Shown here piece after piece: positions 1-64,000 of a stretch of 64,000 nucleotides of DNA. Under the pieces are notes generated by a model. That model searched no databases. It had not been told where the DNA came from and saw nothing but the letters and a program-made list of their open reading frames with translations. The stretch is from Bryobacterales bacterium (GTDB lineage: Bacteria > Acidobacteriota > Terriglobia > Bryobacterales > Bryobacteraceae): contig CAWJGZ010000001.1 in assembly GCA_963842505.1 (NCBI GenBank), positions 2,025,919 to 2,089,918 on the forward strand. The letters are read 5' to 3'. How positions within the stretch are numbered: position 1 is the stretch's first letter; each line of letters opens with the position of its first letter. A program made the translations under genes and the position numbers.

Positions 1-1846
1 GGGCAACCCCCACTACGGTCAGCCAGCGGGTGTGCTCGTCGGTCTTCAGGAGGTCGTTGATATCCTGCGGAAAGTACATGCGCCGGCCGAGCGGGTCGCG
101 ATCCGGCCAGAAGTGGTGCGCCAGCCGCTCGTCCACGATAATGGCTCCCGGGGCCGCTTGGCGGTCGCGTTCGTCGAACGGGCGGCCGGCCACCATCCCG
201 ATGTGCATGGCTTCGAAGTAGCCCGGCGTGACCGTCACCTGTTCCGGCGAAATCAGCGACTCTCCCGGTTTCATGACGTAGCCTTCGGCCAGAATCACGC
301 TATCGCTATGATTGCCGCCCCAAGGGATGGTGGTGGTTGCACCGGCCGCCGCCACGCCGGGAATCGCGCGAATGGCGGCCAGCGCCCGGTCCATCAGCCC
401 GTTCGCGTCGGCGTCTTTGGGATACAGCGGCTGCGGCACGCTGGTGGCAGCCGTCACCACGCCCTTGACATCGAATCCGGGGTAGACGCGCAGCAACTGG
501 CGGAAACTGGCCAGGACCAATCCCGCACCGGCCAATAGCACGAAGGCTAACCCGACCTGCGCCACGACCAGGACCTGCCGCATGCGGCGCGCCCGCCGCC
601 CGCCGGTTCCCGACCGGCTCTCTTCATGGAGCACTTCGCTGACGCGCGCCCGGATCACCTGCGCCGACGGGATCAGGCCGATGACGATCCCGACCAGCGC
701 CGCCGTCGCCAGCATCGCCAGCACCACCACGCCATTCACGCGGACTTCGCCGGCGCGCGGCAGCGTTTCGATCCCCCGGTGCATCAGAGCGCGCAACAAT
801 CCCGCGCCCAGCGCGGCGCCCGCCACGCCGCCGGCCAGTGCCACCAGAATGCTCTCCGTCACCAATTGACCCATCAGGCGTCCCGTTCCGGCGCCCAGGG
901 CCAGGCGGGTGGCGAACTCCTTGCGCCGCCGGGTGGTTCGCGCCAGCACCAGGTTGGCGACATTCACCGCGCCGATCAGCAGCACGAACGCGGCTCCTCC
1001 CCAGAGCAGGTAGAGGGCGCCGCGGACCTGTCTTACAAGCATGTCCTCCAGCGGCAACACGGCGGTGTGGAAACCAGCATTGATGAGGAGTTCCTTGAAA
1101 CTCGGAAACCGGTCCAGGTTGGCGCGGTTGAGAGCGTCCACCTGCGACTGCGCCTGCTGGATGGTCGCGCCCGGTTTGAGCCTCCCGATGTTCTGCCAGT
1201 TATTGGAGTGGCGCACTTCCCGCAGCGCCGGAGGGAACGCCGCCGGCAACCAGAGGCGCACATCCGGGTCGATGAAGGTGAAGCCCGCCGGCATCACGCC
1301 CACCACCGTATACGGACGCCCGTTCAACCGGACGCCGCGGCCGAGCGCGGCTTGCGGGCTTCCGAAGAGCGCCCGGCTCATACCGTCGCTCAGAATGACC
1401 TCCTGGTCCGCTCCCGGCTCGCCTTCGGCATCGGAAAAGGCGCGACCATGGGCCGGAGCCACGCGCAGCAGGCGGAACAGGGAGGGCGTCGCGAGCATGC
1501 CGGTGACTCGTTCCGGCGGACCCTGGATCTCAAGGGTTTGGCCTGACGTGCGGAATAGCGCCTGCTCGGAAAAAACGTGGACATCGCGAAGGCGGTCGTA
1601 GTAGTCGCCCGAAGCGCTGTTATAGCCGAAATCGGCGCCCGCCCTCGGGTAGCGATTCGCCATCAGCAGGATGGAACGCGCCTCCGGCACGGGAAGCGGC
1701 CGGAGCAACACGGAGTTGACCACCGCGAAGGTGGCAGTATTGGCGGCGATACAAACCGCAATGGTCAGGATCACCGTGACGGTGAATCCCCTATCGCCGA
1801 TCAGTGAGCGGACGGCGTGCCGGAGATCGCGGAAGGAGGATCCCAT
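1..1846 (-). CDS. ADOP / MacB-like FtsX-family permease (acidobacterial duplicated orphan permease); the 3' end runs off the window
   Basis: My own minus-strand translation from the ATG (complement of 1844..1846) gives MGSSFRDLRHAVRSLIGDRGFTVTVILTIAVCIAANTATFAVVNSVLLRPLPVPEA. This is the same N-terminal signature as the complete paralog at 21818..24259. Minus-strand reading of about 130..240 gives VTVTPGYFEAMHIGMVAGRPFDERD, a MacB periplasmic-domain-like motif. There is no stop before position 1, so the ORF track does not list it. Confidence 0.85.
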   Translation of the reverse strand, partial: MGSSFRDLRHAVRSLIGDRGFTVTVILTIAVCIAANTATFAVVNSVLLRPLPVPEARSILLMANRYPRAGADFGYNSASGDYYDRLRDVHVFSEQALFRTSGQTLEIQGPPERVTGMLATPSLFRLLRVAPAHGRAFSDAEGEPGADQEVILSDGMSRALFGSPQAALGRGVRLNGRPYTVVGVMPAGFTFIDPDVRLWLPAAFPPALREVRHSNNWQNIGRLKPGATIQQAQSQVDALNRANLDRFPSFKELLINAGFHTAVLPLEDMLVRQVRGALYLLWGGAAFVLLIGAVNVANLVLARTTRRRKEFATRLALGAGTGRLMGQLVTESILVALAGGVAGAALGAGLLRALMHRGIETLPRAGEVRVNGVVVLAMLATAALVGIVIGLIPSAQVIRARVSEVLHEESRSGTGGRRARRMRQVLVVAQVGLAFVLLAGAGLVLASFRQLLRVYPGFDVKGVVTAATSVPQPLYPKDADANGLMDRALAAIRAIPGVAAAGATTTIPWGGNHSDSVILAEGYVMKPGESLISPEQVTVTPGYFEAMHIGMVAGRPFDERDRQAAPGAIIVDERLAHHFWPDRDPLGRRMYFPQDINDLLKTDEHTRWLTVVGVA

Positions 1847-1964
1847 ACAGGCTCATACGCCATTTGATGCCTCCGATGTTGCAGGAAGTTTGGTTCATTT
1901 TGCCCGGTTCCCGGCTCCGGCGGGCCATTTAGAGCATGGTACTTTGTGAACAGAGGAGATCCCG

Positions 1965-2459
1965 ATGACTGTTCCGCTCAATGCCATGAGAACGTGGAGC
2001 GCGTACGGCACCAAAGACGAGCTGTACCGGGAGCTGCGCGGCCAGTTGGCCGGTTTACTCGCGGGCGAGAGCGACCAGGTCGCCAATGCCGCCAACACCG
2101 CGGCGCTGCTCTACCATGCGCTGCCGGACGTGAACTGGGTGGGCTTTTATTTCCTCAAGCAGGAAGAACTCGTGCTGGGGCCCTTCCAGGGACTGCCCGC
2201 GTGCATCCGCATTCCGGTGGGCAAGGGCGTGTGCGGCGCCGCGGCAAAAACCATGCAATCGTTGGTCGTGCCGGATGTTCACGCCTACCCCGGGCATATT
2301 GCGTGCGATACGGCGTCGCGGTCGGAGTTGGTGGTGCCGCTGGTGAAAAACGGCGTCCTGGTGGGTGTGCTGGATCTCGACAGCCCGTCGATCGCGCGCT
2401 TCGACGACGCCGACCGCGCCGGCTGTGAGTCGCTCGCCGCCATCTTCCTGAACCGGTGA
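1965..2459 (+). CDS. msrC: GAF-domain protein, free methionine-(R)-sulfoxide reductase family (YebR/MsrC-like)
   Basis: 164 aa. Contains NWVGFYF...GPFQG..AC..I..GKGVCG and VVPDVHAYPGHIACD..S.SELVVPL, typical of fRMsr GAF proteins. An AGGAG lies upstream of the ATG. Confidence 0.75.
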   Translation: MTVPLNAMRTWSAYGTKDELYRELRGQLAGLLAGESDQVANAANTAALLYHALPDVNWVGFYFLKQEELVLGPFQGLPACIRIPVGKGVCGAAAKTMQSLVVPDVHAYPGHIACDTASRSELVVPLVKNGVLVGVLDLDSPSIARFDDADRAGCESLAAIFLNR

Positions 2460-2472
2460 GCTTCGGTTTGGC

Positions 2473-2811
2473 ATGGACCACCTGCTCGAGCGCGGCATCG
2501 CTCTCTTCAACCGTGGCGAGTTCTTTGCGTGCCACGAGGTGCTGGAGGAAGCCTGGACGCCGGAGCGCGGTCCGCGGCGGCTGTTCCTCCAATCGCTGAT
2601 TCACCTGGCCGTGGGCTTCTATCATCACGGCCGCGGCAACCCAGCCGGCGCCGCGCGTCAACTCCGCAAGGGCTTGCGCAAGCTGGCCGGGTACCTGCCG
2701 GTTCACGAAACCATCGATACGGCCCGTCTGGAGCGGGAGGCGCGCGAGGCTCTGGGCCGCATTGAATCCGGCCAGCCGCTTGCCGTCTACCCTTTGATTC
2801 ACCTGGGATAA
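2473..2811 (+). CDS. DUF309 domain-containing protein
   Basis: 112 aa. Contains FNRGEFFACHEVLEEAW...LFLQSLIHLAVGFYHHGRGNPAGA, the characteristic DUF309 pattern. Confidence 0.7.
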   Translation: MDHLLERGIALFNRGEFFACHEVLEEAWTPERGPRRLFLQSLIHLAVGFYHHGRGNPAGAARQLRKGLRKLAGYLPVHETIDTARLEREAREALGRIESGQPLAVYPLIHLG

Positions 2812-2831
2812 CGGACTGGTAGACTGAATCC

Positions 2832-2925
2832 GGGAGCGTATCTCATCCGGTGGTGGGCATGGTCTTCAAAACCACTGAGCGGCCGAAACGCCGCTGATCG
2901 GTTCGACTCCGATACGTTCCCGCCA
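2832..2925 (+). tRNA. selC: tRNA-Sec (selenocysteine tRNA, anticodon UCA)
   Basis: 94 nt. The acceptor stem is 8 bp (GGGAGCGT / ACGTTCCC, one G-U) followed by discriminator G and CCA. The D arm has a 6-bp stem and 4-nt loop (CTCATC CGGT GGTGGG). The anticodon loop is CTTCAAA, giving UCA. There is a long variable arm (GAGCGGCCGAAACGCCGCTG) and a T arm ATCGG TTCGACT CCGAT. The layout parallels E. coli selC block by block. The anticodon stem has two non-Watson-Crick pairs. Confidence 0.9.
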
Positions 2926-3073
2926 CCCCGCAACCGCGCGTCTCGCCAACGGCGTCCGCACGTCGTGATGTACTTAGGAAAACAGCAAAATACTCCCTAA
3001 ATGCAGGTTTTAAAGGACCCAGCACTTCAGGTATATTTACCTCTGAATTCCAAGGAATTCACAGAGGCACACT

Positions 3074-3772
3074 ATGAGGTATTTCCGGCTCATTGCCCTG
3101 GCGGCCCTGGCGTGCGGGTTGATTTCGGGCGACGATCATTCCAGCGGGGCGAAGGATGGCGACAGCAGCCGCCGCACCAACGCGGGCGCGGGTGTCACCT
3201 TGCCGCCGGTGCTGCGTTCCACCGAACCGGCTGACGATGTGGTTCTCACACTGCCCGGCACGGCCGCCAAGGTGACGGCCGCGGTTGTCCCCGTGCCGGC
3301 GCCCGCTACCATCGTGCGCAGAACTCCTCCGCCGGCCGATCCGGAGCGGCCTATCTTGCGGCGGCCCAAACGCACGTATCCCGATGGCTTCGAAAAAGAC
3401 GCCGCCGAGTACCTGCATCAGCGCTTGGGCGTCATGACCGAGCCAGACGCGAAGGAATTGCTGGGTGAAGCGTTGAATTCCCGGCCGGCCTATGACGACG
3501 GCCAAGCCGTCAACGGCCGCATCTACGCCTATACCGACCCCACCGGCCACTTCAAGCAGCTCGAGCTGGATTTCGACCAAAAATCAGGCCGCTTGCGGAC
3601 GGTGTTCGTCTATCCCCTGCAAATGACCTGGATGGAGTGCCGCAAGACGTTTGGCTCCAGCGTGCGGGCCACGCCGGCGAATAAAGGGCGAACATTTTAT
3701 TCGTACCTGAACCGCCGCATGGACGTCCTGGTAGACTCCAGCGGCAAGGTCATCAGCCTGGGGATGTATTAG
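3074..3772 (+). CDS. hypothetical lipoprotein
   Basis: 232 aa. N-terminal signal with a lipobox-like ALAC|G (MRYFRLIALAALACGLISG). AGAGG lies upstream of the ATG. I recognise no family. Confidence 0.6.
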   Translation: MRYFRLIALAALACGLISGDDHSSGAKDGDSSRRTNAGAGVTLPPVLRSTEPADDVVLTLPGTAAKVTAAVVPVPAPATIVRRTPPPADPERPILRRPKRTYPDGFEKDAAEYLHQRLGVMTEPDAKELLGEALNSRPAYDDGQAVNGRIYAYTDPTGHFKQLELDFDQKSGRLRTVFVYPLQMTWMECRKTFGSSVRATPANKGRTFYSYLNRRMDVLVDSSGKVISLGMY

Positions 3773-3888
3773 GCCGGAATTATTGTTGGGGAATCCGAAA
3801 CCGGCGGCGCAGTCCGGGCGTTTAACACATAGGCGACCCGCTCCACAGTGAAAGAGCGTATAGTGTAGCTATACAGGAGTCTCGGACT

Positions 3889-5055
3889 ATGAGCCATCCA
3901 TGCAAGACACCCCTGGCAATTCTGGCCGCAGTCAGTCTCTTGTCTTTCGCCGGCTTCGCGCAGGACCAGAAGACCGCCGGCCAGCAGGACCAGACCACTC
4001 CGACCAAGCAGGACCAGACCACCGCGGCGCAGCAAGACCAAACCACTGCCCAGCAAGACCAAACCGCTACCCAGCAGGACCAGACCACCCCAGCCAAGAA
4101 GAAAACCACGGATAAGAAGAAAGATCCGGACACGATCGGCGATCGTGACATTGGCAAGGGCGTGAATTTTTACTCGCTCGACAAGGAAATCGCCCTGGGC
4201 AAGCAGATGGCGCAGGAAGTGGAGCGGCAGGCCAAGATCGTCGATGACCCGATCATTGCCGAGTACGTCAACCGCGTGGGGCAGAACCTGGTGCGAAATT
4301 CCGATGCCAAGGTGCCTTTCACCATCAAGGTGCTGGACTCGGAAGAAGTGAACGCTTTCGCGTTGCCCGGCGGATTCTTTTTCGTGAACACGGGGCTGAT
4401 CCTGAAGGCGGACACAGAAGCGGAACTGGCCGGCGTGATGGGGCACGAGATTGCTCACGTGGCGGCGCGCCACGGCACGCGCCAGGCGACCCGCGGCGAC
4501 ATCGCGCAGATTGTCACCATTCCGTTGATCTTCATGGGCGGCTGGACAGGCTATGCCATCCGGCAGGGCGCCAGCCTGGCGATTCCCATGGGCTTCCTGA
4601 CGTTCTCGCGGGCCTTCGAGAAAGAGGCGGACTACCTGGGATTGCAGTATATGTACAAGGCGGGCTACGATCCGACGGCTTTCGTGGACTTTTTCGAAAA
4701 AATTGAATCGCTCGAAAGAAAGAAGCCCGGGAGCATTTCCAAGGTCTTCTCCACGCACCCGATGACCGACGACCGCATCAAGCTCTCGCAACAGGAGATC
4801 CAGAAGGACCTCACGGCCAAGCCCGAGTACGTGGTGAACACGTCGGAATTCAACGACGTCAAAGCGCGGCTGAACATGATGCACAACCGCCGGAAGGTGA
4901 CCCAGGACGATCCCAACCGTCCGAAGTTGCGCCGTGCGCCGGGCAGCGGCACCGGACCCGTGGATGCCAACGACGGCAGCACCAAGCCCGATACGGACGA
5001 CCGGCCCACCCTGAAACGCCGGGATACCGGCGGGGGCGGCGGCGGCGGACAGTAG
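3889..5055 (+). CDS. M48-family zinc metallopeptidase (BepA/YfgC-like) with an N-terminal Gln/Thr-rich repeat linker
   Basis: 388 aa. Signal peptide present. HExxH is seen as GVMGHEIAHVAARH, preceded by NAFALPGGFFFVNTGL, typical of M48. Confidence 0.85.
   Translation: MSHPCKTPLAILAAVSLLSFAGFAQDQKTAGQQDQTTPTKQDQTTAAQQDQTTAQQDQTATQQDQTTPAKKKTTDKKKDPDTIGDRDIGKGVNFYSLDKEIALGKQMAQEVERQAKIVDDPIIAEYVNRVGQNLVRNSDAKVPFTIKVLDSEEVNAFALPGGFFFVNTGLILKADTEAELAGVMGHEIAHVAARHGTRQATRGDIAQIVTIPLIFMGGWTGYAIRQGASLAIPMGFLTFSRAFEKEADYLGLQYMYKAGYDPTAFVDFFEKIESLERKKPGSISKVFSTHPMTDDRIKLSQQEIQKDLTAKPEYVVNTSEFNDVKARLNMMHNRRKVTQDDPNRPKLRRAPGSGTGPVDANDGSTKPDTDDRPTLKRRDTGGGGGGGQ
3961..4090 (+). repeat. in-frame degenerate 18-21 nt coding tandem repeat (QQDQTT units) inside the M48 peptidase gene
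   Basis: CAGCAGGACCAGACCAC-like units recur about 6 times. They translate to QDQKTAGQQDQTTPTKQDQTTAAQQDQTTAQQDQTATQQDQTTP. Confidence 0.85.
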
Positions 5056-5075
5056 GACAGGCCTCCTGGCCTGTC
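5056..5075. terminator. GC-rich hairpin GACAGGCC-TCCT-GGCCTGTC between convergent genes
   Basis: Perfect 8-bp stem immediately after the stop of 3889..5055. An identical 20-mer recurs at 19626..19645. There is no U-tract, so terminator function is inferred from position only. Confidence 0.5.
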
Positions 5076-5081
5076 TAAGCA

Positions 5082-5100
5082 CCGGCGGCAAGACCGCCGG
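5082..5100. terminator. GC-rich hairpin CCGGCGG-CAAGA-CCGCCGG between convergent genes
   Basis: 7-bp stem. The reverse-complement copy lies at 49514..49532 and a variant at 49643..49662. Confidence 0.45.
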
Positions 5101-5137
5101 CGCTACCAGTTGGACTTACTAACGGCTTCCGGCTTGA

Positions 5138-6037
5138 TCAGTGTATGAATCCAAGCTGCTTGAGCGTCGCGGCCGGTTCCGATCCCTCGAAGTGCGCCAG
5201 TGAGGCTCTCTGACGGCCGTTGAGAAGCGCCACTCCGGACGGATAGCCGGAGACGCCCAATACTTGTTTCAACTCCGCGAAATCCGTGGACACGCCTGCC
5301 TTGAGGCCGGTCATTTGCAGGAATTGGGCGGAGTACTGCGGTTCCTCTACCGGAATGGCGACCACCCGCGTATCGCCCCAATCGAGTTGTGACAGGCGCC
5401 TGGCGGCGTCGATGCAATGGCGGCACTCGGGATTGAAAAAGAAGAGGAAGATGCGGCCATGCTGGAGTGAGTACAGCCGGCCGTCCACGGTGATGGCGGC
5501 GGGCGCCAGGGCGTCCGTCTGATGGGCTGCGTCCACGCCATAGGAAACGCCCGCGAAGACCGCCACGGCCGCCAAGATCAGCGCCGCCGTGCGTGGACTG
5601 GCGGGCGGCTTGGACCAGACGCCCGCCGCTGCGGTCAGCAGCAGCATCAGACCATCGCCGATGAAGAATGCCGGCCCCACCACGCGCTTGACCCACGGGA
5701 AGCAACTGCAATCGGCGCCGCGCAGGGCGGCGTAGTGGATCGTAAACCAGCCCAGAAAGGCCAGCAACAGCAGCCCGGTGAGAATCGCGCCCCAGCGGCG
5801 GAAGCGCGGCGCCAGCACGAACACGCCGCCCACCGTTTCCGCGATGCCGAATGCCACCGCCAGAAACAGGCTCCAGGATTCCGGCACGAGGGCTTGCGAC
5901 ATCCGCATCGCGGCGCTCTGGGGGCCGGTGATTTTCCATAGGCCCGAGGCCAGAAACAGAACCGACAACGCGATGGCGGCTCCCCAGGCGAAGGCTGTTT
6001 TCCAGCCGGCCGGATCAAGCGGGCGCAAGCGAAGCAA
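5138..6037 (-). CDS. MauE/DoxX-family membrane protein fused to a thioredoxin-like domain
   Basis: 299 aa. The N-terminal half has about 4 TM helices with a DoxX/MauE-like pattern (FGIAETVGGVFVL...GADCSCF). The C-terminal half has a thioredoxin-fold pattern with a CxxC (FFFNPECRHC). Confidence 0.65.
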   Translation of the reverse strand: MLRLRPLDPAGWKTAFAWGAAIALSVLFLASGLWKITGPQSAAMRMSQALVPESWSLFLAVAFGIAETVGGVFVLAPRFRRWGAILTGLLLLAFLGWFTIHYAALRGADCSCFPWVKRVVGPAFFIGDGLMLLLTAAAGVWSKPPASPRTAALILAAVAVFAGVSYGVDAAHQTDALAPAAITVDGRLYSLQHGRIFLFFFNPECRHCIDAARRLSQLDWGDTRVVAIPVEEPQYSAQFLQMTGLKAGVSTDFAELKQVLGVSGYPSGVALLNGRQRASLAHFEGSEPAATLKQLGFIH

Positions 6038-6119
6038 GCCCCTCCGGCGGCTGTGCCATACTGTCGGTCATGAGCCCTATTGTAGTTCTTCGGGCGGGCG
6101 CGGGACCCGATCGCCGGCT

Positions 6120-6635
6120 ATGATGCTCTTCGCCTGGATGCTTATGCTGGCGGCATCGACGCGCGGCGAACTGGCTGACGAAGACTGCCAGATCCCCCCC
6201 GGCGAATGGCGTTACGTCGAAGTGCAACTCCACCAGGAGCCCGCCAGTGTCTCGGCCAGCTACGAAGTGCGCTCCGGCCCAGGAAGGGTTCGGTTGGCGC
6301 TGATGGGCCGCGAAGATCTGGAGCGCATGCGGGACGATCTGCCGCACGGCCACCTCGCCGAGACGCCTCTGGGACGGTCCGGCCAGCTCACCGATGTGTT
6401 TGGCCGGCGCGGCGACTACGCCGTGGTGCTGGACAACCGCGACGGAACCCGCGCCGCCACCGTGCATCTGCGCGTGTGGCTGGATTTCGGCGCCCGCCGC
6501 GTTCCGGAGGTAACTGAGCTCGCTCCCGGGCGCCAGTTCATGGTGGTGGCTATCAGCTTGGCGGTTTTCTTTGGGATCGTGACCTATTCCGGCCGGCGAT
6601 TGTGGCGCGCGGTCAAGGACGCGAAGAAGATATGA
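6120..6635 (+). CDS. hypothetical protein with a signal peptide and a C-terminal TM anchor
   Basis: I chose the internal ATG at 6120 (MMLFAWMLMLAAS...). The 5' part of track ORF 5778..6635 overlaps the convergent gene 5138..6037. The C-terminal hydrophobic segment is FMVVAISLAVFFGIVTY. Confidence 0.5.
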   Translation: MMLFAWMLMLAASTRGELADEDCQIPPGEWRYVEVQLHQEPASVSASYEVRSGPGRVRLALMGREDLERMRDDLPHGHLAETPLGRSGQLTDVFGRRGDYAVVLDNRDGTRAATVHLRVWLDFGARRVPEVTELAPGRQFMVVAISLAVFFGIVTYSGRRLWRAVKDAKKI

Positions 6636-6723
6636 TTTTTACCGCTCAGACGTGGAGGCGCGGAGAATGCCTCTTGATCTCTGTTTTTCTCTGTGTCTTT
6701 GCGCCTCAGCGGTGAATAATGCA

Positions 6724-7986
6724 CTAACCCTTGAATGCTTCTTTCGCCGCCTCAACCGTCTTGGCGATGTCTTGCGCGGTGTGCGCCGCCGAGACGAACG
6801 CGGCCTCGAATTGCGATGGCGGCAGGTACACGCCGCGCTCCAGCATGGCGCGGAAGAAGCGCCCGAATCGCGCCGTGTCGCTGCGTTTGGCCGATTCCCA
6901 ATTGGTGACCGGCCCCTCCGTGAAAAAGAATGTGAACATGGAGCCGACGCGATTTACCGTGATGCCCGCCGGCGCTGCGGCGCACAGCGCGGCTGCGCGG
7001 GCTTCCAATTGGTCGTAGATTTCGGGATGCGCTTTCAAGTGGCGCAACTGGGCCAGCCCCGCGGCCACCGCCAACGGGTTTCCGGAAAGTGTGCCGGCCT
7101 GGTAGACCGGGCCGGCCGGCGCCATCTTGCTCATGATGTCCTTGCGGCCGCCATAAGCGCCCACCGGCAAGCCGCCGCCGATCACTTTGCCGAGCGTGGT
7201 CAAATCCGGCTTCACCCCGTAGCGCTGCTGCGCGCCGCCAAAGGCCACGCGGAAGCCCGTCATTACCTCGTCGATAATCAGCAGGGCGCCATGCCGCTCG
7301 GTCACCTCGCGCAGCATCCGCAGGTAGCCGGGCAGGGGAGGCACGCAGCCCATATTGCCCACTACCGGCTCCACGATTACCGCCGCGATGCGCTCGCCAT
7401 GTGTCCGAAAGGCCTCTGTGACGGCCTCGGCCGAATTGTACGGCAGCGCGATCGTCGTATCGCAGAAGGCCTTCGGCACGCCTTGTGTATCGGCGATGCC
7501 CAGCGTGGCCAAACCCGAGCCGGCTTTCACCAGCAGCGAATCCACGTGGCCGTGGTAGCAGCCTTCGAACTTGACGATCAGATCGCGCCCGGTGAAGCCG
7601 CGCGCCACCCGGATGGCCGACATGGTGGCTTCCGTGCCCGAATTCAACAGCCGCACCATCTCGATGGAAGGCACCGCGTCGCGGATGGCTTCCGCCAGTT
7701 CGGTTTCCTGCTCCGTGGGCGCTCCAAAACTGGTGCCGACGGTGAGCGCCCGTTCGAGCGCCGCGATGATCTCCGGATGGCGGTGGCCCAGCAGCAGCGG
7801 CCCCCAGGAGCCGACATAATCGATGTACTCGTTGCCGTCGGCGTCGAAGATATGGGAGCCTTGGCCGCGTGCGATGAACACGGGGTTGCCGCCCACGCTG
7901 CGAAAAGCCCGTACCGGCGAATTGACGCCGCCGGGCATAATCTCCTGCGCGCGACGAAAGAGTTGTTCGGATCTGGAATGATTCAT
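6724..7986 (-). CDS. hemL: glutamate-1-semialdehyde 2,1-aminomutase
   Basis: 420 aa from the internal ATG at 7986 ([28 protein letters not shown]...). Also contains [10 protein letters not shown] and [17 protein letters not shown], which are classic HemL motifs. The upstream extension of the track ORF to 8406 overlaps the next gene. Confidence 0.95.
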
Positions 7987-9161
7987 GCTTCCTCTTTGCG
8001 GGGGACCATGCGGCTGAAGCCCAAGCTCATGCCAATGTCGTACAGGCTGCCGTTGAGATTGCGCAGCAGGCGGCGTTTCAGGCCGGAATACGGCTGCTTG
8101 CCGGAAAAGAGATCCTGGATGATGGCTGAGAATCGCGGGCTGCGGCGCGTGAATTGCACCATCCGCGCGGGAACCGAGCCGAAAAGAAACCGGCCCAGGA
8201 AGAGGCGGCCGGCCAGCCGTGAACCGAATTCCAGATCGCTTGCGAAATCGCGCTTCAGCCAGTCGCGGTACTGAACAGCCTTGGCCGCGGGCTCGGTATC
8301 CGCCAGCAGCGTTTGAGCCGCCAGGTCCGCGGACCGCATGGCGTAGTAGAGGCCCTCGCCGGTTATCGGATCCACCAAACCGGCGGCATCTCCCACCGCC
8401 ATCCATCCTTCACCCGAAACGCGGTTATTCCGCCACGATCTGATGGCCAGCGACGGAAGCAGGTGGCTGTAAAACGTAGCCCCTTTCCACGACAGCCCGT
8501 GTTCGGCCATGTACAACTCCAGACGCCGCCGCAGCGAACCGGCTGCTTCGCCCTTGCCGCAGATGCCCACCGAAAGATGGCCGCAGCGCGGGAAGACCCA
8601 GATGTAGCCTTCCAGACGAGGGAGAAATTGAATATCGATGCGGTTTTGGTCGCCCGGGACGTAGTAGCCGAGGGCCGACATGGTATCGTCGGAGTGCAGT
8701 TCGGTGCCGACGTTGCGCAACGGGTTGCGCGCGCCCGTGGCCACGATGCAGAAATCGGCCGATGCCACGCCGCCCGTGGTGCGCAGACGCCAGCCTTCGC
8801 CCGCGCGCGCAATCTCCAAAATGCGGGCCTTCTCGATTTGCGCGCCTGCATCCGCCGCGCGGTCGAGCAGCAGGCGGTTGAGATCCAGCCGGGAATAAAT
8901 CAAAAGCGGATTGTCGAGTCGGAGGCTCACGTCGCCGGCCGTCGGCGTGGAGAGCACCGTCTCGGCGACCAGCCGCTTGGGGACGTTATTATCAATCAGG
9001 AATGGGTACTGGGTATACGCCTTGTGGGTTAAACCGCCGCCGCACGGTTTTTCCCATGCCAGCTTCTCGTCGAAAACCTGCACCGCCAGGCCGGCGGAGG
9101 CCAGTTGCGCCGCCGCGAAAGATCCCGCAGGACCGCCTCCCAGTATGGCGACACGCTTCAT
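7983..9161 (-). CDS. geranylgeranyl-reductase-family FAD-dependent oxidoreductase
   Basis: 392 aa. Contains [11 protein letters not shown] (dinucleotide fold) and [19 protein letters not shown] (GGR/FixC-family motif). Its stop overlaps the hemL start by 4 nt. Confidence 0.75.
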
Positions 9162-9165
9162 GGCC

Positions 9166-9600
9166 CTACTTCTTCTTGACGGGAGGCAGGTCGTTTGGTG
9201 ACGGCATGGCTGCTCCGCCGCCGTGCGGATTCGCGGCGCCCGGCATCGCCTCCGGCATTGCGCCGCCAGGCGCGTTGGCCCCTGGGGCCGCTTGGTTGCC
9301 GTGCGCGGCGCCGCCGCTGGTGTCGCGCCCCGTCACCACCCATTTCTTGTCTTGCTGTTCCAGTTGGTATTTGAAGCTCATGGGCATTCCGCCGACGCCC
9401 TTGGCGGTCATGGAAACCACGGCGCTCGCCTTATTGCCGTTGAACTCCACCGATGACACAGTGACGTCCATGGCGCCGACGTTCATTCCCGCCTTCTTGA
9501 GGTGGTCGATGACACCCTGGCGCACCGCCTCATTGGTCTGAATGCCGTGCTGACACGCGGCAAGGCACAGAATCAGGAGCAAAACGGAAGCAATTCGCAC
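9166..9600 (-). CDS. hypothetical lipoprotein
   Basis: I chose a GTG start at 9600, giving VRIASVLLLILCLAAC|QHG (lipobox), with GAGAGG directly upstream. The longer track ORF to 9984 overlaps the divergent gene. The C-terminus is Gly/Ala/Pro-rich. Confidence 0.55.
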   Translation of the reverse strand: MRIASVLLLILCLAACQHGIQTNEAVRQGVIDHLKKAGMNVGAMDVTVSSVEFNGNKASAVVSMTAKGVGGMPMSFKYQLEQQDKKWVVTGRDTSGGAAHGNQAAPGANAPGGAMPEAMPGAANPHGGGAAMPSPNDLPPVKKK

Positions 9601-9658
9601 CTCTCGATTATAACCGGGCGCGAGCGGAATCCAAGCCCGGCGGGAACAGGATGCTATA

Positions 9659-9943
9659 TTGGCCTCAGTGGACCCGGAAAAACTCGCGAAAAGCTCCGGC
9701 ATCTGCCATCGCTGCCTGCAACCCGTGCCGGAGCGCGCCGCGCAATGCCCGCATTGCGGCACGCGCCTGCAACGCGTGTGGTACATCCCGTATCTTTTGG
9801 GAATCGGAGGCTTGCTGGCGCTGGCCTTCGTGGCCGCCCTGATGATCAAGGTGGTCCACGACAATGACATCGAAAGCGCTCCACCGCAGGGGCAAGGACA
9901 GGAACAGCCTGCGCCGGGCACGCCGACGCCGCTGGAGAAATGA
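9659..9943 (+). CDS. zinc-ribbon membrane protein (hypothetical)
   Basis: 94 aa with a TTG start. Contains CHRC...CPHC (a four-Cys zinc ribbon) followed by one TM helix (YLLGIGGLLALAFVAALMI). Confidence 0.5.
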   Translation: MASVDPEKLAKSSGICHRCLQPVPERAAQCPHCGTRLQRVWYIPYLLGIGGLLALAFVAALMIKVVHDNDIESAPPQGQGQEQPAPGTPTPLEK

Positions 9944-10017
9944 TCCTGTCGCGCGCTCCGTACTAGTACGGGTACGGCTAGCAAGGCAGTAAAAATTCCG
10001 CATTAATTAGTCTAGAC

Positions 10018-10443
10018 ATGCGGAACATTCTACTGATTCTCACCCTCGGCGCCGGCGCTCTTTGCGCGCAGGACGCTTTCTTTACCGTAACCCGGCTGAC
10101 CGTGCCCCAGGGGCAGCTCGTGGACCGGAAACTGTTGGCCGGTCAGAAGCTCTGGCGTCTCAGCGTAGCCGCGCTCGCGACCGTCAATACCATGGACGTC
10201 GAATCCTCCTGGCATAAGCACGAATTGAACTCGACGCTGGCCGGCGCCAATGGAACTTTCGGCGCGCAAGGGGCGCTGATCAAGCTGGGGATGCAAGGCG
10301 GATTGGTGGGAATCGAGTACCTGCTTACGCGCCGCCATCCCAGCGCCCGGCTCTACCGCGCCGTTGCATTCATTAATTTTGGCGTGGCGGCGGGCATTGG
10401 ATCGGTAGCCGGCCACAACTATACTGTGCCCGTGCCGCGATAA
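10018..10443 (+). CDS. hypothetical secreted or membrane protein
   Basis: 141 aa with a signal peptide (MRNILLILTLGAGALCAQ). No family recognised. Confidence 0.5.
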   Translation: MRNILLILTLGAGALCAQDAFFTVTRLTVPQGQLVDRKLLAGQKLWRLSVAALATVNTMDVESSWHKHELNSTLAGANGTFGAQGALIKLGMQGGLVGIEYLLTRRHPSARLYRAVAFINFGVAAGIGSVAGHNYTVPVPR

Positions 10444-10476
10444 GCCGGCTGCCAGCCAAGCTAGAATGAGAAGCGC

Positions 10477-10869
10477 ATGGCAAATATTGCGGTCGGAACA
10501 GTTGGGGAAGAGAAGCTGCTGGTCACGAGCGAGGTGACCATCAACTTTCTGGGGATGGAAGGCGCGCGCGTGCTCTCGACCCCGCACATGATCGGCTACA
10601 TGGAGCGGACTTCGCGCAACAGCGTGCTGCCTTTGCTGGAGCCCGGCCACGACACCGTAGGCACGCACGTCGACATCTCGCACCTGGCGGCCACGCCGCT
10701 GGGGATGACCGTGACGTTTCGCGCCGAAGTGACCGGCGTTACCGGCCGCCGCGTGCAGTTTCGCGTGGAAGCCTGGGACGAAAAAGAGAAGATCGGCGAA
10801 GGCACGCACGAGCGCGCCATCATCAACGTCGCCAAATTCGCCACGCGGCTGGCGGAAAAATCGAAGTAA
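10477..10869 (+). CDS. hotdog-fold thioesterase (FlK-like family)
   Basis: 130 aa. Contains VLSTPHMIGYMERTSRNSV...GHDTVGTHVDISHLAATPLGMTV and GEGTHERAII, matching the FlK/thioesterase-superfamily pattern. Confidence 0.75.
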   Translation: MANIAVGTVGEEKLLVTSEVTINFLGMEGARVLSTPHMIGYMERTSRNSVLPLLEPGHDTVGTHVDISHLAATPLGMTVTFRAEVTGVTGRRVQFRVEAWDEKEKIGEGTHERAIINVAKFATRLAEKSK

Positions 10870-10898
10870 GGCCCTGGCTCCGGGCTGTCCAGCACCTG

Positions 10899-12572
10899 CT
10901 ACTGCTTGACGAACTCCACGCGGCGGTTCTGCGCCCGGCCCTGGGGCGTGTCGTTGGAGTCGATGGGCTTCGTGGCGCCCAGACCGGCGGTCGTCAGACG
11001 GGTCGCGTCCACTTTGAACTGCGAGACCAGAACCGCCTTCACCGCCTCGGCGCGGCGTTTCGAGAGGTCGAGATTGTGGTCGGCTGCGCCGGTCGAGTCC
11101 GTGTGTCCTTCGATCTGCAGCTTCAGGTTGGGATTCGTCTCCAGCCCGCGCGCGATGGACTTGATTACCGCCGCGGACTCGGACTTGAGACGATCGCTGT
11201 CGGTATCGAAGAGAATGCCGTGCGTGACGTAGCGGCCGGAAGAAGAGATGACCTGGCTGAAGTCGGGGGTAGATTCGGCGAAGCGCAGAAGCCGGATGCC
11301 GAAGTTCCCGCTCTCGCCGCGTCCAACTCCTGCTTGCGTTTGCAGCACGACGGATCCAAGTTCCGGCAGTTCGACTTGATTGGCGTCCATGACGCGGTTC
11401 TCGTTGATATACACCTGAAGACGACCGTTCTGGATCCACACGTTCTCACGAATGGGCTGGCTGAAATCGGCTGGGGTCTGTGCATCGGCGAAGACCTCGT
11501 TCGTGTCGTTGACTCGCACGTGGAGGCCGCCGGGGTCGGTTTGAACAAAGATGAGGAGGCTGTCCTGACCATCCTTGGTGCGGAACTGCCAGAGATTCCG
11601 GAAGTCGGTGGGATTCTGGAACATTACCACCGATTCCAGCGTGAAATTCTTGGGGAAGTCCTTGAAGTTGGGGGTCAACTCCAGATTTGAATCGGTGGTA
11701 AGCTGCCGGATTCCCGGGGCCACCATCAGCGTTACGGAGCCGCCGCGGACCTTCCAATGCGGCGGCGGCTCGTCGGCAGCCATGTCCGTAAAATCATCGT
11801 AGAAGATGGTTCTCTCGCCCGGAATGAAGTTGGCTTTCACGGCCGTCAAATCCGGCTGGCTCGCGGCCGAAGCCGCGCCGCCGGCGGGTTGCGGAGTTTG
11901 CAGGCTCGACACCGGCGCGGCCGTCTGACTCGCGGGCGGTGGCGCCGGAGCGGCGGCTGCCGCGCTGACTGGAGCCGGCGCGGCGTTTGGCGCAAGGCTC
12001 GCGAGGGCGGGTCCGCCGCGCGATTTAGCGCTGAGCATCACCATGCTCCCCGCGGCGAACCGGATCGTGGGGCCTTCAGCCGCGACATCAATCACGATCA
12101 GCGACACCGCTGCGCCGCCAACAGCGCCAATCACGGCTCCTTTTCCACCGCCCGCCAGGCCGCCTATGAGAGCGCCGGCCCCGGTTCCAGCCGCGGCCTT
12201 CGCCAGATTGCTGCTCCGGCGGACAACCCGGCCCTCTTCGTCAACGTCCGTCTGACCCTTGGAGTTTACGATTGACTTGACGTCCGCGGCGATGGGGACT
12301 GCCTGGCCGCCGTGCCTGAGCGTGTCGAAGGAGAAGCTCAATACGGATTGCCCGGTAAGCTTATTGCCGGACTTGGACTCTCTCACCTTGCCCTCGACAA
12401 TGTCTCCCTGAAGCGCGGGCGGGGTGAGCACCCGCGCCGAGACCGTGTCGCCTTTGCGGCTGATGTCGGTGCCCAATGGCGCCGTCAGCTCCGCCTGAAT
12501 GTCGATATCCTGAGCCAGCGCCGCTCCGCCCAACAGGAGGGCAAAGCCAAGACATGTTCCGTGTAATCTCAT
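10899..12572 (-). CDS. OmpA-family protein with an N-terminal glycine-zipper module
   Basis: 557 aa with a signal peptide. The C-terminus reads FDTDSDRLKSES...IEGHTDSTGAADHNLDLSKRRAEAV...NRRVEFV, a canonical OmpA_C domain. The N-terminal region has GALIGGLAGGGKGAVIGAVGG. Confidence 0.9.
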   Translation of the reverse strand: MRLHGTCLGFALLLGGAALAQDIDIQAELTAPLGTDISRKGDTVSARVLTPPALQGDIVEGKVRESKSGNKLTGQSVLSFSFDTLRHGGQAVPIAADVKSIVNSKGQTDVDEEGRVVRRSSNLAKAAAGTGAGALIGGLAGGGKGAVIGAVGGAAVSLIVIDVAAEGPTIRFAAGSMVMLSAKSRGGPALASLAPNAAPAPVSAAAAAPAPPPASQTAAPVSSLQTPQPAGGAASAASQPDLTAVKANFIPGERTIFYDDFTDMAADEPPPHWKVRGGSVTLMVAPGIRQLTTDSNLELTPNFKDFPKNFTLESVVMFQNPTDFRNLWQFRTKDGQDSLLIFVQTDPGGLHVRVNDTNEVFADAQTPADFSQPIRENVWIQNGRLQVYINENRVMDANQVELPELGSVVLQTQAGVGRGESGNFGIRLLRFAESTPDFSQVISSSGRYVTHGILFDTDSDRLKSESAAVIKSIARGLETNPNLKLQIEGHTDSTGAADHNLDLSKRRAEAVKAVLVSQFKVDATRLTTAGLGATKPIDSNDTPQGRAQNRRVEFVKQ

Positions 12573-12780
12573 GGCAGGAACTCCTCTCGCGCCCCCGGAT
12601 TCATTCGAGGACTACAGATCCGAATATCACAAACAGCGGATCGAATCAAGGCATATCGGCATGTGCAACTCCCGCTGGCGGCTCGCTGGCTGGCAAGACC
12701 TTACCGGAAAACGTCCAGCGGGCGGGCCGGCGTCCGGTTTCGCACAGGCGCCGGGGCTGCCTCGCAACGATGATTGGGCC

Positions 12781-15700
12781 TCAGTTTCCGCCCCGCCGTC
12801 CGCCTCTCGCCCCGCCGCCGGGCGCGGCTTGCACCCCCGCCGCCAGGTGATCGAAATTCATCATGGCGTTGAACAGCAGAAAGTAGCTGCCCTGTGTTTC
12901 GTTGCGCCACATGGGGTTGTTGGCGAACATTACCACGTGGCCCTTGCCGCGGGGAACGTCAATCACCGCAACCTGGTTGGCCAGCGCGGATCCCCCCGCC
13001 ATCATGCCGGAAACCAGCAGGTCGTTTTCCGCCGCAAAGCGCAGCACCACGCGCGGCCGCATCTCGGGCGGCTGCTGAGCGGCGCCGCGTCCGCCTCGTC
13101 CGCCTGCGCCCGCGGCATCTTCCGAAGCCGGCTCCTCGCCGGGTTGCGTGGGCGTGTTCATGGAAAGCGGACGGCCCTGCGGTGTATCGGGCTCGCCCAT
13201 GGTGCCGCGGCCGCTCGGACGGTTGGGTCCGGTGGCTCCGCCGCCAAAGCCGGTAGGCTGGCCTTCCTGCGGCACTTCGGCTGCTGCCGCGGCGCCCGCG
13301 CCGCGTCCGCCGCCCGCCGCCGCAGCCCCGCCGCCGCGTCCGCCGCGTCCGCCCGCGCCACCGCCGGTTGACAGCACCGGCGCCTGGTTGAAGTAGACCG
13401 CCAGCCGGTCGCCGTAGCCATACGCGATGGGGCTGCGTTTATCGGCCACGGTCGCATTGACCACGCTGCCGCGCGCATGCAAATCGGGCGCGCTCTGAAT
13501 GGTGACGCCCTCCGCCAGGCCGTAATCGATGGGGATCGACGCATTCCCCGTAATGGTCACGAACAAGCCGCCGGCATCGATAAACTTGCCGATCTTGTTG
13601 ATGCCCTCCAGACCCATGCCGCCGCGCATATCGTCCGTAGTGTCGGGAGCGTCACCCAGATTCGGAGTGATGTCGCTCTTCTTGAAGGGAACCGGTTCGC
13701 CGTTAGCCGGCGTGCCGTTCACGATGCGCTGCGCCGTTCCGCCCACCGGGCCGAACACGATCACATCGTACCTGGCGCGCAGATCCGGAATGTCTTTGAG
13801 CTTGATGTCGGAGATGTAATCGTAGGGAATCTTGAGTTGATCGAAGGCCACGCGGTACCAGCCTTCATTCTGTGTGCTGGTCCAGGTGTGCACGAAGGCG
13901 ATGCGCGGCGCAGCCAGTTCGTGCATCGCGACCGCCGGAAGCGCTGCCGCGGCGTACGTCATGATACCCAGCGAGGAAGCCGCCGCATCCAGCCGCGCCC
14001 GCAGATCGGGCGGGTTGCCTTCCGTCCGGATGATAAAGGATCCGGCGTTGAAATCGCGGTTCTCGGCCTTGAAACCATCTTCGGCGGCGAACATTTTCAC
14101 GTCTTTCAGTTGGAAACGAAACGTGGCCAGAACGTTGTCGGCGTTGTGATTGATCAGGTACGCGGCGGGCGTCGAGGCGCCCGAGACTCCGCCCTGTGGT
14201 TTGGCGTCGGTGGCCAGCAGGGTCATCGGCAGCTTCAGGATGTCCGGCTGGGTCACGCGGATGGTGGTGACATTCACCAGCGGCCCCATCGTCCAGCCGG
14301 TGTCGTCGTATGGCGGCGGGTCGCTGATGTTGTAGTAAGCCGTGTCCAGCAGCATGTCGGCTATGCGGCTGTAAGGCTGATCCATGCGGATCACGTAGCT
14401 GCCCGCCGCCAGTTTTTCCTTGCGTGTGGGCGTAATGGCGACTTCCGTATCGGCGTTCAGGCGATTGACCTCCACGCCTTGCAGCCGCAGCAGGTTGATC
14501 AGCGCGGCGGATTGCCCCGGACGCGGATCGTTGCCCGGCACCACCCACGCCGCCGGTCCTTCGGCCGCGGCTTTCTCGACGCTGCGGCGGCTCTTCAGGT
14601 AAAAGTTATCCAGGTACTGCTTGCGGTTGTTGGCCACGCTGTTCATGGAGAACAGCACACCGCTCTGTTGCAGATTGATGTTGTCGCGGATCGACCAGTT
14701 GACGCGCGAAGTCGGCGGGTTGGGCCGGAACCACGTGCGGCCGGTCGAATTGGCGGGCACCGTGCGAACGCCGGTGTCGGCCCCGTTGCCGCCGAAGGTT
14801 TCATAAAAGCGCCCGATGGAATTGTGGCCGTTGGCCACGTAGAACATGTAATTGGGCGCCCAGCCATCGTAGTAGCCATGCGTCCAGACGCCCGGCACGC
14901 CTCGCTTGGTGAACTCCTCGATGTCCGCGTAGGCCATCTTCTGCCACTCGTCGATGGTCAGCGGGTCGAGCCATGCATTGTACGGGCCCATTCCGGTCGA
15001 GACATAGAGGAACGGCACCGATTCATGCAGATCGTGCAGCACGGTGGGGTGGTAGTCGAGGAAAGCTCCCATCATGGCGCGGCTAAGCTCGAGCGCCATG
15101 CCGATGCCGTCGCGGTTGTTGTCGTGCTGGACGTACTTGCCCCAGTAGACCAGGTTGGGCGCCGGCTTGTTGGGGAAGGCCTTGCGATAGTTGTAAATAT
15201 CCACTTCGGCGTCGCGCCCGTCGGCTTCCGTACACGGCGTGATCAGCGCGATGGAGTTTTTCCGGATGTTTTGAATCAGCGGCGATTCTTCCACCGTCAG
15301 CCGGTACGCCAACTCCATCAGCATCTCCGGCGAACCGGTTTCCGGCGAGTGGATGCTGCCCGATGCCCAGTAAAAGGGCAGCGCTTCGGAAGCCAGCGCG
15401 TCAGCCTCCTGCGGCGTGATCTTGCGCGGGTCCGCGAGGCGCGCGGTGAGCTGCTTGAAGTGGTCCAGGCGGGCGATGTTGGCTTCGTCTGAGATAGCCA
15501 CCAGCAGGATTTCGCGGCCCTCTTCGGAATGGCCGATGACAAAGACCTTGACGCGCTTCGACGCCTTTTCCAGCTCCCGCATGTAGCGGTAAATGTCCTT
15601 GGTATACGTCAGTTTGTTGGGCGTTCCAATGGGGTAGCCCAGCACTTTCTCCGGGGTGGGGACGGTATCGGAAGCCGGCAGATGGTCCACCAGCTCTGTC

Positions 15701-15822
15701 AGGAAATATTTTTCGGTGGTGTACTGCAGGATCTTGGCGGTGTATCCTTCGTCGTTCTTCTGTGCGGGCGGCGCCGCCCAGACGCTCAGGGCGAAAAGCA
15801 GGCAGATGGCAGTCTTGCGCAT
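12781..15822 (-). CDS. M14-family zinc carboxypeptidase, long form with a C-terminal Gly/Arg/Ala-rich tail
   Basis: Start placed at the ATG at 15822 (MRKTAICLLFALSVWA, signal peptide). HxxE zinc motif in SGSIHSPETGSPEM. Also contains NNRDGIG and HDLHES. The C-terminal low-complexity stretch is GGGAGGRGGRGGGAAAAGGGRGAGAAAAAE. Confidence 0.8.
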   Translation of the reverse strand: MRKTAICLLFALSVWAAPPAQKNDEGYTAKILQYTTEKYFLTELVDHLPASDTVPTPEKVLGYPIGTPNKLTYTKDIYRYMRELEKASKRVKVFVIGHSEEGREILLVAISDEANIARLDHFKQLTARLADPRKITPQEADALASEALPFYWASGSIHSPETGSPEMLMELAYRLTVEESPLIQNIRKNSIALITPCTEADGRDAEVDIYNYRKAFPNKPAPNLVYWGKYVQHDNNRDGIGMALELSRAMMGAFLDYHPTVLHDLHESVPFLYVSTGMGPYNAWLDPLTIDEWQKMAYADIEEFTKRGVPGVWTHGYYDGWAPNYMFYVANGHNSIGRFYETFGGNGADTGVRTVPANSTGRTWFRPNPPTSRVNWSIRDNINLQQSGVLFSMNSVANNRKQYLDNFYLKSRRSVEKAAAEGPAAWVVPGNDPRPGQSAALINLLRLQGVEVNRLNADTEVAITPTRKEKLAAGSYVIRMDQPYSRIADMLLDTAYYNISDPPPYDDTGWTMGPLVNVTTIRVTQPDILKLPMTLLATDAKPQGGVSGASTPAAYLINHNADNVLATFRFQLKDVKMFAAEDGFKAENRDFNAGSFIIRTEGNPPDLRARLDAAASSLGIMTYAAAALPAVAMHELAAPRIAFVHTWTSTQNEGWYRVAFDQLKIPYDYISDIKLKDIPDLRARYDVIVFGPVGGTAQRIVNGTPANGEPVPFKKSDITPNLGDAPDTTDDMRGGMGLEGINKIGKFIDAGGLFVTITGNASIPIDYGLAEGVTIQSAPDLHARGSVVNATVADKRSPIAYGYGDRLAVYFNQAPVLSTGGGAGGRGGRGGGAAAAGGGRGAGAAAAAEVPQEGQPTGFGGGATGPNRPSGRGTMGEPDTPQGRPLSMNTPTQPGEEPASEDAAGAGGRGGRGAAQQPPEMRPRVVLRFAAENDLLVSGMMAGGSALANQVAVIDVPRGKGHVVMFANNPMWRNETQGSYFLLFNAMMNFDHLAAGVQAAPGGGARGGRRGGN

Positions 15823-15862
15823 GATCCCGCCATCATATCGAAGTTCCGGTAACCTGCCAATG

Positions 15863-16417
15863 TTATTGCGGCAGCTTTCGATGCACGCGCATGGCCTGAG
15901 CCATGTGCCGCCTCTCATGCGCGGCCACTTGTGCGAACATCATGCCCAGGCTCATTTTCAGGAAGCGCGAAATCGGCGTCGCCACTTTCACGCGGCGCAG
16001 ATCCAGGCCCTCGGCGCGCTCCAGTTGCAGCGTAAGCTGGTCCTGCACGTGGAGAAATGTCGGCAGCACGGCCGTTAGCGGTTGGCCGTGCAGCGGGACA
16101 AAATGCTCCGGGGCGGGCATCTGGTCGCGCACCGGCGGCGAAGTTTGATCGACGATGAAGCGGTCGATGGCTCCGTATTCGAACGGTCCCCGGCCGGTGA
16201 TGCCGCGCTCCCGGCCCCGGCCGATGGCTCTCTCGATCGCGACAATTTCCCATTGCCCCACCATCGTCAGGTGTGCCAGGCACTCTTCAATCGACCAGGC
16301 AGCCGGGTCTGGACGCCAGTTGAAGCGCGCTTCGTCGAGGCCGGCGGTGAGTTCCCTGGCTTGCTGCCTGATGCTTTCGAACTGCTGGCGATAGAGTTCC
16401 AATTCGGGGACGGTCAC
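15863..16417 (-). CDS. DinB-family protein
   Basis: 184 aa. Contains WSIEECLAHL and the terminal AAHERRHMAQA, typical of the DinB_2 four-helix-bundle metal site. Confidence 0.75.
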   Translation of the reverse strand: MTVPELELYRQQFESIRQQARELTAGLDEARFNWRPDPAAWSIEECLAHLTMVGQWEIVAIERAIGRGRERGITGRGPFEYGAIDRFIVDQTSPPVRDQMPAPEHFVPLHGQPLTAVLPTFLHVQDQLTLQLERAEGLDLRRVKVATPISRFLKMSLGMMFAQVAAHERRHMAQAMRVHRKLPQ

Positions 16418-16448
16418 TCTCGGGATTATAGCGAACAGGCGGCGGCCA

Positions 16449-17036
16449 TCAGTGTGCGTGCATCGCCAAAGCCTCCGGCTTCGCGAAGCGGAAATCGACG
16501 GAGAGCAGATCTCTCACCGAATAGGCCGGCTTTCCAACGCCGTCCGCCGCATGTCTGGTGGTGTTGGCGAAGATATGGTAGAGCTCATGCGCCAGCACAC
16601 GGCCGAGGGCGCGCCCCAGGGCGCCGTCGCGATCCCCGCTCGGCAGAGTGAGCAGTCGTGCTCCCAGGAACGCGCGCAAGCCGCCGCAATCCAGATCGGT
16701 AAACGGAAGAATCACGCCGTTGCTGATGTGAGTCCAGCCGAGCGCGCCCGGGTTGGTGCTATGCGGCGGCAGGCCGGTGGCATCACATCGGCCCTTAAAA
16801 CTCACCACCGCCAATTCGTCGGGGGCTTCGGTGCTGCTGCCGGCGAGCGGACGCCAATCGAACTGCAAACCGATCGGAGTCATAATGGTGCCCAGTTCGT
16901 CCCGCAACGAATGCACCACCGCCGCCGGGGGCGTCTGATCGAACTGGACGTAGAGCGTCACGTGAGCCGCCGGAGGCGGTTCCGCGGCCCACCCCGCCTG
17001 CATCGCCAGGGCAAGCAGGAGCAGCAGCTCTCTCAT
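16449..17036 (-). CDS. hypothetical secreted protein with an HExxH motif
   Basis: Start at the ATG at 17036, with GGAGG 8 nt upstream (MRELLLLLALAMQAGWA). Contains VLAHELYHIF (HExxH). The longer track ORF to 17234 overlaps the upstream gene. Confidence 0.55.
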   Translation of the reverse strand: MRELLLLLALAMQAGWAAEPPPAAHVTLYVQFDQTPPAAVVHSLRDELGTIMTPIGLQFDWRPLAGSSTEAPDELAVVSFKGRCDATGLPPHSTNPGALGWTHISNGVILPFTDLDCGGLRAFLGARLLTLPSGDRDGALGRALGRVLAHELYHIFANTTRHAADGVGKPAYSVRDLLSVDFRFAKPEALAMHAH

Positions 17037-17064
17037 GATCGGGCCTCCATTCCGACGGGACGGA

Positions 17065-17679
17065 TTACCGGTCGGATCCCTGGCCCGCCGGGCGGTGTCG
17101 ATCGACCACCAGCTCCGGATGTTCGCGGACCAGCGTTTGAGCCGTGTGGCAGGCGAAGCAGATTGGTTTGGCGGCCGCCAGCGTTTCAGGCAACCTGTCG
17201 GCCGGAATCCGCTTCCACTCCACGGAAATTCCATCGGCCAGCAGCAGGGCCGGTTTGCCCCCGGCCGGCGGGATCTCGCCGATCGGCCGGCCGCAGGAAG
17301 CGCACGACTTGCCGGCGTACCAGTCCACCAGAATGCGGTGAATCAGGCAGCCTTCAGGCGAAGCTTCGATTTGGGAAAGGCACTCTTGTCCGCAGCCGGC
17401 CATCTCCGGCCAGCGGGAACATGCGGAAAGCTGCAAGTGCGGCGCGTGAGCCAGGCCGCTCCAGGCGGCATGGCGGCTATCGACCGTAACGCCGGCCGGC
17501 CGGTGGTTTTCGGGGCACGTGATCACCCGGTCGCCCAGGTATTTCCACCAGACGGCGATCAGGCGGAAAGCCGCCCACGCCGCCATTAGGGCCACGATCA
17601 CCAAGCCGATAACGATGGTCGCCGGCACGAAATGCCTAGAGCAACGGGCGGGCCGTTGCTTGCGGAGTGCTCCGCCCAT
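17065..17679 (-). CDS. hypothetical Cys-rich membrane protein
   Basis: Start chosen at MGGALRKQ. One TM helix (VIGLVIVALMAAWAAF), then ten cysteines including CSRWPEMAGCGQEC, CASCG and CFAC. The start position is uncertain. Confidence 0.45.
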   Translation of the reverse strand: MGGALRKQRPARCSRHFVPATIVIGLVIVALMAAWAAFRLIAVWWKYLGDRVITCPENHRPAGVTVDSRHAAWSGLAHAPHLQLSACSRWPEMAGCGQECLSQIEASPEGCLIHRILVDWYAGKSCASCGRPIGEIPPAGGKPALLLADGISVEWKRIPADRLPETLAAAKPICFACHTAQTLVREHPELVVDRHRPAGQGSDR

Positions 17680-17761
17680 AGCTAACTCTCTGATTTCAGG
17701 CGGCGGCGTCCATTGGCCCCGGGGCAGGTGGCGGGGTAAGCTGGGGACATACCCACAGGCA

Positions 17762-18340
17762 ATGGGTGCTATGACCCGAATCGGCAATGAGCGCGCGCTG
17801 CGGCTGGGGTTGGCCCTGGTGTTGGCCGCCGGGGTTTCGGCTTTCGACTTCTATTCGTCGGTGCGGCAGAAGTTCGATCTGATCTCGAGCGACCGTCTGC
17901 CGGCCGGCTCTCGCGTTCAGTTGAGCCCGGCTGAGCTGAACGCCTACGCCCAGCACGAAGTGCCGCCGGGCGTCCGCAATCCCAAACTCCAACTGGCTGC
18001 AAGCGGCGAGGCGACCGGCAGCGCCATGGTCGATTTCGGCAAGCTGCGCCGCGCTCAGGGCGACCAACCCGGCTGGCTGATGTCCAAACTCCTCGATGGC
18101 GAACGTCCTGTCAGTGTCACCGTGCGCATCCAGTCATCGGGGGGAACCGCCAAAGTGGACGTCCTGCGCGTGGACGTGTCGGGTATCGAGATCGATGGCA
18201 AAGTACTCGACTTTCTCATTGAGAACGTCTTATTGCCGCTCTACCCGAATGCCATGGTGGGCCGGACTTTCGATCTGAGCCATCGCATCGACCGGTTGGA
18301 AGTGGGCCCGGCCGGCGTATCCGTGGTGATCGGCCGATAG
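17762..18340 (+). CDS. hypothetical secreted protein
   Basis: Internal ATG at 17762 (MGAMTRIGNERALRLGLALVLAAGVSA). The 5' part of the track ORF overlaps the divergent gene. No family recognised. Confidence 0.5.
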   Translation: MGAMTRIGNERALRLGLALVLAAGVSAFDFYSSVRQKFDLISSDRLPAGSRVQLSPAELNAYAQHEVPPGVRNPKLQLAASGEATGSAMVDFGKLRRAQGDQPGWLMSKLLDGERPVSVTVRIQSSGGTAKVDVLRVDVSGIEIDGKVLDFLIENVLLPLYPNAMVGRTFDLSHRIDRLEVGPAGVSVVIGR

Positions 18341-18437
18341 CGTCAGGGCTGCGCGGCTCTGATCCGAGCCGCGAACGTGAGAGAGCGGTTGCCTGCCGGT
18401 GCAACGACTTTCAGCGGTCAGAGCGCTTGGCTGCGCC

Positions 18438-19598
18438 TCATTTCCACGAAATGCTCTCGCCGCCCAGCAGCACCACGTCGAAGATCGCCGCGCTCGTGTG
18501 ATTGAATTCCACCGGCGTCAGTTTGCCGTTGTACGGTTTCAAAACGACCAGGTTTGGCATATCCGCCGGAGTGGGAAAACCGCCGCCCGCCAGAATCGCC
18601 ATTCGCACGGAACTTCCCAGGTTCAGCCTCACATCGTTGCCGTTCACCGTGGCATGCAGGAACGGGTTCACTGCCACCTGCCGGGGGATCACCACGCACA
18701 TCGTGCTCCCGGACTTGTCGCACGTGGCGTTATCTGCCCTCATGGCCTCCGTCAGGCGATCCAACTCGGCGGGTGTGGCGCCGGCGACCACGATTTCCGT
18801 GATGCCGTTATCCGCCGGGTCGGTCTTGTAGAACATCCGGTAGTAGCCTGCCTGCGCCGGAAACTGGAACCAGTTGGTTGCCGGCTTGTCCTCCGGTTCC
18901 TTCTTGCCGGCTATGGTGCGCTCGGCTCCCAGCGGTGTGATGGTGGAACCGGAGCCATCCGGTTTCAGCCGGAAGGCATACCACGCCGTTTCGTAACCGA
19001 TCAGGTTCGGCGAAGCCTTCACGCCAACTTCCAAGCGGGCGCCGCTGCCGGTGACGCTGGTGGTCTCCAGAACGGGCGCATCGGACGCCGTGCCTTCCTT
19101 CAGCACCGGGCTCACCACCTGTAGCTCGTTTTGCGGCCCCAGGTCGATATAACCCTTCGAGACATTGTCGGCATGCAACAGGCGGTACGCCCTGGAAGGA
19201 TCGAACGGCAGCGACTCCAGAATGCGCATCGCCAGGTTCAGACCCGTGTGGGGCGCCAGGCAGCCCTCCGCTTCGGCCCTGGTGGTCCATTCAGCCAGCC
19301 ATCCAACCGGCTGCTTCAGCAGGTTGTCGCGCAGGACGGTGAGCTGCACCTTGTTCTTCCTGCGCGGCAGCACCGTGATGGCATTCGAGTCCGGCGCGCA
19401 GGCCGGCCGCCACTGAAGCACGGCCGCGGTCAGCCTGGCTTGTGCAAGATCGGGCTGTATAACTCCGGGTGGAATCAGGACGCGCCCTTGCGGAACCAGC
19501 CGGTAGGTGAGCGGCTTTTTCGCGGCGCAGCCCGTGAAGCAAAGAATGCCCGCCAGGTTCAATAGCGGCAGAAGCCAGGAGCGGCGTGCACCATTCAT
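18438..19598 (-). CDS. hypothetical lipoprotein, possibly with a C-terminal SLBB/beta-grasp-like segment
   Basis: 386 aa with lipobox LCFTGC|A. The C-terminal VNGNDVRLNLGSSVRMAILAGGG resembles SLBB-domain motifs, but this is weak. Confidence 0.55.
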   Translation of the reverse strand: MNGARRSWLLPLLNLAGILCFTGCAAKKPLTYRLVPQGRVLIPPGVIQPDLAQARLTAAVLQWRPACAPDSNAITVLPRRKNKVQLTVLRDNLLKQPVGWLAEWTTRAEAEGCLAPHTGLNLAMRILESLPFDPSRAYRLLHADNVSKGYIDLGPQNELQVVSPVLKEGTASDAPVLETTSVTGSGARLEVGVKASPNLIGYETAWYAFRLKPDGSGSTITPLGAERTIAGKKEPEDKPATNWFQFPAQAGYYRMFYKTDPADNGITEIVVAGATPAELDRLTEAMRADNATCDKSGSTMCVVIPRQVAVNPFLHATVNGNDVRLNLGSSVRMAILAGGGFPTPADMPNLVVLKPYNGKLTPVEFNHTSAAIFDVVLLGGESISWK

Positions 19599-19625
19599 GC
19601 TAAAAATTTAGCACAAAACGGGTCG

Positions 19626-19645
19626 GACAGGCCTCCTGGCCTGTC
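19626..19645. terminator. GC-rich hairpin GACAGGCC-TCCT-GGCCTGTC (identical to 5056..5075)
   Basis: Exact 20-mer repeat. It lies downstream of the minus-strand stop at 19695..19697 and upstream of the lipoprotein gene start at 19598. Confidence 0.45.
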
Positions 19646-19694
19646 ACAGCCGGGTCACCGGCCCGGCCCAGGCGACCAGCCGTTGCGCCGCCGA

Positions 19695-19844
19695 CTCAAC
19701 GCTCATGCAATTCCTCGCGGCTCCAATGGATCACGCCGCGGATGTGGCGATCTGGCGCGCGCCGGATGCGATCGAGAAACCGCCGTTTGGCCTTCTCAGA
19801 ATCTGGATCTCGATCCATCATTTGGCGAAGGGCTTCGGCCAGGG
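19695..19844 (-). pseudogene. 3' part of a small ORF split by the IS110-family element
   Basis: Minus-strand reading ACC CTG GCC GAA ... CGT TGA gives TLAEALRQMMDRDPDSEKAKRRFLDRIRRAPDRHIRGVIHWSREELHER*. It is in the same codon phase as the 5' part at 21572..21608. Confidence 0.7.
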
Positions 19845-21571
19845 TCAATACTGTTCAGTTAAGTGGGACATCCATGATAAGGGCTTGTCAAGTGCAAACA
19901 GAACTTTCCCTGCACTTGGAAGAGAATCCTGAAGCACCACAGTCCATCCTGCGAATTGCCCGGCGATCTTCGGTTGGCGATCCGTTGCGAGTTGGGCCAA
20001 CGCAGCAGCGTGACCAGACATCCATTTGCGGGAACAGCTCGGGGCCGTCCTCGATGATTGAGTTTGGGTGAACCGGCCGGCCCAGAAACAGACCCTAGGC
20101 CACATGGGGAGGGAAGCCCTCCTTGGTGCAGTCCCACTTACGCCGGGAACGGCCGGTGGATCGCTGACCCATGGTGGTTTTCTTAAGCCGCCTTCTCGAC
20201 CTCCACTTTGGCCCCCGATGGAGCGTGGGGCTGGAACGGCTGGCCGGACTTGTCGACCGCCAACAGATACGCCACCAGCTTCCGCGCCACCGCCAGGGTG
20301 GCCCGGTTGCGATTCCCGCGCTCCACTTCCCGCGCGTGTACCGCCGCCAATTGCGGGTTCCACCGCGGCGCCACCTTCGCCGCTTCGACCAGCACCGTCT
20401 GCAGATGCGCGTTGCGCTGTTTCGAGATCGGTGCCCGCTGCTGGTGGTCGGCCGAGGCCACCTGTGCCGAGGTCAGCCCGCAGTAGCTCACCGCCTTCGC
20501 CACCGAGGAGAAGCGGTGCGGGTTGCCCACTTCCAGAATCCACGTCAGCGCCGTCACCGGCCCCACCCCGCGAATGCTGCCCAGCATCCTCACCCGCTTG
20601 CTCAGCAGTGGATCTTTTTGCAGCCTGGCCAGTAACTGCCGCTGCGTGGCTTCGAACATCTCCATCGCCCCGCGGCTCAGCCGCAGCAGCTCCTTCACCG
20701 ATTCCGGCACCTCTTCCAGGCGGTCCAGCAGTTCCGTGAAGTAGGACTTGCCGTGCAGCCGCTGCTTGTTGTACTCCGCTCCCGTTTCCATCAGCAGGCC
20801 GCTCATCTTGTTCTGCAGGCGCACCGACTGCGCCACCACCAGGTTGCGGTAGCGCAGCAACCGCCGCAACTCGCGGATTTCCACCGGCGCCACGTAGCAC
20901 GCCGGCAGTAAGTTGCACCGCACCAGGTCGGCGATCTTCCGCGCGTCCAGCCGGTCGTTCTTCTTCTTGGAGGCGCCGATGGCCTTCATCATCGCCGGGT
21001 GTCCCATCTGCAGCTCCGCCGCAAAGGGCTTCCACGTGTCGTAGATCCAGCCGCTGAACAGCGTCGCTTCCATCGCGCCCTGCCACGGCTCCTGGCGTCG
21101 CTGGGCCCACTGGCGCAGCGTGTCGTGCGTGGCTCGCAACTTGCCCTCCTCGACAATCTGCCCGTCGGAGGTCTTCACGCAGTAGCTGATGGTTTTCTTG
21201 TGGACATCGAATCCGATATAGTGGTTGACGTTCATGGGGTTCTCCTGTTTGAGGTTTCCGAGCCGGCTGTTCCGAGCCGGTCTCGGCATTGTACCCTTCA
21301 GGAGAACCCTTCGCCATCGCAGCCCTTATACATTCAAACAGGCCATCGCTTTTCGTGGCCTGTTGCAGAGGGCCGTCGGCCCGCGAGATTTCATGAAAGA
21401 GTGCGCCGAGCCTCGCTGCTCGTGGAGCGGGCCTCCGGCCCGCAACGCCGGCTTTCCAGCCGGCGCCCCGCATTTTCGACCCCGTCATGCTTAGCTGAAG
21501 AGGGCGCTTGACAGACGACTAAAACCGATCGTCTGTCCCACCCCCGACGCCGGCTTAAGTGAACAGCATTG
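19845..21571 (-). mobile_element. IS110-family insertion sequence (1727 bp)
   Basis: The ends CAATACTGTTCAGTTAAG (19845..19862) and CTTAAGTGAACAGCATTG (21554..21571) are inverted repeats (16/18). They are flanked by direct copies CGGCCAGGGT (19835..19844) and CGGCTAGGGT (21572..21581). The element has a single DEDD-type transposase gene and long non-coding arms on both sides. Confidence 0.8.
20183..21235 (-). CDS. IS110-family (DEDD) transposase
   Basis: 350 aa from the ATG at 21235, with AGGAG upstream. The N-terminus is MNVNHYIGFDVHKKT (IS110 N-terminal DEDD domain). The C-terminal part has L.SIRGVGPVTA and SYCGLTS...SADHQQRAPISKQRNAHLQ (Transposase_20-like). Confidence 0.9.
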   Translation of the reverse strand: MNVNHYIGFDVHKKTISYCVKTSDGQIVEEGKLRATHDTLRQWAQRRQEPWQGAMEATLFSGWIYDTWKPFAAELQMGHPAMMKAIGASKKKNDRLDARKIADLVRCNLLPACYVAPVEIRELRRLLRYRNLVVAQSVRLQNKMSGLLMETGAEYNKQRLHGKSYFTELLDRLEEVPESVKELLRLSRGAMEMFEATQRQLLARLQKDPLLSKRVRMLGSIRGVGPVTALTWILEVGNPHRFSSVAKAVSYCGLTSAQVASADHQQRAPISKQRNAHLQTVLVEAAKVAPRWNPQLAAVHAREVERGNRNRATLAVARKLVAYLLAVDKSGQPFQPHAPSGAKVEVEKAA

Positions 21572-21608
21572 CGGCTAGGGTGAGGTTCTTGCGATCCGCC
21601 ATCTTCAT
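21572..21608 (-). pseudogene. 5' part of the small ORF split by the IS110-family element
   Basis: The minus strand reads ATG AAG ATG GCG GAT CGC AAG AAC CTC ACC CTA GCC and then runs into the IS end, stopping after AMLFT. Confidence 0.65.
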
Positions 21609-21817
21609 GCAATTCAGTCTCTCACGGAAACGCCTGGCCTTGGCCCCAGCCTCCGCATTTCCGGCATTACCGCGGTGGGCGATCCCCAAGAAGCGCAAGT
21701 GGCGCTTCGGGCGCTCTTGTGGCGCACGCACTCGTGCGTGCCGTGTCCCCACTCTTGGGGACACGCAGCGGGCTCGACTTCGGATTTTCAGAGTCTAATA
21801 ATAATGAAGTTAAGGAA

Positions 21818-24259
21818 ATGGCCGTTTTTCTGGACGACCTCCGTTTTGGGATGCGCATGCTGCGCAAGAGCCCCGGGCTGACGGTGGCGGCAGTGGCGAC
21901 TCTGGCACTCGGAATCGGCGCGACCAGCGCGGTCTTCAGCATCGTGAATGCGGCCATGTTGCGGCCGCTGCCCTATCCCGATCCGCAGCAGCTGGTGGTG
22001 ATATGGGGAACGGACAACCGCCAGGTCGGGTCGAGCCTGGCGCCCATTGCCAACAGGCTGCCACGCAACAAGACCATGACCCGCACCGACGTGGCCGAGC
22101 GGTGGCGCGCCGTGAGCCGGTCGCTCGAGCACATCGTGTGGTATCGCAGTTGGAAGTTCAGCCTGACCAGCGGCGGCGAGCCGGAGCGGGTCAACTTGGG
22201 GTTGGTTTCCGCCGGGTTCTTCGAGTGCCTGGGTGTGTCGCCGCTGATGGGACGCGGCTTTCAAGCTTCCGAGATCGCTCCGGGTAACGATCAGGTGGCG
22301 TTGATTTCGAGCGGGTTGTGGCGGCGGCGATTTGGCGGCGACCCGCAAATCGTCGGCAAGAGCATCGTGCTCGATGGCATCCCGTACAACGTGATCGGAG
22401 TGATGCCGGAGAGCTTCCAGGCCTTCGTGCCGTATATGTTCGACAAGGTGGATGTGTGGGCGCCCGTCAGCCGCACATTTGAGGCAAAGCGGCAGTGGGA
22501 AGTGGTGTCGGCGGTGGGGCGTTTGAAGCCAGGCGTGACCTTGCCGCAGGCGCAGGCCGAAATGGACGCCGTGTGCAAGCGGCTGGAACCCGAAGGCCGC
22601 GCGTTCCGTGGGCACGGCGTGAACCTGGTGCCGCTGGACCGTGAAATGGTGTCGGGCGTGCGTAGCGCGCTGCTGATTTTGTGCGGCGCGGTAGGGTGCA
22701 TTCTGCTGATCGCGTGCGCCAACCTGGCGGGTCTGATGCTGGCGCGCACGTCGGCGCGGCAAAAGGAGATCGCCGTGCGCACGGTAATGGGTGCCGGGCG
22801 CGGGCGGCTGGTGCGGCAGTTGATCACGGAGTGCATGCTGCTGGCGGCGATTGGCGGCGCGCTGGGGCTGGCGCTCTCCATCTGGATTGCACGTGCCATC
22901 GTGTTGCTGCATCCGCCAGGGATTCCGCGGATGGACCAGGTGCGGCCGGATGCGGCGGTCTTTCTGTTTGGCCTTGCCATTTCGCTGCTCTCCGGCGTGC
23001 TGTTCGCGCTCATTCCGGCGCTGCAATTTTCGCGCGGCGATGTGAATGAAGTGATCAAGCGAGGCGCGGCTCACGGCGGCCGGGCCAATCGCATGCTGGC
23101 GCCGCGCAGTCTGCTGGTGGTGGCGGAGATCGGCCTGGCGCTCGTGCTGCTGATCGGCGCCAGCCTGCTGCTGCGCAGCTTCGCCCTGTTGAAGGCGGTG
23201 GACCCCGGCTTCCAGCCGGAGCGGCTGCTGACCATGACCATTCCGCTGCCGAGCGAGGTGTACCGCGAGGGGCCGCAGCAGGCGGAGTTCGCCGCGCAAC
23301 TGCTGGAGCGGGTCCGCATGGTTCCCGGAGTGCAATCGGCCGCGGTGAGCAACTCGCTGCCCTTGGCCACTAGCTTCATCATGAGCGCGAACGTCGAAAT
23401 CGAGGGCCGACAACTCTCGGCCACGGAATCGTCGGTGGGCGTGCGCGCGGTGACGGCGGGGTACTTTCGTACCATGGGGATCGCGGTAGTGCGGGGCCGC
23501 GAGTTCGCGGAGGCCGACGAAGGGCGGAAAGACGGCGTGATCGTCAATCAGACCACGGCGCGCCACTTTTGGCCCGGCGAGGATCCCATGGGGCGGCAAA
23601 TTTCGATGGAGAAAGAAAAACCCAGGACGGTGATCGGCATGGTGGCGGACGTGAAGAACCTGGGCTTGGATGCCGGCACGGGCACCGAGATTTACGTGCC
23701 GTTCGTGGAAGAGCCGACAACCTACGTCGGTCTCGCAGTGCGCACCGTGGGCGAGCCGGGTGGCGCGGTGGCCGCGGTCCGCGGCATCGTGCGCGGCCTG
23801 GACCGCAACCAGGCGGTGGACAACGTGGCCAGCATGCGCGAAGTTCTGGGCGAATACGTGGAGCGGCCGCGGTTCAACCTGGTGCTGCTGGGTTCGTTCG
23901 CGGCACTCGCACTGGCGCTGGCGATGGTCGGCGTCTACGGAGTGGTGGCCTATTCGGTGTCGCAGCGGACGCATGAGATCGGGATTCGCATGGCGCTCGG
24001 CGCGGAGAAAGGAGTGGTCTTGCGGATGATCGTGGGCCACGGCGCGACGCTGGCGGGCGCCGGTATCACGCTGGGGCTGGCCGGATCGTACGCGGCGACG
24101 CGGGTCCTGGGGAGCATGTTGTACGGCGTCACCGCGCATGATGCGGCCACGTTCACCGCGGTGCCGGTCCTGCTTCTGGCGGTATGTCTGGCGGCCAGCT
24201 ACATTCCGGCGCGGCGTGCAGCCAGGGTGGATCCGATGGTCGCGCTGCGGCACGAGTAA
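21818..24259 (+). CDS. ADOP / MacB-like FtsX-family permease (complete)
   Basis: Start at the internal ATG at 21818 (MAVFLDDLRFGMRMLRKSPGLTVAAVATLALGIGATSAVFSIVNAAMLRPLPYPDP). There are two FtsX-type 4-TM modules, each preceded by a MacB_PCD-like region (VSAGFFECLGVSPLMGRGF; VTAGYFRTMGIAVVRGREF). The C-terminal ARRAARVDPMVALRHE is typical. Confidence 0.9.
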   Translation: MAVFLDDLRFGMRMLRKSPGLTVAAVATLALGIGATSAVFSIVNAAMLRPLPYPDPQQLVVIWGTDNRQVGSSLAPIANRLPRNKTMTRTDVAERWRAVSRSLEHIVWYRSWKFSLTSGGEPERVNLGLVSAGFFECLGVSPLMGRGFQASEIAPGNDQVALISSGLWRRRFGGDPQIVGKSIVLDGIPYNVIGVMPESFQAFVPYMFDKVDVWAPVSRTFEAKRQWEVVSAVGRLKPGVTLPQAQAEMDAVCKRLEPEGRAFRGHGVNLVPLDREMVSGVRSALLILCGAVGCILLIACANLAGLMLARTSARQKEIAVRTVMGAGRGRLVRQLITECMLLAAIGGALGLALSIWIARAIVLLHPPGIPRMDQVRPDAAVFLFGLAISLLSGVLFALIPALQFSRGDVNEVIKRGAAHGGRANRMLAPRSLLVVAEIGLALVLLIGASLLLRSFALLKAVDPGFQPERLLTMTIPLPSEVYREGPQQAEFAAQLLERVRMVPGVQSAAVSNSLPLATSFIMSANVEIEGRQLSATESSVGVRAVTAGYFRTMGIAVVRGREFAEADEGRKDGVIVNQTTARHFWPGEDPMGRQISMEKEKPRTVIGMVADVKNLGLDAGTGTEIYVPFVEEPTTYVGLAVRTVGEPGGAVAAVRGIVRGLDRNQAVDNVASMREVLGEYVERPRFNLVLLGSFAALALALAMVGVYGVVAYSVSQRTHEIGIRMALGAEKGVVLRMIVGHGATLAGAGITLGLAGSYAATRVLGSMLYGVTAHDAATFTAVPVLLLAVCLAASYIPARRAARVDPMVALRHE

Positions 24260-24305
24260 GCGGGCGGTCCGGACACATACGAAGGGATCGCGTGAACCAG
24301 CGGTC

Positions 24306-24539
24306 CTAATTCCACGCGAGGGGGCGAACGTGATTGAAGTTCAACGCGTCGGCGCCGCAGTGCTGCAATGCGAGTTGGAGTTCCACGTCGGCAGTCAGCA
24401 CCAAAATCCCTCGGGAACAGACTGTTGCGATGGCAGCATCAGTCAATCCGAGGCGCTCGAATAAAGGGTGGGCGACCAGCACTCTGCTCGGGGCGTACGT
24501 CGAGCCGGAGCTCCTCGTGGTGATCTGGGGGACCATCAA
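24306..24539 (-). pseudogene. probable N-terminally truncated PIN-like toxin remnant
   Basis: The 77-aa ORF contains ...FERLGLTDAAIATVCSRGILVLTADVELQLALQHCGADALNFNHVR, which resembles the C-terminal half of PIN-like domain proteins. Its first ~15 codons are antisense to an ADOP-like fragment, so the ORF start is not native. The family assignment is weak. Confidence 0.3.
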
Positions 24540-24564
24540 CCGCCAGATCGGATCGATCCTGGCA
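24496..24564 (+). pseudogene. short remnant of an ADOP permease N-terminal region
   Basis: The translation YVEPELLVVIWGTINRQIGSILAG parallels YPDPQQLVVIWGTDNRQVGSSLAP of the intact gene (about 21972..22043). The DNA is also visibly similar (GTGGTGAT.TGGGG.AC...CAACCGCCAG.TCGG.TCGA.CCTGGC). Confidence 0.4.
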
Positions 24565-24578
24565 GGCGCCAGATCCCA

Positions 24579-25505
24579 TCAATTCTCGGTGGGCCGTTCC
24601 GCGTGATCGATCACCAAGACCTCGACCTGACCTTTGCCCATCTCAAGCTTCAGCCCAAGCTTAGCCTGCAAAACTTCAAAAATCGACGGCGCACCCGGAC
24701 CATTAGGCTGGGACGCGCCGGGAGCGTCGGCGCCGCCGCCTTCTTGCCCGAGGTCGAACTCGATCTGAAAGTCATATCGCCCGCCGAGTCCCGTCTTATC
24801 GATAACCGGGCGGTCAACCATTCGGGAGAGCACGACGTCCGTTAACTGCTTCATCGTGCCCCCGTGCGAAATCACGGTTATGGTTGACCCGGTGAGTCGG
24901 TACCCCGACCCGCAGTAATTAGGTCGAGGTTGGCCCGGCGTCGCAATGGGCGCCGGCGGATGGCTCGGATCCATGGGAACACAGCTTCCTTCCTTGGCCG
25001 ATTCCAACTTCGGGCCGTTCTTCACCACCGTCAGAAAATACACTGGAACTTCTTTCGTTTCGCGATGGACCCTCAGTTTGAACCGATCCTCCAGAAGCGC
25101 CCGCAGCATCGGCCCGGCCATTCGCGGAAACGGCGCATCGTCTTCGGCCTTGGCCGCAACGTCATAGGGGTCGGAAACCACCCAGCCGGGGCCGCCTGTT
25201 ATGTCGGGCATCGTCGTACTGATTGTCATGCCGTCGGCGAACACGCCATAGGAGGTCATTATGAGACCCATCAGCGTCTGGCATTCCAAGTTGATCCGGC
25301 CGGGAGATCCAGGCCTCGCTCCGCCCCGCCGTGTGCCGCAAGCCGTGTTCCGCTTGACGGAGGCGACTTCGAATTGCGGCGCCGGGGCAGAACCCTGCGC
25401 CTGCATCGCGGGGACGACGAACACTCCTACGCTGATCAGGCCCAGCAAGAAGTTGCACGCTGTCACGCCCGTATCGTAGCGCGCGCGATTGTTGACGTCA
25501 ACCAT
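24579..25505 (-). CDS. TIGR03435-family protein (soil/Acidobacteria-specific paralogous family)
   Basis: 308 aa. Contains the signal-like LLGLISVGVFVVPAMQAQG, then PQFEVASVKRN, DRFKLRVHRETKEVPVYFL, VVKNGPKL, GGTMKQLTDVL.., VIDKTGLGGRYDFQIEF and LGLKLE...VEVLVIDHAERPTEN, which together are hallmark blocks of this family. The first in-frame ATG lies inside the IS target duplication. Confidence 0.8.
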   Translation of the reverse strand: MVDVNNRARYDTGVTACNFLLGLISVGVFVVPAMQAQGSAPAPQFEVASVKRNTACGTRRGGARPGSPGRINLECQTLMGLIMTSYGVFADGMTISTTMPDITGGPGWVVSDPYDVAAKAEDDAPFPRMAGPMLRALLEDRFKLRVHRETKEVPVYFLTVVKNGPKLESAKEGSCVPMDPSHPPAPIATPGQPRPNYCGSGYRLTGSTITVISHGGTMKQLTDVVLSRMVDRPVIDKTGLGGRYDFQIEFDLGQEGGGADAPGASQPNGPGAPSIFEVLQAKLGLKLEMGKGQVEVLVIDHAERPTEN

Positions 25506-25518
25506 ACTCGCACCGCCG

Positions 25519-27044
25519 TGTCGCTAGTATGTGAGTTGTCCGGTCGAGTTCACACGTGATCTGTCCGCTTGAGCCGGGGCGGGTGATGCTGGGTGGTGGA
25601 CGAAACCCAGCAGTACTCCGCTGCCGAGTTGGAGCGGATGATGAAAGTTCAAGACGTGTTGTTGAAGGCAATGGCGAAGAAGATCACTTGGTGGGCGGCG
25701 GCAGAAATCATCGGGGTGACGGATCGGACCATGCGCCGGTGGCGGGGGCGACTGGAGAGGGATGGCTATACCGGCTTGGCCGACCGGCGCAGGGGGAAGC
25801 CGAGCGCGCAGCGTATTCCTCTGGCAACCGTAGAGAAGGTGCTGGGGCTCTACAAAGAAACCTACTACGACCTGAACATCCGGCACTTCCACGAAAAGCT
25901 GCAGGCGGAACACGCGATCCAGTTGAGCTACACCTGGGTACAGAAAGCGCTGCAAGGAGCCGGCTTGGTGGCCAAACGGCACAAGCGGGGGCCGCACCGG
26001 CGGAGGCGGCCGCGACGGCCGTTGCCTGGGATGCTGCTGCACATCGACGGCAGCAAGCATCGCTGGCTGAACGACGATCGCTGGTATGACCTGATCGTGA
26101 TTCTGGACGACGCCACCAGTGAGATCTACTACGCGCAGTTGGTGGAGGAGGAATCGACGCGGACGGTGATGGCCGGCTTGCGCGAGGTGATCGAAAAGCA
26201 GGGCCTGTTCTGCGCCTTGTACAGCGACCGGGGGAGTCACTTTTTCGTCACGGTGAAGGAAGGGGAAAAGGTGGATAAGCACCGTCTGACACAGGTTGGG
26301 CGGGCGATGAAGGAGTTGGGAGTGCAGATGATCGCGGCCTATTCGCCGCAGGCGCGGGGGCGGTCGGAGCGCAGTTTTGGGACTTGGCAAGGGCGCTTGC
26401 CGCAGGAACTCCGACTGGCAGGGATCACCACCGCAGAGGGCGCCAATGTTTTTCTGCGGGAACGGTACATCGGGGAGTTTAACGGCAAGTTCCAAGTGCC
26501 GGCGGCGGAGAAAGGCACGGCGTTTCGGCGCACCAGCCGGACCGACCTGAACTGGATCTTCACGGTGCAAACTGAGCGCGTGGTGGAAAAGGACAACACC
26601 GTGGCAGTCAGAGACCGGTGGTGGCAGATCAACAAAACACGATTCCGCAACAGCCTGGCGGGAAGCACGGTAACGATCCACGAACACCTGGATGGAACCG
26701 TTTCGATCCGCTACGGCCCTCACGTAGTGGGCCGCTATAGCCCCACGGGAGAAAAGCTGGTCAGCGCGACACCCAAAGAGCGCCGTGGAAAAGGCGGGAG
26801 TGTGGAAGCCGGCGAAAACCAAAAGCAGGTTTCCACCGGCTTCCACACTCCCTTGGAAATCCCGCAACAGACGCGGGATTCCCCCTTTCCCACCGCGCCG
26901 ACTACGGCTTCTGTTTTGAGCAAAACCAAAGCAAAGGCCAAACCCAAAACCCACAAGGCGGCGGCCTAAAGGCCGCATCGCTTTGTTTCACAAAGCGGAC
27001 AGATCACTAATTATTAAAACCGGACAACTTGACTTGTTAACGAC
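25519..27044 (+). mobile_element. IS1202/ISNCY-like insertion sequence (about 1526 bp) with an 18-bp target-site duplication
   Basis: Direct repeats ACCATACTCGCACCGCCG at 25501..25518 and 27045..27062. The imperfect ~55-bp terminal inverted repeats both start GTCG and share the blocks AGTTGTCCGGT and GTGATCTGTCCGCTT. One transposase gene. Confidence 0.85.
25593..26969 (+). CDS. ISNCY/IS1202-group DDE transposase (HTH plus rve integrase core)
   Basis: 458 aa with a GTG start. The N-terminal HTH region is AAEIIGVTDRTMRRWRGRLERDGYTGLADRR. The DDE core has LLHIDGSKHRWL, ILDDATSEIYYAQ, LYSDRGSHF and YSPQARGRSERSFGTWQGRL. Confidence 0.85.
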   Translation: MVDETQQYSAAELERMMKVQDVLLKAMAKKITWWAAAEIIGVTDRTMRRWRGRLERDGYTGLADRRRGKPSAQRIPLATVEKVLGLYKETYYDLNIRHFHEKLQAEHAIQLSYTWVQKALQGAGLVAKRHKRGPHRRRRPRRPLPGMLLHIDGSKHRWLNDDRWYDLIVILDDATSEIYYAQLVEEESTRTVMAGLREVIEKQGLFCALYSDRGSHFFVTVKEGEKVDKHRLTQVGRAMKELGVQMIAAYSPQARGRSERSFGTWQGRLPQELRLAGITTAEGANVFLRERYIGEFNGKFQVPAAEKGTAFRRTSRTDLNWIFTVQTERVVEKDNTVAVRDRWWQINKTRFRNSLAGSTVTIHEHLDGTVSIRYGPHVVGRYSPTGEKLVSATPKERRGKGGSVEAGENQKQVSTGFHTPLEIPQQTRDSPFPTAPTTASVLSKTKAKAKPKTHKAAA

Positions 27045-27121
27045 ACCATACTCGCACCGCCGCAGCTCTGGCCGCCTGCGTTGCGTGACCGTCTCCTTTT
27101 CTAATAAGCTGCGGTGCCTGG

Positions 27122-28921
27122 TTACCGCTCCAGAAACAGCAAGAAATGCTCGAGCGGAATCGGCGGCCCAATTCCGCCATACCGCGCCACCTTGTCCGCA
27201 AAACCGGCGCAATCCGGACAGAATACCGCGCACACCCGCGGACGGATCGCCGGGTAATAACGCGCCGAAGCATTCTCCACGCCGGTATGCACAAAGCGTA
27301 CATTCGGGTTGCGCTCCAGCAGCAACGCCTGGAACGGATATTCCAATTGGTTGCGGCTGATGTCGATCCCGACCGTCCGGCAACCGGAACGCGCCGTGAG
27401 ATCGATGGCCGGCAAGTACGACGCGCGATTGTCCCACTGTGTCATGTCGGCGAAGTAGTTGTCCTGCCGTGAGGTAATAAATAGGTTGCGCGGGCCGTGG
27501 AGGGGCCGCGTCCAGTTTTCGAATAGCGCGGCGCGCGTGTTATTGACCAGCAAGAAGCACAGCGCAATGGCCAGGATGTTCGGCCGCATTTCCTCCAGCA
27601 AACACGCGGCCAGCGGCGCACCCAGAACGAACAGGGGCATCTCCAGCCGTGACAGATGCTCCTGCCATTTCAGGTAGAAACAGAAAAGCAGGAAGGCCGT
27701 CAGCAGCGCCGCGGCATAAAGCACCCAGTTGCGCTTGCGCGTGACCACGGCGAAGATCGTGGCCGCGGCCAACACCAGCAGGTGCCAGCGATTGTTGGCG
27801 TCCGCCTCGTGGTTCTTGGCGTTGTGCGGCGGCACGTAGCGGGTGTCGCCGAATGTCGTGTCGCGGGCCTGCGGGTCCAGCCCCAACGCGTTGTGCAGGC
27901 GAATCACCGTGTGGAAGACTGCCTGGTTCCAACTGGCGCTGCGGGCGCCGAATTGTTCGGATGCGTTGCGCAGCGCGTTCGAGACAGTCGATTTCCATCC
28001 CGGGTGGTCGTTCCGCCAGCGGAGCACGGCTTCGCCCGAGGCCGAATCGTAGCCCAGCGGCGAACCGGCCAGTTGCAAATTGCGTAAATACTGTGGAGTA
28101 TTGATGAGCAACACGCCGGCGGCCAGGAAACCGCCCATCCGCAGCATGCTCCCCCGCGTCATCCTACCCAGCTCAGGCGACCCGTACAGCATCAGCATCG
28201 CCAGCATCGGCGGTGCGAGAAGATACGCCGTGGCTTTGGTGGCGAGCGCCAGCCCCAAGGCCAGCCCTGCAAACGGCGCGTTGCGGCGTGCCGCAAAATA
28301 CACCAGGCATACCAGCCATAGCGCCAGCAGCGAATCGTTCTTCGCGCCGGAGGCTTGCAGAATTGCGTTCGGCAGAGTCGCCGAGAACAGCGCGGCAAAT
28401 GCCTGCCCCTTGCTGCTCAGGCCCAGCGCGCCGGCCAGCGCGGAGACTGCCACAATGCTGCCCAGGAACGCGCCGAAGGCCACCAGGTTGATGAAGTGGT
28501 CGCCGCCCGAGAGCACGTACGTGTGCAGCATGATGTATTCGGCTAACGGCTGCAAACTGATCTGGTTGAAGTACGGCGTCGGGAAAAACGCCACGCTGCC
28601 GGCTTGCGTCCAGTAGACCACCCGCGGCATGTGGTACGCCATCGCGTCGGCGCTGTTGGGCGGGCTCAGAACCGCCGTGAGCCCGACCGCTGCCGCGATC
28701 GCCGCAATCACCGCAGCGATCGCGGCCTCGAGCGGCCGGATCGTCACACGCCTCAGCCCAGGTCTGCACCGCCATAGCCACACCGCCGCGCCAATCCCGG
28801 CCGCCGTCCAAGCCAATGCCAGCGGCAGACGCCGCAGCAGATGAAACGGACTCAGCAGTTCCGTGAGGGCAACCGCAATTCCGCCGAACAGCACCAGCGC
28901 TCGCAGCAGAGAATCTCGCAA
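27122..28921 (-). CDS. ArnT/PMT-like polytopic membrane glycosyltransferase (GT39/GT83-like)
   Basis: 599 aa. The N-terminal two-thirds carries more than 10 predicted TM helices, with an early loop SADAMAYHMPRVVYW and the pattern NDSLLALWLV...ALATKATAYL typical of PMT_2-type enzymes. The C-terminal domain is soluble. The family call is moderate. Confidence 0.6.
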   Translation of the reverse strand: MRDSLLRALVLFGGIAVALTELLSPFHLLRRLPLALAWTAAGIGAAVWLWRCRPGLRRVTIRPLEAAIAAVIAAIAAAVGLTAVLSPPNSADAMAYHMPRVVYWTQAGSVAFFPTPYFNQISLQPLAEYIMLHTYVLSGGDHFINLVAFGAFLGSIVAVSALAGALGLSSKGQAFAALFSATLPNAILQASGAKNDSLLALWLVCLVYFAARRNAPFAGLALGLALATKATAYLLAPPMLAMLMLYGSPELGRMTRGSMLRMGGFLAAGVLLINTPQYLRNLQLAGSPLGYDSASGEAVLRWRNDHPGWKSTVSNALRNASEQFGARSASWNQAVFHTVIRLHNALGLDPQARDTTFGDTRYVPPHNAKNHEADANNRWHLLVLAAATIFAVVTRKRNWVLYAAALLTAFLLFCFYLKWQEHLSRLEMPLFVLGAPLAACLLEEMRPNILAIALCFLLVNNTRAALFENWTRPLHGPRNLFITSRQDNYFADMTQWDNRASYLPAIDLTARSGCRTVGIDISRNQLEYPFQALLLERNPNVRFVHTGVENASARYYPAIRPRVCAVFCPDCAGFADKVARYGGIGPPIPLEHFLLFLER

Positions 28922-29027
28922 ACGTCATTCTATCCAGTCCACCGCGGAGAAGATTCATCGCGCCGCTCCGTTGGTTTTCGCAACGGTTTGGGCCACCGCG
29001 CCGCCTGACATTTTTTGCGGCCGCCGC

Positions 29028-29056
29028 TTGCAAAACCTCATTCGGGTGTAATATAT
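29028..29056 (+). promoter_or_regulatory. candidate sigma70-like promoter upstream of the Rieske/cytochrome b operon
   Basis: TTGCAA (29028..29033) is followed after 15-17 nt by TAATAT/ATATAT (29049..29056), in the 369-bp divergent intergenic region. If used, it implies a ~235-nt leader. Sequence pattern only. Confidence 0.3.
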
Positions 29057-29290
29057 TCACTAAGCAAATTGTTACTTAGAGCGGATGCCGATGCGAGGAT
29101 AGACTTGAGGGTTTAGGCTCGCTACTTCAGGACCAGTTCCCGGGCTAGTCATTCCCAGTAATCGGGTGTGGTTCGAAAGAGCCTGATTTTTGTCAGGTCC
29201 CGCATGCGGTGGACGTTTCTGGGCTGTTCTGTGTAGAACTCAGAGGGACAACGGCTGGCGGGTGCTACCCGATCCGGCCATGGGGACAAG

Positions 29291-29890
29291 ATGGCGAAGT
29301 CAACGTTTGAGCCTCCCGGCGCGCCCGGCCAGAATCCTGCGCCCAAGCCTTCCCTGGTGCAGGCGCTTCGATCGATTTTTTCCAAAACCGAAGACCCCGA
29401 TGAATCCAGGATCATTGCCCGCCGCCGCCGTTTTGTGATGGCGGCCGTGCTGGGCACGTTGGGCGTCAATCTCCTGATGTTCCTGCGCTTCTTTTTCCCG
29501 CGCGCGCTCTACGAACCCAAGACCAAATTCACCATCGGTTACCCGGCGGATTTCGGTTTCGGCGTCGACACCAAATTTCAAAAAGATTTCCGGATTTGGG
29601 TGGTGCGCAACACCGAGGGCATCTTCGTGATTTCGGCCATCTGCACCCACCTGGGCTGCACGCCCGACTGGAAGCCCAGCGAGAACAAGTTCAAGTGCCC
29701 ATGCCATGGCAGCGGCTACGACCCCGAAGGCGTCAACTTCGAGGGGCCGGCGCCGCGTCCCATGGATCGCGCGCACGTCGAGTTGAATCCCGAAGGGCAG
29801 ATTGTGGTCGATCTGAGCCACCTCTACTCGTGGCCCAAGGGCGAGCGTTCGCAGTTCGGCGATCCGGGCGCCATCCTCCGGAACGTGTGA
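29291..29890 (+). CDS. Rieske [2Fe-2S] subunit of a cytochrome bc/b6f-type complex
   Basis: 199 aa with an N-terminal TM helix. Contains CTHLGC (box I) and CPCHGS (box II). Confidence 0.9.
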   Translation: MAKSTFEPPGAPGQNPAPKPSLVQALRSIFSKTEDPDESRIIARRRRFVMAAVLGTLGVNLLMFLRFFFPRALYEPKTKFTIGYPADFGFGVDTKFQKDFRIWVVRNTEGIFVISAICTHLGCTPDWKPSENKFKCPCHGSGYDPEGVNFEGPAPRPMDRAHVELNPEGQIVVDLSHLYSWPKGERSQFGDPGAILRNV

Positions 29891-29900
29891 GGTTTGAACC

Positions 29901-30851
29901 ATGGCAGACTCCAACGGACACCAAGAAAAACCCGTAGACACGGGCAGTCCCGCTAATGGCGGCGGCAACGGCTCCGGCAATGGCGGCGGCGCCATAGCCA
30001 AAGCGCTGGCCAACGCCAAGGCCGTCCAGGCGCGCGCCACCGAGGAACTGAAGGAGACCATCAAGGCGCCCGAGAAGACCGACGTCTGGAAGTCCGTCCT
30101 GCGCGTCAAGCACGACGAAACACCGCGCAGCCGCGCCCTCGGCGTGCTCTCTAACGTCTTTTTGCACTTGCACCCCGCCAAGATCAACCGTGACGCGGTG
30201 GCTTACAACTACACCTGGGGCATGGGCGGCATGACCTTCTATGTCTACATCACGCTGGTTTTCACCGGCACCCTCTTGATGTTCTATTACCATCCGTCGA
30301 AGGTTGTGGCCTTCCGCGACATCCTTTACCTGGAGAGCGACGTCCCGTTCGGAAAGCTGCTGCGCAACATGCACCGCTGGGGTGCCCACCTGATGGTCAT
30401 CATGGTGGAGCTGCACATGTTCCGCGTCTTCCTCACCGGCTCTTATAAGAAGCCGCGGGAATTCAACTGGGTGGTGGGTGTGCTGCTGCTCGTTTTGACC
30501 CTGCTGCTGAGTTTCACCGGGTATTTGCTGCCGGACGACCAGTTGGGGTTCTGGGCGGTCACCGTGGGAACCAACATGGCCCGCGCCACACCGCTGCTGG
30601 GCCACGCCGGACCGTTCGGCCCGCAACTCGGCATGACCCCGTTCAACGACGTGCGTTTCGGCTTGTTAGGCGGATCGATTGTGGATTCGAATGCGCTGCT
30701 GCGCGCCTATATCTGGCACTGCGTGGCGATTCCCATCCTGGCCTCGGCGTTTATGGTGGTGCATTTCTGGCGTGTACGCAAAGACGGCGGCATTTCAGGC
30801 CCGGCCCCGATGGTGCTCGAAAACGAAATCAAGGATGTGAAAAAGATATGA
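29901..30851 (+). CDS. cytochrome b, N-terminal (b6-like) subunit
   Basis: 316 aa. Contains [33 protein letters not shown] and YIWHCVAIP, conserved cytochrome b/b6 heme-ligand helices. There is a Gly/Asn-rich N-terminal extension. Confidence 0.9.
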
Positions 30852-30856
30852 AAGAA

Positions 30857-30935
30857 GGAGTCAGGAGCCAGAAGACAGAAGTCAGAATCTCCGGCGCGTT
30901 CCGTATTCTGGCTCCTGACTTCTGACTCCTGACTT
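30857..30935. repeat. long imperfect inverted repeat (stem-loop) between the two cytochrome b genes
   Basis: GTCAGGAGCCAGAAGACAGAAGTCAGAAT pairs with ATTCTGGCTCCTGACTTCTGACTCCTGAC (25/29 complementary) around a 16-nt loop. Built from reiterated GTCAGRAG words. Confidence 0.8.
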
Positions 30936-30950
30936 CCCAGAGGTTCTCCT

Positions 30951-31886
30951 ATGGACTTTCATCAGCTATGGACGATTGTCAGCACGCCGGATAATGTTCC
31001 GATCGTACTGCTGCTTTTCCTGGTTCCTTTCTATACCTGGTATGGGCTGCGGCAGGCTTTCGCCAATGACCGGCTGATCGCGCAGCTCGAAGCCAGCCCC
31101 GAAATGGCCAAGACCCACCATCGCAAGACTCAGCCCTATAGAGCCGGCTGGGCCAGGGAAGTGAACGTCTGGCCCTACCTGCTGCGCATCGAATTCCTGG
31201 CCGCCATCATCGTCACCGTCATCCTGATGGTCTGGTCCATCACCCTCAACGCGCCGCTTGAAGAGCCGTCCAATCCCACCCTCACCATGAACCCGTCCAA
31301 AGCGCCCTGGTATTTCCTGGGGCTGCAGGAAATGTTGGTCTACTTCGACCCCTGGATGGCCGGCGTGGTGATGCCCTCGCTGATCATCGTGGGGTTGATG
31401 GTCATACCTTATATAGATACCAACCCGCTCGGCAACGGCTATTACACCTTCAGACAGCGTAAGTTCTCGATCCTGACGTTTATCTTCGGCTTTATCGTGT
31501 TATGGGTCTCCATGATCGTCATCGGCACGTTGATCCGCGGGCCCGGATGGATGTGGTTCTGGCCGGGCACCACCTGGGACCACAACCGGCTCATCTTCGA
31601 AGTCAATCGCGACCTGCCGGATATCTTCGGGATTACCACGCGCGTGCCGAAAATCATCTTCGGCGCCATGGTCGTCGGACTCTATATTTTGGCCGCCGGC
31701 ATTGGCATCCATAAGCTCATCACCAAGACCGCATTCAATCGCAAGATCTACGCCCGCATGAGCGTGCTGCAGTATGTGGTGATGCAGACATTCCTGATTA
31801 TCATGCTGGCGCTGCCGGTGAAGATTCTGGCGCGGCTTATGTTCCGCATTAAGTACATCTGGGTGACTCCCTGGTTCAACATATGA
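30951..31886 (+). CDS. cytochrome b C-terminal / subunit-IV-like protein with extra TM helices
   Basis: 311 aa. Contains PSKAPWYFLGLQEML (a PEWY-type Qo-site motif variant). Several additional C-terminal TM segments. Confidence 0.8.
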   Translation: MDFHQLWTIVSTPDNVPIVLLLFLVPFYTWYGLRQAFANDRLIAQLEASPEMAKTHHRKTQPYRAGWAREVNVWPYLLRIEFLAAIIVTVILMVWSITLNAPLEEPSNPTLTMNPSKAPWYFLGLQEMLVYFDPWMAGVVMPSLIIVGLMVIPYIDTNPLGNGYYTFRQRKFSILTFIFGFIVLWVSMIVIGTLIRGPGWMWFWPGTTWDHNRLIFEVNRDLPDIFGITTRVPKIIFGAMVVGLYILAAGIGIHKLITKTAFNRKIYARMSVLQYVVMQTFLIIMLALPVKILARLMFRIKYIWVTPWFNI

Positions 31887-34800
31887 GCGATCAAGAAAAG
31901 GATCCGGTAGTCCATTCCTCATTGAGCAGGGCCTTGGTCATCTGGTCGGCGCTGCTGGTGTTGTCGATGGTCTGGGGACTGTACGACGAGATGTACGGCA
32001 TCCGTCCGTGGAAGGGCTACCAGGCGAAGTTTGAGAAGCTGTATCACCATTACGTGTCTACCGCCCGGTTGAGCGAGGCGGATCGAGAGAAACAGATTCG
32101 CTCCCAGCCGGAATACAAGATGCTGGACCGCGACACCCAGGCCGCTGAAAAGGCCGCCCTGCCGGAAGCTGCCGCCATCGATGCGGAAGTCAACGGAAGT
32201 CTCGTTCCCAGGATTCTGGCGCTCAACGATCCTTTTCAGGAAGTGCGCAGCCACATCGGCGCGCTCACCTACCAGATCGAAGTTTCGAAAAGCGAGAGCA
32301 CCAAGGACTCCTTGCGCAAGCAGATTGCGGAGTTGCGAGCCGAAGTCCACAAGATCGCGCTGCCGGGCGAAAAGGAAAAGCGCTCCATGACCTTCCCCCA
32401 CATGGAAGAGCAGCTTGCCGAATGGAAGGCTCGCAAGGCGGAGCTGCTGCAGCGGCGGGTGGATGTGATGAAGCGCGCCACTGACCTGCGGGCGCAGCGC
32501 GACAAGTACCTGAGCGACCGCATCTCCGACGCCAGCCTCGATACTCTCAACTCGGTGGAGAATTCGCTGGCCAAGTTTGATATCCGGATCCGCCAGATTC
32601 ATATCAAGGACATCGACCTGGTGGACCGCTGCGAATCGTGCCACCTGGGAATCCGCGAGCCGGTACGCCTGACGGCTGCCAGCATGGGTGGCGAAGCAGT
32701 TTTCACCAGCCATCCCGGCAAGGAGCTGCTCAAGATCCACGATCCCGAGAGATTCGGCTGCTCCCCCTGCCACGGCGGCAACGGCGTGGCGCTTTCCAGC
32801 GTGGAGAAGGCACACGGCTATAACAAGTACTGGCTGTGGCCTATGCACCACAAGGAGAACATCGAGGCGGGCTGTCAGCAGTGCCACGTGAAAGAAATTG
32901 TCACGGAGACGGCGGACACTTTGAATGCCGGGCGTGAGATCTTCCGCTTGCGCGGTTGCACGGCTTGCCACCGCTATGAAGGCTTCGACCGCGAAGGCGA
33001 CGAAATCGCCTCCGTCAACCAGCAGATCAAACAGGACGAGCAGCAGAAAGCCGAGTGGCAGCGCGAAGCCGGGTTCGCCGAGCAGGCCGCCAACAATCCC
33101 AGGACCAGCAACGCCGAGGCCCAGAAGCTCTATGCTCACGCCAACGATTTGAAAGTGCGTTCGAGCGGCATAGACGCACAGATCGAGCAGCTCGACATGC
33201 GCGCCCAGAGCCTGGTTCGCGAAGTCAAAAAGATCGGGCCCAGCCTGAAGGAAGTGCGTATGAAGCTGCGCAAGGAATGGATTCCGGAATGGCTCAAGGA
33301 TCCGCATGCCTGGCGCGAGGGCACCAAGATGCCCACGTTCCGTCTGGACCAGGACGAAATCCGCGCAATTGCGGCTTTCATCTGGCAATCCGGCGTGTCG
33401 GGAGATCTGCCTTCCGAGAAGCCCGGCGATCCCGAAAAGGGCAGGGAAGCCTTCGAAACCCGCGGCTGCATGGCCTGCCACTCCATGGGCGAGGGCGGCC
33501 AGAAGCAAGGCGGCACGTTTGCCGCCAACCTCAGCCGCGAAGGCGAAAAGGCCAACTACGATTACCTGGTCCGCTGGGTGCACAATCCCCGCCAGCGCAC
33601 CGCGCCCTATTGCCCCTACGAGAAAAAAGACCTGACCGCCGCGGATTATCAAAAGCACGGCCTGCCCTACGTATTCGACCTGGCTCACGACAAATGCCCT
33701 AACGACGGCCATGAGCTGCAAGTCCAGCAGATGACCCCGATGCCCAGCTTGCGCCTCACCGAGGACGAAGCCCGGGATATCGCCAGCTATCTGATGACCC
33801 GCAAGCATCCCAACGCGGCCTACACCGACGCTTCCTTCATGGACGATCCCGCCCTGAAGAACAAGGGCCTGGCCGCCGTGCGCAATTACGGCTGCGCCGG
33901 CTGCCATGAGATCGCCGGCCTGGAGGACGAGCAGCGCATTGGCACCGAACTCACCAAAGAAGGATCGAAACCCATCGAGCGCCTCGATTTCGCGCTGCTC
34001 ACCCGTAAGGCCGAAGAAGAAGGCTGGATGACCCACAAAGGCTTCTTCGAGCACAAGCTGGCCGACCCGGCAATCTACGATCAGGGCAAGGAGAAAGCCA
34101 GGCAGGATCGGCTCAAGATGCCGAATTTCAACTTCTCCAAGCCGGAGATCGACGCCGTAACCACGCTGCTCGAAGGCTCCGTGGATGCCAGTGTGCCGCC
34201 TCGCTATTTCTACACCCCGGCCGATCAGCGTCAGGACATCATCGAAGGTTGGTGGGTGGTCCGCAAGTATAACTGTATGGGCTGCCACAAGGTCCATGTG
34301 GGCCAGACCACCGTGTTCGACGGCATGGCCAAGTATCAGGACCCCGACTGGCGAGACCAGAAACCGCCCACGCTGATCGGCGAAGGCGCGCGTGTCAATC
34401 CGGAATGGCTGATGCACTTCCTCAACAACCCGGCTCTCAGCGAAACCGATACCAATCGGGACGGCGTGCGCCAATACCTGCGTGCGCGCATGCCCACCTT
34501 CAGCTTCTCCGACGGCGAGATTCGCAAGATTGTGCGCTTCTTCGAGGCGCTCTCTTCGCAGGCGCAGCCGTTCATTCCGGATAAGCTGGACCCGCTCACC
34601 GACCAGGAGCGCACCATGGCGCGGCAACTCTTCTCCAGCGAAGGCGCGCCCTGCCTGAAGTGCCACATGACCGGCGACCCGGCCCACGATGTGAAAGCCA
34701 CCGCGCCCAATTTCACGGTGGCCAAAGATCGCCTGAAGCCCGGTTGGGTGAAGCGCTGGATTCTGGATCCGGCGCTGATGAGTCCGGGCACGGCCATGCC

Positions 34801-34966
34801 TTCCGGCCTCTTCCGCAAAGAGGACGACCACTATGTTTTCAACGGCCCGTTGCCGGCCAGTTTCAACGGATATCAGAAGGACCAGGCTGACCTGCTGGTA
34901 CGCTACATGTTCCAGTTCACGCCGGAAGAACTAAGCCGGTTGAGGTCCAGCGCGTCGGGTAAGTAA
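31883..34966 (+). CDS. membrane-anchored octaheme c-type cytochrome (1027 aa)
   Basis: Eight CxxCH motifs: CESCH, CSPCH, CQQCH, CTACH, CMACH, CAGCH, CMGCH and CLKCH. There is an N-terminal TM helix and a ~200-aa helical, charged region before the first heme motif. Its start overlaps the previous stop by 4 nt. Confidence 0.85.
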   Translation: MSDQEKDPVVHSSLSRALVIWSALLVLSMVWGLYDEMYGIRPWKGYQAKFEKLYHHYVSTARLSEADREKQIRSQPEYKMLDRDTQAAEKAALPEAAAIDAEVNGSLVPRILALNDPFQEVRSHIGALTYQIEVSKSESTKDSLRKQIAELRAEVHKIALPGEKEKRSMTFPHMEEQLAEWKARKAELLQRRVDVMKRATDLRAQRDKYLSDRISDASLDTLNSVENSLAKFDIRIRQIHIKDIDLVDRCESCHLGIREPVRLTAASMGGEAVFTSHPGKELLKIHDPERFGCSPCHGGNGVALSSVEKAHGYNKYWLWPMHHKENIEAGCQQCHVKEIVTETADTLNAGREIFRLRGCTACHRYEGFDREGDEIASVNQQIKQDEQQKAEWQREAGFAEQAANNPRTSNAEAQKLYAHANDLKVRSSGIDAQIEQLDMRAQSLVREVKKIGPSLKEVRMKLRKEWIPEWLKDPHAWREGTKMPTFRLDQDEIRAIAAFIWQSGVSGDLPSEKPGDPEKGREAFETRGCMACHSMGEGGQKQGGTFAANLSREGEKANYDYLVRWVHNPRQRTAPYCPYEKKDLTAADYQKHGLPYVFDLAHDKCPNDGHELQVQQMTPMPSLRLTEDEARDIASYLMTRKHPNAAYTDASFMDDPALKNKGLAAVRNYGCAGCHEIAGLEDEQRIGTELTKEGSKPIERLDFALLTRKAEEEGWMTHKGFFEHKLADPAIYDQGKEKARQDRLKMPNFNFSKPEIDAVTTLLEGSVDASVPPRYFYTPADQRQDIIEGWWVVRKYNCMGCHKVHVGQTTVFDGMAKYQDPDWRDQKPPTLIGEGARVNPEWLMHFLNNPALSETDTNRDGVRQYLRARMPTFSFSDGEIRKIVRFFEALSSQAQPFIPDKLDPLTDQERTMARQLFSSEGAPCLKCHMTGDPAHDVKATAPNFTVAKDRLKPGWVKRWILDPALMSPGTAMPSGLFRKEDDHYVFNGPLPASFNGYQKDQADLLVRYMFQFTPEELSRLRSSASGK

Positions 34967-35008
34967 GCAAGCATGAAGATAAGTTCGAAATAAGGAGGCT
35001 CTTTGAGC

Positions 35009-35785
35009 ATGAAGAAGATTTGGATCGCAGTTGGAGTGGTGACTGCTTTGACGCTCGCGGGCTGCGGCGGGGGAGAGAAAACGCAAACCAAACAGGCGGA
35101 GACCGCTGCCCCAGCCGGCGGTTCCACTCCTGATTTAACAAACGGCGCCACCATCACCGGCAAGGTGATTTTCCAGGGCGCCAAGCCGGTGATGAAGACC
35201 ATCGACATGTCGGCGAACCCGACCTGTATGAATGCCCACAAAGGCGCGCCCCAGAAATCCGAAGAAGTCGTGGTCAACGACAACGGTACAGTCAAGTACG
35301 CCTTCGTCTGGGTAAAATCGGGGCTGCCGGATTCAACTACCTGGCAGGTTCCCGCCACCACCGTCGAGCTCAACCAGAGCGGCTGCATGTACCAGCCGCA
35401 CGTCATCGGAATCATGGCTGGGCAAAACATCGACATCAAGAATAGCGATCCCACCAATCACAACATCCATCCGATGCCTGCCGTCAACCAGGAATGGAAC
35501 GAATCGCAGCCGCCCGGCTCCGCGGATAAGATGCAGTCTTTCCCTCGCCAGGAAGTCATGGTTCCGGTAAAATGCCAGATCCATAATTGGATGCGTGCTT
35601 ACATCGGCGTGGTAAGCCACCCGTTCTACGCCGTCACCGGCGATGACGGCACTTTCGCCCTGAAGGGCCTGCCGCCCGGCACTTACACCATTCAGGTCTG
35701 GCAGGAAAAATACGGCACGCAGGAGCAGCAGATCATCGTGGGTGCGAAGGACAGCAAGACTCTCGACTTCACCATCAAGGGTTAA
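35009..35785 (+). CDS. cupredoxin-domain lipoprotein (putative type-1 blue copper protein)
   Basis: I prefer the ATG at 35009, which has AAGGAGG 10 nt upstream; the track starts at TTG 35003. Lipobox LTLAGC. Contains GQNIDIKNSDPTNHNIH (upstream His ligand region) and KCQIHNWM (C-x2-H-x2-M, amicyanin-like loop). The C-terminal GTFALKGLPPGTYTIQV is a CarboxypepD_reg-like strand pattern. Confidence 0.65.
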   Translation: MKKIWIAVGVVTALTLAGCGGGEKTQTKQAETAAPAGGSTPDLTNGATITGKVIFQGAKPVMKTIDMSANPTCMNAHKGAPQKSEEVVVNDNGTVKYAFVWVKSGLPDSTTWQVPATTVELNQSGCMYQPHVIGIMAGQNIDIKNSDPTNHNIHPMPAVNQEWNESQPPGSADKMQSFPRQEVMVPVKCQIHNWMRAYIGVVSHPFYAVTGDDGTFALKGLPPGTYTIQVWQEKYGTQEQQIIVGAKDSKTLDFTIKG

Positions 35786-35789
35786 TCAA

Positions 35790-35821
35790 GTGGGGCAGGC
35801 TTTCCGAGAAGCCTGCCCCAC
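35790..35821 (+). terminator. hairpin GTGGGGCAGGC-N10-GCCTGCCCCAC after the cupredoxin gene
   Basis: Perfect 11-bp stem beginning 5 nt after the stop. No U-tract. Confidence 0.5.
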
Positions 35822-36009
35822 TCCCGGCTCGCTGGTACTCGGAGCGGCTATCGGCCTGGCGATGATCGTATCCTCAAGCGTTGAAAACTTCCACGCCCAA
35901 ATGGCCCACGCCGCCGAAGCTTGCTTCGTTGCCCGCGCATCTGATGGGGTATACTGACACGATAAAGACGCGGTCCATACCGGGCCCGCGGAGGGATGGC
36001 TGTCGCCGG

Positions 36010-36888
36010 ATGCGCGATTACATAGCACTCACAAAACCGCGAATTACCTGGCTCATTCTCATGAGCACGGGCATCGGCTATTTTTTCGGGTTGCCCGGCG
36101 CGCCGAACTGGCTCGGCTTTCTCCAGACCGTTCCCTTCTGGCCGCTCGTTCACACCATCATCGGAACTGGCCTGATCGCCTCCGGCACCGCCGCGCTCAA
36201 CCAGTGGTACGAACGCGAGGCCGATCGCCACATGCGCCGCACTTCCGCGCGCCCGCTACCCTCCGGCCGCATCTCCGCGCCGCACGCCCTGGCCTATGGC
36301 GCCGCGCTTTCCGTCGCCGGCTTCTTCGAACTCTGGCTCGGCGTCAACCTGCTCGCGGCCTCCATCGGCGCCTTCACCCTGGCCAGCTATCTGTTCCTTT
36401 ACACACCCCTCAAGCAGCGCACCTGGTGGTCCACCACCATCGGCGCTATCCCTGGCGCCATGCCGCCCATGATCGGTTTTGCCGCCGCCGCCGGCGCCAT
36501 CACCCGCGAATCCTGGGTGCTGTTCGCCATCCTCTTCCTCTGGCAGTTCCCGCACTTCTACTCCATCGCCTGGATGTACAAAGAGGACTACGCCCGCGCC
36601 GGCATCCGCATGCTCCCGGTGGTCGAGCCCGATTGCCGTTCCACCGCGCGCCAGATTGTGCTCTACGGCGTGGCGCTCATCCCCGTCAGCCTGATCCCCG
36701 GCATCCTCGGGATGTCCGGCCGCATCTATCTCATAGGAGCTTTCCTGTTGGGCCTTTGGTTCTTATATTCGGGTGTACGCGTCGCGCTCGAGCGCAGTCT
36801 CGCGCGGGCGCGCGGTGTGCTGATCACCTCGGTATTGTATCTTCCGCTCATCTATGGGCTCATGCTCCTGGATAGGCCCGGTCTGTGA
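36010..36888 (+). CDS. ctaB: protoheme IX farnesyltransferase (heme O synthase)
   Basis: Internal ATG at 36010 (MRDYIALTKPRITWL...). Contains ALNQWYEREADRHMRRT..RPLPSGR and FLWQFPHFYSIAWMYKEDY, hallmark UbiA-family CyoE/CtaB motifs. Confidence 0.9.
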   Translation: MRDYIALTKPRITWLILMSTGIGYFFGLPGAPNWLGFLQTVPFWPLVHTIIGTGLIASGTAALNQWYEREADRHMRRTSARPLPSGRISAPHALAYGAALSVAGFFELWLGVNLLAASIGAFTLASYLFLYTPLKQRTWWSTTIGAIPGAMPPMIGFAAAAGAITRESWVLFAILFLWQFPHFYSIAWMYKEDYARAGIRMLPVVEPDCRSTARQIVLYGVALIPVSLIPGILGMSGRIYLIGAFLLGLWFLYSGVRVALERSLARARGVLITSVLYLPLIYGLMLLDRPGL

Positions 36889-37793
36889 TCGAAGTCAAGA
36901 ATCTCACCCATCGCTATGGTGACCGCGTCGCGCTTTCGAACGTCAGCTTGGAAGTGAAAAAAGGCGAAATTTTCGGCCTGCTCGGGCCGAACGGCGGCGG
37001 CAAATCCACTCTTTTCCGCATTCTTTCCACCATGATGGCGCCGGCCTCCGGCTCCGCCGTCATCGCCGGCCACGACGTCGAACGCGACCCTGCGGCCGTG
37101 CGCCGATCGGTGGGCGTGGTCTTCCAGACGCAAAGCCTGGATAAAGCCCTCACCGTGGAGGAAAACCTCCGCGCCCAGGGCCACCTGCACGGATTGAGCG
37201 GCGCCGATCTGCGTCAGCGCATCGAGAGCGCCATGGAGCGCCTCGGCCTGGCCGATCGCCGCAAGGACCTGGTCGAGACTCTTTCCGGCGGATTGCGCCG
37301 CCGCGTCGAAATCGCCAAAGCTCTGCTCCATCGTCCCCAGGTGTTGCTGATGGACGAAGCCTCCACCGGTCTTGACCCCGCCGCGCGCCGCGACCTTTCC
37401 CGCCACGTGGAAAGTCTGCGCGCGAGCGATGGCGTCACCATCCTGCTCACCACCCACATTCTCGAAGAAGCCGGCCGCTGCGACCGCCTCGTCCTCCTTC
37501 ACCAGGGCTCCATCGTCGCCCAAGGCACGCCCGCCGAACTTCGCGCGCACATCGGCGGCGACGTCGTGGTCCTCGAAGTGGCCGACACCCAATCCATGGC
37601 CACCGCCATCGAAACGCGCTTCCACGTTCATCCCAGCATCAGGGACGGCCAGCTCCGCGTCGAAATCAAAGACGGTCACCGCTTCATCACCGAAGTGATC
37701 GAAGCTTTTCCCGGCGCCATCGATTCCGTCGGTTTGCACAAGCCCACCCTCGAAGATGTCTTCATCCATGAAACCGGAGCCTCCATTGAGTAG
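36885..37793 (+). CDS. ABC transporter ATP-binding protein (ABC-2 type)
   Basis: 302 aa. The GTG start overlaps the ctaB stop (GTGA). Walker A is GPNGGGKST, the signature is LSGGLRRR and Walker B is LLMDEASTGLD. Confidence 0.9.
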   Translation: MIEVKNLTHRYGDRVALSNVSLEVKKGEIFGLLGPNGGGKSTLFRILSTMMAPASGSAVIAGHDVERDPAAVRRSVGVVFQTQSLDKALTVEENLRAQGHLHGLSGADLRQRIESAMERLGLADRRKDLVETLSGGLRRRVEIAKALLHRPQVLLMDEASTGLDPAARRDLSRHVESLRASDGVTILLTTHILEEAGRCDRLVLLHQGSIVAQGTPAELRAHIGGDVVVLEVADTQSMATAIETRFHVHPSIRDGQLRVEIKDGHRFITEVIEAFPGAIDSVGLHKPTLEDVFIHETGASIE

Positions 37794-38526
37794 CTTCTTC
37801 CTTCCCGCCGCTACTCTCTGGCAGCGCGAACTGGTCCGCTTTTGGCGCCAAAAAAGCCGCGTGCTCGGCGTAGTTGCGTCGCCCCTGGTCTTCTGGCTCT
37901 TGATCGGCTACGGTTCGAACGACCTCGGGCGCTTCTACTCCGGCGCGCTGGTCCTCACCGTGATGTTCTCCGCCATCTTTTCCACCATCTCCATCATCGA
38001 GGATCGCCGCGAAGGTTTCCTTCTTTCCATGCTGGTCTCGCCGGCTCCGCGCACCAGCATGGTGCTCGGCAAGATCCTCGGCTCCGCCACCCTGGCCTGG
38101 CTTCAGGGCCTCATCTTTCTGGCCTTCGCGCCGCTAGCCGGCGTCTCCATTCATCCCATCGATCTCATCCCCATCGCCGCGGGCATTTTTCTGATTTCCT
38201 TCACTCTCACTGGCCTGGGCTTCGTCATCGCCTGGAAAATGGAGTCTACCGCTGGCTTCCACGCCATCATGAACCTGCTGTTAGTGCCCATGTGGATGGT
38301 TTCCGGTTCGCTTTTCCCCATGGCCACCGCGCACGGCCTCATCCGCGCCATCATGTGGGTGAACCCGCTGACCTATTCGATTACCCTGTTGAACGGCCTG
38401 CTGGGCCTGCCCAACGCCTATCCCGGCGCCTTCGTGAGCACCATTGTCACCGCCGCATTCGGCCTGGTGCTGCTGTTGATTTCCGGCTTCATCGCCGCGC
38501 AGAAATCCACCAGGAGCGCCGCATGA
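37756..38526 (+). CDS. ABC-2 type transporter permease
   Basis: 256 aa with six predicted TM segments. Contains WQRELVRFWRQKSR, typical of the ABC-2 permease N-terminus. It overlaps the ATPase gene by 38 nt; an alternative ATG lies at 37768. Confidence 0.8.
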   Translation: MSSSMKPEPPLSSFFLPAATLWQRELVRFWRQKSRVLGVVASPLVFWLLIGYGSNDLGRFYSGALVLTVMFSAIFSTISIIEDRREGFLLSMLVSPAPRTSMVLGKILGSATLAWLQGLIFLAFAPLAGVSIHPIDLIPIAAGIFLISFTLTGLGFVIAWKMESTAGFHAIMNLLLVPMWMVSGSLFPMATAHGLIRAIMWVNPLTYSITLLNGLLGLPNAYPGAFVSTIVTAAFGLVLLLISGFIAAQKSTRSAA

Positions 38527-39077
38527 AGCCCTTTCTCTTCGCCGCCTCGCTCCTGGTGCTGGCATCCTGCATCAAGCCCGGGCCGCTTCCCGTAATGGGC
38601 GACATTCCGCCGTTCCAGCTTGTTTCGCAGACCGGCCAGCCCTTCGACAGCCAAACTCTCGATGGCCATGTCTGGGTGGCCGATTTCATCTACACAACCT
38701 GTCCTGGTCCTTGCCCCATGATGAGCGCCCAGATGCGCCAGCTTCAGAACTCCACCACCGAAACCCCAGACGTCCTGCTGGTTTCCATGACGGTCGACCC
38801 CGATCACGACACGCCGCCGATCCTCGCCGACTACGCGAGCCACTTCAAACAGGATCCTTCGCGCTGGTTCTTCCTCACCGGCGACATGGCCAAGCTCAAC
38901 GATCTCGGTGTCCACGCCTTCAAGTTGAATAGCGTCGATGGCAGTCTCACCCACAGCACGCGCTTCGTCCTGGTGGATCGCCGGCGGCGCATTCGCGGTT
39001 TTTACACCTACGGCGAAGACGCCTTCATGCGCAACCTGCTGCACGATGTGCGACAACTGGAGCAGGAACGCCCTTGA
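38523..39077 (+). CDS. SCO1/SenC-family copper chaperone (thioredoxin-like lipoprotein)
   Basis: 184 aa from the ATG at 38523, with an ATGA overlap on the permease stop. Lipobox LVLASC. Contains FIYTTCPGPCP (CxxxC) and the downstream THSTRFVLVD (conserved His). This is the C-terminal part of track ORF 37842..39077. Confidence 0.85.
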   Translation: MKPFLFAASLLVLASCIKPGPLPVMGDIPPFQLVSQTGQPFDSQTLDGHVWVADFIYTTCPGPCPMMSAQMRQLQNSTTETPDVLLVSMTVDPDHDTPPILADYASHFKQDPSRWFFLTGDMAKLNDLGVHAFKLNSVDGSLTHSTRFVLVDRRRRIRGFYTYGEDAFMRNLLHDVRQLEQERP

Positions 39078-39487
39078 CCACTGCCGTGCTGCCTACCATC
39101 AACGCCGGTCTCAACGCCACCGCCGCCGTGCTCCTGGTCTGTGGTTACACGCTGATCCGCCGCAAGCAAATTGCGCGGCACCGCCGCGTGATGATCACGG
39201 CCTTCATCACCTCCTGCCTTTTCCTGGTTTGCTACATTGTTTATCACCTGCAAGTAGGATCGGTCCATTTTCCAAAAACTGGAGTGATTCGCGCGATTTA
39301 TTTTTCCATCCTGGGTACTCACACCATTCTGGCCGCTACGGTTCCCGTTCTGGCAATCATCACCCTCCGCCGCGGCCTGGCCGCGCGTTATGACAAGCAC
39401 CGGCGCATCGCCCGCTGGACACTGCCTATCTGGCTGTATGTCAGCGTTACCGGCGTGGTGGTGTATGTGATGCTATACCACCTGTAG
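39074..39487 (+). CDS. DUF420 membrane protein (CtaM-like, oxidase-associated)
   Basis: 137 aa. The TTG start overlaps the SCO stop. Four TM helices with LPTINAGLNATAAVLLVCGY..IRRK....HR..M, characteristic of DUF420. Confidence 0.75.
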   Translation: MTTAVLPTINAGLNATAAVLLVCGYTLIRRKQIARHRRVMITAFITSCLFLVCYIVYHLQVGSVHFPKTGVIRAIYFSILGTHTILAATVPVLAIITLRRGLAARYDKHRRIARWTLPIWLYVSVTGVVVYVMLYHL

Positions 39488-39509
39488 GCGCGGGTCCAAA
39501 AAATCGGTT

Positions 39510-39529
39510 GGCAGGCGGAAGCGCCTGCC
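39510..39529. terminator. hairpin GGCAGGCG-GAAG-CGCCTGCC between convergent genes
   Basis: Perfect 8-bp stem lying between the DUF420 stop (39487) and the stop of the minus-strand gene (39546). Confidence 0.5.
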
Positions 39530-39545
39530 CCACAAGAGCGCGCAG

Positions 39546-41096
39546 CTATTGCACCGCCAGCTTCACCGGCTTCAAATCCACGCGCGTCGTCTCACCCGCC
39601 CGCACCGTCACCTTGGTGGCTTGCGGCAGCAGCGTCGCAAGCGCAAAGGGGGCCTCCGAGCCGGGCCCGATAGCCAGCGCATAGTAATCACCTGGCCGCA
39701 CTGCCTGGATTGTGAAATGTCCCAGAGCGTCGCAGCGGTCGCGCTTCGGCAAAGCCCTCCAGAGATACTCCTGGACCGGGATCACTTCAACCAATCCACC
39801 CTTGCAGTCCTCCACATTTCCCGAAACCGTGCCACCACCCGCGCGATAAACAATCTCCGCCTGATCGCTCCCCGAACCCAGATACACCGGCCCCGCCATC
39901 CCATCCTGGCCACTTACGCGGACGGACGCCAGATAGTAAGGCGGCTCAGGTTCCGAAGCGAGCAGCGTGTAAGTGCCCGGGTCAACGGCAGGAAGGGTGA
40001 AGGTATCGCCTTCCACCGTGACGCTAAGCATGGACATCGTCCCCGGGGCAGCCCTGCCGGTCAGGAAAATCGCAGTGCGGGTCTTGCTGTCCGGTGGCCG
40101 CGGCGGATCGTACGAGAACTTCCCGTGGATCTTGAATGGCGCCGTCAGCCGCAATTCAACCTCGGTCACGTCATTCCCCGAGACCAGCACCTCGCTCTCC
40201 GCGTGCAGGGTAGTTTCTTCATCTGTCGCCTGCGCGCTCACTCGATAAGTCCCGTCGGTGGCGGCAAGCCCGAATTTTCCGTCTTCGTCCGTGGTTATGC
40301 CCGGCAGATTCGTTTGCCGGCCCAAGCCCCTCGAAAGCGACACGCCGGCTGCCTGGACCGGTTTCCCATCCGCGCCCAACACCACTCCGCTCACACGCCA
40401 TACCGGCACAGCCAGCAGCTTGATTTCGAGGCCGGTCACCTCACCGCCCGGAGGCACCAGGATTCTGCCGGCGCTGTCCGCATGTACGATGCCGGGGTAA
40501 TAAGTGACCGCCCAAGCCTGCTTCTTTCCATCCACCGGTTCCGGCGGATCCCACTCATCGGGCGCATAAGCCATCAACGTGTATGTTCCGCTGCCAAGGT
40601 TCTCTATGGCGAACTCGCCATTCTCGCCGGCGACTTGCTGCGCCGCGAAGGCCGAACTGCCTGAGAGTTCCAGTTTGGCGTCCGCCACCGGGCGTCCCTT
40701 GCCGTCCAGAACGCGTCCGGTCACCCGGCCCAGGGGCGCAGTCCTAAGCTGCAGCTCCAGCGGATCGCCCGCTCTCACTTCCACTGAAGTGCCGCCGTTC
40801 GAAAAGCCTTCCCGGAACCAGGTAACGTTGTACTTACCGTCTTTCACGCCCTCGATTCGAAAGTTGCCGGAGACATCCGTCAGAGCCTCGTATGGCTCTT
40901 GCTGCGCCTCCGACACTTGCTGCGCTTCGGTTGGCAGGCCGGTTCCGCGGTTCGGCTGCATCGCCCTTTGCAGGCGCACTTGCACTTCGCTCACGCCGAT
41001 TCTGGTTACCGAGTTGGAAACCGAACCCTCCACCACCTGCGCACCCAGGATTCCCGCGCCGGCCAGCAACAGATAGGCAAACCTCATGGCACTCAT
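39546..41096 (-). CDS. secreted protein with multiple carboxypeptidase-regulatory-like (CarboxypepD_reg) domains
   Basis: 516 aa with a signal peptide. Recurrent patterns are G.V.D..G.PV..A.V.L plus G.F.I..L..G.Y.L. Confidence 0.65.
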   Translation of the reverse strand: MSAMRFAYLLLAGAGILGAQVVEGSVSNSVTRIGVSEVQVRLQRAMQPNRGTGLPTEAQQVSEAQQEPYEALTDVSGNFRIEGVKDGKYNVTWFREGFSNGGTSVEVRAGDPLELQLRTAPLGRVTGRVLDGKGRPVADAKLELSGSSAFAAQQVAGENGEFAIENLGSGTYTLMAYAPDEWDPPEPVDGKKQAWAVTYYPGIVHADSAGRILVPPGGEVTGLEIKLLAVPVWRVSGVVLGADGKPVQAAGVSLSRGLGRQTNLPGITTDEDGKFGLAATDGTYRVSAQATDEETTLHAESEVLVSGNDVTEVELRLTAPFKIHGKFSYDPPRPPDSKTRTAIFLTGRAAPGTMSMLSVTVEGDTFTLPAVDPGTYTLLASEPEPPYYLASVRVSGQDGMAGPVYLGSGSDQAEIVYRAGGGTVSGNVEDCKGGLVEVIPVQEYLWRALPKRDRCDALGHFTIQAVRPGDYYALAIGPGSEAPFALATLLPQATKVTVRAGETTRVDLKPVKLAVQ

Positions 41097-41185
41097 TATT
41101 CACGGCCCCGCGCCCCGAGGCAAGGCCCGGCCCTCGGTCTTATAATTAACCTTCTGCTTATATCTCAAATCGAAGGAGTTCGCGC

Positions 41186-42439
41186 ATGATCCGCAAGCTG
41201 CTACCTGTCCTTATGCTCGCGACGCTCGCCGGCATTCCCCTGTCCGCGCAACCCGCCAGCAACGACCATTGGGTCGCCACCTGGGCTACCTCGCCGCCTT
41301 TGGCGCGCGTGCAGCCTCTGCCGGCCGCACCCGCCAACCCCAATCCGCAGCAGACTATCAACCAACGCGGCTTCGCCGATCAGACCGTCCGCATGATGGT
41401 CCGCGCCAGCATCGGCGGCTATCGACTGCGCGTGAAGTTCGCCAACGCTTTCGGCGCCGAGACGGTCGAAATCGGCGCCGCCCACATCGCCATTCGAGAC
41501 AAGGATTCCCAAATCGTCGCCGGTTCGGATCGCCCGCTGCTCTTCAATGGCAAGCCCAAATGCGCTCTCGGCCCCGGTGTGGCCCTCGTGAGCGACCCGG
41601 TCGATCTCACCTTCGCGCCCCTCGCCACGCTCGCCATCAGCCTCTATTTCCCCGTTGAAACCGGCCCGCCCAATACCCATTCCACCGGCTTGCACACCAC
41701 CTACGTATCGAAGGGTGACGCGACCGCCAAGCCCGCCATCGCCGATCCGCTCCTCACTACCGCCTCCTACTATTGGCTCTCTTCCATCGACGTGCTGGCG
41801 CCCGCCAAAGCCGCCGCCATCGTGGCGTTTGGCGATTCCATCACCGATGGCGCTCAATCCACGGTCAACACCGATCACAGTTGGCCCGCGCTGCTGGCCG
41901 CACGCCTCGCCAAGAACCCCAAGACCGCGGCCATCGGTGTCTCCAACCAGGGCATCGGCGGCAACCGCGTGCTGCGCGACATCACCGGCGTCAGCGCCCT
42001 CGGCCGTTTCGACCGCGACGTGCTCGGCCAATCCGGCGTCAAGTGGCTCATGCTGCTCGAAGGCATCAACGATATCGGTCACGGCGCCGTCGACCCCAAG
42101 GAAACCGTCACCGCCGATGACATCATCGGCGGCTACAAGCAGTTGATCGACGAGGCCCACACTCACGGCATCAAAGTGATTGGCTGTACTCTCACGCCTT
42201 ACGAAGGCGCCAACTACGCGCGTCCCGAGGGCGAAGCCGTGCGCGAGGCAGTCAATAACTGGATCCGCACCAGCCGCGCTTTCGACGCGGTGGTGGATTT
42301 CGAAGCCGCCACGCGCGACCCCGCCAATCCCAAGCGCATCCGCGCGGAATTCGACCCCGGCGACCACCTGCACCCCAATAACGCCGGCTATGAGGCGATG
42401 GCCAACGCCGTCGATCTTACCATCTTCACCCGCAAGTAG
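41186..42439 (+). CDS. SGNH/GDSL-family hydrolase
   Basis: 417 aa with a signal peptide. Block I is AFGDSITDG, block II NQGIGGN, block III LEGINDIG and block V GDHLHPN. Confidence 0.85.
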   Translation: MIRKLLPVLMLATLAGIPLSAQPASNDHWVATWATSPPLARVQPLPAAPANPNPQQTINQRGFADQTVRMMVRASIGGYRLRVKFANAFGAETVEIGAAHIAIRDKDSQIVAGSDRPLLFNGKPKCALGPGVALVSDPVDLTFAPLATLAISLYFPVETGPPNTHSTGLHTTYVSKGDATAKPAIADPLLTTASYYWLSSIDVLAPAKAAAIVAFGDSITDGAQSTVNTDHSWPALLAARLAKNPKTAAIGVSNQGIGGNRVLRDITGVSALGRFDRDVLGQSGVKWLMLLEGINDIGHGAVDPKETVTADDIIGGYKQLIDEAHTHGIKVIGCTLTPYEGANYARPEGEAVREAVNNWIRTSRAFDAVVDFEAATRDPANPKRIRAEFDPGDHLHPNNAGYEAMANAVDLTIFTRK

Positions 42440-42494
42440 CCGCGTTGCGCCTGGCCGGGCTTCGCGGGAGGCCGTGTGCCCGGGGATACGCCTT

Positions 42495-43181
42495 TCAGCG
42501 CTCTGCCCAAAACAGGAAAGCCGTCAGCGCCGCGACCCCTCCAATCAGTCCGGCCAGGAACATGATGGCCCGCGGGTTTCCGAAGTTCAAGGTATAGCCG
42601 AACCCCTCGCGCTTGGCCACGAAAATCGCCGGGTCGCGCGGGTTGTTATAAATGCCGCCCCAGTTCCAGCACTCCGCGGGCGTTTCGTCCGGTTGGCCGG
42701 CGGGTTCGGCATTCTTCCGGTAGATGTAAATCAGCAATCCGATCGCGACCATCGGCGCCAGCACCACCGCCGGCCACATCGGGATTTCCACCAGCGGCGC
42801 GAGTCCTACCTCCGTAAAGATGAAACTGACCAGATACATCACCGTGAAAAACACGCCTATCATCGGCGCTCGCCTGGCCGTCTTACGAGTGCCATAGTAG
42901 GTTGTCAGCGCCACCACCAGCATCAGCACCGCTAACCCGGCGCCGAAAATCAGCGGCCCCATCACGTGGAGCGGCGTGCGCGTCACCCAGCCGTCCGGCC
43001 GGTATCCACGGCCATGGTGAACCACGAACCGCGCCGGAATCGCGTCCCAATGCGCGCACAGCCAGGCCATCGCCGCCAATGGCGCGGCCAGCGGCGGCAG
43101 CGCCCACAGGAACCAGACCGGTAGTCCTTCGTCCTCCCGCGGTTCGTCCACCCCGGAAGTCCGCGCCGAATTCGCACTCAT
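42495..43181 (-). CDS. DUF1648/DUF5808-type membrane protein
   Basis: Start chosen at MSANSART. Contains WDAIPARFVVHHG (DUF1648-like) and GFGYTLNFGNP (DUF5808-like), plus several TM helices. Confidence 0.55.
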   Translation of the reverse strand: MSANSARTSGVDEPREDEGLPVWFLWALPPLAAPLAAMAWLCAHWDAIPARFVVHHGRGYRPDGWVTRTPLHVMGPLIFGAGLAVLMLVVALTTYYGTRKTARRAPMIGVFFTVMYLVSFIFTEVGLAPLVEIPMWPAVVLAPMVAIGLLIYIYRKNAEPAGQPDETPAECWNWGGIYNNPRDPAIFVAKREGFGYTLNFGNPRAIMFLAGLIGGVAALTAFLFWAER

Positions 43182-43235
43182 TGCCACATTATCCTGCACT
43201 CTTACGCTCCTGTCAGCGTCATTTCTCAAGAAACT

Positions 43236-44759
43236 ATGCGAATTTGCCTGCTACTCGCCTTCGCGGCCGCCCTGCACGGCGCCGTCATCCGTGGTAGCGT
43301 AGTGGAGAACCAGACCGGGCATTTCCTGGCGCGCGCCGTCGTCGGCCTGGAACCCGTGGCCGGCAGCGCCGGCCCCCACCTTTCGGTCCGCACCAACTCC
43401 AGCGGCTTTTTCGAATTCGCCAACCTCCCGGCGGGAACCTACCTGGTCACTGCCGCCCGCCATACCTTCGCGCCAGTCGAGTACGGCCAGAAACACTGGC
43501 GCGCCTCCGGCGTCCCCATCGTCATCGCGGAGAACGATTCCACCATCCTCAATATCCGGCTGCCGCGTCTCGGCTCCATCACCGGAACTTTGTTGGACGA
43601 AAACGATGTTGGCCTTCCCGATCACGAGGTCGCCATCTACACCGATTCGCGCCCTCCCATGCTGCTCACCAGAGCCCGCACCGACGACCGCGGCATGTAC
43701 CGCTTCTTCGCCCTCGACCCCGGCGCCTACCTCATCCGCACCATGAGCAAGAGCGATGAAGAAGGCTCCTATCTGCCCACTTTCTACAAGGACGTCGCCC
43801 TGCTCGATCAGGCCATTGCCATTGACGTCACCCTTGACCAGCAGGTCGACAACGTCAATATCCGCCCCGCGCCAGGGCGTCTCTACACGGTCGCCGGCCG
43901 CGCCATCTCCCCCAACCGCGACCCGGTCACCGTCAATCTCGTCTCCGACATGGGAAGCGAACTCGCCGACGTGGATTCCGCCGGCAATTTCCACTTCAAC
44001 CCCGCCGCCCCGGGACAATATGAATTGCAGGCGGTATCCGCCAACGGCCGCTTCAATACCGCTACCTACCAATCCCTCAGCCTGGATCGCGACCAACCCA
44101 ACCTCTCCCTCGGGCTGGCGATGTACCCGACCATCCAATTTGCCTTCGAGGATACCCACGGTGCGCCCATCGACGGGCGCCAGTTTCAGGTGCTCTTCCG
44201 CCACAAGGACCTTGCCGGAGTTGGCAAGCCCGAAACGATGCGCGGCGTTCCCGAGACTGTGCGCGGCGTTCCCGCCCGCACCGGCATCCTGCCCGGCCGC
44301 TATGATGTCGCGCTCGGCCCGACACCTGCCTGGTACGTGGTGAGTGTCTCAGGCCCGCGGCCTGAGGGCCTCGACCCGGGCCGCGCCGATGGATGGAACG
44401 AAATCATCCTCCCGCCCAACACTTCGAACACCATCAAGTTCGTGCTGTCTTCATCTCCCGGCACGCTGCATGGCGTGGTGCGCGATACCGGCGGCGCGCC
44501 GGTCGTGGGCATACCGGTCTTCCTCGAAGCCTACGACCTTGAGCGCCGCAAGCGTGTGAAAGATTTCCAGATTTTCCGCACCGATATCAACGGCCAGTAC
44601 CATTTCACCGGCCTCGCGCCCGGCGCGTATCGGCTGCTCGCCACCTTTGATTACCGTACTCCCGACGCCCAAGTCATGGAACTCCCCGTCGTCAAGACGG
44701 CCAGGGCGGATGAGGGCCGCGACGTGATCCAGGATCTGGAGCAATACGTCGTCCACTAA
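43236..44759 (+). CDS. secreted protein with multiple carboxypeptidase-regulatory-like domains
   Basis: 507 aa with a signal peptide. Contains IRGSVVENQTGHFLARAVV..., TNSSGFFEFANLPAGTYLV and similar repeats. Confidence 0.65.
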   Translation: MRICLLLAFAAALHGAVIRGSVVENQTGHFLARAVVGLEPVAGSAGPHLSVRTNSSGFFEFANLPAGTYLVTAARHTFAPVEYGQKHWRASGVPIVIAENDSTILNIRLPRLGSITGTLLDENDVGLPDHEVAIYTDSRPPMLLTRARTDDRGMYRFFALDPGAYLIRTMSKSDEEGSYLPTFYKDVALLDQAIAIDVTLDQQVDNVNIRPAPGRLYTVAGRAISPNRDPVTVNLVSDMGSELADVDSAGNFHFNPAAPGQYELQAVSANGRFNTATYQSLSLDRDQPNLSLGLAMYPTIQFAFEDTHGAPIDGRQFQVLFRHKDLAGVGKPETMRGVPETVRGVPARTGILPGRYDVALGPTPAWYVVSVSGPRPEGLDPGRADGWNEIILPPNTSNTIKFVLSSSPGTLHGVVRDTGGAPVVGIPVFLEAYDLERRKRVKDFQIFRTDINGQYHFTGLAPGAYRLLATFDYRTPDAQVMELPVVKTARADEGRDVIQDLEQYVVH

Positions 44760-45286
44760 GCAGGCGACCTCAGGATAGCTTCGGCCGCGGTGATATGGGC
44801 AGCGCCAAAGTGTCCGGAAATGGGACTAGGTTCGTTTCGCACGGCGAGGCCGCGCCTAAAAACATGATGAAAAGAAACGAGTTCGGCTTGCGCGGAGCGA
44901 AGATTGGGGGGAGTTTTTCGAGAGTTGACGTGATTGGCCTCGATTCTGATGGAGTGACGACATAGTGATCCTTGAACGTGTTCGGAAATGAAAAAGGGAT
45001 AGGTCGCGAAGGCCCCATCCCGGTTTCAGGGTAACAGACCGGGAGTCGGAGTTCGGGTTGAGAAGAGCGGAAGTGACTGAGAAATAACGCTAAAATGTTC
45101 AGGTTTTATTTGAACCGTGAGGGTAATCTTGGCCGAACTTCCACGAGCCGGCGTTTCGGTCAAATGTGCGAGAGCCGCAATTCCGAGCAGACCTAAGCAA
45201 CGGAAAAATCGCGCAGTTCAGTGGAGTGAACCCCAAAATTGAGACAGCGTAAAAAGTGACACTCTGAATTGAATGGAGGGAGTGTC

Positions 45287-45688
45287 ATGGCAAAGAGGAA
45301 GAAAGGCGGCGGTGGCAAGCATGTGGTCCATCCCCCCGAGTTCAAACTCCAGGCAGTAGAACGGATGGAGGCGGGAGAGTGCGTATCGGCGCTGAGCCGG
45401 GAACTGGGAGTGCGCCGAAAGCTGTTCTACGAGTGGCGAGAGAGGTTTCGCCAACGGGGGATACCGGCACTGGAACGCCGGCCTGGCCGGGAACGCTTGG
45501 GCGTCGAGGAACGCCAACGCCGGGTGCGCGAAAACGCGGCGCGGCAGATTGCCGAGCTGGAACGCAAGGTGGGGCGGCAAGCGCTGCTGATTGATTTTTT
45601 GCAGCGAGCCTTCAAGCGTGTAGAGGGTTTGCGCCAGAACAACAACAAGCTTGGCGCGAAGGCATCTACCGGGAGATCCGACGCATGA
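45287..45688 (+). CDS. IS3-family transposase OrfA (HTH)
   Basis: I prefer the ATG at 45287, with GGAGGGAG upstream (MAKRKKGGGGKHVVHPPEFKLQAVERMEAGECVSALSRELGVRRKLFYEWRERF). The C-terminal part looks like a leucine zipper. Confidence 0.85.
   Translation: MAKRKKGGGGKHVVHPPEFKLQAVERMEAGECVSALSRELGVRRKLFYEWRERFRQRGIPALERRPGRERLGVEERQRRVRENAARQIAELERKVGRQALLIDFLQRAFKRVEGLRQNNNKLGAKASTGRSDA
45595..45601 (+). promoter_or_regulatory. candidate -1 programmed ribosomal frameshift heptamer T_TTT_TTG
   Basis: In orfA phase the codons read gaT TTT TTG. The -1 frame is open from here (FFAASLQACRGFAPEQQQAWREGIYREIRRMMPLEG...) into orfB. Confidence 0.55.
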
Positions 45689-46530
45689 TGCCGCTTGAAG
45701 GCGATGGCAGCATTGCCGCGTTGTGCGCGGCGGGCCAGGTGAGCCGGGCCGGGTTCTATCGTGAGTTCGGTGCTCACAGTCCCCGCCAAGCCGAGACCGA
45801 ACTGCGGGACCGGATCCAGCGCGTGGCCTTGGCTCACCGCTGCTACGGGTACCGGAGAGTCACGGCGGAGTTGCACCGCCAGGGGTTCGTAGTCAACCAC
45901 AAATGCGTGGCGGGATGGCTTCGCGAAGACAATCTACTCAGCGTGCGTCACAAGAAATTTGTGCTGACGACGGAATCGCGGCACGGCTTCGTGCGGTACC
46001 CCAACTTGGCCGGCCGCCTGGCGCTCACGGGTATCAACCAACTCTGGGTTGCCGACATCACTTATATCCGGCTCAGTGAGGAGTTCGTCTATCTGGCGGT
46101 TGTGCTCGACGCCTACTCACGGCGAGTGGTGGGTTGGGAGTTAGGGCCCACGTTACAGGCCAGTCTCCCCTTGCAGGCGCTCGACCGGGCGTTGGCCGAC
46201 CGGGCGATCGAACCCGGGATCGTCCACCACTCCGATCAAGGGGTGCAGTACTGCTGTCCGGACTACGTTGGCAGATTACTGGATCACGGGTTCGTGATCA
46301 GTATGAGCCGCGCTGGCACGCCCTACGACAACGCCAAGGCGGAATCCTTTATGAAGACCCTAAAATCCGAAGAGGTCTACCTCCATCAGTACCGCGACCA
46401 GGACGAAGCGCGCGTCTCCATGCGGCGCTTCATTGAGGAGGTCTACAACCGAAAACGGCTGCACTCCGCACTGGGCTACAGGCCGCCGGAGGAGTTCGAA
46501 GCCGCCGCGGGGACCGGAGGCCCACAATGA
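45685..46530 (+). CDS. IS3-family transposase OrfB (rve integrase core), probably expressed as an OrfAB fusion
   Basis: 281 aa in the -1 frame relative to orfA. DDE core: WVADITYIRL, LAVVLDAYSRRVVGW, VHHSDQGVQY, AGTPYDNAKAESFMKTLKSEEV and RLHSALGYRPPEEFE. Confidence 0.9.
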   Translation: MMPLEGDGSIAALCAAGQVSRAGFYREFGAHSPRQAETELRDRIQRVALAHRCYGYRRVTAELHRQGFVVNHKCVAGWLREDNLLSVRHKKFVLTTESRHGFVRYPNLAGRLALTGINQLWVADITYIRLSEEFVYLAVVLDAYSRRVVGWELGPTLQASLPLQALDRALADRAIEPGIVHHSDQGVQYCCPDYVGRLLDHGFVISMSRAGTPYDNAKAESFMKTLKSEEVYLHQYRDQDEARVSMRRFIEEVYNRKRLHSALGYRPPEEFEAAAGTGGPQ

Positions 46531-46810
46531 AGAGGACATTCTGTATTGGGGCTGTGCCCCCAAACCCCCGGGATTTATCGCTTTTTCTCAGCCAGAATGG
46601 TTCACGAAGGGGGGCGGCGCTACCGCCCCCTGGGCCATTCCGGACGCTGAGACGGTCGCTCGGGTTGCTTCCCAGCATTGCCCTATCCCGCCCGGCTCAG
46701 GTATCATCAGTCTGCAACAGATTTTTTCCGCTGGCTACGGAAAACCAGCGAACGGCAACCTGTCACCTTTTACCTTGTCTCACCGACGGGGTTCACTCCA
46801 TCAGGCTGAC

Positions 46811-46913
46811 CCATTTTCCCCGAACCGTTTTCCCGTTTTCCCGCGTTTTCCGACCCGTTTTCCCGACCCGTTTTCCCGTTTTCCCCCCCGTTTTCCGCGT
46901 TTTCCGTTTTCGG
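46811..46913 (+). repeat. array of about 10 degenerate direct repeats of (C)CGTTTTCC with 8-13 bp spacing
   Basis: The sequence reads CCATTTTCC..CCGTTTTCCCGTTTTCCCGCGTTTTCCGACCCGTTTTCCCGACCCGTTTTCCCGTTTTCCCCCCCGTTTTCCGCGTTTTCCGTTTTCGG. It lies 60 bp upstream of the 46974 start. Confidence 0.85.
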
Positions 46914-46973
46914 ACCCATACGTACGGATGGAATTGGTGACTGCCCGAAAGCGACCCTCAAGAGGATATTGCT

Positions 46974-49151
46974 TTGGCCAACGTAGCACGCGAACATGTT
47001 CACATAATGAGGAACGAAGCGGAGGTATTCGCCGACTTAAAAGTATTGTGCCGGTCATCGGGCTACGTCCATGCCCTTGCCAACATCTGTTTTCGTGACA
47101 ACATCGTTCGCTATTCAGGGCAAATGCGCCCGAAGGACATGTTGCCAATGTTCTCACCCGACCACCTCATCCGCACCGAGATTTCCACGCTCATAGGCCT
47201 GATGATCCAGGGCGAGATGGACTGGACGATGCCGTCGCCCCACGTGGTGCAAGAGCAGATGGACCGCACGGACGCCTTACTCAAGGAGTTGCATGAGACA
47301 TTTCTTCCATCCATGTCCGGCGCAATAGCGGAACAGGCCAAGGCGCCGGTTAAGGACCTCGAACTACTGGGCCGGGGCGAGTTCCTGCGAGAAATGATCT
47401 TTTACGGCGGGGAGTCGGCCTACAGCTTCCAGTATCGCGATTTCGCGCCCCCAAAATACGCAGCAGATGACGCCTGGTTGAAGGCGAACCGGGGATTCTC
47501 GATCTTCGATTCCAGAACCATCGCTCAAGCAATTGCGCGGCTGCAGGAACAGAAGCTCATGGACACCGTGGCCCACATGGCGACGATCCCACCGGAGCAG
47601 TGGAGCATCCTCCCCGGCTACACCTTTTCCGCGGGAGAAGTTGCCGCGGCATCCGGGGTGGTGGAATCAACCGTGGGGGCCGTACTAAACGCTTTCGCTC
47701 TGGCCCCGGGCGAAAAGAAGGAAACCTTTCGGGCGATTGATGATTTCAACGTAGTTAACGCGGCTCCCCTGCTCAGATTCAACGGTGAGTTCGTTCTATT
47801 CCAGTCGTACAGCCTCGTTGAAGCGCTCTATGAATCGCCGTTCTACTGGATGGTCGTCGACAAGGCGTATGAGTCCACTGCAATGCAAAACCGGGGGCGA
47901 TTTACGGAGACCTTCTGTCGTGATCGGCTCGAGCTGGTCTTCGGCAAGGCGCGCGTCCACACGAACGTGGATATTTTCGAATCAAAGGCAAGGAAGGTCG
48001 GTGAAATCGACGTTCTCGTGCTCTTTGGCGACCGTGCCGTGATCGTTCAGGCGAAATCCAAGCGGCTGACGCTGGAATCGCGTAAAGGCAATGATGGCCG
48101 GATTCGAGACGATTTCAAGAAGAGCGTCCAGGATTCGTACGATCAGGGCCTCACGTGTGCTCAGAAAATCACTGACCCCGAGGTCAAGCTTGTTGGGCCC
48201 GACGGTCGGGAGATCCGTGTTCCAGACCGTGTGTCCGAAATCTACATTCTGTGCGTGGTCGCCGACCACTATCCCTCACTGCACTTTCAGTCCCGCCAGT
48301 TCCTCAAGTACACACAAACCGACGTCATCCAGGCTCCTATGGTGCTGGATGTTTTTACGCTGGATGCGATCACGGAGATGCTCCCTTCGCCGCTGCGCTT
48401 TCTTAGCTATATCAACCGCCGGGTCGGCTACACGGAACGGCTGATGGCAACGCACGAGACGGTCATTCTTTCCTATCACCTGAAGAAGAATCTGTGGATT
48501 GAGGAGAACGTCGACATGCTCATGCTGGGAGACGACATCTCCGTGGACCTCGATGTTGCCATGGCGGTGCGGCGCGACGGCGTGAATGGTCAGCGGACGC
48601 CTGACGGTATTCTCACGCGCCTGAATTCGACCACCGTGGGGCGCATCATCACGGTCATTGAGAGCCGTCCCGAGCCTGGAGTGATCGATTTCGGGTTCCT
48701 GCTGCTGGCGATGAGTGGAAAGGCGACAACAGACGCATGTACGGGCATCGATCGGGCCGCCAAGCTGGCGCGCAGAGATGGACAGACGCACGACATATCC
48801 CTCGGGTTCGATTCGCCCATGAGTGGATTCACAGTGCATTGCAGCGCCGATCCGCTACCGGTGGCGGAGGCTCGACTACGGGGTCACTGCGAGCTTCGTA
48901 AATATCGGCAAAAGGCGAAGACCTGGTTCGGTGTCTGCCTTCATCCAACCGATCAATCACTCAGGTTCGGGTTCAAGCTCGATTACGAGTGGCAACAGGA
49001 TACCCGCATGGAACGAGTGGCGCACGACGCTGCCCAGCCTGCCAATCTCAGCGAAGCAATCGAGGCGAGCACGAAGCGGTCGAAAATTGGACGCAACGAC
49101 CCGTGTCCATGTGGCAGCGGGCGCAAGTACAAGAGATGCCACGGCCAATGA
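46974..49151 (+). CDS. orphan 725-aa protein with a central NERD / PD-(D/E)xK-like nuclease motif and a C-terminal SEC-C zinc-binding motif
   Basis: TTG start with AAGAGGA 7 nt upstream; an alternative ATG lies at 47007. Contains [22 protein letters not shown] (48000..48056), which fits the NERD/restriction-fold D...(E/Q)xK pattern. The C-terminal [18 protein letters not shown] is a canonical SEC-C motif. I recognise nothing in the rest of the protein. Confidence 0.75.
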
Positions 49152-49444
49152 GCCGGCTGGGACAGCCATTGGCAACAATGCTCCTGTTGAAGTCAAAAAG
49201 TCGATTCGCAGCATGAGGCATGAAGGTTCGTCACTTGGCCGATAACGCCCGTTGATGCCATGTGGCCGGGCAAAAGGGAACTCCTCTTACTCGAGTTTAT
49301 AGAGCGCAGGTGACCGAGGCGAACGCCTGGATCGAGTGGAATGCGCAATGCGATGGGCATGCGTAGCTCGGGCCGACAGCGCGGTCCCGACCACGATGCC
49401 GTGCAGTAGGTCACACAGTTGGCCCCGGTCGTTCGTAGTCCAAA

Positions 49445-49788
49445 ACCGGCCGGGAGGCCGGTCGCTGGAGTTTCTGTGTTTTCAAGCTCGTTCATTAAGG
49501 CCAACTAGTGCCGCCGGCGGTCTTGCCGCCGGTGTCTTGTGCGCGCTGGACCATCGCCGCTCTTTCTTCCGGGTGACGAAGATGGGGAAGTTCTCAGGGA
49601 CCCAATGGGCGGTGTTCGGCGCCAGTACATATTGAAAAAGAACCGGCGGCGAAGACCGCCGGCGCTACAAGTCAAGTTGTGTTTTCGACCCGGGAATGTC
49701 ATCCACAGATGCAGAAATTCTGGGGGCAGGCTTCGCCTGCCGTGACCCGGTTTCCAGTGGGTCCAAGACCGGCCGGGAGGCCGGTCTT
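49445..49788. repeat. cluster of five short GC-rich hairpins in a gene-free stretch
   Basis: The five are ACCGGCC-GGGA-GGCCGGT (49445..49462), CCGGCGG-TCTTG-CCGCCGG (49514..49532), CCGGCGG-CGAAGA-CCGCCGG (49643..49662), GGCAGGC-TTC-GCCTGCC (49725..49741) and AAGACCGGCC-GGGA-GGCCGGTCTT (49765..49788). The last sits 3 nt beyond the stop of 49791..50561 and is a likely terminator. Confidence 0.75.
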
Positions 49789-49790
49789 AC

Positions 49791-50561
49791 TCAGATCCTG
49801 ACCGGGTTGTCCAGCACGAACGTCAGGCGGGTTTCCGAAGGCACCCGCACTCTCTGCCCGCTGGTGACCATTTCCACGGCCGTGCCGCCCGCGGCTCCCG
49901 CTCCCAGGCCGATCGCCGCGCCTTTGCCACCACCCAAAATGCCGCCCAGCACCGCGCCGCCTATCGCGCCTCCGCCAATCGTCCCGGCCGACCGCCCCGC
50001 TCGATCCGCACTCTTCTCCCTCACGGTCTGTGTCTGGATGTCCACCATCTGCCCGTTCACCCGCACCGACATCATGGCAAGCGCCAGTTCCGCGCGGCCC
50101 GCAATCTTCCCCGATTGCTTGGAGTCAACCAGCTTCAGCACCACGTCCGCGCCGCGCGGAATGATGGTCTGGCCACTCGCATCCACCACCGGCGCGTCCA
50201 GGCTCCCGGCGAAACTCTGTCCCACTTGCGCCGTTTGCGAATCCACCGAATCGATCATGCGGACGGCGAAATTCGTGCCCGCGGGCAGCGTGATCCCCAT
50301 CATCGCCTGCTGCGCCGCGGCCTCGCGCCGTTCCTCTCGCCGGACCGCCGGCTCTTCCACCGGGGCGTTGTTCCCAAATTCGATGCGCGCCACGTCCGAC
50401 ACGTCCAACGTCTGAATCTGATCGCCAATCTCGACCCTCACCTGGCGCGCCGATCCGCCCAGATAAGTGCCCTGAATCACCCGCCCGTCCTTCATTGTGA
50501 TCGTATCGGCAAGGCCGGCCGTCGCCGCTACGAAAGCCACCGCGATGTACAGTAGACGCAT
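49791..50561 (-). CDS. secreted glycine-zipper protein (paralogous to the N-terminal module of 10899..12572)
   Basis: Start at the ATG at 50561 with GGAG upstream (MRLLYIAVAFVAATAGLA). Contains GGGAIGGAVLGGILGGGKGAAIGLGAGAAGG. The upstream extension of the track ORF runs into the tandem repeat. Confidence 0.65.
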   Translation of the reverse strand: MRLLYIAVAFVAATAGLADTITMKDGRVIQGTYLGGSARQVRVEIGDQIQTLDVSDVARIEFGNNAPVEEPAVRREERREAAAQQAMMGITLPAGTNFAVRMIDSVDSQTAQVGQSFAGSLDAPVVDASGQTIIPRGADVVLKLVDSKQSGKIAGRAELALAMMSVRVNGQMVDIQTQTVREKSADRAGRSAGTIGGGAIGGAVLGGILGGGKGAAIGLGAGAAGGTAVEMVTSGQRVRVPSETRLTFVLDNPVRI

Positions 50562-50617
50562 AAGTTTCTCCGTCTGGTTACTCCTGAAGTTTAACTCACG
50601 CTGGTGCTCCGCAGGGA

Positions 50618-50822
50618 CCGCTCTCTTACGTTCGCGGCTCGGATGGGTGCTCTTGCGTTCGGGGGTCGGATGGCGGGTCGGATTGCGAGTCGGATTGGTA
50701 ACCCGCAAATACCGCTCTCTTACGTTCGCGGCTCCGATGGGTGCTCTTGCGTTCGCGGGTCGGATGGCGGGTCGGACCCGCGGGTCGGATGGGTGATTTT
50801 ACGTTCGCGGGTCGGATTGGAG
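50618..50822. repeat. 94-bp tandem duplication with nested CGTTCGCGGGTCGGATGG-like subrepeats
   Basis: Unit 1 starts at 50618 and unit 2 at 50712. The first 65 nt differ at 2 positions (CCGCTCTCTTACGTTCGCGGCTC[G/C]GATGGGTGCTCTTGCGTTCG[G/C]GGGTCGGATGGCGGGTCGGA). There are about 7 copies of a GGTCGGATGG-type core. The last copy supplies the final codons of 50799..51665. Confidence 0.85.
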
Positions 50823-51665
50823 TCGCGCCGATTCCACCACCATCCGGCCCCGTTTCAATGCCTCGCGGTAAATCACTCGCCGTTGCGCGCGCGTGTAGCC
50901 GCTATTGCCCCAGTAGTAATGTTCCAGCCCCTTACCGACCACGAATGTTCCGGCGTAGGCGATCGCGCCCTTGGGAATCAGCCCGCCGCCCAGCGGGATC
51001 TTGCCCACCAGTTCGCGGGCCAGCGCCCGCCACCCGAAGGCGCCCGAGACAATCGAAAGGATGGCGCCCTTCTGCTTGGCGAAACCGGCATCCCGTCCGC
51101 ACGCCGCCGCGATCAGGAATGCCATGCGGATCTGGTTGGCCGTCAGAATCGCCGTGTCGGATGTGAATTCCCCGAACGCCCACGGCAACTCCAACAGGCT
51201 CGGCACCACGTCCGGCAGCGCCGTCGCCACCGCGAACAGCGCGTTCTCCTGCGCAATCGTGTGGATCGTCCGATCCACCACCGAACGCCGGAAGGCCGGG
51301 TATTGCCGTCCGAGCGGCAGCCACAGATCGTCGTTGCCGTCCAGAATCGCGCCGACGGTCGCCGCCGGGTTGTCGCGGTAAAACGTGTATGTTCCCGGCG
51401 GCGCCGCGATCCCTTGCTCGAACAAAATCAGGTCCACCTGGTCCGGTACCACCGCGTCGTCCGCCCGATGCACCTGGTCCAGCAGATACGTGCGGTCTTC
51501 CAGCGACCCTTCCGGCGGCGCCAGGAAATCCTCCATCTCCGCGTACGCCGCGTCGCTTGACGCCACCAGGCCGAAACGCAGCGGCCGCCGCGCGCGGCGG
51601 CGCACTTCTTCCGGGTTCAACAGCGAGACGGCGGCGCGCGCCTGTTTCAGTGCCTTCATTATCAT
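50799..51665 (-). CDS. hypothetical protein with a DUF697-like C-terminal region
   Basis: Start at the ATG at 51665 or 51659, 6-12 nt after the upstream stop. Contains TAILTANQIRMAFLIAAACGRD...ELVGKIPLGGGLIPKGAIAYAGTFVVGKGLEHYY, which resembles the DUF697 pattern. The call is moderate to weak. Confidence 0.5.
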   Translation of the reverse strand: MIMKALKQARAAVSLLNPEEVRRRARRPLRFGLVASSDAAYAEMEDFLAPPEGSLEDRTYLLDQVHRADDAVVPDQVDLILFEQGIAAPPGTYTFYRDNPAATVGAILDGNDDLWLPLGRQYPAFRRSVVDRTIHTIAQENALFAVATALPDVVPSLLELPWAFGEFTSDTAILTANQIRMAFLIAAACGRDAGFAKQKGAILSIVSGAFGWRALARELVGKIPLGGGLIPKGAIAYAGTFVVGKGLEHYYWGNSGYTRAQRRVIYREALKRGRMVVESARLQSDPRT

Positions 51666-51670
51666 GAGAA

Positions 51671-52939
51671 TCAGTGAGGCGGCTCGGCCCCTCGGAGTCG
51701 AAACATCGTCCGCAGCCCCTTCCGCCATTCTACCGCCAGCCCGATTCGCTCCACATCGATCGACGGCGAATAATACTGCAAGATGGTTTCCGACGACGGA
51801 TGGAATTCCAGGCACGGCGACACCAGCAGGATCCTGGGCGCCTCCGGCCGCAGCTCAATCCCCGGAAAATATCCGTATGCCGCAAACTCGCCGCGGTCCA
51901 GGTGCCATTTCACCCGGATCCAATAGTCCAGCGCCTGCAAGGGCAGGTGCAGATCGGCCGTCGCCTTCAGTTCCACCACCGCCAGCCGCCCGGCCCGGTC
52001 CACCGCGAGCAGGTCGAGAATCCCCCGATCCCCGCCGGCGAACGCCGGCACCTGCCCGTAGACCGGCTGGTGGCGCAGATCCGCATCCAACTTTTCGATC
52101 TCCGCGCGCACCCGCGCTTCGAGCATCGCCTCTGGATACTCCGGCCCGCGCGGCGGCGGCGCTTCCGGCCCTTTGCAAAGCTCGAGGCGCGTATCCAGGT
52201 TCCCGTGATCTTTCGGGTCCACCCCCACTACGTAGTCCTGGCCGGTGTAAGCGAACAGTTCGAATCGCGCCGCTGCCGGGTTCAGCGATAGCAGCCGCAG
52301 CGCCGCCGCCTGCTCCCGCCCGCTTGGCACATACAGCGCCAGCCCTTCCACCGTCAGCCGCCGTTCGCGTGCCCGCAAATAAGATAGCCAGATCAGGCCG
52401 AAGGAAACCACCGCCGCCCAATCCCCTTCCGGCGGGCACGCAATCGCCGCCCACCCATGCTGTCCATGCTTCAGGAATGCGCGCGGGAACGCCGGCGACA
52501 GGCTGAATTCCAGATTCGCTTCGGCGCTCAGCTCCGCCAGGTTCCATTCCGGAAACTGCCTCCGCAGAAAGAGCCGGAACCGCTCGCGAAACACCAGCCG
52601 CCCGGCCCGCTGCCCCAACTCCGCCCCTGCGCGCCGATCCAGATCCACGAGAAACACTACTCCCTGGCGCCGCGCGAAGTGCTCCACGATGATTTCCAGC
52701 CGCGCTGGCGAAGATTGCTTAATCCCCATCACACGCCGCGCCAGGTTGCGGGTTCGATCCCACGCCTGCAAAGTCAGCCGCCCGCCGCGCATTTCGAGCG
52801 AGAAATTATCGCCGCCAATCGCCAGCAACTCCTCGCCCGGTTCCAGCAGCGCGGGTTGCCGGGAGTTCTTTAAGAAGGCCTCAATCGCCAAACGGGTCTC
52901 TTCGGCGCCGCGGCCTTCCACCCGTGTAACGCGCAACAT
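51671..52939 (-). CDS. hypothetical protein with a C-terminal NucS/DUF91-like PD-(D/E)xK nuclease motif
   Basis: Start chosen at the ATG at 52939 (MLRVTRVEG...). The C-terminal third contains GILDLLAVDRAGRLAVVELKATADLHLPLQALDYW, the D...ExK plus Q..Y pattern of the NucS/EndoMS-type fold. I do not recognise the N-terminal ~280 aa. Confidence 0.55.
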   Translation of the reverse strand: MLRVTRVEGRGAEETRLAIEAFLKNSRQPALLEPGEELLAIGGDNFSLEMRGGRLTLQAWDRTRNLARRVMGIKQSSPARLEIIVEHFARRQGVVFLVDLDRRAGAELGQRAGRLVFRERFRLFLRRQFPEWNLAELSAEANLEFSLSPAFPRAFLKHGQHGWAAIACPPEGDWAAVVSFGLIWLSYLRARERRLTVEGLALYVPSGREQAAALRLLSLNPAAARFELFAYTGQDYVVGVDPKDHGNLDTRLELCKGPEAPPPRGPEYPEAMLEARVRAEIEKLDADLRHQPVYGQVPAFAGGDRGILDLLAVDRAGRLAVVELKATADLHLPLQALDYWIRVKWHLDRGEFAAYGYFPGIELRPEAPRILLVSPCLEFHPSSETILQYYSPSIDVERIGLAVEWRKGLRTMFRLRGAEPPH

Positions 52940-53078
52940 GCAACCGCATGGTAACGCGCCGCAACGCAAGTGGGGCGGGCAATCCCGCTCCGCACCCTGC
53001 TTTCACCCGGCTCTTCCCAGTGCGTCAGTTCTTGCACCTTGGCTTGCGCTCGTCCGCCTACCAAAGCAAAATGAACCC

Positions 53079-54272
53079 ATGGCCGCAACCCCACGCGACA
53101 AACTTCGCGCCTGGCGCTTCCACCGCCAGGCTCTCGATGGCCGCTTGCAGGGACGCACTCCCGCCGAAGTCCTCGAACAGACCGGATGGGCCCGTTCTGT
53201 TGGCGGATCCGCGCCTTACCTGACGCTCCTCGCTCGCGCCGGCACGCCCCGCGAAACCATTGACGCCGATTGCGCCCGGCTCGCCATTCACGAACTCCCC
53301 GCCGTGCGCGGCTGCACCTACGTCTTGCCTGCCAGCGACTACGCGCTGGCGCTCAAAGCCAGTCAGCCTTTTGGCGCCGGCGATTTGAAGACCGCCTACA
53401 AACTGGGCGTCACCGAAAAGGAAATCGACCGCTTGTGCGCCGCCGTCTGCCAGGCTCTCGAAACGGGACCGCTCGATCCCGAGGCCATTCGCCAGGCCAC
53501 CGGAACGGCTTCGCGCAGTCTCGGTGACGAGGGTAAGAAAAAAGGCCTCTCGACTACCCTGCCGCTGGCCCTCGGCAAGCTGCAGTCCTCCGGCGACATC
53601 CGCCGCGTGCCGGTCAACGGCCGTCTCGACCAGCAGCGCTTCGCCTACACGCTCTGGCGCCCCAATCCCCTGACTAAATTCTCGCTGTCCCTGGAGCAAG
53701 TCCACGTCGAACTCGCCCGCCGTTATTTTTCCTGGATCGGGCCAGCCACCCTGGCCGAGTTCCAATGGTTCTCCGCGCTCTCCGTCAAGGACTGCAAAGC
53801 CGCCCTCGAACCGCTCAAACTCGAGTCCGCCGGCGACGATGGCTTCCTGCTGCCCGAACATCGCGAAGCCTACCAAGCCTTTCAATTCCCCAAACAGCCG
53901 CGCTACGTATTGACCGCGAGTATCGACGGACTGAGCCTGCTGCGCCGCGATCTCAAGAGCCTGGCCGATCCCGCCGACCTCAAGCGCAAGATTTACAGCG
54001 GCAAAAGCCTGGCGCCGCTTGGCGGCGTCGCCGACCTGCCCTCCCACGCGATTTTCGATCGCGGCCGCCTGGTGGGCCTCTGGGAGTACGACACGGCCAC
54101 CGAATCCATCGCCTGGTGCGCATTCGTGCCCAGGAGCAGCGATCTGGAAAAGGCTGTCTCCCGCACCGAAGATTACATCCGCACGCAACTCGGCGACGCG
54201 CGTTCGTTCAGCCTGGACAGCCCCAAGAGCCGCGCTCCCCGCGTCGCAGCTTTGCGAACCGCCGGGTGGTGA
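53079..54272 (+). CDS. winged-helix DNA-binding protein, YcaQ/AlkZ-like DNA glycosylase family (DUF1006)
   Basis: Internal ATG at 53079 (MAATPRDKLRAWRFHRQALDGR...). Contains GWARSVGGSAPYLTLLAR, IHELPAVRGCTYVLP, LARRYFSWIGPATLAEFQWFS and AIFDRGRLVGLWEYD, which match the family layout. Confidence 0.7.
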   Translation: MAATPRDKLRAWRFHRQALDGRLQGRTPAEVLEQTGWARSVGGSAPYLTLLARAGTPRETIDADCARLAIHELPAVRGCTYVLPASDYALALKASQPFGAGDLKTAYKLGVTEKEIDRLCAAVCQALETGPLDPEAIRQATGTASRSLGDEGKKKGLSTTLPLALGKLQSSGDIRRVPVNGRLDQQRFAYTLWRPNPLTKFSLSLEQVHVELARRYFSWIGPATLAEFQWFSALSVKDCKAALEPLKLESAGDDGFLLPEHREAYQAFQFPKQPRYVLTASIDGLSLLRRDLKSLADPADLKRKIYSGKSLAPLGGVADLPSHAIFDRGRLVGLWEYDTATESIAWCAFVPRSSDLEKAVSRTEDYIRTQLGDARSFSLDSPKSRAPRVAALRTAGW

Positions 54273-54526
54273 AATGACGGGTGCGCGACACAAGAGCGGA
54301 CAAGCGCAGCCGCCGGCACAGCGCGGCAAGCCGCAACCAGCGTACTTCTAAGAGAGCCCAAAAGGGCGAAAGGTGCGAGCGGGCCCGGATTCTTACGCCC
54401 CGTTCCGGGGCTAATGGTCTTGCGCGGGGTTCCCAGTGCTGGCGCACTGGGCTATTCTCTTTCGTCCTACGGACTTGGGCCGCGGAAAGATCTTCGCGGC
54501 CCGCAAAGAAACAAAAACGTAGTAGT

Positions 54527-54600
54527 ACAGAACCGCGAGCGTCAGCGAGCGGCCGCCACGCGGCCTGGAGGTGGCCGCTCGCTGACGCTCGCGGTTCTGT
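54527..54600. repeat. perfect 28-bp inverted repeat with an 18-nt loop
   Basis: ACAGAACCGCGAGCGTCAGCGAGCGGCC (54527..54554) is the exact reverse complement of 54573..54600. It lies in a 400-bp gene-free interval that also holds the hairpin GGGCCGCG-N10-CGCGGCCC (54476..54501). Confidence 0.9.
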
Positions 54601-54675
54601 GCTTGCACCCTAGAATGAGCTCCCTGTTGCACTCTCCCGGGAATAGTGTAGAGTAGACCGGATAGGGGGTGCCCA

Positions 54676-55617
54676 ATGTGGCGGGTCAGGATCTGTTTGC
54701 TCACGGGGTTTGCTTCGCTCGCCGCCGTTGCTCTCGTCGTCGCGCGGTCCGACGCCGCGCCGGAAACCATTCGCCTCATCGCGCCCGGCGTATGGTTCCG
54801 CGAAGGCGATATGGAACAAGGCCACTGCAATAACGTGATCATCGAGATGAAAGATTATCTGGTGGTCATCGACGCCAACTATCCCAGCGGCGCCCGCGGC
54901 GCCATGGCCGATTGCAAACGCCTCTCGCCCAAGCCCGTCAGGTACGTCTTCGACACCCACCACCATGGCGACCACGTTTACGGCAACGCGCTCTGGACCG
55001 AGGCCGGCGCCACCACCATAGCTTTTCCGGGCGTCGCCGCCGAAATGAAACGCTTCGAACCGGCACGCTGGCTGGCCGCGGCCAAGAGCCGCCCGGATGT
55101 CGCCGAACTCCATCGCGATGCCCCCGAACCTCCTAAACAGGACATCTCTCCGCCACGGTATGTGCTCACCGACGGCCAGCGCAAAATCGAATTCCTCCAC
55201 TTCGGCTGGGCTCACACGCGCGGCGACGGCTTCGCCTATCTGCCCAAGGAAGAGGTTCTCTGCACCGGCGATGCCGTGGTCAACGGCCCCCACAACGCCA
55301 CCATGGACGCCAACATCGGAAACTGGCCCACCGTTCTGCGGGCCGCTGAAAAGCTGAAAGTGAAGTTCGTGTTGCCGGGCCACGGTGTGCCCGGCGGCCG
55401 CGAATTGATCGCCGGCCAGGAGCAGTTCATGGTGGAGCTGTACAAGGCCGTCAAGAGCGGCGTCGAGCAGGGCAAGTCCGCTGAAGACCTGCAAGCCTCC
55501 GTCAGCCTGCCCGTGGCCGTTAGCAACTGGGTGGCCGAAGCCTCGCTCAAACGCCAGATCAAAGACGCCTACGACGAAATCAAGCAGGGGAAGCCGCGCG
55601 GCGATCTGCCACAATAG
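54676..55617 (+). CDS. MBL-fold metallo-hydrolase (secreted)
   Basis: 313 aa with a signal peptide. Contains FDTHHHGDHVYGN (HxHxDH motif), HTRGD and LPGHG. Confidence 0.85.
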   Translation: MWRVRICLLTGFASLAAVALVVARSDAAPETIRLIAPGVWFREGDMEQGHCNNVIIEMKDYLVVIDANYPSGARGAMADCKRLSPKPVRYVFDTHHHGDHVYGNALWTEAGATTIAFPGVAAEMKRFEPARWLAAAKSRPDVAELHRDAPEPPKQDISPPRYVLTDGQRKIEFLHFGWAHTRGDGFAYLPKEEVLCTGDAVVNGPHNATMDANIGNWPTVLRAAEKLKVKFVLPGHGVPGGRELIAGQEQFMVELYKAVKSGVEQGKSAEDLQASVSLPVAVSNWVAEASLKRQIKDAYDEIKQGKPRGDLPQ

Positions 55618-56173
55618 CGCACGCCGCCAGCCACACCACTGCCAGCGCCCAGCCTGCCACCACGTCGCTCGGATAGTGGAAGCCCAGGTAGACGCGCGAG
55701 AATCCCAGCAGCGCCGCCATCACCACCACCGCGGCGCGCCACCTGGCTCGCGCGGCCAGGATACCGGCCAAAATCCCGAAGTAAACCGCCGGCACAAACG
55801 CGTGCCCGCTCGGGAAGCTGTACGTCTCCGCGGTCGCCAAGCCGAAGAATACCTCCGGCCGCGGCCTGTGAATCAGGGTCTTCAGCAGTTGCAACACCAG
55901 TTCCGCGCTGCCGCTTCCGGCTACCAGCAGATAAGCCGCCCGGCGCTCGCCGCGCCTCCACCAGCGCCACACCAGGATGGCCGCCAGCGGCGCCAGAAAA
56001 TACTCCGAGCCGATCGTTGTGATCGCTTGCATGACCGCCGTCAGCAACGGAGAAGCCCACTCGTGGATGGCCGCCCGCACCGGCAAATCGAACCCGATGG
56101 CGTGGCCGTGCATCACCGGAACCGCCATCGCTGCAAACACCGCCAGCCCGCCAATCGCCGCCGCCGCGCGCAT
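55580..56173 (-). CDS. PAP2-family phosphatase
   Basis: Start at the ATG at 56173 with GGAGGTGA upstream. Contains KTLIHRPRP (KxxxxxxRP), FPSGHA (PSGH) and SRVYLGFHYPSDV (SRxxxxxHxxxD). Confidence 0.85.
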   Translation of the reverse strand: MRAAAAIGGLAVFAAMAVPVMHGHAIGFDLPVRAAIHEWASPLLTAVMQAITTIGSEYFLAPLAAILVWRWWRRGERRAAYLLVAGSGSAELVLQLLKTLIHRPRPEVFFGLATAETYSFPSGHAFVPAVYFGILAGILAARARWRAAVVVMAALLGFSRVYLGFHYPSDVVAGWALAVVWLAACAIVADRRAASPA

Positions 56174-56195
56174 TCTACTCACCTCCGAGCGCTTC

Positions 56196-57257
56196 TCACG
56201 GCGTGATGCTCCCCAGCACCACCGCGCGACGCGCGCCGGTAGCCGAAGGCAGGTTGCTCGGTCTGCGGCGCCATGTTTCATGCGCCAGCAGCGCGAACGC
56301 GATGGCTTCTTTGGCGTCGGCGTCGATGCCATGATCGGTGGATGTGGAGATCGAGGCGGCGGGCAGGAAGCCCGCCAAATGCGCCACGATCTGCGAATTG
56401 TGAACGCCGCCGCCCGAAATGATCAGATCGACGCCGCGGCCGCCGATGGCCATCGCGATTGTGGCCGCCGTCAGCACCGTGGCCGTCGCAATCAAATCGC
56501 GCAGCGGCAGTCCCGTGGCTTTGAGCTGTGCTACAAACGCGGCGCCGTATTGTTCGCGGCCGGCGCTCTTGGGCGGCTTGCGGCGGTAATACGGATCGGC
56601 CAGCAATTCGTCGAGCAGCGCCGGGTCCACGCGGCCGGAAGCGGCGATCTTTCCACCGCGGTCGTAAGGCTGGCCCATTTCGCGTGCCAGCGCGTCGATC
56701 ACCATGTTGCCGGGGCCGGTGTCAAAGGCCACCACATCCGCCGGCGCGGCGGCGGGCGGGATCACCGTGATGTTGGCAATGCCGCCGATGTTGAGCGCCA
56801 CGCGCGTGCGCCTGGGATGGCGGAAGAGCAGATAGTCGACGTACGGAACCAGCGGCGCGCCCTGGCCGCCAGCGGCGATATCGCGCGCGCGGAAGCCCGA
56901 AACCACCGGCAGGCCCGTGCGCTCCGCCAGGATGGCGGGTTCGCCGAGTTGCAGCGTGTTTAAGCCGCCTTCGTGATAGACCGTCTGGCCGTGGCACCCG
57001 ATCAGATCCACCGGCCCGAAGCGGCGCATGGCGCGCAACACGGCGCGGGCGTAGAGTTCGGCGAGTTGGAAGTTCAGCCGCGAGATGGCGGACGTGTGTG
57101 CCGCCGCGTCGGAGACCGCCAGGATAGCGGCGCGCGTCGCTTCCGCATACGGCGTCGAAAGAAAGCCAATGGTACGGATGCGCCGGCCCAGCACTTCGAC
57201 GATGGCTACGTCGATGCCGTCGAGCGACGTGCCGCTCATGACTCCGGCGATCCTCAC
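56196..57257 (-). CDS. anmK: anhydro-N-acetylmuramic acid kinase
   Basis: 353 aa. Contains GVMSGTSLDGIDVA, GCHGQTVYH, DIAAGGQGAPLVP, NIGGIANIT, FDTGPGNMVID and ISGGGVHN. Confidence 0.9.
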   Translation of the reverse strand: MRIAGVMSGTSLDGIDVAIVEVLGRRIRTIGFLSTPYAEATRAAILAVSDAAAHTSAISRLNFQLAELYARAVLRAMRRFGPVDLIGCHGQTVYHEGGLNTLQLGEPAILAERTGLPVVSGFRARDIAAGGQGAPLVPYVDYLLFRHPRRTRVALNIGGIANITVIPPAAAPADVVAFDTGPGNMVIDALAREMGQPYDRGGKIAASGRVDPALLDELLADPYYRRKPPKSAGREQYGAAFVAQLKATGLPLRDLIATATVLTAATIAMAIGGRGVDLIISGGGVHNSQIVAHLAGFLPAASISTSTDHGIDADAKEAIAFALLAHETWRRRPSNLPSATGARRAVVLGSITP

Positions 57258-59866
57258 GGCCGCTTCAACTCCTTCTGCAGCTCGCTCAAGAGCTGTAGCG
57301 CTTCGATGGGCCGCAACTGGTCGAGGTCGAGGTTGCGGATGCGTTCCGCCATGCCGTAGCCCACCGGCTCGAAAAGCTGGATCTGCACCGGCCCGGTCTC
57401 TTCCGGTTTCCCCAGTTCCTCGCTGACGGCTTGCTCGTTGCGTTCGTGCAGCTTCAAGACTTCCCGCGCTCGCTCGATGACGCTCAACGGCAGGCCGGCC
57501 AGGCGCGCCACTTCGATGCCGTAGCTGCGGTCGGCGCGGCCCGGGTCCACCTTGCGCAGGAAAATGATGTGATCGCCGGCCTCTTTCACCGACACCTTCA
57601 GGTTGCGCACGCCATCGAGCAGATCCGCCAGTTCCGTTAGCTCGTGGTAGTGGGTCGCGAAGAGCGTCTTGGCACGCGTGTGCGTGTGGATGTGCTCCAC
57701 TACCGCCCAGGCCAGCGCCAGGCCGTCGAAGGTAGCGGTTCCGCGGCCGATTTCATCGAGCACGATGAAGCTGCGCGGCGTGGCCGTGTTCAGGATCACC
57801 GCCGTCTCCGTCATCTCCACCATAAAGGTGGAGCGGCCGCGCGCCAGGTTGTCCGACGCGCCAATGCGCGTGAAGATGCGGTCGATGATGGGAAGACTAG
57901 CAGCCTCGGCCGGCACGAACGAGCCCATCTGCGCCAGAATCGCGATCAATGCGGCCTGTCGCAGATAGGTGGATTTGCCGCCCATGTTGGGGCCGGTGAT
58001 GATGGCGATCAGGTTGGTGGAATCGTTGAGGTAGAGATCGTTCGGAATGAAGTGGCCGGATTCCTGGTCGGTGAGGCGTTCAATCACGGGATGGCGGCCG
58101 GCCAGAATGCGCATTTCGCCGTCTTCCGAAAAAGTCGGCCGCTGGTAGCGGTTTTCCGCCGCCACTTGAGCCAGGCAAGCCGTGACGTCCAGCTCGGCCA
58201 CCGCCGCGGCGGTAGCGCGCACGCGCTGCGCCTGCGCGGCGGCGCGCTTGCGAACATCGGCAAAAAGCTCTTTTTCCAGCGTGAGAATCTTGTCTTCCGC
58301 GGCCAGTACTTTGTGTTCGTAATCTTTCAGCTCGGGAGTGGTGTAACGCTCCGCGCCGGCTAAGGTCTGCTTGCGTTCGTAATCGGGCGGAGCCAGGTGC
58401 AGGTTGGCGCGCGTGATTTCTATGTAATATCCGAAGACGTTATTGAAGCGGACCTTGAGGGATTGAATGCCGGTGCGCTGGCGTTCACGGGCTTCAATCT
58501 GGGCGATGTACTGGCGCCCGTTCAGGCTAAGATCGCGCAGTTCGTCCAGTTCTGCGTGGTAACCGGCGCGGATGGCGCCGCCATCGGCAATATTGAGCGG
58601 CGGCTCATCCGAAATGGCTTCCAGAATCAGGTTGGCGACGTCGGGCAGCTCGTCCAGCCGTTCATGGATCGCGCGCAGCCGCAGCGCCTGCTGTGTGTCG
58701 AAGCATCGTTTGAGCGCCGGAATCTTCTCGAGCGACCGGCCGAGCGCCAGCAGGTCGCGCGGACCGGCCGACCCCAGGGTGATTTTGGAGAGCAGCCTTT
58801 CCAGATCGAGGATGCCGCCAAGCTGTTTGCGCAGTTCCGCGCGCAGGATGGTCTGCTGCAGCAGTTCGCCCGCGGCGTCGAGGCGCTCCTCGATTTCGGC
58901 GCGGTCCATGGATGGCCGCAGCAGCCGTTGCCGCAGCAGACGCCCGCCCATGCCGGTCAGGGTTTGATCGAGCACGGCCAGCACGGTGGCTTCGGGTTGC
59001 GGGCCGCCGGCGTCGGCCGCGAAGAGCGGCTCGATCAGTTCCAGGTTGCGGACGGTGACGGCGTCAAGCACCATGGAATCGGCGCGATCGTAGAACGTCG
59101 GGCGGTCCAGGTGGTCGAGCGCGGCGCGCTGCGTATCCCGGAGGTAGTGCAGGATGGCGCCGGCGGCGCTGGTCGCAGCCGGCCGGTTGGCCAGGCCGCA
59201 ACCATCCAGCGTCAGCAGTTTGAAATGGTCGCGCAACGTGCGGCCGGCATAATCGGCCGTGAAGATCCACTCTTCGAGCTCAGTGCGTGTGAAGCGCGGG
59301 TTTGTTCGCTCCTGCTCGAGCAGCGGCAACTCGCCGGGGAAGAGCACTTCGCGCGCGCCCAGTTGTTCCAGCACGCCGCCGACTTCGGCCGGTTCCACTT
59401 CCGTCACGCGGAATTCGCCGGTCGACAAATCGACGTGCGCCACCGCGGCGCGCCCTCCGGCCTGTGCCACGGCCGCCAGGTAATTGTTCTCTCGCGCGCG
59501 CACCAGGTTCGCGTCCATGGCGGTGCCCGGCGTGACAATCCGCGTGATTTCGCGCTTGACCAGTTTCTTGGCCAGCTTGGGATCTTCCATCTGGTCGCAA
59601 ATGGCCACGCGGTATCCGCGCTGGATCAGGCGGGCGACGTATCCATCCGCGGCGTGGTAAGGGACGCCGCACATGGGGATGGCGGCGCCTTTTTCCTTGT
59701 TTCGGGCGGTCAGCGTGATTTCTAGCTCGCGCGCCGCCACCACGGCGTCTTCAAAGAACAGCTCGTAGAAATCGCCCAGGCGGAACATCAGCAGGGCCCC
59801 GGGCACCTGCTGCTTGATGCTGTTGTATTGCCGCATGAGCGGCGTGGAGGCGTCGGACGCCATCAA
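57254..59866 (-). CDS. mutS: DNA mismatch repair protein MutS
   Basis: 870 aa. Contains TPLMRQYNSIKQQ, FRLGDFYELFFEDA, ITGPNMGGKSTYLRQ (Walker A) and STFMVEM..T, LDEIGRGT. Confidence 0.97.
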   Translation of the reverse strand: MMASDASTPLMRQYNSIKQQVPGALLMFRLGDFYELFFEDAVVAARELEITLTARNKEKGAAIPMCGVPYHAADGYVARLIQRGYRVAICDQMEDPKLAKKLVKREITRIVTPGTAMDANLVRARENNYLAAVAQAGGRAAVAHVDLSTGEFRVTEVEPAEVGGVLEQLGAREVLFPGELPLLEQERTNPRFTRTELEEWIFTADYAGRTLRDHFKLLTLDGCGLANRPAATSAAGAILHYLRDTQRAALDHLDRPTFYDRADSMVLDAVTVRNLELIEPLFAADAGGPQPEATVLAVLDQTLTGMGGRLLRQRLLRPSMDRAEIEERLDAAGELLQQTILRAELRKQLGGILDLERLLSKITLGSAGPRDLLALGRSLEKIPALKRCFDTQQALRLRAIHERLDELPDVANLILEAISDEPPLNIADGGAIRAGYHAELDELRDLSLNGRQYIAQIEARERQRTGIQSLKVRFNNVFGYYIEITRANLHLAPPDYERKQTLAGAERYTTPELKDYEHKVLAAEDKILTLEKELFADVRKRAAAQAQRVRATAAAVAELDVTACLAQVAAENRYQRPTFSEDGEMRILAGRHPVIERLTDQESGHFIPNDLYLNDSTNLIAIITGPNMGGKSTYLRQAALIAILAQMGSFVPAEAASLPIIDRIFTRIGASDNLARGRSTFMVEMTETAVILNTATPRSFIVLDEIGRGTATFDGLALAWAVVEHIHTHTRAKTLFATHYHELTELADLLDGVRNLKVSVKEAGDHIIFLRKVDPGRADRSYGIEVARLAGLPLSVIERAREVLKLHERNEQAVSEELGKPEETGPVQIQLFEPVGYGMAERIRNLDLDQLRPIEALQLLSELQKELKRP

Positions 59867-59878
59867 ACGCGCCCCGTC

Positions 59879-61162
<1,284 letters not shown>

Positions 61163-61213
61163 GGCGAACCCTCCCTCAACATTGTATTATGCGGTCAGGG
61201 AACGCGGGCCGCA

Positions 61214-62680
61214 TTATCCACCCAGCAACTCGAGCGCCTTTAGAACCACGGGGTCGCGCTGCAATTCCACCTGGTCGCCGCGTTCCACGCCGAATGCCTG
61301 GTTGAAGATCTCGGCTTTGATCCGGCTCCGCAGAAAATCGGCTTCCATAGCCCACTCGCCGATATTCGGCTGGATGCCGCGGGCGGCCGCGAAGACTTCG
61401 AATTCGTCCAGAATAGCCGGCGTCACTTCGAAATCGGCGTCCACCTTGTTGCGCTGCAAATAGTCGGTGGCGAAGCTGGTGATGGAGCCGCTGGCATCGA
61501 GCGCGATCCGCAAGCGGTTCAGGGGCGTCGGGCCTACCAGGTGATCCGGGCGAATCCCGCCTCCGCCGGTTACCGTGCGCCCCTTGTCGGTAAGAAACTC
61601 CTGCTGCTGGTTGGGGTGAACGGTGGCGGCGGCCAGTTGGAACTGGCTGGTATCGAGCGGCTTCTGAATGGAGCGGCCACTGGGCGTATAGTAGAGCGCC
61701 GTGGTGAGCGCCAGGCCCGCATTCTCGCTCAGCGTGAAAACGCTCTGTACCAGACCCTTGCCGTAACTGACTTCACCCACGATGGTGGCGCGGTCGTGGT
61801 CCTGCAGCGCGCCCGAGACAATCTCGGAAGCGCTGGCCGATTTTTTGTTGATCAGCAGCACCAGTTTGAAGCCGTACGGCGAAGCCGTCTCGGGCACATC
61901 CTCCGCTTTCTCCGGCACGCCGCGGCCGCGGATCGTAAAAACCTGTTGTCCTGGCTGGAGGAACAGCGCGGCCGTCTCCAGCGCCGCCGACACCACGCCT
62001 CCCGGGTTATTGCGCAGGTCCAGCACCAGGCTGGCCAGATGCTCTCCACCCAGCTTTTCGATGGCGCGGCGGATATCCTTGCCGGTCCTTTCATCGAAAC
62101 TGGCAGCCCGGATATAACCGATGCCCGGGCCAATGAAAAACGTGCGGTCGACGCTCGGCGTCTCCATGTCCTCGGGGGTCAGCACCATCCGCGTAATCCC
62201 GCTGCTCCCCGGCCTCCGGACATCCAGTTGCGCCGGCCGCTGGCGCGATTCGGTGAGCAATTCGGTAAGCTGATCGAGATCCAGGCGGTTGACGCTATAC
62301 CCGTTGACCGCCATGATTTCGTCGCCGGCCGCCAGCCCCGCTTTCGCCGACGGCGTGCCCGGCAGGGTTTGCAGCACGATCACGCGCCCCGGCAGCAGCG
62401 AAACGATCGTGCCGAAGCCCTTCTGCGTGGACGCTTCCATTTTGCGCAACTGGTCGAACTGGCCGGGATCGAAGAAGACCGAATGCGGGTCCAGCTTGCG
62501 CAACAACCCTGGAATGGCGCCCTGATAAAAAGCCTGGTCGGAGGAAATCGGCGTGGCGGCATTCTGCTCGACGAGGGCGAAGGCCTCGATGGCTCTCTTG
62601 ATTTGCGTGTCGAGGTCGTCCGCGGCGGTCAGCGCTAGGGCGGTGAAGAGCAGGGTGATGATGGAACGAAACATCGGCAA
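61214..62680 (-). CDS. S41-family C-terminal processing peptidase
   Basis: 488 aa with a signal peptide. PDZ region PGTPSAKAGLAAGDEI. Contains LDLRNNPGG, SASASEI (Ser nucleophile) and YGKGLVQ (Lys). Confidence 0.9.
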   Translation of the reverse strand: MPMFRSIITLLFTALALTAADDLDTQIKRAIEAFALVEQNAATPISSDQAFYQGAIPGLLRKLDPHSVFFDPGQFDQLRKMEASTQKGFGTIVSLLPGRVIVLQTLPGTPSAKAGLAAGDEIMAVNGYSVNRLDLDQLTELLTESRQRPAQLDVRRPGSSGITRMVLTPEDMETPSVDRTFFIGPGIGYIRAASFDERTGKDIRRAIEKLGGEHLASLVLDLRNNPGGVVSAALETAALFLQPGQQVFTIRGRGVPEKAEDVPETASPYGFKLVLLINKKSASASEIVSGALQDHDRATIVGEVSYGKGLVQSVFTLSENAGLALTTALYYTPSGRSIQKPLDTSQFQLAAATVHPNQQQEFLTDKGRTVTGGGGIRPDHLVGPTPLNRLRIALDASGSITSFATDYLQRNKVDADFEVTPAILDEFEVFAAARGIQPNIGEWAMEADFLRSRIKAEIFNQAFGVERGDQVELQRDPVVLKALELLGG

Positions 62681-62763
62681 GACCAGTGTTCCTCTATTCT
62701 ATCGCGGTGGAAGAGACGATCGCCCTTTGTCGCCTGTTGGCCGCCGGATCGGTCCGCACCATG

Positions 62764-63741
62764 CTACCGCGCGAACCTGGTGGCCTTCTTCTGTGCATGG
62801 CGCTGGAGCGCCAGGACGATGAGCTGGTCGACCAACGCGGCAAAGCTCACGCCGCTCTGCTCCCACATCTTCGGAAACATGCTGATCGACGTGAAGCCGG
62901 GGATGGTATTGATTTCGTTGATATACAGCTTTCCGGTGGCGGCTTCGAGCAGAAAATCGACGCGGCCCATGCCTTCGCACTCCACCGCGCGGTAGCATTC
63001 CACGGCCAGGCGCCGCAATTCGCCGGTCGTTTCGGGCGGAAGATCGGCGGGCACCTTCGTCTTGGCTAGGTCGAGCAGGTACTTGTCGTCGTAGTCGTAG
63101 AAATCGCGCGATGGCAGAATCTCACAGGGCAGGGAAGCCACCGGCTCTTCGTTCCCCAGCACCGAGCATTCGAGTTCGCGGCCAATGATCGCCCGCTCGA
63201 CGATCACTTTGCGGTCGTATTGCGCGGCCAGCGCTACGGCGGCTTGCAACTCGGCGCGGTTGCGGGCTTTCGAAATGCCAACCGAAGAGCCCAGGTTGGC
63301 GGGCTTGACGAACATTGGGAAAGGCAGGCGGCGGCAGGCTTCGTCCACCTCCGGCTTTTGCCGCGTTACCGTGACGTAGTCTACCACCGGCAACAAACGT
63401 TCCGCGCAGACACGCTTCATCATCTCTTTATCCATCGCGACGGCCGACCCCAGCACGCCCGCGCCCACATACGGCAGATCGGCCAGCTCAAACAGGCCCT
63501 GCACCGTGCCATCTTCGCCGAACGTGCCGTGCAGCACCGGAAAGACCACGTCGATTCCCGGGTGCGCGCCGGGCTCCGGACGAATCGCTTCGGGCTTCCA
63601 CTTGCCGCTTTGATCGATAAAGTATTCGAGCTTCTCGTACTTGGCCGGATCGAGTGCGTCCAGAACGGCTCGCGCCGAACGCACCGACACCTCATGTTCC
63701 CCGCTGCGACCGCCGTAAACGACGGCTACCCGTAGTTTCAT
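62764..63741 (-). CDS. ddl: D-alanine--D-alanine ligase
   Basis: 325 aa. Contains [46 protein letters not shown] and EINTIPGFT. Confidence 0.95.
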
Positions 63742-64000
63742 AGAATTCGTTTTCCCAGTCCGGACATCACCAACTCCACGGCGAGATCGGCCGTGCGGTT
63801 GGCTTCGTCGATCACGGGATTCACTTCCACCACTTCGATCGACGTCACGTTGCGGGAATCACAGAGCATTTCCATTGCCAGATGCGCTTCACGGTAAGTC
63901 GTGCCGCCGCGCACCGCCGTTCCCACGCCCGGCGCGTCCTTGGGATCCACGAAATCCATATCCAGCGAAACGTGGAAACCAGCCGTGCCTTCGGAAGCCG
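63738..64000 (-). CDS. arginase/agmatinase/formiminoglutamase-family protein, C-terminal part (the 5' end lies beyond the window)
   Basis: Minus-strand reading from the window edge gives ...[37 protein letters not shown]......IEVVEVNP..D....TA.LAVEL, typical of the ureohydrolase C-terminus. Its stop overlaps the ddl start by 4 nt. Confidence 0.8.

Follow-up and report, generated by a model that had tools for sequence, protein, structure and literature searches.

A probable IS1111-type, RNA-guided insertion sequence nested in an IS4-derived MITE within an antitoxin gene remnant

The 64,000-nt stretch of DNA analysed here (the window) very probably holds three layers around its IS110-family transposase gene, namely the decayed remnant of an antitoxin gene, a MITE of IS4 origin within it, and an IS1111-type, RNA-guided insertion sequence (IS) nested in the MITE. 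Biologically, this nesting of one known kind of mobile DNA in another is ordinary, and its recognition corrects a plausible misannotation: an IS110-family element with terminal inverted repeats (TIRs) and a long target duplication would conflict with the mechanism of the family.

Ownership of the terminal repeats

The initial annotation had assigned 18-bp TIRs and a 9-10 bp flank repeat to the IS110-family element. Both features were found on re-check, the repeats being complementary at 16 of 18 positions and the flanks matching at 9 of 10, and the right repeat CTTAAGTGAACAGCATTG (21554-21571) and right flank CGGCTAGGGT (21572-21581) lie where they had been placed; on the left the features are real but had been given one base too low, the repeat CAATACTGTTCAGTTAAG, the left 18-bp TIR of the MITE, occupying 19846-19863 instead of 19845-19862 and the flank CGGCCAGGGT 19836-19845. 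The two flank copies differ at one base (C/T). Since the 18-bp ends occur 36 times in the window's genome, against 0 occurrences of a reversed control pattern, these features are not the product of chance.

When the 1726-bp insert was compared with its own genome, its parts differed in copy number: the middle is present 11 times and the last 234 bp approximately 25-100 times, and the first 25 bp sit beside the last part in short elements, one of which, 134 bp long, consists of the left repeat followed by GTGGGACAGGCCATCGCC... and closes with the right repeat. Eighteen copies of this MITE with both ends were found in the genome, comprising 11 of a short form (134-136 bp), three of a long form (256 bp, with an extra 122 bp), three that carry an IS110-family element and one that carries an unrelated IS4-family element; 14 of the 18 hold no insertion sequence. 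The 10-bp duplications at their flanks are identical at 10/10 positions in eight copies and at 9/10 in four, with the consensus nnnCTAGnnn. Because most MITE copies have a 10-bp duplication of their own, likewise where no IS is present, the 9/10 repeat in the window is the target-site duplication of the MITE, of which CGGCCAGGGT is the left copy, and not a feature of the IS110-family element. Nor do the 18-bp TIRs belong to that element, as the same ends are found on the 14 IS-free MITE copies and on IS4-family relatives.

In the window, the left arm of the MITE (19846..19870, plus strand) consists of the TIR followed by GTGGGACA, whose last three bases, ACA, read TGT on the strand of the IS and form the core common to MITE and IS. 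In the right arm (21338..21571, plus strand; 234 bp), the ACA core and the target hairpin ACAGGCCA...TGGCCTGT come first and the second TIR (21554-21571) comes last. Within this arm lie the 122 bp (21364..21485, plus strand) that separate the long form (256 bp) from the short one (134 bp) and are rich in REP-like hairpins, and the MITE as a whole has two inverted copies of the hairpin targeted by the IS.

The relationship of the MITE to the IS4 family emerges from other genomes. Of 301 genomes sampled from the family, 97 contain its 18-bp ends, the reversed control pattern giving hardly any hits, and other genera harbour elements of 1453 bp and 1741 bp that have CAATACTGTTCACTTAAC ends, are flanked by 10-bp CTAG-centred duplications and encode an IS4-family transposase (NF033592, 232-244 bits). 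The ends of the IS4-family elements L137-L139 are identical to those of the MITE at 16-17 of 18 positions, and the 10-bp duplication with its symmetric, CTAG-centred consensus is common to both; unlike them, the MITE has no transposase. Being transposase-less, present in 18 copies and in possession of TIRs and duplications common to full-length IS in other genera, it has the attributes of an IS4-family MITE. IS10 has a symmetric 9-bp target, of which the CTAG-centred duplication is reminiscent. No full-length partner of the MITE was found in the window's genome, where the paired ends lying within 8 kb all belong to MITEs; a 1849-bp copy (C1:1070874-1072722) considered for this role holds the unrelated IS4-family element, which has different ends. 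As the genome also encodes nothing closer to the cognate IS4 transposase than a 26% identical match, the MITE is an orphan there.

The IS itself extends over 19871..21337 (minus strand; 1467 bp) and is bordered on both sides by the TGT core (ACA on the plus strand; 19868-19870 and 21338-21340). TGT is present at each of the IS-MITE junctions, and empty sites hold it only once. The true ends, TTGAATG... and ...ATCATGGA, form no TIRs, and there is no duplication beyond the core. Eleven copies of the IS are found in the genome, grouped into subfamily A (1467 bp; the window's copy and one identical to it), subfamily B (1677-1678 bp; five copies) and subfamily C (1671 bp; four copies), and all of them, read in the orientation of the transposase gene, show ...CGAT(GGCC/CGTC)TGT, then the element from TTGAATGTATAAGG to CCTTATCATGGA, then TGTCC(C/T)AC. 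It is the 3' foot of a REP-like hairpin (gACAGGCCA-loop-TGGCCTGT), with CCCAC after it, that serves as the target; in the window this target reads ...GGCC-TGT-CCCACTTA... and lies 25 bp inside the MITE. Of the two MITE sites, the one beside the left repeat is occupied by the two A copies and the one beside the right repeat by four B/C copies, only one of these four still being within a MITE with both ends, and the five other copies are inserted at similar hairpins outside the MITE. The sequence-specific insertion proposed by the initial annotation is therefore well founded, as all 11 genomic copies and 59 relatives described below sit between ...CTGT and TGTCC....

At the window's locus alone, the repeats and the flank repeat do bracket the transposase gene, which would favor a single 1726-bp IS110-family element with 18-bp TIRs and a 9-10 bp duplication of its own. 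We regard such an element as extremely improbable, given that the same ends and duplications bracket transposase-less elements of 134-256 bp and, in other genera, IS4-family genes, that related IS copies in the genome have the ends TTGAATG...ATCATGGA with no 18-bp repeat nearby, and that three copies have the IS reversed, at the other hairpin of the MITE; MITE copies free of the IS and IS copies free of the MITE already refute it. The comparison of further copies suggested by the initial annotation leads to the same point, because the second copy, 100% identical to that of the window (C4:696264-697730), and nine related copies end TTGAATG...ATCATGGA, five of them outside any such MITE, and these different termini and flanks in effect refute the reading of an IS with TIRs. 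What stands of the earlier interpretation is the split gene remnant, its in-frame reconstruction, the IS110 transposase and the sequence-specific targeting; what does not is the attribution of the repeats.

The split gene and the order of insertion

The minus-strand reading frame MKMADRKNLTLAAMLFT runs into the element and terminates after AMLFT, as had been described, and joining 21582-21608 to 19696-19845 yields exactly the 58-aa product that had been proposed. The 5' piece of the split ORF (21572..21608, minus strand; ATG at 21608) includes the right copy of the duplication and the 3' piece (19696..19845, minus strand) the left one. Intact homologues of the ORF and an uninterrupted copy of the rejoined site, which the initial annotation had recommended looking for, were both found. 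Four intact homologues of 58 aa, with 74-91% identity and the same ...NxTLAEA... junction, are present in metagenomes, and contigs from peat and soil metagenomes join 19840 to 21577, a step that skips 1736 bp, that is, the 1726-bp insert and one 10-bp flank copy. In the contig of 1648 nt from the peat metagenome, the sides of the empty site measure 341 and 171 nt and have 10 differences in all. Since the empty site reads CGGCCAGGGT, the right duplication copy CGGCTAGGGT probably gained its T after the insertion. A contig from freshwater sediment spans the occupied left junction with zero differences.

The orthologue of the split ORF in four species of the same genus encodes 83 aa with an RHH_1 domain and overlaps a downstream gene for a 136-aa PIN-domain protein, an arrangement that resembles a VapBC pair. 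The version in the window has neither 25 residues of the RHH fold nor any of the PIN gene; by comparison with these orthologues, the 58-codon ORF is a decayed, truncated remnant of the VapB-like RHH antitoxin of an RHH and PIN pair, and the MITE accordingly hit a gene that had already decayed. The 256-bp long form of the MITE inserted into codons 10-13 of the remnant, generating the 10-bp duplication, and the IS1111-type element most likely entered the MITE after its arrival.

That the MITE came first and the IS second at this locus is the most likely order, judging from the other copies in the genome. The two identical A copies are found one in a long-form and the other in a short-form MITE, with different duplications, and the IS must therefore have moved on its own. 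An alternative to be weighed here is that the IS was already in the MITE and that the 1726-bp composite was moved as a unit by an IS4-family transposase acting in trans. It would fit with the intact MITE ends and 10-bp duplication that the composite retains, and with the contigs at the locus, as those with the empty site are without both layers and none has a MITE-only allele. Nonetheless, we consider movement as a unit unlikely, given the separate movement, at least once, of the IS between long and short MITEs, the 14 of 18 MITE copies that hold no insertion sequence, and the genome's lack of a close homologue of the cognate IS4 transposase (best, 26%). Joints corresponding to a MITE without the IS, and to the short and long forms, were set aside as evidence on the locus, their anchoring sides being 21-26 nt and their MITE copies unassignable.

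Transposase and predicted guide RNA

The transposase gene (20183..21235, minus strand; start MNVNHYIGFDVH) encodes 350 aa with the N-terminal, RuvC-like DEDD_Tnp_IS110 domain and the C-terminal Transposase_20 domain (PF01548, E=4e-18; PF02371, E=8e-19), scores 187.6 bits against the NF033542 model 'IS110 family RNA-guided transposase' (cut-off, 140), and matches the PDB entries of the ISCro4 and IS621 transposases, the likeness to these two structures lying in the C-terminal domain. These matches agree with the family named in the initial annotation, and the DEDD residues can be recognized by eye as the D in GFDVH, the E in AMEAT and a DRLD that is also present. An upstream ATG at 21289, which would give 368 aa, was rejected as the start: it is absent from subfamily C, and MNVNHY with its AGGAG box is conserved.

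Members of the IS1111 group have subterminal repeats, a long non-coding region after tnp and a transposase of 330-350 aa (PMC11187229, PMC11208160). In the window, the non-coding sequence amounts to 102 nt before the transposase gene versus 312 nt after it, and 9-bp subterminal inverted repeats, which fall within the 7-17 bp range of the group, are located 8 nt from the left IS end (ATAAGGGCT; 21321..21329, minus strand) and 6 nt from the right one (AGCCCTTAT; 19877..19885, minus strand). The C-terminal motif reads GLTSAQVASA and follows a clade-wide variant, GL(T/S)(A/S)A...S-A; compared with GL-P----S(T)G, the Ser is conserved across the clade and the Pro and Gly are replaced, an occasional T-A having been noted in IS1111 elements before (PMC11187229). 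With the MITE ends assigned correctly, the layout that had been called atypical for IS110 turns out to be that of an element which is, by gene organization and ends, a typical IS1111-type member of the family.

A scan of genome contigs identified relatives of the element at 70 loci in Acidobacteriota MAGs, with 51-85% amino-acid identity, and 59 of the 70, whose junctions are of the same kind, retain a complete counterpart of the element's final ~296 nt. For the first ~195 nt of this 3' region, 45 distinct sequences were aligned and gave a consensus fold of 38 pairs in seven helices, with compensatory changes in 17 pairs; paired cells amount to 97.3%, against 32-47% when the partners were slid, and none of 500 shuffles attained any of the observed measures. 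From this covariation we infer that the 3' non-coding region encodes a structured RNA of the seekRNA/bridge type, which would be made and bound by the transposase and whose predicted core of ~195 nt lies at 19972..20166 (minus strand). A position on the opposite side of the gene, in 21236-21571, is at odds with this covariation, and most of that stretch (21338-21571) is MITE sequence. In the predicted RNA, a closing stem and two further stems lead to an internal loop that contains the target guides and is topped by a hairpin; the donor guides lie in a second loop, and there is a terminal hairpin. Searching 19000-22500 against Rfam 15 (E<=1) returned nothing for either the guide RNA or the MITE, the only hit being a chance miRNA-like match inside the transposase gene.

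Four putative guides can be read from the two loops, all on the minus strand. The 5' target guide GUAAGUGGGAC (20131..20141) and the top strand of the right flank, GTCCCACTTAA, are complementary at 10 of 11 positions, and the 3' target guide GGGUCUGU (20088..20095) reads in the same sense as the left flank and core together, TGGCCTGT, with agreement at 6 of 8 positions, or 7 of 8 if one G.U pair is allowed. The 5' donor guide ACUCAAUC (20056..20063) contains UCAA, the complement of the TTGA with which the left end opens, and in the main clade leaves the third core base unpaired; the 3' donor guide AUGGAUGU (20018..20025) reproduces the final 5 nt of the right end together with the TGT core. 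This order, in which the match to the top strand is 5' of the match to the bottom strand and the two overlap in the target, is that of the IS1111 seekRNA guides (PMC11187229).

The guides change together with the sequences they would recognize. In the donor guides, changes accompany those in the core and at the first base of the left end, as a clade whose left end begins ATGA has a 5' donor guide with UCAUAC instead of UCAAUC, and locus L118, whose core is TGA, has the 3' donor guide AUGGAUGA; in addition, one base beside the 3' target guide varies with that same first base of the left end. As for the target guides, subfamily B has GGGUGGGAC and is inserted at ...GTCCCACCC, subfamily C has UCGUCUGU and always follows CGTCTGT, and four relatives (L095, L071, L088 and L077) have very different guides, each fitting its own flanks on both sides, among them the divergent flanks CCAATGT / GGCCGGTTT of L095 and CCCTTGT of L088. 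With each distinct guide represented by a single insertion, the 7 variable nucleotides of the 5' target guide agree with their own right flank at 139 of 231 positions (77 +/- 6.8 when shuffled) and the 5 variable nucleotides of the 3' one with their own left flank at 46 of 55 (23.4 +/- 3.4), neither value being attained in 20,000 shuffles, although these figures overstate significance because related elements are not independent, the clearest cases being the independent changes on both sides.

Conceivably, the 3' region encodes no guide RNA at all, the hairpin being recognized by the protein and the flank matches reflecting shared ancestry. The target core (CTGT before the junction and CC after it) and its hairpin context are indeed conserved throughout the clade, and, as relatives share labels, the shuffle tests overstate independence. 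Even so, recognition by protein is very improbable in our judgment, given that the guide positions vary amid conserved stems and track their own flanks, most clearly in L095, L088 and L071, that alterations of the left end and of the core are mirrored in the donor segments, and that RNA guidance is the mechanism shown by experiment for the family (PMC11187229, PMC11208160). According to the RNA-guided mechanism that we favor, the DEDD transposase would be programmed by the ~195-nt RNA encoded in the 3' non-coding region; the two guides of one internal loop would pair with opposite strands of the two target flanks, overlapping at the core, those of the second loop would match the element's own right and left ends, and together they would bring the excised circular element and the target together for recombination. 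The ends would be joined in that circle as ...ATCATGGA-TGT-TTGAATG..., which would also give rise to a putative promoter, TTGACA-18 nt-TTGAAT, with a TGn extension.

Related systems and significance

The closest known systems are the IS1111 elements with a seekRNA, namely ISEc11, ISPa11, ISKpn4 and ISPst6 (Siddiquee et al. 2024, PMC11187229), which have, like the element in the window, a DEDD transposase of 330-350 aa, subterminal inverted repeats and a long non-coding region downstream of tnp, and of which ISPa11 likewise targets REP hairpins. The element described here, known from its sequence, differs from that group in its target, its 3-nt TGT core, its host among the Acidobacteriota, and the clade-wide GL(T/S)(A/S)A...S-A in place of GL-P----S/T-G at the C-terminus of the transposase. 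The bridge RNA of IS621 and other IS110 elements (Durrant et al. 2024, PMC11208160; Hiraizumi et al. 2024, PMC11208158) has target and donor internal loops, each of which reads both strands around a shared core, as predicted here; in IS621, however, it is the left end, upstream of tnp, that encodes the RNA, with CT as the core, whereas in the window the right end would encode it and the core is TGT. A right-end RNA was predicted for 93% of IS1111 elements by Durrant et al. (PMC11208160).

IS110-family elements that are inserted into repetitive palindromes and have a small-RNA gene downstream of the transposase gene, comparable to the RNA predicted here, are represented by ISPpu9 of Pseudomonas putida (PMC12288879) and by REP-targeting IS (Tobes and Pareja 2006, PMC1525189). 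The difference is that the target hairpin in the present case is also found on a MITE of IS4 origin, in two inverted copies, as well as in other repeats. Homing to a fixed site in the end region of another transposable element, as in the window, is likewise reported for IS4321 and IS5075 of the IS1111 family (Partridge and Hall 2003, PMC219399), whose target is the 38-bp TIR of Tn21-family transposons and not, as here, a hairpin 25 bp inside a MITE and just past its 18-bp TIR. RNA-guided IS that home to repeat hairpins, those of MITEs included, are already part of the literature.

It is also imaginable, though in our opinion rather improbable, that the MITE serves as a mobile landing pad, each transposition of its two inverted target hairpins seeding new safe sites for the IS, that an IS nested in it could ride on the IS4 transposase and so gain a second, guide-independent means of spread, and that the base beside the 3' target guide makes a handshake-type contact not yet described for IS1111.

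Within the acidobacterial clade, a single conserved scaffold with a TGT core comes with approximately 33 target guides that have been reprogrammed naturally. The boundaries of the element matter for annotation, for entries of the ISfinder type and for the reading of guide RNAs from element ends. Moreover, the 11 genomic copies and 59 relatives make up a clean natural set of guide and target co-variation on an IS1111-type scaffold from the Acidobacteriota, which could help in choosing or engineering bridge/seekRNA recombinases.

The split antitoxin gene and its relatives

Comparison of window 19599-19845 with the orthologous locus in same-genus species (L032:1103-1754, also L033-L035) showed that the counterpart of the split 58-codon ORF is an 83-aa RHH antitoxin gene, which overlaps a 136-aa PIN toxin gene in a VapBC-like arrangement. 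Relative to these four loci, the window's genome has lost 25 RHH-fold codons along with the entire PIN gene, and an identical deletion junction is found in 58-aa forms from several metagenome contigs. The two copies of the target-site duplication that flanks the MITE differ by one mismatch (window 19840 versus 21576), the left copy reading CCAGG, which is also the empty-site allele, and the right copy CTAGG. Speculatively, this difference fits deamination of a Dcm-type methylated cytosine.

Hairpin targets and the long-form MITE insert

Directly downstream of the ORF lies a REP-like hairpin, GGACAGGCC-TCCT-GGCCTGTC (window 19623-19650), which is similar to the target of the IS1111-type element but is followed on the relevant strand by CCGAC, not CCCAC, and holds no insertion. 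Genome-wide there are 108 CTGTCCCAC sites, and five exact targets of subfamily A, to which the window copy belongs, are left unoccupied. The 122-bp insert that distinguishes the long-form MITE (window 21364-21485) occupies the exact mirror position of the IS target, being placed 3' of plus-strand GGCCTGT, at the opposite foot of the hairpin that the IS targets. Its inner part (about 21420-21460) is present in roughly 100 copies in the genome, and the insert may be a further small repeat homing to the IS-target hairpin. In another long-form copy (L041, G000:C1:1070874-1072722), the MITE is broken within this insert by an IS4-family element with different ends (CATAAGCGCTAAGATAA...) and a 373-aa DDE_Tnp_1 product; the same IS4-family element also adjoins the IS copy at C1:2284112.

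Variation in the guide RNA and the element's reading frames

In the alignment of 45 distinct guide-RNA sequences (A1), the base 3' of the 3' segment of the target guide gives CUGU-U or, in one clade, CUGU-A (columns 83-86; window about 20085-20087), and its changes track those of the base that opens the element's left end (T or A). This covariation may reflect a handshake-type contact of the donor with the target loop. Downstream of the transposase stop codon and ahead of the guide-RNA domain, subfamilies B and C carry about 210 extra nt that contain a long GC-rich hairpin (e.g., C4:1068427-1070103). One subfamily C copy (G000:C1:344500-346170) has a donor guide reading AUGGAUAU, not AUGGAUGU, a change that might disable it. 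A 547-codon open frame also runs across the IS (window 19845-21488, minus strand), in a frame different from that of the transposase gene; it is a GC-rich artefact and a possible false pick by gene callers.

Follow-up and report, generated by a model that had tools for sequence, protein, structure and literature searches.

The open reading frame at 46974..49151 in a Bryobacterales genome raises the question of what a large gene, solitary and close to a transposable element, might do. The DNA analysed is a 64,000-nt window of contig CAWJGZ010000001.1 (Bryobacterales bacterium, assembly GCA_963842505.1), and positions are given in window numbering throughout. An earlier note on this DNA had read the product as a NERD-like nuclease with a C-terminal SEC-C motif and proposed a single-gene defence or mobile-element function. 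The domain reading and the orphan state of the gene stood up to analysis; the defence role, for which PADLOC finds no system, is suggested by genomic context and by analogy.

The gene and its start codon

The coding sequence is placed by homologue length and alignment start as follows.

47007..49151, forward strand: coding sequence, 714 aa (a start at TTG 46974 would add 11 residues)

The ORF listing gives a frame at 46974..49151 (forward strand) of 725 aa counted from the TTG at 46974, exactly as previously described. Its homologues are ~714 aa long nearly throughout and their alignments begin at residue 12 of the 725-aa frame; therefore, the true start is most likely the ATG at 47007 (714 aa), and the TTG assumed in the earlier note probably lies 33 nt too far upstream. 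The 33 nt between TTG and ATG are variable in relatives and have no codon-position pattern. Domain limits and conserved residues below are numbered by the 714-aa protein, i.e., the 725-aa number minus 11 (D346, Q359 and K361 become D335, Q348 and K350). Conservation was measured over 141 cluster representatives, with identity down to 34%. The G+C content of the gene is 0.57 against 0.62-0.66 in its surroundings, in keeping with the "AT-richer islet" of the first description. An AF2 model of the protein has a pLDDT of 85 and a pTM of 0.86. Outside the NERD and SEC-C regions, the whole protein has no match in Pfam, NCBIfam, PADLOC, PHROGs or PDB sequence searches, as the first reading had it; the NCBIfam, PADLOC and PHROG matches are confined to the tail.

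The nuclease domain

The nuclease domain was delimited by Pfam NERD, PDB profile search, Foldseek and conservation, and its candidate catalytic residues by conservation.

47799..48431, forward strand: NERD/Can2-type PD-(D/E)xK nuclease domain, aa 265-475
47907-47909, forward strand: candidate catalytic E301
48003-48005, forward strand: candidate catalytic E333
48009-48011, forward strand: candidate catalytic D335
48048-48050, forward strand: candidate catalytic Q348
48054-48056, forward strand: candidate catalytic K350

E301, D335 and K350 occur in 141 of the 141 representatives, Q348 in 138 (98%; the other three have E) and E333 in 134. The EID...QAK segment is found where it had been placed, with D346 and K361 invariant and Q359 at 98% (725-aa numbering). 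In the AF2 model, helix 289-312 bears E301, strand 329-340 bears E333 and D335, and strand 343-350 bears Q348 and K350. The model has the marks of the PD-(D/E)xK superfamily, namely the alpha-beta-beta-beta-alpha-beta core with its acidic residue in the opening helix, the D of the second strand and the (D/E/Q)xK of the third. The restriction-fold reading holds, in that EID...QAK lies on the strands of a PD-(D/E)xK core that was modelled with confidence and whose best structural matches are immune nucleases. The strictly conserved E...ExD...QxK site makes it almost certain, as a prediction from sequence, that the protein is an active metal-dependent phosphodiesterase.

The NERD profile (PF08378) scores 20.6 bits against this sequence (E 6.8e-4, residues 308-399), under the gathering cutoff of 22.1, but it matches 45 of 65 diverse family members at E<=0.01, with a best value of 2e-8. 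The NERD claim thus stands at the level of the family, and is marginal for this sequence by the Pfam gathering score; sequence comparison robustly places the family in the neighbourhood of NERD, with the present member sub-threshold. When the full-length model was compared with the PDB by Foldseek, the sole significant match was Upx (9wuf; E 2.1e-5, 421 columns). The N-terminal 480 residues alone again matched Upx (E 4.6e-4), then VC1899, Can2, Cdn1, McrC and HamA; R.BspD6I and Cas4 were also among the Foldseek matches. A PDB profile search found Can2 (7bdv) at E 0.005, and the Pfam family Card1_endonuc matched 2 of the 65 members scanned. Recurrent weak Foldseek matches to DHH-family pyrophosphatases and ABC-transporter helices were set aside (E>0.1, rmsd 16-29 Å).

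Flanking domains and the SecA-type tail

Four further regions and the metal-binding tail surround the nuclease domain.

47007..47606, forward strand: all-helical N-terminal domain, aa 1-200 (AF2 secondary structure, conservation over the 141 representatives)
47610..47795, forward strand: helix-turn-helix or winged-helix-like module, aa 202-263, with a beta-hairpin at its end (AF2 elements)
48444..48986, forward strand: C-terminal domain, helical with a small alpha/beta part, aa 480-660 (AF2, pLDDT mostly 85-94)
48987..49088, forward strand: flexible linker, aa 661-694 (mean column conservation 0.19, pLDDT 52-62)
49089..49148, forward strand: SecA-type metal-binding domain, SEC-C motif (Pfam PF02810, PDB SecA and YchJ peptides)

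The N-terminal domain, which had no family match in sequence searches with the query and 65 members, carries the near-invariant polar residues E58, H96, E129, Y133, Q142, Y151, D154 and W157, and is a putative sensor or second functional site. The module that follows consists in the AF2 model of helices 209-216, 220-229 and 248-252 and strands 255-258 and 261-263; this element pattern suggests a winged-helix-like fold, and weak Foldseek matches to IclR-type regulators were found for the same region. Conserved residues of the C-terminal domain are R522, R523, G534, G607, K632, W640 and G642; neither sequence searches nor Foldseek gave it a significant match.

The SEC-C claim was borne out by a PF02810 match of E 3.9e-10 (39.8 bits, cutoff 20.4) and by alignment with PDB peptides of YchJ and of the SecA C-terminus. 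In the profile comparison, the stretch aligned with the C-terminal tail of SecA takes in the linker as well. The predicted metal ligands C700, C702, C711 and H712, together with the conserved Ser704, are invariant or near-invariant. The tail is present in 64 of 65 diverse members by Pfam and in 117 of 140 by alignment; ~16% of members lack it. The PADLOC-DB v2.0.0 models E1-E2, E2 and PDC-S12 match the tail; all seven matches fall within residues 688-725 of the 725-aa frame, and at E<=1 the scan gave no others. No named defence system could be assigned from these matches, which touch the tail only, in agreement with the earlier note.

A cassette of one gene

How much DNA moves along with the gene was determined by blastn of the window segment 43-52 kb against the loci of relatives. 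Three features are listed.

46918..49253, forward strand: single-gene mobile cassette, 2.3 kb (blastn; common to 88-95%-identical relatives in unrelated contexts)
46918..47006, forward strand: conserved 5' leader, 89 nt (predicted hairpin at ~46926-47003)
44753..49780, no strand: window-specific variable segment (hotspot) between a CarboxypepD_reg gene and a 305-aa gene (metagenomic relatives)

In L001/L010, L004, L009 and L011 the homologous stretch runs from 46918-46920 to 49250-49253 and the flanks are unrelated; cassette borders are identical in at least five contexts. The shared segment is shorter in L012, L014 and L015. The leader is kept in five close relatives, where RNAalifold predicts 28 pairs, two with compensatory changes; the case for a leader hairpin is weak, and a promoter or regulatory role may be supposed for it. 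The cassette carries no recombinase of its own. Its ends have no convincing terminal inverted or direct repeats, and at its junctions neither a duplicated target site nor a conserved insertion sequence was seen. An integron gene cassette was considered and rejected: in the 100 nt of 3' flank, which end in ...AACGCCCGTT, no RYYYAAC/GTTRRRY pair is visible by eye, and only short hairpins are predicted. No tRNA lies in 38-56 kb that could mark a tRNA integration site, and an Rfam scan of 44.5-50.5 kb returned only a sub-threshold ncS16 (E 0.079), taken as chance. The metagenomic relative L097 keeps both flanking genes and has an unrelated 1.09-kb spacer between them; in L094, ~0.5 kb is found at the site and the CarboxypepD_reg gene is also missing. 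By sequence comparison these close relatives have an empty site.

The mobile element next to the cassette has its own history.

45222..46800, forward strand: IS3-family insertion sequence (HTH_Tnp_1 and rve domains, inverted repeats, target duplication)
45269-45688, forward strand: IS3 orfA, HTH_Tnp_1 (domain match)
45685-46530, forward strand: IS3 orfB, rve (domain match)
46810..46911, no strand: degenerate tandem CCGTTTT(C)n repeats in the gap that separates the IS from the cassette (TRF and repeat finder)

The IS3 copy has terminal inverted repeats of ~40 bp (TGGAGTGAACCCC...), is flanked by direct copies of a 4-bp target, TCAG (45218-45221 and 46801-46804), and ends at 46800, 117 bp short of the cassette border. 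Its own inverted repeats and TCAG duplication, and its absence from relatives, rule it out as the carrier of the gene; judged from these sequences, it is an independent insertion and an incidental neighbour. The adjacency described before is thus real in this window, but as supporting context it is incidental and is seen in no relative. The CCGTTTT array is unique to this spot in the window and missing from the flanks of relatives. Together with the downstream palindromes it was ruled out as part of the system, since both lie outside the DNA common to relatives; therefore, neither the "repeat array" nor the "field of hairpins" of the earlier note belongs to the unit that travels with the gene. 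The IS aside, the window neighbourhood holds no recognisable defence genes. An AlkZ-like glycosylase is encoded in the window flanks, ~3.5 kb off.

Distribution and genomic context

The family, with roughly 2,000 homologues, comprises at least 660 clusters (50% identity) at E<1e-30. A relative is carried by 229 GTDB species of about nine phyla in a patchy spread; 229 of ~185,000 species genomes is a lower bound, obtained by scanning for two peptide patterns. Full-length copies occur on ~30 plasmids, and 22 of 40 matching plasmid records are conjugative. Members are often met on conjugative megaplasmids and in islands bounded by recombinases, and many copies are chromosomal without a recognisable element. 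No full-length homologue was found among 50,697 phage records, and no homologue in complete E. coli genomes; because of its absence from E. coli, standard screens would have missed the family. The gene is ~7 points lower in G+C than its flanks, and lower in 67 of 76 loci (p=3e-12).

All-against-all clustering of the ORFs within +/-6 kb found no conserved partner gene, no neighbour family occurring in more than 6 of 84 loci, which confirms the statement that the gene has no operon partner. Homologues were also checked for conserved housekeeping neighbourhoods, and none were found. Neighbourhoods differ even between relatives at 90-95% identity. As a descriptive count with no matched control, about 10 of 14 annotated contexts hold toxin-antitoxin (TA), Abi, recombinase or defence genes: TacAT lies in the surroundings of a family member at one locus; ParE/Phd, PIN/CcdA, AAA_15 plus DUF4276 and RhuM lie near another; one copy sits in an island that interrupts comM and has serine recombinases at its borders; others have an integrase, a transposase, SIR2 and ArdC, or RelE and HEPN. 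The context on pAt includes PLD plus AAA and Hxs, that in Vibrio a KAP NTPase, and that in Pontibacter PDDEXK and a recombinase. The 146 neighbouring ORFs, again as a descriptive count, include AbiEi/AbiEii, SoFic, PDC-S24, PDC-M04, MADS, HipA, integrases and TrwB/C. Locus L151 has a purely metabolic context with no recognisable defence genes. None of more than 90 contexts linked the family to sec, ribosomal or quality-control genes.

Comparison with known systems

Upx reportedly entered the literature as a single-gene anti-phage system in the work of Gao in 2020. The present protein resembles it in being a single large polypeptide with no partner gene and a broad, patchy distribution, and in embedding a PD-(D/E)xK effector in large, otherwise unassignable domains. 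The similarity is at the level of fold only: the structural alignment has 10% identity and TM scores of 0.28/0.18, and PDB profile searches did not return 9wuf at E<=10, which places the protein outside Upx by sequence. The architectures also differ. Upx has 1,272 aa; its canonical nuclease (D1161/E1176/K1178) closes the chain at the C-terminal end, its N-terminal domain contains another, minimal nuclease, and a SEC-C tail is missing. The present protein has 714 aa and a central nuclease with QxK, followed by ~230 aa and the SecA-type tail. Upx is a validated defence protein that combines sensor and nuclease against phage (PMC13099982, PMC13601566; cryo-EM structure 9wuf).

The CRISPR ancillary nucleases Can2, Card1 and VC1899 have the same nuclease subtype (Foldseek probability 0.94-1.0 for 8q41-8q44 and 1xmx). 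They differ in that no CARF domain was found by Pfam in the query and 65 members of the present family, whose N-terminal 200 residues are all-helical, and in that the family is unlinked to CRISPR loci and its proteins are twice the size. The Can2/Card1 relatives cut ssRNA and ssDNA. With Mrr-type Type IV enzymes the protein shares the D...QxK configuration, a solitary gene and a putative winged-helix module before the nuclease; unlike them it has no Mrr_cat or Mrr_N match, is much larger, and has extra conserved domains and a tail.

ZwsA is a stand-alone NERD-domain RNA endonuclease with catalytic residues E535/D567/E580/K582 (bioRxiv 10.64898/2026.04.06.716636). Compared by description only, it shares with the present protein the NERD-type core, the multidomain stand-alone effector plan and the E...D...(E/Q)xK pattern, whereas the present protein has Gln instead of Glu in the xK half-motif, and Pfam scans did not find the ZwsA accessory domains VHS, DUF647 and S4 in the family. 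The tail is a canonical CxCxSG...C(H/C) domain after a flexible linker, of the SecA metal-binding kind common to YecA and YchJ (bioRxiv 10.1101/613315). A SEC-C-bearing single gene can be anti-phage, as Rugutis demonstrates (359 aa, SEC-C motif at the N-terminus; PMC11381338), and SEC-C tails recur in defence-associated proteins (the PADLOC E1-E2, E2 and PDC-S12 models; Rugutis). In contrast to SecA, YecA, YchJ and Rugutis, everything upstream of the tail is unrelated and there is no Sec-pathway context. The literature searched has no description of the NERD plus SEC-C combination or of the present family, a large, horizontally moving one of ~715-residue single-gene nucleases with a SecA-type tail. 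The protein is a credible candidate for a single-gene defence nuclease of new architecture.

Function and alternative readings

The gene product may be a nuclease of the conflict (defence) type, complete in a single polypeptide, whose gene spreads horizontally as a cassette of its own; by analogy we put this at about an even chance (roughly 0.5). It is favoured by the conserved active site, the fold match to Upx and the recurrence of SEC-C tails in defence-associated proteins; moreover, the gene is an orphan, is patchy over phyla and conjugative plasmids, is low in G+C and often has TA, Abi, recombinase and integrase neighbours. In the proposed mechanism, the N-terminal helical domain, the helix-turn-helix-like module and the C-terminal domain would hold the nuclease silent, and the same three domains would sense an invader-derived cue, in parallel to Upx, where sensor domains control the PD-(D/E)xK effector upon binding of the phage large terminase. 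Once triggered, the nuclease would cleave invader or cellular nucleic acid; its Can2/Card1-like fold would fit DNA nicking or ssDNA/RNA cleavage. The flexible linker and Zn/Fe-binding domain may form a tether or autoinhibitory tail, which by analogy with SecA could bind SecB, ribosomes and anionic membranes.

A narrower version of the defence idea is a Type IV restriction endonuclease of the Mrr/McrC kind, in which a winged-helix-like reader and the D...QxK nuclease directly cut modified or non-self DNA with no protein sensing and no abortive infection. The Gln that ID...QAK has for the usual acidic residue has reportedly been described for Mrr (Bujnicki and Rychlewski in 2001), the helix-turn-helix or winged-helix-like module lies immediately N-terminal to the nuclease core, the fold matches include McrC and R.BspD6I, and the gene is stand-alone, as Type IV genes usually are. 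The winged-helix assignment is itself a supposition from the model, however, and Mrr_cat, Mrr_N and other Type IV Pfam families go unmatched (query at E<=1, 65 members at E<=0.01); with ~450 extra conserved residues and a SecA-like tail that have no counterpart in Mrr-type enzymes, this alternative is unlikely. Equally improbable is a selfish or element-maintenance nuclease that acts in plasmid/ICE competition, exclusion, post-segregational killing or homing-like insertion of the cassette. Sharp identical borders in unrelated contexts with neither recombinase nor terminal repeats would suit it, as would the frequent occurrence on conjugative megaplasmids and in recombinase-bounded islands and the absence from phage genomes; yet an addiction module needs a conserved immunity or antitoxin partner, of which there is none, the junctions lack the target-site duplication or conserved insertion sequence, many copies are chromosomal outside recognisable elements, and known homing nucleases are far smaller than this protein of 714 aa, which has three conserved domains besides the nuclease.

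The tail invites a further reading, somewhat less probable still, of a translation- or secretion-associated RNA/DNA nuclease that docks on ribosomes, SecB or the membrane and cuts mRNA, rRNA or tRNA, either in stress or quality control or in ribosome-targeted abortive infection. The linker and metal-binding domain are canonically SecA-like, including the Ser needed for iron preference, and the relatives with Can2/Card1 folds act on ssRNA and ssDNA; the SecA domain binds SecB and ribosomes (bioRxiv 10.1101/613315), and ZwsA, a NERD-domain stand-alone effector, is an RNA endonuclease (bioRxiv 10.64898/2026.04.06.716636). Against this, the tail is not essential to the core activity, as ~16% of members do without it, sec, ribosomal and quality-control genes are not linked to the family, and the patchy distribution speaks against a housekeeping role. 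PD-(D/E)xK nucleases are common in DNA repair, and the AlkZ-like gene in the window flanks would accord with an ordinary housekeeping repair or recombination nuclease that is an orphan in appearance only; such a function is very improbable in view of the small share of species genomes with a relative (even as a lower bound) and their scatter over phyla, the neighbourhoods that vary at 90-95% identity, the empty site in close relatives, the low G+C relative to the flanks and the carriage on plasmids.

A more speculative reading is a new class of single-protein immune sensor in which the SecA-type tail would post a gated nuclease at the ribosome, SecB or the inner membrane to watch for invader takeover of translation or secretion, and the near-invariant polar residues of the N-terminal domain would make up a second site for catalysis or ligand binding. 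In addition, movement of the cassette, with its sharp borders and neither recombinase nor terminal repeats, may depend on its own nuclease. This we regard as a long shot.

Implications

If this is a defence system, it would be a widespread single-gene immune nuclease overlooked by current annotation tools. Judging from the similarity in fold to Upx, PD-(D/E)xK proteins gated by a sensor may make up a structural class wider than the one that sequence searches bring out, and what SEC-C tails do on defence proteins is a question that the family has in common with the Rugutis, E2 and PDC-S12 proteins. The sharply bounded one-gene cassette offers a tractable case of orphan defence genes moving between hotspots. 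Were either the tail-posted sensor or the movement by its own nuclease to prove true, this would represent a new principle and not one more nuclease effector.

Cassette and insertion site

The open reading frame at 46974..49151 (+), 725 aa from a TTG, is present exactly as the earlier note had it, in an islet that is indeed AT-richer (local G+C 0.57 vs 0.62-0.66 in the surrounding window). The TTG at 46974 is a less likely start than ATG 47007, because homologues are nearly all ~714 aa long and the alignment begins at residue 12. Residues are numbered here on the 714-aa protein; adding 11 gives the 725-aa numbering. The gene and its surroundings are arranged as follows:

43236-44759, CarboxypepD_reg-domain gene, adjoining the islet, variably present in relatives
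45222-46800, complete IS3-family element with HTH_Tnp_1 and rve ORFs
46810-46911, degenerate CCGTTTT(C) tandem array, ~12 copies, periods 7-8, 13 and 21
46974-49151 (+), candidate NERD-type nuclease gene with SEC-C tail
49438-49463 and 49761-49786, two copies of the REP-like palindrome GTCCAARACCGGCCGGGAGGCCGGTC, 323 bp apart, non-coding, downstream of the cassette

The DNA common to 88-95%-identical Bryobacteraceae relatives always runs from ~46918 to ~49253, and its flanks are unrelated; thus the gene moves as a 2.3-kb unit made up of the CDS, a conserved leader of 89 nt and ~100 nt on the 3' side. Terminal repeats, an attC-like site and a recombinase were looked for in the cassette and none was found. 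A long, imperfect hairpin is predicted in the leader (46926-47003; 28 pairs, 2 of them compensatory among five close relatives), stopping a few nucleotides 5' of the ATG; a role as regulatory 5' UTR is possible, on thin evidence.

Metagenomic relatives of the window flanks have the site without the cassette. In one such locus (L097) the CarboxypepD_reg gene lies 1.09 kb from the gene for a 305-aa protein, vs 5.03 kb in the window; in another (L094) the CarboxypepD_reg gene is absent as well. This spacing and the missing gene define 44753-49780 as a variable hotspot and, since the CarboxypepD_reg gene is variably present, the hotspot from the DUF5808 gene to the 305-aa gene holds several independent insertions. 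The 305-aa gene is one of three consecutive genes (305, 338 and 432 aa; 49791-52969, minus strand) with no Pfam match, syntenic in many Acidobacteriota metagenome contigs; they make up an uncharacterised conserved operon adjoining an AlkZ-like glycosylase gene.

The elements that had been noticed beside the gene exist, but lie outside the cassette. The right end of the IS3 copy is 117 bp left of it and ~270 bp from the orfB stop; it carries terminal inverted repeats of its own, ~40 bp long (TGGAGTGAACCCC...), is flanked by a 4-bp direct duplication of its target, TCAG (45218-45221 and 46801-46804), and is an independent simple insertion, not part of the system. The upstream CCGTTTT(C) array, which lies in the gap from the right end of the IS3 copy to the left border of the cassette, is unique within the window and missing from relatives' flanks; it takes the place of the ~10 bp (GGCGACT) found before the cassette in relatives. 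The downstream REP-like palindromes and hairpins are host intergenic repeats. Further GC-rich hairpins occur at ~49508-49530 and ~49642-49663; the second resembles a minus-strand terminator and is overlapped by a sub-threshold Rfam match to the Burkholderia sRNA ncS16 (49634-49712, minus strand; 25.8 bits vs gathering 48, E 0.079), probably by chance.

Domains, fold and conservation

AlphaFold2 models the protein with confidence (pLDDT 85, pTM 0.86) and predicts, in order:

aa 1-200, all-helical N-terminal region
aa ~202-263, small helix-turn-helix and beta-hairpin module
PD-(D/E)xK core, in which long helix 289-312 bears E301, strand 329-340 bears E333 and D335, and strand 343-350 bears Q348 and K350
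aa ~480-660, C-terminal domain, helical and small alpha/beta
aa 661-694, linker, low-confidence and poorly conserved
after the linker, at the C-terminal end, metal-binding tail

Over 141 representatives, with identity down to 34%, E301, D335, K350 and D369 never vary, while conservation is 98% at Q348 (otherwise E) and 95% at E333 (otherwise D). This strictly conserved PD-(D/E)xK-type active site, in a predicted restriction-like fold, bears out the restriction-fold reading. Near-invariant polar residues of the N-terminal domain (E58, H96, E129, Q142 and D154; also Y133, Y151 and W157) suggest a second functional site there.

The SEC-C motif at the C-terminus is unambiguous (Pfam E 3.9e-10, 39.8 bits vs cutoff 20.4); it aligns with the C-terminal peptides of SecA and YchJ in the PDB sequence search, and a SEC-C-like tail occurs in 117 of 140 representatives. 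The NERD assignment holds for the family better than for the window protein, which scores 20.6 bits, just below the Pfam cutoff of 22.1: of 65 diverse members, 45 match NERD (best E 2e-8) and two match Card1_endonuc, and the family profile finds the Can2 nuclease in the PDB (E 0.005). NCBIfam, PADLOC and PHROGs matches are confined to the final 20-40 residues.

With Foldseek, the full-length model had one significant PDB match, the single-gene anti-phage system Upx (9wuf; E 2.1e-5, 421 columns, 10% identity), with weak matches to Can2, Cas4, HamA and McrC behind it. Residues 1-480, modelled separately, again gave Upx as top match (E 4.6e-4, 358 columns), then the CRISPR ancillary nucleases VC1899 and Can2 (E 3-7e-3, probability 0.94-1.0), followed by Cdn1, McrC, HamA and R.BspD6I; the resemblance therefore resides in the N-terminal helical-plus-nuclease part. 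The viral structure library gave no significant match.

Distribution and neighbourhoods

A word-indexed search returned >2,100 matches, the best 120 all full-length at 52-95% identity; when 1.84 billion cluster representatives were searched exhaustively, 660 scored E<1e-30, almost all of them 700-740 aa long and collinear with the query. The distribution is wide yet very sparse: in GTDB (one genome per species) 229 species encode a relative, among them Acidobacteriota, Alpha-, Beta- and Gammaproteobacteria, Desulfobacterota, Nitrospirota, Nitrospinota, Chloroflexota, Firmicutes, Cyanobacteria and Bacteroidota. Full-length copies occur on ~30 plasmids, 22 of 40 matching plasmid records being typed conjugative; PGAP names these homologues 'SEC-C metal-binding domain-containing protein' or 'NERD domain-containing protein'. 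Phage records matched nothing beyond the tail, and complete E. coli genomes lack the family. In 67 of 76 loci the gene has a lower G+C than its flanks (median difference -7 points; Wilcoxon p=3e-12).

As the earlier note had supposed, there is no operon partner: when ORFs within +/-6 kb were clustered, no neighbour family recurred in more than 6 of 84 loci, a serine recombinase (6/84) being one of the two commonest. Annotated contexts are heterogeneous, often mobile or defence-like: TacA/TacT; Phd/ParE, CcdA/PIN, AAA_15+DUF4276 and RhuM; integrase, DDE transposase, SIR2 and ArdC; Y2 transposase; RelE/HTH and HEPN; and, on plasmids, PLD with a large AAA protein and Hxs, KAP NTPase, or PDDEXK with a recombinase. 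Some are plainly metabolic. A descriptive census without matched control (146 ORFs, 23 loci) counted integrases (3), HipA (2), Fic/SoFic (2), AbiEi (2) with AbiEii, PDC-S24 (2), PDC-M04 A+B, MADS components and TrwB/TrwC, and many metabolic genes too.

At the locus L007/L008 (8224-16256), two large serine recombinases bound an island that holds a family member and interrupts a comM (Mg-chelatase-like) gene. A 248-aa uncharacterised protein and a Ser/Thr protein kinase come after the family member, with TrwB-like and HTH genes close by. On Agrobacterium tumefaciens pAt (L090, 2624-14899) the homologue is divergent from an adjoining 1,142-aa AAA protein and phospholipase-D-like protein, an arrangement found in 19 near-identical pAt plasmids, with another large AAA protein and a His-Xaa-Ser (HxsABC) radical-SAM cluster nearby; this is possibly an island for plasmid defence or competition.

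Possible function

The gene is solitary and horizontally mobile, with a canonical SecA-type tail. The protein would act as a sensor-gated nuclease effector of the Upx kind, by analogy with that monomeric single-protein system, in which defence requires the nuclease and the phage large terminase is the activator (PMC13099982; PMC13601566). Recognition and autoinhibition would be supplied by the conserved domains flanking the nuclease, and the SEC-C tail could serve as a tether or regulator; the equivalent domain of SecA binds Zn/Fe, SecB, ribosomes and membranes (bioRxiv 10.1101/613315). SEC-C tails are recurrent in defence-linked proteins: the PADLOC models E1-E2, E2 and PDC-S12 match the tail of the window protein, and Rugutis bears the motif (PMC11381338). 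Stand-alone NERD-domain effectors can be RNA endonucleases, as ZwsA is (bioRxiv 10.64898/2026.04.06.716636), so the substrate may be DNA or RNA.

A ribosome- or Sec-associated RNase, which would draw on the same SecA-type tail, is improbable. A Type IV restriction-like enzyme is improbable too, if slightly less so; the ID...QAK configuration of the core is one that has been described for Mrr, and Mrr_cat matched neither the window protein nor the 65 diverse members in Pfam. A selfish or element-maintenance nuclease, which a mobile cassette might encode, is equally doubtful. A housekeeping repair enzyme is the least likely, in a family so sparsely distributed.

By sequence or architecture the protein is a member of neither Upx, Can2/Card1, Mrr nor any PADLOC system; it has the NERD/Can2-type nuclease subtype in common with Can2/Card1 and the tail with SecA. 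The literature searched gave no description of the NERD and SEC-C combination. The protein is rated as belonging among the single-protein PD-(D/E)xK conflict nucleases. As a putative system it is conceptually unsurprising, well delimited and a good candidate for experiment.
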